From Vulcanimicrobiaceae bacterium (GTDB taxonomy: Bacteria; Vulcanimicrobiota; Vulcanimicrobiia; Vulcanimicrobiales; Vulcanimicrobiaceae), in assembly GCA_046262595.1 (NCBI GenBank), contig JBHEMM010000026.1, forward strand, positions 550-14,918: a DNA stretch of 14,369 bases. The letters run 5' to 3'. A program made the translations under genes and the position numbers. Numbering within the stretch: the first letter of the stretch is position 1; each line of letters opens with the position of its first letter. Positions 1-14,369 of this stretch are shown in pieces. The notes under the pieces were generated by a model that saw nothing but the letters and a program-made list of their open reading frames with translations, made no database searches and was not told the DNA's origin.

Positions 1-372
1 CCCAAGAACGATGGCGGCGCGTTCCTGGTTGCCCCGGGCGGCAACGCGAGCGGCAGCGCAGACGGCGACAACTTGCATTGGATTGAAAACATCTATTCAA
101 GCACCGGCATCAGCGCGTCGACATATTGCAAACCGGATTACTTGGCGCCCCCCGGTTCGACGGCCGACTGCCGGGTGCAGATCGAAGGCACTTCGCAGGC
201 AACGCCGCACGTCGCCGGAGCGGCGGCGCTGATCTTGGCGGTGAAACCGTCGTATACGCCCGCGCAGGTCGCGGCGGCACTGTGCAGCAGCGCCGCGGAT
301 ATCGGCTCGGCGGCACAAGGCTGCGGCCGCCTCGACGTCAATGCTGCGGTAGCCTACGCCTTAGCGCACTAG
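1..372 (+). CDS. S8 (subtilisin-family) serine peptidase, C-terminal part; 5' end lies outside the window
   Basis: Frame 1 is open from base 1 (PKNDGGAFLVAPGG...). It has the subtilase 'VAPG' motif, the catalytic Ser motif GTSQATPHVAGAAALI (Ser codon 193-195) and the typical ending 'TPAQV...GCGRLDVNAAV', with TAG at 370-372. Confidence 0.9.
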   Translation, partial: PKNDGGAFLVAPGGNASGSADGDNLHWIENIYSSTGISASTYCKPDYLAPPGSTADCRVQIEGTSQATPHVAGAAALILAVKPSYTPAQVAAALCSSAADIGSAAQGCGRLDVNAAVAYALAH

Positions 373-397
373 AAACGCGCGATAGCCCGAACGGCGT

Positions 398-1423
398 CTA
401 CGTGCCGTAGCCGATCGAGGCCAGCACGCGCTGCGTATGCACCGCCTCCTCGAATGTGGGAACCGCGCTATGCCCCGTCTCGATCTGCTTGACGAATTCA
501 TCGAGCAGATCGGCGATCAACGGCACGTGCGCATCGACCGAGGCGAGATTCGCGTGCGGTGAGGGTTTGCAATCCAGTTCGTTGGTTTCTTCCTCGTCGA
601 CGGTGAACAGCCGCATATCGAACAGATCCGAGCCGCTCGCGACCGCCGTGCGGTTTTCCGCATGCGAGGCAACCGTAAGGGAATCGACCGCCGTTGTTGC
701 ATCGCAGCTTACGCGGGAGATCAGTCCTTCGCCGTAATCGATCAGCGCAAAGCACCCGTCGTCGACCGTGCTTTTGAAGTCGCCCTGGGCATCGGTGCGT
801 GACGCGTTTGCGGTTCGCAGATACCCGGTGCTGCGCAAGGGCGGCCGGCCGGCGTACCACGTTGCGCTGTCAATCAGGTGCGAGAGCAGTGCGCCGGCCA
901 TGCCGCCGCCGCGCTCCCGGTCAAACCACCAACCGCGCGTGCGCTGCACACCGGGACGCAAGCGTGTGGAAAGCTGCGTAATTTCGATCTCCCGCAGCGG
1001 GTGCAGGTGCCCGTTCGCGATCAATTCTTTGATCGCGTAGCGCTGCGGTGCCCACCGGAATTCATGCATGACGGCCGTTGCGGCCGTTGCGTGCTGCGCC
1101 GCCGCCAGCATGTCTTCCGCTTGCGAAACGTTCAGCGCAAACGGCTTCTCGCAGATGACGTGCTTTCCCGCCGCCAGCGCGGCGAGCACGTCGCGGTGGT
1201 GCGTAAACGGCGGGGCCGCAATCGAGACGACGTCCAGATCGCAGCCCGCGAGCATCTCCTCGCAACTCGAAAACGCGTGCGCTACCCCGCGCTGTTTCGC
1301 CTGCTCCTGCGCGCTGTTCGGCGAGGCGAGCGCGATGACGTCAAAAGCGGGATGCGCTTTAAATGCCGGCAGATGCGAACGCACACCGAAACCCGCGCCC
1401 GTTATGCCCACTTTGTATTTCAC
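398..1423 (-). CDS. Gfo/Idh/MocA-family NAD(P)-dependent oxidoreductase (341 aa)
   Basis: GTG start at 1423 with a GAGGAG Shine-Dalgarno just upstream, overlapping the upstream TGA. N-terminal Rossmann motif KVGITGAGFG, family motif HVICEKPFA, and GGMAGALLSHLID. The ORF-track extension to 1912 overlaps the aminotransferase. Confidence 0.92.
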   Translation of the reverse strand: MKYKVGITGAGFGVRSHLPAFKAHPAFDVIALASPNSAQEQAKQRGVAHAFSSCEEMLAGCDLDVVSIAAPPFTHHRDVLAALAAGKHVICEKPFALNVSQAEDMLAAAQHATAATAVMHEFRWAPQRYAIKELIANGHLHPLREIEITQLSTRLRPGVQRTRGWWFDRERGGGMAGALLSHLIDSATWYAGRPPLRSTGYLRTANASRTDAQGDFKSTVDDGCFALIDYGEGLISRVSCDATTAVDSLTVASHAENRTAVASGSDLFDMRLFTVDEEETNELDCKPSPHANLASVDAHVPLIADLLDEFVKQIETGHSAVPTFEEAVHTQRVLASIGYGT

Positions 1424-2688
1424 AGCAGCTCCTCGATAAGGTCGATTGCGCGAAAAAGTTGTTGTTGTTCGATAACCAGCGGCGGCGTGAGTGAGAGTAC
1501 GTCGCCCTGCGGCCCGGCTTGCAGAAGGATAACACCTTTTCGCAGCGCTTCGTGCACGACGCGCTCGGCGTGCGCCGCGCTGTCCAGTTGTATGCCCCAC
1601 ATGAGGCCGCGACCGCGCACGTCCCGCAGTTTCTTCGTGGTGCGCAGCCGGTCCAACCGCGAACCGAGCACGGCGCCCAAACGCTGCGCGTTTTCCGGCA
1701 GCCGCATGCGGCGCAGTTCGTTGATGTTCGCCAGCGCCGCAGCGCAGCCCATCGGATTTCCGAGATACGTTGAGGTGTGCAGCGCCTCGCCCGCGGAGGC
1801 GGGCCAAGCATCCATGATTTCGGCTCGCGCAATCGCCGCAGAGATCGGAAAGCCGTTCGCCATCGCCTTGCCGATGCACATGATGTCCGGAACGACGTTC
1901 TCGTGCTCGCACGCAAACATCATCCCGGTGCGTCCGAAGCCCGTGTAGATTTCGTCGAAAACGAGCAGCACGCCCGCGTTCGTGCAGAGATCGCGCAACG
2001 CCGGCAAGTAGCCTTTGGGCGGCGCAATGCAGCCGCCGCGCCCTTGCATGGGCTCGATGAAAACCGCCGCGATATCCGTGCGCTGCGCCAGTGCCTTTTC
2101 GATGCTCTCGAGCGTGCCGGCCGGCGGATAGTCGAGCAAAACTGCGTTGGCGCGAAGTGCGCCGGTAAACGGCGCCCCGAACCGCTCGATTCCGGAGATC
2201 GCGAGGGCGCCGAGCGAGAGACCGTGATACGCGTTCCGGTATGCGGCGAAGGCGGTTTTTCCCGTTGCGAGCATCGCGGTCTTCATCGCCGCTTCAACCG
2301 CTTCCGCTCCGGTGGACGCCAAGAACGTCTTTGAAAGATCGCCGGGTGTTATCTCGGCAAGTTTTTGCAGCAGGGCAGTTTTCGTCTCGGTGGGATGCAC
2401 GTCGCCCATGGCGTGCATCAACCGGACGGCTTGATCGTGAATCGCCTCGGCAACGTACGGGTTGCTGTGTCCCGTGTTGGCGACGCCGAACGCCGCGGTC
2501 AGATCGATGTAGCGGTTCCCGTCCACATCGGTGACCGTCGCGCCTTGGCCATTCTCCCAGAAGACGGGGAACTTCTCGCCGACGTACGTGACGTTGCGTG
2601 ACTCGAAGCGCTGCAGCGTGCGCGCCAGCTCGCGCGTGCGCGGACCCGGAACCTCCGTGCGGAGCTGTTCAAACAGATCCTCATTCAC
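1420..2688 (-). CDS. Class-III PLP-dependent aminotransferase (GabT/ArgD fold), substrate unknown
   Basis: Motifs DVDGNRYIDL, STGAEAVEAAMK, AYHG, FIEPMQG, FDEIYTGFGRTG, IGKAMANGFPIS (PLP lysine), STYLGNP and VRGRGLMWG. GTG at 2688 overlaps the upstream TGA; ATG 2706 is an alternative start. Confidence 0.93.
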   Translation of the reverse strand: MNEDLFEQLRTEVPGPRTRELARTLQRFESRNVTYVGEKFPVFWENGQGATVTDVDGNRYIDLTAAFGVANTGHSNPYVAEAIHDQAVRLMHAMGDVHPTETKTALLQKLAEITPGDLSKTFLASTGAEAVEAAMKTAMLATGKTAFAAYRNAYHGLSLGALAISGIERFGAPFTGALRANAVLLDYPPAGTLESIEKALAQRTDIAAVFIEPMQGRGGCIAPPKGYLPALRDLCTNAGVLLVFDEIYTGFGRTGMMFACEHENVVPDIMCIGKAMANGFPISAAIARAEIMDAWPASAGEALHTSTYLGNPMGCAAALANINELRRMRLPENAQRLGAVLGSRLDRLRTTKKLRDVRGRGLMWGIQLDSAAHAERVVHEALRKGVILLQAGPQGDVLSLTPPLVIEQQQLFRAIDLIEELL

Positions 2689-3905
2689 CGGCTTGCATCG
2701 ATCCATCGCACGAAGCCGCTGATTCGCGGCTGACCGCCGTGATGCGCCGTCAGCGGCGGGTCCTGCAGTTCCCCGAAGTGCGCCAGACGCGCCGCGCCCG
2801 ACTGCAGCACCATCTCGACGACGTCCGCGCGTTGGCTCGAAACGGCGAAGCCCTCCAGAGGCAGCGCGTGCGCGCGAAGATATGCGAGCGCGCCGTCGGG
2901 ATGCTCGACGGCGTGCATGCTCAGGGTGCGCGGCAGGAATGCCGGCGGATCCCCGGACGGCGGATCCAGAAGAAGTGCGTGCGCGCCGGGCCGCGCGAGA
3001 AGGTTGCCCTTACCGTTCGCGGCGCGGAACGCGTGCAGGCGGTGATGTTCGAGCACGGCCGCGGCTCTGTGCGGTTCCAACGTACCGGCCGGGAATTCAA
3101 TTGCAGCGCGCTCGATCGCCGCATATAGCAGCTGAGCGAAGCGATCGAAGGCCGGGCGAGACGTATCCTCCGCGAAGAGCACGTGAAGTGAGAGGCAGCC
3201 TTCGCCCTCGTACAAAATGAGGTCACGCGCCGCACCTTCGGCAGCCGCCGTTGCCGAAGGCAGATCGAGAAGGGTCTCCCGCGTGAGATAGCCCGCGCTT
3301 ACGCGCGACCCGAAGCCGGTGAAGCGCGCGCCGGATGTACAAGCCGCGGCAATCTGAGCAAGCGTTCGATCTGTTCCAAAGGCGGTCACGGCATCGAACG
3401 CCTGGAGATCGGGAACATCTGCATCGCGCGACGACCAGGCCTGCGCGCGTGCCGCCTGCGCGAAACGATCGTCTTCGTCGGCGAGCGTTTCGAAAAACGC
3501 CTGGACGAAACTGTCCTCGCGGTCTTTAACCAGCACATCGCACTTGGCGCACAGGGCGAAGATTGCCGGCACGAGCGCGACGCCGATCGTCGTGCGGCTG
3601 GAGATGACGCAGACGGATCCCACCGGCATCGCGCGGTTACGTGTCGCACCGCGGCCGGTGAACCCATCGAGCGCGTCGATCGATCCGAGTTCGGTGCCAA
3701 TCACCGTTTCCAACGCGTCAGGCGTGACGGAAAGAAACAAACGATCCAGCGCATACTCTACGACGGGAACGCTGTATCCCGTTCGCGATGCAATGCGCTC
3801 CAGTACGCGCACGCGGGGCGGAAAATCGCCATCGCTCCAGCGTGCGGCCGCAGCAGCGATTCCGCGCACGATCGCGCGCGCAGGCAACCCTGCAAGGGCG
3901 CTCAC
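2685..3905 (-). CDS. LuxC-like acyl-CoA/acyl-protein reductase (ALDH superfamily)
   Basis: LuxC-like segments VTAFGTDRTL, GFGSRVS, RDLILYEGEGCLSLHVLF (putative catalytic Cys, codon 3195-3197) and C-terminal GAARLAHFGELQDPPLTAHHGG..ISGFVRWI. GTG start at 3905 overlaps the stop of the luxE-like gene. Confidence 0.82.
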   Translation of the reverse strand: MSALAGLPARAIVRGIAAAAARWSDGDFPPRVRVLERIASRTGYSVPVVEYALDRLFLSVTPDALETVIGTELGSIDALDGFTGRGATRNRAMPVGSVCVISSRTTIGVALVPAIFALCAKCDVLVKDREDSFVQAFFETLADEDDRFAQAARAQAWSSRDADVPDLQAFDAVTAFGTDRTLAQIAAACTSGARFTGFGSRVSAGYLTRETLLDLPSATAAAEGAARDLILYEGEGCLSLHVLFAEDTSRPAFDRFAQLLYAAIERAAIEFPAGTLEPHRAAAVLEHHRLHAFRAANGKGNLLARPGAHALLLDPPSGDPPAFLPRTLSMHAVEHPDGALAYLRAHALPLEGFAVSSQRADVVEMVLQSGAARLAHFGELQDPPLTAHHGGQPRISGFVRWIDASR

Positions 3906-4996
3906 TTCAGGCTGAGTAGCTGTTCGGCATCCAAAGAGCAACCGCGCAGATGCGCCCCCTCTTCGCGGCCGATCAAAATGATGCCGCCGTCCGGCGCGGC
4001 AACGCCGAGGTCTTCGGTTTGAACGGCGAGACACGACGAGCGGTTCGCCAGATCGACGTGCGTCAACGATCCGACCGTACCGTCGGGAACATCCTGGCCG
4101 CGCTGCCCGGTGACGCGCGTGCGCAGCCAAGGCGGCGCGCGTTTGACGCGCACTTCGCCGAACGTGACATCGTAATACTGGGTGCATAGCTCGGTCATGC
4201 CGTACTCCGCGACGATGGCTTCCGGCTTCAACACGAACGTCTGCGCGAGCGAGGCATAGAGCTGCTCGCGTTTGACGATGCGCGTGCGTCCCTTAAAGCC
4301 GCCGGTTTCCATGACGCGCGAACCGTCGGGTAAGCGCAGATCGGCGTGCGGCATCGCGCCGAACTCGTCGAGCAACTGCACGAACGCAAAAGCCGTTCCC
4401 GCGACGCAGAGGGGGCGCCCTTCCGCGCGCGCGCGGGCGACGCTTTGCGCAAGCGCCGCCGCTTGCAGCCGATCGCCTTGCAGAAACCACCGCTCGCCGC
4501 CATCACCGTACGTGCCCGCCACTTTTTGCATCATGTATCCCAGCGAGGAGTGCGGGCGCTCCTGCGGATTGGGCACGAGCAGGAGGTAGCGCAGCGGCTG
4601 CTGCGCACCGCCGAGCATCGCGTCATGAAACCCCGCAAGCAGCGACGCGTCGTACAGCGCGGGCGTTTCCAAATAATGTTTACCGCCCATGCCGCGCGTC
4701 GTGCCGCTCGTTTCAAATGTCAGCGCGGCGCGGTTGGGCTCAAACGTTGTCAGCGCGGCCTCTTTGAACGCGCCGCCCGGCGCGGGCGGAATGTCTTGCC
4801 AACACGGCGGCATTGCATCGGGGCGTACGCCAAGTGACGCGCAATACCGCGCGTACGGCGCATTGTAACGCAGCTGATGCGCGAAGACCCGCAAGGCCAG
4901 GCCGCCGAAGTCCGGCACGCAGCGCCGCGCGATGCACTCGAGAATCTCGCTATCGAGCGCCGCCGCCTGCGCCTCGTACGTTTGGTCCGCGGTCAT
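3902..4996 (-). CDS. LuxE-like acyl-protein synthetase (adenylate-forming, LuxE/PaaK-like)
   Basis: Motifs QLRYNAPYARYC..IPPAP..AFK, FETSGTT (P-loop-like), ETGGFKGR, EYGMTEL, DLAN....AVQTEDLG and C-terminal GREEGAHLRGCS, which has the LuxE-type acyl-accepting Cys (codon 3938-3940). ATG at 4996 overlaps the upstream TGA. Confidence 0.88.
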   Translation of the reverse strand: MTADQTYEAQAAALDSEILECIARRCVPDFGGLALRVFAHQLRYNAPYARYCASLGVRPDAMPPCWQDIPPAPGGAFKEAALTTFEPNRAALTFETSGTTRGMGGKHYLETPALYDASLLAGFHDAMLGGAQQPLRYLLLVPNPQERPHSSLGYMMQKVAGTYGDGGERWFLQGDRLQAAALAQSVARARAEGRPLCVAGTAFAFVQLLDEFGAMPHADLRLPDGSRVMETGGFKGRTRIVKREQLYASLAQTFVLKPEAIVAEYGMTELCTQYYDVTFGEVRVKRAPPWLRTRVTGQRGQDVPDGTVGSLTHVDLANRSSCLAVQTEDLGVAAPDGGIILIGREEGAHLRGCSLDAEQLLSLK

Positions 4997-5466
4997 CGCC
5001 GTTTGCTCGTGATCAGTCCGCTGTTGAGGCCGCCGCTCGCCAGGCCGCCGTTGAGGCGCGCGTTCTCGACCTTTAAGCAGCGGTCCACGACGACGTCCAG
5101 ACCCGCCTCGTCTGCGAGATGGATGGCGTCTTCGTTGATAACGCCGTATTGGAACCAGACGCATTTGGCGCCGGACGTAATGGCTTCGCGCACGACAGCG
5201 GCCACTTCGCTGGGTTTACGGAACACGTCCACAATATCGGGCGCGCCGTGTTCCTGCGCGTACGCAGCAAGTGACGGATACGCTTTGATGCCGTCGATCG
5301 CGGCGATCGCCGGATTGATGGGCGTGGTCTGGAAGGGCGTCATCGTGCGCAAATAGCTGAACACCGTGTAGCTCGGCCGCAGGGGATTCGCCGACGCACC
5401 CACCATCGCGATGGTCTTGCTGCGCTGCAGCACGGCTTTGCGCTGACTGACGGAGCGCAGGATCAC
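4993..5466 (-). CDS. CoA-binding protein (YccU-like, CoA_binding_2)
   Basis: Motifs KTIAMVGASANPLRPSY, PINP, DIVDVFRKP, VWFQYGVINE and VVDRCLKVE are typical of this family. GTG start overlaps the metY stop. Confidence 0.92.
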   Translation of the reverse strand: MILRSVSQRKAVLQRSKTIAMVGASANPLRPSYTVFSYLRTMTPFQTTPINPAIAAIDGIKAYPSLAAYAQEHGAPDIVDVFRKPSEVAAVVREAITSGAKCVWFQYGVINEDAIHLADEAGLDVVVDRCLKVENARLNGGLASGGLNSGLITSKRR

Positions 5467-6719
5467 GACGCCGCGGCCGTTTGGGCGAGCGCGCGCTCCA
5501 AAGCATTGCCGAGGTCCCAGATTAAATCGTCCGCGTCTTCCAAACCGACGGATAAACGGATACTCTCGGGCGCGACGCCGGCTTTGCGCATCTCGTCATC
5601 GCTTAGTTGCGAATGGGTCGTCGAGGCGGGATGAATGACCAAGCTCTTCATGTCGCCCACGTTCGCCAAATGACTCCACAGTTCGAGTGAATCGATGAAG
5701 CGGCGTCCGGCGTCACGGCCGCCGCGAATCCCGAACGTGAAGATCGATCCCATTGCCGGAGCTTTAACCCATTCCACTTCGGCACGGCGCTGGAGGAACT
5801 GCACGATGCGCTGCGCGTTCTCAACGTGCGCGCGCATGCGGATCGGAAGCGTTTCAAGGCCGAGCAGCAGCAGCCACGCATCCATCGGCGAGAGTTGCGA
5901 GCCGATATCGCGCAGCACTTCGGCGCGCGCGCGCATCAGAAACGCGTACTCGCCGAACGTTTCGGTGAAAACTTTATCATGATAGCCGGGGCTGGGCTGC
6001 GAGAGCAGCGGAAACCTTCCGTTCTCGAACGGGAACCTTCCGGACTCCACGAGCACGCCGCCGATGACGGCGCCGTGTCCGCTGATGAACTTCGTCGCCG
6101 AATGGACGACGATGTCGGCGCCGTGCTCGATGGGGCGGAAGAGGGCAGGCGATGCGAAAGTGTTATCGATTACGAGCGGGATGCCGGCATCGTGTGCGAT
6201 ACGCGCGAGGCTTTCGACGTCTGCAAGCGCGCCCGACGGATTGCCGATCGTCTCGGCAAAAAGCATCTTCGTATTGGGCCGGATCGCCGCCCGGATCGCG
6301 TCGTGCTGCTCGACCGGAACGAACGCCGTTTCGATGCCCATGCGTTTGAGCGTGATGCCGAACTGCGTGACGGTTCCGCCGTAGACGTTCTGCGAGCTCA
6401 CGATGTGGTCGCCGTTCTGTGCGATCGTAAGGATCGTTCCCAACTGCGCTGCCAGCCCGCTCGAGAACGCCAAGGCGCCGATCCCGCCTTCCAGGCTTGC
6501 CATGCGCTCTTCGAACGCCGAAACGGTCGGGTTGCTGATACGGCTGTAGATGTGGCCGTAGCTGCGCAGCTGGAACAGCTCGGCCGCCTGCTCGGTCGAG
6601 CCGAAAACGAAAGCAGCCGTTTGATGGATCGGGGTAACGCGCGAACCCGTAACCGGATCCGGCGGCGTGCCGGCATGGATGGCGCGGGTGGAAAATCCGA
6701 AAGGATGGTCGTCTTGCAT
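5463..6719 (-). CDS. metY: O-acetylhomoserine sulfhydrylase / aminocarboxypropyltransferase (Cys/Met metabolism PLP enzyme)
   Basis: Motifs FSTRAIHAG, PIHQTAAFVF, IYSRISNPT, YGGT, ETIGNP, IDNTFASP, HSATKFISGHG (PLP Lys), HLANVGDMKSLVIHPASTTHSQL and IRLSVGLE. ATG 6719 is the chosen start; GTG 6731 is an alternative. Confidence 0.9.
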   Translation of the reverse strand: MQDDHPFGFSTRAIHAGTPPDPVTGSRVTPIHQTAAFVFGSTEQAAELFQLRSYGHIYSRISNPTVSAFEERMASLEGGIGALAFSSGLAAQLGTILTIAQNGDHIVSSQNVYGGTVTQFGITLKRMGIETAFVPVEQHDAIRAAIRPNTKMLFAETIGNPSGALADVESLARIAHDAGIPLVIDNTFASPALFRPIEHGADIVVHSATKFISGHGAVIGGVLVESGRFPFENGRFPLLSQPSPGYHDKVFTETFGEYAFLMRARAEVLRDIGSQLSPMDAWLLLLGLETLPIRMRAHVENAQRIVQFLQRRAEVEWVKAPAMGSIFTFGIRGGRDAGRRFIDSLELWSHLANVGDMKSLVIHPASTTHSQLSDDEMRKAGVAPESIRLSVGLEDADDLIWDLGNALERALAQTAAAS

Positions 6720-6787
6720 GGTCGCGCGCACTTCGACTCGAAACCTCAGGTTACCCCGAATACGCCTTGTAGGAGTTTGCAGCTGTT

Positions 6788-8071
6788 ATGGGCATGACCC
6801 TGACCGAGAAGATCCTCGCGCGCCACGCCGGCCTGAACGCAGTGGAGCCGGGCCAAATCATCAACGCTAAAGTCGATCTCGTGCTGGCGAACGAGCTCTC
6901 CGCCGCCGTTGCAATCGGCGTCATGCGCAACATCAAGGGCGCCGATCGTGTCTTTGACCGTGAAAAGATAGCGCTGGTCGAGGATCACTTCGTGCCTGCC
7001 AAAGACGCGCAGTCGGCAAAAATCGCAAAACTGATGAAAGACTTTGCCATCGAGCAAAACATCAAGCACTTTTTCGACGTCGGCCGCGGCGGAATTGAAC
7101 ACGTCGTGCTGCCCGAGGAAGGCCTTGTCGCGCCGGGCGAACTGATCGTCGGCGGCGACTCGCACACGTGCACGTACGGTGCGTTCGGCTCATTCGCAAC
7201 GGGCATGGGTTCGACCGACATCGCAGCGGCGTTCGTGCTCGGCGAGGTGTGGCTGCGGGTTCCGCCGACCATCAAGATCACCTATAACGGCTCGCTGGGC
7301 GAGATGGTCTTCGCCAAAGACATCATGCTCAAGACCGTCGGAACGCTCGGCATCGACGGCGCGACGTACCGCGCTATCGAATATCACGGCACGACGATCG
7401 ACAACCTTTCAATCACCGGGCGCATCACGATGGCAAACATGGCGATCGAAGCCGGCGCGAAGAACGGCATCTTTCACGCCGATGCAAAGACGATAGCGTT
7501 CGTCAAAGAGCGCACCGACCGGCCGTTCATCGTGGAGCACGCCGATGACGACGCGCTTTACGAACAGCAGATCACCATCGACGTGGGGAACTTGGAACCG
7601 CAAATCGCCTGCCCGCACACCCCCGATAACGTGCATCCGATTTCCGAGGTGACGCGCGAAGAGATCAACGTGGATCAAGTCTTCATCGGATCGTGTACGA
7701 ATGGCTACATCGACGACCTGCGCGTGGTGGCGAAGATACTCGACGGCAAGAAAATCGCGTCGAGCTTGCGCGTCATCGTCAACCCGGGTTCGCAAAAAGT
7801 GTGGATGCAGGCGGCGCAGGAAGGGGTTCTTACGACCCTCGCTGCGGCGGGATGCGTTGTCAATACGCCCGGCTGCGGCGCGTGCTTCGGCGGTCACATG
7901 GGCACGCTAGGAGACGGCGAGCGCTGCATCTCCACCACAAACCGCAATTACGTCGGACGCATGGGCTCGCCCAAGGCGGAAGTCTATCTTGCCTCTCCCG
8001 CCACGTGCGCGGCGTCTGCACTAACCGGCCGCATTACCGACCCGCGCACCGTCGTTGCGGCGCTGGTGTAA
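6788..8071 (+). CDS. leuC: 3-isopropylmalate dehydratase large subunit, short (~420 aa) HacA/DmdA-like aconitase subfamily
   Basis: Motifs MGMTLTEKIL, DHFVP, GIEH, GGDSHTCTYGAFG, NMAIEAGAKNG, FIGSCTNG and PGCGACFG (three [4Fe-4S] Cys), STTNRNY.GRMG and YLASP. AGGAG lies at 6771-6775. The exact substrate cannot be fixed from sequence. Confidence 0.9.
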   Translation: MGMTLTEKILARHAGLNAVEPGQIINAKVDLVLANELSAAVAIGVMRNIKGADRVFDREKIALVEDHFVPAKDAQSAKIAKLMKDFAIEQNIKHFFDVGRGGIEHVVLPEEGLVAPGELIVGGDSHTCTYGAFGSFATGMGSTDIAAAFVLGEVWLRVPPTIKITYNGSLGEMVFAKDIMLKTVGTLGIDGATYRAIEYHGTTIDNLSITGRITMANMAIEAGAKNGIFHADAKTIAFVKERTDRPFIVEHADDDALYEQQITIDVGNLEPQIACPHTPDNVHPISEVTREEINVDQVFIGSCTNGYIDDLRVVAKILDGKKIASSLRVIVNPGSQKVWMQAAQEGVLTTLAAAGCVVNTPGCGACFGGHMGTLGDGERCISTTNRNYVGRMGSPKAEVYLASPATCAASALTGRITDPRTVVAALV

Positions 8072-8072
8072 T

Positions 8073-8585
8073 ATGCGCGGCAAAGCACATAAATACGGCA
8101 AGAACATCGACACCGATGTCATCATCCCGGGAAAATACTGCAACATCGTGGATCAAGCCGAACTCGGCAAACACGCGCTCGAAGGCATCGATCCGGAGTT
8201 CGCCACGCGCATGAGCGCGGGCGACATCATCGTCGCCGATACGAACTTCGGCTGCGGATCCAGCCGTGAAGTGGCGCCGATCGCGATCAAGGGATCGGGA
8301 GCGTCAGCGGTGATTGCGAAAAGCTTCGCACGTATTTTTTACCGCAATGCGCTTAACATCGGTCTGCCGATCTTGGAATCACCCGAAGCGGTGGATGGTA
8401 TCCAAAGCGGCGATGAGATAGAGATTGAGCCGGCGACCGGCGCCATCCGCAATCTCACACGCAACGCGACGTATCAGGCGGCAGCGTTTCCTCCCTTCAT
8501 GCAGTCGCTGATCGAGGCGGGCGGTTTTCAGCCGTACGTCGAGCGGCGTTTAGCCGAACAGACGCGAGGCGAAAACGTCCTTTAG
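8073..8585 (+). CDS. leuD: 3-isopropylmalate dehydratase small subunit (short HacB/DmdB-like type)
   Basis: ATG lies 1 nt after the leuC TAA. Motifs [47 protein letters not shown] and AGG near the C-terminus. Confidence 0.92.
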
Positions 8586-9211
8586 GGGTTCCCGCCAGGA
8601 TTGCCCGACATGCCGCCTAGGCCGCTGCCGCCGGGCGAAATGTTATCGATCCATTTGTACTTCGGACGGTACGCGGCGGTGAAGCCGAGCAAATCGTTTG
8701 ATGTCGTCAGCGTTCCGACCATATCGCTGTTGCCTTCGGCGGCACCGCTGAACCGGAGCGTGTTTCCGTTTGCAAGCGAAACCACGAGCTGCACTTTTTT
8801 CCCGTCATTCGTGCCGGCGAGCGGAAATCGCTTGCCGTTTTCATCCAAATACACGCCGGTGAGCGCCGTGCCGATTTGCGTGATCTTGAAATGCGAGTAC
8901 ACAACGCCGTCGGTTTTCTGAAGCGCGACTTCCCACACTCCCGTGATCCCCACGCGGTTCTCTTCGGTATCCTTCGGCGGCGCGGGCGTCGCTTTCGGTT
9001 TGCCGCCGATGGTTACGCCCGCGGTGCTTCCCGGAGCTTGGGGAAGGACACCGGGCGGTAACACCGGCGTCGGCGCCACTGTCGGTTGATACGTCGCCTG
9101 CGCACTGGGGAGCGGCGGCGCAACGTTTTGCGCGTGTGCCGTGCCGAGCGCGGCAATCGCGCACGCAGCCGCAAGCAAGAATAGGCTCAAGAAAGAAGTC
9201 AGACGTTTCAC
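8582..9211 (-). CDS. Hypothetical secreted protein (signal peptide, Pro-rich linker, small beta-rich domain)
   Basis: GTG start preceded by TAAGGAG. Signal peptide MKRLTSFLSLFLLAAACAIAALGTAHA ends in an AxA site. A Pro-rich linker precedes 'ITGVWEV...LTGVY...PLAGT' beta strands. The stop overlaps the leuD stop (convergent). Confidence 0.78.
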   Translation of the reverse strand: MKRLTSFLSLFLLAAACAIAALGTAHAQNVAPPLPSAQATYQPTVAPTPVLPPGVLPQAPGSTAGVTIGGKPKATPAPPKDTEENRVGITGVWEVALQKTDGVVYSHFKITQIGTALTGVYLDENGKRFPLAGTNDGKKVQLVVSLANGNTLRFSGAAEGNSDMVGTLTTSNDLLGFTAAYRPKYKWIDNISPGGSGLGGMSGNPGGNP

Positions 9212-9221
9212 GATACGCTCC

Positions 9222-9716
9222 TTACGGCAAGGACACGCGGGATTCCGGTGAGGCGCTCGGTTGCGCTGCCGGACTTGCTTCAGGGCGGCGGATTTCGTTG
9301 GGCAGCCGGCGGTGCAGGGTCACGGGCTGCACCGCGGCAGCGAGGGCATGCGCGTCGGCCGTCAGCGGATCGTTCCCGGGACATTCTAAGTCGTCGGACG
9401 ACCAGCCGTGGTAACGCGCGACCGTGGAGCTTCCGAATGATGCGCTCTTCATACATGTTTTCGCTTCGTTTGCCGAGCCGGCGCGCTTGGCGGCGCGCAG
9501 ATCGGCGAACAACCGCGCGACGACATCCCGCGGTGCGCGCGTCATGCCGGCGGCGGCGACCGCTCGTCCGTCGGACCACACCTTGATCGTGTAGCCCGGC
9601 GTGTTCGTCGAGCCGGAGTTTACCAAAATTGCACCATCGGGGCCGCCCGAAGCAAGCGAAACCGCCGCCGCAGCGGCAACGAAAAGGCCTGCGAGAACCG
9701 TTGAGCATGTACGCAT
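9222..9716 (-). CDS. Hypothetical secreted protein with a Cys pair
   Basis: Hydrophobic N-terminus (VLAGLFVAAAAAVSLA) followed by a non-repetitive core NSGSTNTPGYTIKVWSDG...CMKSASFGSST...SDDLECP. Its TAA forms part of the Shine-Dalgarno of the next gene. Confidence 0.72.
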   Translation of the reverse strand: MRTCSTVLAGLFVAAAAAVSLASGGPDGAILVNSGSTNTPGYTIKVWSDGRAVAAAGMTRAPRDVVARLFADLRAAKRAGSANEAKTCMKSASFGSSTVARYHGWSSDDLECPGNDPLTADAHALAAAVQPVTLHRRLPNEIRRPEASPAAQPSASPESRVSLP

Positions 9717-9862
9717 GTCCGGGTAACGCGCCGTTCTTCGTGTTTGTTTCTTCGCTCGCTCTTGACCGAATCGATAAAGTTGCCGTCTGCGGCGAGCATG
9801 ACTTTAGACGCACCCGCGGGAATCGCACAGGCGTAATCTGTTTCGCACGTCAGGGGTTCGTT

Positions 9863-11269
9863 TTGAGAAACCGTCTTATAGTGATGGGCGCCGCCCTTTT
9901 CCTCGCGGCGAGTCTTGCCGCATGCGGGGGCGGTGGCGGCGGAGGCACCGGCGGCGGAGGCGGGGTTGGCGTTATTCCGACGCCCACGCCCACGCCGACA
10001 TCGACACCGACACCCGCTGCAACGCTGAATCCGTATGGCTGCGTCGGCTCGACGCCGTACGCAACGGTGGCGCGCCGGCCGATGATCGCGCATCCCATTG
10101 CTGCGGGCGATTCGTTCACGTACAGCGGCACCATTTCCGATACGCGCACGCAAAGCGCGCCGTGTGCGCAGCCCACGGCTACGTCGGCCGCTACGGTTTC
10201 GGTATCGGTCGCGGCAAGCGCGACGACCATGCCTGATGCTTCTGCGGGCAGCGACTTCAAGTCGACGGAAGCGGATGCGTTTCCAACGCTGACGCAAACC
10301 ACGATCACCGACCTCTCCGTCAAGAGCACCGCCTCGCAATTTCTGCTATACGCCGAGAAGAACTCCGACACCAACGGCAATTCGGCGGATATGATTTACA
10401 CCGTCCCGCAGCTTCTGGATCGCAATCCTGAGGCATCCGGTTCATGGGGCGCTTCGGGGAGTTCGTACTTCAATAACCCGGCCGGCACGTTTACCGAGAA
10501 CCTCGCGGACGGGACGGCCGTGAGCCGCACGATTGCCGCCGACGGTTCGTACATCGATACGGAAACGTTTCCCGGCGGCGCGGGAACCGCGACAATCACC
10601 GTAAACGGCGCGGTCAACGCGCGCAGCCTCGACGGTTCGGGCTCGTACGGGCTCGCAGGCGCCACTTTCAGCTACGCAGCGCCGGCGGCGGGCAGCATTA
10701 CGCTGACGATTACCCAGCCGGGATCGACGAAGACGCGCACGTTTCCGGCATGGTTCTCCTCGCCCGGCTCCACGTCGTATATCTCGGATGGGTTCGCTGA
10801 TAGCGGTCCCTCGCTCATTGATGCCGGCTGCACGGTCGATCCCGCCGCGGGCGCCACGGGTGAGAAGGTCATCGAGACGCACTCCGTGCTGGACCCCGTG
10901 CTCGGATATCAAGACACGCGCGTGACGACCTCATACAACGTGAGCGGCTTCGGCGCCGTTTGCGTGAAGATCGACGACACGCTCAAGTCGTATTACGACT
11001 ACACCAACGATACGACGAAGATCGATTACCAATCGCAAAACGGGTCGCCCAATTCGGTCGACGATTTTGTCGAGTTCTTGAGCATGACGTCCACGTCGTC
11101 CTATCCGGCCGTCCGGACGGCATCCGCGCGGACACAAGGGGTCTCACCGCTAAGCGTTGCCGCACACATTTCTGCACTCGAATTGCGCCGGGAAGTGCAG
11201 CGTGCGCAAAGAGTGCACGCTCTTCACGATATCTTGCTCCGCAATGCGGCCGAAGGAGGCGCGCGATGA
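9863..11269 (+). CDS. Hypothetical Ser/Thr-rich lipoprotein (~468 aa)
   Basis: TTG start at 9863 after AGGGG gives a basic n-region, h-region and lipobox LAAC, followed by a Gly run, a PT-repeat linker and a Thr/Ser/Gly-rich beta-like body. The TGA overlaps the next ATG. ATG 9884 is an alternative start. Confidence 0.8.
   Translation: MRNRLIVMGAALFLAASLAACGGGGGGGTGGGGGVGVIPTPTPTPTSTPTPAATLNPYGCVGSTPYATVARRPMIAHPIAAGDSFTYSGTISDTRTQSAPCAQPTATSAATVSVSVAASATTMPDASAGSDFKSTEADAFPTLTQTTITDLSVKSTASQFLLYAEKNSDTNGNSADMIYTVPQLLDRNPEASGSWGASGSSYFNNPAGTFTENLADGTAVSRTIAADGSYIDTETFPGGAGTATITVNGAVNARSLDGSGSYGLAGATFSYAAPAAGSITLTITQPGSTKTRTFPAWFSSPGSTSYISDGFADSGPSLIDAGCTVDPAAGATGEKVIETHSVLDPVLGYQDTRVTTSYNVSGFGAVCVKIDDTLKSYYDYTNDTTKIDYQSQNGSPNSVDDFVEFLSMTSTSSYPAVRTASARTQGVSPLSVAAHISALELRREVQRAQRVHALHDILLRNAAEGGAR
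9977..10015 (+). repeat. Coding Pro-Thr low-complexity linker (PTPTPTPTSTPTP)
   Basis: Degenerate ccg/ccc-acg/aca hexamer repeats in frame within the lipoprotein. Confidence 0.75.
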
Positions 11270-13413
11270 AAGTCTCAGCACTGAGTGCGCTCGCGTGCTC
11301 GCTTGCGATCGTTGCGCTCGCCGCTTGCGGCGGTCATAGCTCCCCGATGCTTCCGGCATCCAATCCGGGCGGTTCGAACCTATCCGGAACGGCTTCGTTC
11401 GACTGGGGCAAAGAAGCGATGAGCGGAGCGGCCTATGCGGGTCCTGCAAACGCCGGGCACATGCAAGTCTCCGTGCTGGTCAATCAACAGAACGCGCAAG
11501 GTTTGCTGCAATATGCGCAGCAAGCCGCCGATCCCGCTTCCGCGTCGTACCGCCGCTTTCTGACGCCGGACGAAATTGCAGCGCGCTTCGGCGCAACGCT
11601 GCAAGACTATCGCAAAACCGCAAACTATTTCGTGGCTAACGGGCTCACCGTCGGCGGTTGGCGTCAGCGGCTCTCGCTTACCGTAGCGGGCCCGCAACAG
11701 GCGATGGAAAAAGCCTTCGGTACGAAGTTCGGGCTGTATACCAAAGACGGCGCGGAATTTGTCGCGCCGGTAACGACGCCTCACTTCGCCGCTGCGCTCC
11801 CGGTGACAGCCGTCTCGAATTTGGTGGCGGAGCGCACGATGCACACGTACGCCGTCCCCGTGCCTCCGCGCGCGAACGCAAACGACACGCTGGGCTATTC
11901 GCCGCAGCAGCTGCGCACGGCGTTCGATTACAGCGGCGCATACACCGCCGGTTTCAGCGGCAACGGAATAACGATTGGAATCATCGGCACAGGGCCGATC
12001 AACGTGACGCGCAGCGGCCCGGGTGCGTTGTGTAACGACGCCGACCTCGCGGCGCTCAAGGCCTTGTACGCAACGAGTTCCGCGCCGGTGTGCGAACGTG
12101 ACGTAACGACGAGCGGTGTCGCCGCCGGTCTGGCCGCTTCCGGTATTCCTACGGCCAGTCCGACGTGGAGCCCCGTACCGAACGCAACGCCCTCGCCGAA
12201 TCCCGGCGTTTCACCGCCGTCCTTGTTCCCGTTCTCCGGCAGCTTCCAGACGCCGCCGCCTGTTTCGCAGAACACGTGCACCGGCGCTCTCCCTGCCTGT
12301 AACCCGGAAGATCTCGAAGCGCAACTCGACGTCGAACAGGCCGCAATGCTTGCGACCGGCGCAACGGTAACCTTCTATCTGGCCTACAACGCCGCCGATT
12401 GCGCCGTCATCTTCCCCGATTCGTGCACGACGAGCGGCAGCAATGCCGCGACGGCCTATCTTGGAATCACGGAAGGCGACGCGGAGATCCAACAAGCGAT
12501 CGCCGACAATACGGCGGACGTCATCTCGATCAGCTACGGCGGCGGAGAGCCGCAGCAAGCCGGCAGCGGCCTCGGCTCGGCATTTGATTCCCGCGGCCGC
12601 GGCTATGCGCCCGTTGAGTTCGCGGAACTCGCTGCTGAAGGCATAGCGGTGTTCGTCTCGTCGGGCGACAGCGGCTCAGCCGAGTGTCTGGGAGGCACCA
12701 ATGGCTACTTGCCGCAGCCGTGCGTGAGTTATCCCTCAGGCGATGTCAACGTAACGTCGGTCGGCGGCGTCAATGCGCCGATCAACGAGTTCGGACAATT
12801 GAACGCAAACCTCACGGCGTGGGGCGTCACGAACGGCGGCTTAAGTCAAACGGACCACAGCTCAGCGAGCGGATCGGGAGGCGGCACATCGACGATCTTT
12901 TCCGCGCCGCCGTGGCAGTACTCCGCCATCGGCGCGACGATGCGCGAACAGCCCGACGTCTCTCTTGTCGGCGATACGCTGACCGGCGTTACGGTGTATA
13001 CCAACGGCACGTGCAGCAACTGCGGCGGATCCCCCGGAGCAACGGCGGTCGGCGGTACCAGCGTTGCAACCCCGGAGATGGCGGCAATGTGGGCGCTGGT
13101 TTTAGATGCCTGCAATCAGTCGGCTTCATGCAAATCGGGCGGTTCGGGAGCGAAGCCCTACCGTCTGGGTAATGCGGCGCCGTACTTTTACAGCATCTAC
13201 AAAGGCAGCAGCGCGGCAGGCACGGGTCACATCGGATTCTCGCCGTTCCTGAGCTACGTGAACACGTTCTACGACGTCGTCTACGGCAACAACGCCATGC
13301 CGGGAACGGCTACGCCGGTCCCCGGCGTAAACGCCGGCCCAGGCTATGATGAAGTCACCGGGCTCGGTGTCCCGTTTGCCCGGCACCTCGTCAAAGCAGT
13401 TACGAACCGCTAA
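11266..13413 (+). CDS. S53 (sedolisin/kumamolisin-like) serine-carboxyl peptidase, lipoprotein with pro-domain (715 aa)
   Basis: ATG follows GAAGGAGG and leads into lipobox LAAC. Pro-kumamolisin segment DPASASYRRFLTPDEIAARFGA. Catalytic EAQLD (Glu 12316-18, Asp 12328-30), oxyanion SSGDSG, PDVS, nucleophile GGTSVATP (Ser 13060-62) and Ca-site GYDEVTGLGVP. Confidence 0.93.
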   Translation: MKVSALSALACSLAIVALAACGGHSSPMLPASNPGGSNLSGTASFDWGKEAMSGAAYAGPANAGHMQVSVLVNQQNAQGLLQYAQQAADPASASYRRFLTPDEIAARFGATLQDYRKTANYFVANGLTVGGWRQRLSLTVAGPQQAMEKAFGTKFGLYTKDGAEFVAPVTTPHFAAALPVTAVSNLVAERTMHTYAVPVPPRANANDTLGYSPQQLRTAFDYSGAYTAGFSGNGITIGIIGTGPINVTRSGPGALCNDADLAALKALYATSSAPVCERDVTTSGVAAGLAASGIPTASPTWSPVPNATPSPNPGVSPPSLFPFSGSFQTPPPVSQNTCTGALPACNPEDLEAQLDVEQAAMLATGATVTFYLAYNAADCAVIFPDSCTTSGSNAATAYLGITEGDAEIQQAIADNTADVISISYGGGEPQQAGSGLGSAFDSRGRGYAPVEFAELAAEGIAVFVSSGDSGSAECLGGTNGYLPQPCVSYPSGDVNVTSVGGVNAPINEFGQLNANLTAWGVTNGGLSQTDHSSASGSGGGTSTIFSAPPWQYSAIGATMREQPDVSLVGDTLTGVTVYTNGTCSNCGGSPGATAVGGTSVATPEMAAMWALVLDACNQSASCKSGGSGAKPYRLGNAAPYFYSIYKGSSAAGTGHIGFSPFLSYVNTFYDVVYGNNAMPGTATPVPGVNAGPGYDEVTGLGVPFARHLVKAVTNR

Positions 13414-13416
13414 AGC

Positions 13417-13446
13417 GGCAGGAGGGGCGGGTCTGTCCCTCTTGCC
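13417..13446 (+). terminator. GC-rich stem-loop after the S53 gene (possible terminator without a U-tract)
   Basis: GGCAGGAGGGGC (13417-28) pairs with GTCCCTCTTGCC (13435-46) over 12 bp including two G.U pairs, starting 3 nt after the TAA. No poly-U follows. Confidence 0.5.
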
Positions 13447-13451
13447 AGCCC

Positions 13452-13460
13452 TGGTATAAT
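13452..13460 (+). promoter_or_regulatory. Extended -10 promoter (TGnTATAAT) for rpmE
   Basis: Perfect TGGTATAAT ends 9 nt before the rpmE GTG. No properly spaced -35 and no clear Shine-Dalgarno. Confidence 0.75.
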
Positions 13461-13469
13461 CGATAGGCT

Positions 13470-13736
13470 GTGAAAGAGAAGATTCATCCGAAATGGTATC
13501 CCGAGGCACGGGTCCACTGTGCTTGCGGGTCGACGTTTACCACCGGCTCGACGGTCCCGCAGATCGCGGTCGAGATTTGTTCTGCCTGCCATCCGCTTTT
13601 TACGGGGCAGCAGAAGTTCATCGACACGGCCGGCCGCGTCGATAAGTTCCGCCAGCGTGAAGAGATCGCCAAGCAGAAACAAGAAGAGGCTGCCGCCCGC
13701 AAGGCCAAGCGCGAGGCCGCCAAAGTCGAGGCCTAG
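13470..13736 (+). CDS. rpmE: 50S ribosomal protein L31, Zn-binding type A
   Basis: MKEKIHPKW...VHCACG...[27 protein letters not shown], with all four Zn-ligand Cys present and a Lys/Ala/Glu-rich tail. Confidence 0.97.
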
Positions 13737-13751
13737 CCTCCCCATGTTTGC

Positions 13752-13785
13752 AAAGCAAGCCCCTCGCGGGCTTGCTTTTTGCTTT
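13752..13785 (+). terminator. Intrinsic (rho-independent) terminator after rpmE
   Basis: AAAGCAAGCCC-ctcgc-GGGCTTGCTTT perfect inverted repeat (13752-62 / 13768-78) running into a T-rich tract (TTTTTGCTTT). Confidence 0.85.
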
Positions 13786-13794
13786 GGTCTCGCG

Positions 13795-13803
13795 TGATAG
13801 GCT
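13795..13803 (+). promoter_or_regulatory. Candidate extended -10 (TGaTAGGCT) for a leaderless transcript starting at ATG 13810
   Basis: TGnTAnnnT pattern ends 6 nt before the ATG, with no Shine-Dalgarno. Confidence 0.5.
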
Positions 13804-13809
13804 ACGTCT

Positions 13810-14028
13810 ATGAAGACCGTCAATGTGTATGAGGCCAAGGCCCATCTGTCGTGCGTCATCGACGAAGCACGCAGCGGTAAAGAGCTTGTCCTGACAAACA
13901 ATGCGGAGCCGCTTGTCCGCCTCGTTCCCGTGCGTGAAGGAAAACCGTCCGACGCTTCGGCATGGACGGCGGCGCTTTCCAGGTTGCCGACGACTTCGAC
14001 GAGCCGCTCGACGATGCGCCGCAGCTGA
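13810..14028 (+). pseudogene. Phd/YefM (prevent-host-death) family antitoxin, frameshifted and without toxin
   Basis: N-terminus MKTVNVYEAKAHLS.VIDEARSGKELVLT...EPLVRLVP is typical Phd. The family-like tail RRFGMDGGAFQVADDFDEPL is encoded in the -1 frame from about 13947, while frame 0 continues as unrelated sequence to TGA 14026-28. Confidence 0.78.
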
Positions 14029-14046
14029 TCGAAAACAGCATCATTT

Positions 14047-14369
14047 ATGGCAAACACGTTTTACGGCCGCCTGGAAACGATCGCGAAACGCTTCGATGAA
14101 ATCGAAGCGGAGCTCGCGCATCCCAGCGGCGCGTTCGATCAGGCCAAGTACACCGCGCTGCTCAAGGAACGCGCCTCGATCGAAGAGTCGACTGCCGCGT
14201 ACCGCGAGTACGAGAAAACGCTTGAGGCGATCGCTGCCAACGAGGCGCTTTTAGCCGATCGCAGCGATCCCGAACTGCACGATTTGGCCGAAGAAGAAGC
14301 GCAAGCGCTGCGGCGGCGGCGCATCGAGCTCGATCAGCATCCGGTAGTAGCGGCGCACCTCTCGATAAC
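14047..14369 (+). CDS. prfA: Peptide chain release factor 1, N-terminal part (runs off the window; absent from the ORF track)
   Basis: Manual translation gives MANTFYGRLETIAKRFDEIEAELAHPSGAFDQAKYTALLKERASIEESTAAYREYEKTLEAIAANEALLADRSDPELHDLAEEEAQALRRRRIELDQ, matching the RF1 N-domain pattern (RF.E.E..L..P....DQ..Y..L.KE...YREY...DPEL..LAEEE). It lies in the usual position downstream of rpmE. Confidence 0.88.
   Translation, partial: MANTFYGRLETIAKRFDEIEAELAHPSGAFDQAKYTALLKERASIEESTAAYREYEKTLEAIAANEALLADRSDPELHDLAEEEAQALRRRRIELDQHPVVAAHLSI

Follow-up and report, generated by a model that had tools for sequence, protein, structure and literature searches.

A luciferase-free LuxE-LuxC-aminotransferase module as a probable substitute for QueC and QueF in bacterial queuosine synthesis

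The stretch of DNA analysed here (the window; 14,369 nucleotides of contig JBHEMM010000026.1 from a Vulcanimicrobiaceae bacterium) carries on its minus strand four open, consecutive reading frames that encode a LuxE-like protein, a LuxC-like protein, a class III aminotransferase (AT) and a Gfo/Idh/MocA oxidoreductase (Table 1). The source genome, G000, is 89.7% complete. The ORF coordinates confirm the statement of the initial annotation that these genes are consecutive, with the stop of each overlapping the start of the next by 4 nt at every junction; we selected the start codons ourselves, and starting the AT at an alternative in-frame ATG (2706) would lengthen its overlap to 22 nt. The four hold as a set of coupled ORFs, but the set is incomplete, as the 4-nt coupling extends upstream of the luxE-like gene to a CoA_binding_2 gene and then to metY. 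A scan for promoters and terminators gave no signal exceeding that of shuffled sequences.

Table 1. Features of the locus and its upstream neighbours.
Feature	Position	Strand	Length (aa)	Family	Remark
LuxE-like acid adenylase / acyl-protein synthetase	3902..4996	-	364	PF04443	proposed CDG-activating enzyme
LuxC-like NAD(P)H thioester reductase	2685..3905	-	406	PF05893	proposed 7-formyl-7-deazaguanine-forming enzyme
Class III PLP aminotransferase (AT), distinct subfamily	1420..2688	-	422	PF00202	proposed preQ1-forming transaminase
Gfo/Idh/MocA oxidoreductase	398..1423	-	341	PF01408, 89 bits	co-translated
CoA_binding_2 protein	4993..5466	-	157	PF13380, 117.9 bits	upstream neighbour, not core part
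MetY-type O-acetylhomoserine sulfhydrylase	5463..6719	-	418	TIGR01326, 550.8 bits (cut-off 495.1)	upstream neighbour, not core part

All four proteins score above their Pfam cut-offs, in agreement with the families first assigned to them (LuxE 61.9 bits, cut-off 24.9; LuxC 110.6; Aminotran_3 356; GFO_IDH_MocA 89). The LuxE-like protein aligns with chain 7XC6_E of the Photobacterium phosphoreum LuxC-LuxE fatty acid reductase (E 2e-29), with its carrier Cys353 (codon 3938-3940) in register with the LuxE Cys motif, and the LuxC-like profile aligns with 7XC6_A (E 2e-42), with the catalytic Cys237 (codon 3195-3197) likewise in register. Both cysteines are invariant in two alignments of 12 sequences each, which bears out the earlier remark that they are intact. 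The structure model of the LuxE-like protein (pLDDT 86.7) matches ANL adenylating enzymes, the aryl-acid ligases PaaK and ClxA among them. Immediately ahead of its adenylation YG motif sits Glu264, which we take, as a weak hint, to be a putative pocket residue; its equivalent occurs in 81 of 89 sequences of the LuxE subfamily, the other eight not being matched by the search pattern.

The likeness to the luminous system thus lies in a homologous adenylase and an ALDH-fold reductase with both cysteines in register, and this register, read against the available account of LuxC-LuxE, suggests a carrier-free thioester relay in the module. In luminous bacteria the substrates are fatty acids (PMC6279958). 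In contrast to the luminous enzymes, the module lies far under the NCBIfam equivalog cut-offs (47.5 bits against 550 for LuxE; 27.2 against 750 for LuxC), has an AT as its partner and links to que genes, and its substrate is probably heteroaromatic and probably not a fatty acid. The reported absence of luxA, luxB, luxD and luxG from the window was confirmed in a Pfam scan of its 13 proteins, and the search for luxAB, when extended to the genome, gave no match to the luciferase family PF00296 in G000 at its 89.7% completeness, on which ground luciferase was rejected as the partner of the module.

The AT shares its fold and PLP lysine (Lys274, codon 1867-1869; motif in 114 of 114 subfamily sequences) with the putrescine, GABA and acetylornithine transaminases of class III, and its closest PDB match is a putrescine aminotransferase (E 3e-73). 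Its pocket differs, however: Arg217 (Arg in 113 of 114 sequences) occupies the position of a Glu in putrescine/GABA transaminases, Tyr248 stands where these carry Gln and Ser399 where they carry Arg, so that a conserved Arg, Tyr/Phe and Ser set the subfamily apart from the Glu, Gln and Arg of putrescine, GABA and acetylornithine transaminases. The latter three residues presumably serve in glutamate binding; a literature search turned up no source for what LuxE Glu264 and the AT residues do in their pockets. The AT scores below the cut-off of every NCBIfam equivalog among the best 25 matches listed, and relative to the named class III families (ArgD, GabT, PatA, LysJ, BioA, HemL) it falls under the cut-offs and has altered canonical active-site residues. 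Five further class III paralogues are encoded in G000, and on these paralogues and the NCBIfam scores we rejected a housekeeping ArgD, GabT or HemL. In a viral collection the AT was found at one partial locus only.

Across the class, the module is single-copy and near-universal (LuxE in 81/81 genomes, AT in 79/80). In every one of the 74 class genomes that yielded both luxC and AT, the two lie within 450 bp of each other, indicating that the pairing is more than chance; luxE is distant from the pair in 29 of 75. LuxC and AT are fused in a single frame in protein P0123 and share one frame in genomes G077 and G125, and AT and LuxE are fused in P0151 and P0196. Weak LuxE matches in other classes of the phylum were rejected as orthologues, being LuxE and LuxC-PaaK fusions without AT, and proteins of 830-900 aa that might have passed for LuxC-AT fusions proved to be LuxC-PaaK fusions, again without AT. 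The neighbourhood search found LuxE, LuxC and AT together in several phyla, with LuxE in 53 of 55 AT carriers outside the class. This joint travel and the single-frame fusions make acid-to-aldehyde-to-amine chemistry the best inference, and the route of this kind proposed in the initial annotation stands in its logic (no luciferase, co-travel, fusions), though it missed the tie to queuosine genes described below. The general chemistry is not new, as a LuxC-related reductase paired with an omega-transaminase has already been characterised (TabE/TabA); our literature searches found no description of the luxE-luxC-AT module as a route to preQ1.

The Gfo enzyme had been counted as a fourth member of the pathway, a role that its patchy linkage does not support. 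It lies within 250 bp of AT in 60 of 69 class genomes having both, but this adjacency is confined to the family of G000 and one sister genome, and neither the sister order nor the other phyla show Gfo linked to the module: Gfo is close to AT in 4 of 80 genome loci, directly coupled in none, and close to luxE in 4 of 80 metagenome loci. No Gfo was found in 7 of the 71 family genomes that retain the module. Hence, Gfo is probably an accessory or a lineage-limited passenger. The CoA_binding_2 gene runs opposite to luxE in genus g4 and is missing from sister-order loci, and metY follows the same variable pattern; on this variability all three were rejected as core parts.

Outside the class, the neighbours of the module point to queuosine. 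A QueE-like gene ends at most 270 bp from AT, directly upstream, in 54 of 80 loci of other phyla; these 54 belong mostly to one order (Limisphaerales), so that the independent events are few, in about five phylum-level lineages. Four of these QueE-like proteins were scanned, and QueE was the best match of all four, above cut-off in two. The order queE-AT-luxE-luxC is seen at loci L123, L258 and L270 (L118, a truncated locus, shows queE-AT-luxE) and queG-AT-luxE-luxC at L277, and queD directly follows luxC in 10 of the fetched loci. Viewed from luxE in 80 metagenome loci, queE was present in two, queG in one and queD in none. No que gene adjoins the module in the window or the fetched class loci, the nearest lying ~13-22 kb away in the sister order.

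In G000 itself, the canonical queuosine pathway is present on both sides of a gap. Upstream, FolE2 was found (FolE type I gave no match), QueD exceeds the TIGR03367 cut-off, and the gene adjoining and following queD has QueE families as its best matches while scoring under all five QueE cut-offs. Downstream, Tgt, QueA and QueG are all over cut-off (Tgt and QueA were checked in G000 only), all four GUN tRNAs are present, and three determinants of the bacterial, preQ1-using Tgt, as given in PMC3660597, are retained (Asp156, Cys158 and Val233). Neither QueC nor QueF was found in G000. The class repeats this pattern: QueD occurs in 81/81 genomes with a QueE-like gene beside it in 20 of 20 sampled, QueF in 0/81 and QueC in 2/81, both weak. 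Of the 69 genomes from other classes, 30 have QueC and only 12 a strong QueF, and QueC is missing from 7 of 35 QueD-positive genomes; these gaps in classes without the module count against a pathway hole specific to it. A search of 13 sources (144 kb, the queD-queE leader of G000 not included) for preQ1 riboswitch families found none that reached the gathering score.

The contrast is sharper between carriers and non-carriers outside the class. A phylum-wide draw of Verrucomicrobiota yielded AT carriers in 6 of 201 genomes (with scoring limited to 8 candidates in each genome), and for that reason we built a mixed set of 55 AT-bearing genomes from outside the class and 25 hand-picked AT-negative Verrucomicrobiota controls. 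Among the 55 carriers, QueF and canonical QueC both occur in none and LuxE was not found in two; among the controls, QueF occurs in 20, canonical QueC in 19 and the LuxE subfamily in one (Fisher P values near 1e-13, which overstate the contrast, as kin are not independent). The LuxE-positive control, G163, has neither QueC nor QueF, and two of its contig ends bear queE-AT and AT-luxE-luxC-queD. In eight controls queC lies within ~1 kb of queE, the place that AT occupies in carriers. In nine of the 55 carriers a QueC-family gene gave a weak match (E 1e-27 to 1e-35) and may be a divergent preQ0 synthase; six of these proteins scored 75-95 bits against the TIGR00364 cut-off of 150. The QueE model TIGR04349 gave no match at E<=1e-25 in 18 of the 55, and a looser search recovered a QueE-like gene in all five of those tested.

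Queuosine synthesis is taught as a single route through QueC and QueF, and the accessible portions of reviews on 7-deazaguanine synthesis give this route alone. Judging from the sequence evidence, we consider it likely that the trio replaces these two enzymes. The LuxE-like protein would activate CDG (7-carboxy-7-deazaguanine), the LuxC-like protein would reduce activated CDG to 7-formyl-7-deazaguanine, and the AT would transaminate this aldehyde to preQ1, which Tgt would then insert into tRNA, with QueA and QueG completing queuosine. We infer the substrate, every reaction, the cofactor and the amino donor of the trio from what is seen directly, namely the genes, their intact catalytic residues, their linkage and the pattern of presence and absence. 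In net terms, QueC and QueF turn COOH into CH2NH2, and the chemistry therefore fits the preQ1 route exactly; the que-gene linkage and the absence of QueC and QueF from carriers name the likely substrate and product, which the earlier reading, with its generic, unnamed substrate, had failed to do. Like the canonical step (CDG to preQ0 to preQ1), the proposed one would lead from CDG to preQ1 with activation by ATP and reduction by NAD(P)H, AT taking the place of queC after queE. Unlike it, the module is non-homologous, would pass through an aldehyde rather than an amide or nitrile, without preQ0, and would draw its nitrogen from a PLP amino donor instead of ammonia. On a broader scale, it is likely that a nitrile-free second de novo route to preQ1 supplies queuosine in one entire class of Eremiobacterota and in some Verrucomicrobiota, Armatimonadota, Omnitrophota-like and Gemmatimonadota lineages.

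It is unlikely, in our assessment, that the trio with Gfo instead converts a fatty or other non-purine acid to an amine unrelated to queuosine, in the manner of TamA/TamH (tambjamine YP1) and TabE/TabA (tambjamine BE-18591). The fatty acid substrates of luminous LuxE/LuxC (PMC6279958, as available) would agree with this, as would the window itself, with metY and a CoA-binding gene for neighbours and no que gene, and the tambjamine systems likewise reduce a thioester to an aldehyde for omega-transamination, TabE falling in a sequence cluster with LuxC. Yet the available descriptions place those enzymes in secondary metabolism, acting on an ACP-bound C12 chain with no LuxE-type self-acylating enzyme mentioned, whereas the module has no recognised ACP and its setting is tRNA modification. 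ACP and bipyrrole genes of the TabQ/J/E/A or TamA/H type were absent from the window and from annotated recurring neighbours (ORFs >=50 aa), and the latter likewise included no recognisable LuxD or PKS/NRPS gene. Moreover, such a function leaves unexplained both the adjacency of queE, queD and queG across lineages and the QueF contrast (0/55 against 20/25); the single-copy, near-universal presence in the class resembles housekeeping, and G000 encodes a PigE-like reductase/transaminase cluster that is split and separate from the module. The terminal reductases of PKS/NRPS assembly lines are SDR-type domains unrelated to LuxC. With an aminotransferase, as in coelimycin-type alkaloids, they share the thioester-aldehyde-amine logic (PMC5365063, in the part available).

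We also regard as improbable that the trio acts on CDG to yield another 7-deazaguanine (the base with a 7-formyl or 7-hydroxymethyl group, or an N-substituted amine serving DNA, tRNA or a metabolite), with queuosine coming from salvage or from the weak QueC-family paralogues. The odd AT active site, which may not be that of an ordinary transaminase, and the weak QueC-family genes in 9/55 carriers could be read in this way, and the available part of a preprint (bioRxiv 10.64898/2026.04.15.718813) describes direct use of CDG in QueC-less pathways, e.g. tubercidin, as well as QueC-family proteins with other functions. However, preQ1 is needed by enzymes that G000 retains, namely QueA, QueG and a Tgt with preQ1-type determinants; if the trio were redundant with QueF, carriers would be expected to lack QueF without exception, as they do (0/55, 0/81); the PLP lysine motif is retained throughout; and the retention of queD (81/81) and queE (20/20 sampled) would argue against salvage-only queuosine. 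Finally, it is very improbable that these are unrelated housekeeping genes in one transcript, with LuxE/LuxC tailoring lipids or glycans as in flagellin glycosylation islands: luciferase-free luxE/luxC do occur in such islands (PMC7874193, as available), luxE can lie far from luxC-AT (29/75) and metY, CoA-binding and Gfo genes are loosely linked, but cross-phylum linkage largely refutes this, with luxC-AT adjacent in 74/74, fusions in two orders of arrangement, co-occurrence in 53/55 genomes of other phyla, and the phylum's other LuxE/LuxC-PaaK system having no AT alongside.

If the preQ1 route is correct, the division of bacteria into queuosine producers and salvagers would change, abundant soil lineages included. 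Three widespread mis-annotated families would gain a function, with a bearing on the origin of the lux reductase. For a LuxCE-type reductase the housekeeping, non-fatty-acid role would be a first, and the enzyme would be a carrier-free heteroaryl acid reductase. The carrier-free reductase and transaminase would then be usable on heteroaromatic acids.

The four minus-strand genes that the initial annotation had read as an acid-to-aldehyde-to-amine pathway without luciferase lie where it had placed them, with open frames and 4-nt overlaps, and the coupling runs further upstream, through a CoA_binding_2 gene and then metY. Pfam assigns the four proteins, as anticipated, to LuxE, LuxC, Aminotran_3 and GFO_IDH_MocA, and the catalytic cysteines described as intact are in register with those of P. 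phosphoreum LuxE and LuxC (7XC6) when subfamily profiles are compared with structures. No luciferase family match is present in G000, the source genome (89.7% complete), which agrees with a pathway lacking luxAB. Against NCBIfam, the LuxE-like and LuxC-like proteins score far under the lux equivalog cut-offs, and the aminotransferase is under the cut-off for every one of the 25 best families listed. The predicted LuxE model (pLDDT 86.7) matches ANL adenylating enzymes, aryl-acid ligases among them. The luxE-luxC-aminotransferase set forms a genuine module of three enzymes that occurs widely and would act in the manner of LuxCE with an omega-transaminase; it is not a lux operon. Related chemistry has been described for LuxC-related reductases with transaminases (TabE/TabA, TamA/TamH; bioRxiv 10.1101/2025.08.11.669332) and for polyketide alkaloids (PMC5365063), and luxCE without luciferase is reported from glycosylation islands (PMC7874193).

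Coordinates of the module and of other features, in the window unless a fetched locus (L) or a contig (C) of the source genome G000 is named
Feature	Position	Strand	Remark
luxE-like	3902-4996	-	
luxC-like	2685-3905	-	
Class III aminotransferase	1420-2688	-	
Gfo/Idh/MocA oxidoreductase	398-1423	-	
Subtilase end	1-372	+	
LeuC/LeuD- or HacA/HacB-type dehydratase pair	6788-8585	+	divergent from metY
Two probably secreted proteins	8582-9716	-	no Pfam match; one recurs in 21 loci
Probable lipoprotein, then kumamolisin-like S53/S8 protease	9788-13413	+	lipoprotein without family match
Small protein, presumably ribosomal L31	13470-13736		no NCBIfam match at 1e-10
prfA start	14047-14367		
DUF1565 gene (390-420 aa), next to luxC in a number of source-family genomes	between luxE and luxC in L034, L055-L057	opposite	
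DUF1565 gene	upstream of luxC in L049, L052, L054	opposite	
LuxE + LuxC as a single reading frame	L270:7893-10451		queE and aminotransferase precede
LuxE + LuxC as a single reading frame	L291:7950-10151		
Partial aminotransferase of the module subfamily	L315:228-980		3.4-kb IMG/VR contig; sole viral-collection match; may be host DNA
LuxE-LuxC-PaaK triple fusion	L064:4563-8396		1277 aa
SAM riboswitch	L202:10253-10370		right after luxC-queD, before the next gene; probably unrelated to the module
queD-queE running straight into a futalosine hydrolase-like gene	L225 (G000:C15:34254-36636)		117.5 against a cut-off of 124.7 bits; a further gene in the run, presumably mqnD, without NCBIfam match at 1e-12
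Class III aminotransferase, SRPBCC protein, PigE/acyl-ACP-reductase-like protein	L227 (G000:C12:13695-17415)		second reductase/transaminase cluster

Judged from its residues, the module aminotransferase is a subfamily of its own. In alignment with putrescine aminotransferase, the Glu, Gln and Arg of that enzyme are replaced here by Arg217, Tyr248 and Ser399, respectively; among the distinct aminotransferase sequences of the fetched loci, Arg217 is kept in 113 of 114 and the PLP lysine motif in all 114, and most top representatives share the residue fingerprint. Ten long aminotransferase matches that were scanned include one LuxC-aminotransferase and two aminotransferase-LuxE fusions, and LuxC and aminotransferase occupy one frame in two further genomes (G077, G125), where frameshifts are another possible cause.

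Within the class Vulcanimicrobiia, the LuxE-like gene occurs in 81/81 genomes sampled and the aminotransferase in 79/80, the sole genome without a match having a partial aminotransferase gene at the locus. A single-protein search matched LuxC in 75/80; LuxC genes of the sister order are divergent, and a right-sized gene lies between luxE and the aminotransferase in all 6 sister-order loci fetched. The aminotransferase is adjoined by luxC in 74/74 genomes. The distance from luxE to luxC is no more than 1.7 kb in 46/75, and luxE is elsewhere in the other 29, mostly of one genus. Gfo, found in 70/80, follows the aminotransferase in 60/69; sister-order loci have an MFS transporter in its place. 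Weak LuxE matches in the phylum's other classes were rejected as orthologues and belong to a separate system, in which LuxE accompanies LuxC-PaaK fusions without the aminotransferase; seven such loci (L060, L062-L067) often add a second PaaK-like gene, a HATPase-GNAT protein and an MFS transporter.

We propose that luxE-luxC-aminotransferase most likely takes the place of QueC and QueF, with which it shares no homology. The window holds no que genes; elsewhere G000 has FolE2, adjacent queD and queE, Tgt, QueA and QueG (Tgt and QueA were looked at in this genome), together with the Asp, Asn, His and Tyr tRNAs. It has neither QueC nor QueF, and a canonical QueC query gave no tblastn match. Its Tgt retains Cys158 and Val233, residues of the bacterial preQ1 type (PMC3660597). 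QueD is present in 81/81 class genomes, and a QueE-like gene adjoins it in all 20 regions fetched; QueF is present in 0/81 and QueC in 2/81, both weak (the 81-genome tallies for LuxE, QueC, QueF and QueD include the unpublished G128, without which each total is 80 and the pattern does not change). Among 69 genomes of the phylum's other classes, QueC was found in 30, QueD in 35 and strong QueF in 12.

Outside the class, we compared 55 carriers (50 of the best 80 aminotransferase loci, picked for spread, and 5 from another genome search) with 25 hand-picked aminotransferase-negative Verrucomicrobiota. The expected co-occurrence of luxE and aminotransferase holds, the LuxE subfamily being present in 53/55 carriers and 1/25 controls. 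QueF is found in 0/55 carriers against 20/25 controls and canonical QueC in 0/55 against 19/25, genome completeness not being given for either count; QueE at E<=1e-25 is found in 37/55 and 16/25. Of the 18 carriers that lacked such a match, five were retested, and each had a QueE-like gene. QueD and LuxC were each present in 5/5 carriers tested. The sole LuxE-positive control, G163, has queE-aminotransferase at one contig end and aminotransferase-luxE-luxC-queD at another; QueC and QueF are both absent from it. In four controls LuxE, QueF, QueC and QueE are all missing, and one more has QueF alone.

Linkage was followed by an aminotransferase scan with 41 subfamily sequences, which returned more than 594 relatives. 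The best 80 are mostly Verrucomicrobiota by record title, some titles looking mislabelled, and the rest are titled Armatimonadota, Omnitrophota or Planctomycetia, Gemmatimonadota and, once, Eremiobacterota. Among these best 80 loci, 54 have a QueE-like gene whose end lies no more than 270 bp from the aminotransferase, and luxE occurs in 8, luxC in 6 and a distant Gfo homologue in 4; TIGR04349 is the top match of all four adjacent QueE proteins scanned, two being over the cut-off. In 10/63 loci examined, one per genome, queD directly follows luxC, many loci ending too soon for such a neighbour to be seen. When LuxE is taken as the starting point, luxC is found in 59 of 80 metagenome loci and the aminotransferase in 31; Gfo occurs in 4, queE in 2, queG in 1 and queD in none. 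In Limisphaerales-type loci (L076-L155), rsmA/ksgA and a NUDIX gene usually follow queE-aminotransferase, an RNA-modification setting.

Several observations count against the proposed replacement of QueC and QueF: the window itself has no que gene, most of the linkage evidence comes from a single order, some genomes without the module also have gaps in the que pathway, a search for a preQ1 riboswitch at gathering score in 13 sources (144 kb) found none, and weak QueC-family genes are present in 9/55 carriers. Six of these weak proteins that were scanned reach 75-95 bits, the cut-off being 150, and QueC-family proteins also have other roles (bioRxiv 10.64898/2026.04.15.718813). Divergent QueC-family proteins under the QueC cut-off, with an altered PP-loop, lie beside phosphate-regulation genes in Omnitrophota-like genomes (L191-L194), and G151 has a relative of them, likewise under the cut-off. 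The literature searched, with subscription papers mostly outside its scope, yielded no link of the module to queuosine; the main text of a 2026 QueE-neighbourhood survey mentions neither LuxE, acyl-CoA nor preQ1, and its supplements may list such clusters (bioRxiv 10.64898/2026.04.15.718813).

The fatty-amine chemistry that the initial annotation had in mind has a candidate elsewhere in G000, in the second reductase/transaminase cluster, L227. Its reductase-like protein matches the N-terminal half of prodigiosin PigE and acyl-ACP reductase, and hence the cluster contains a split PigE-like pair.

LuxE Glu264, which we presume from PaaK to lie in the acid pocket, is found in 81/89 subfamily sequences, the other 8 escaping the motif pattern, with Asn, Leu or Gly at this position in 8 unrelated LuxE-like proteins, and could read the guanine face of 7-carboxy-7-deazaguanine (CDG). 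Gfo could be a passenger, or it could serve to recycle a hydroxymethyl product formed by a shunt. LuxE is described as adenylating an acid, acylating its own C-terminal Cys and passing the acyl group to LuxC, which reduces it with NADPH to an aldehyde (PMC6279958). Applied to CDG as the acid, this mechanism would have LuxE adenylate it, carry it on the Cys and transfer it to LuxC, whose reduction would yield 7-formyl-7-deazaguanine, and transamination by the aminotransferase would then give preQ1. The module would in this way reach the same net result as QueC and QueF in their pathway to preQ1 (PMC13740343, PMC13602947).
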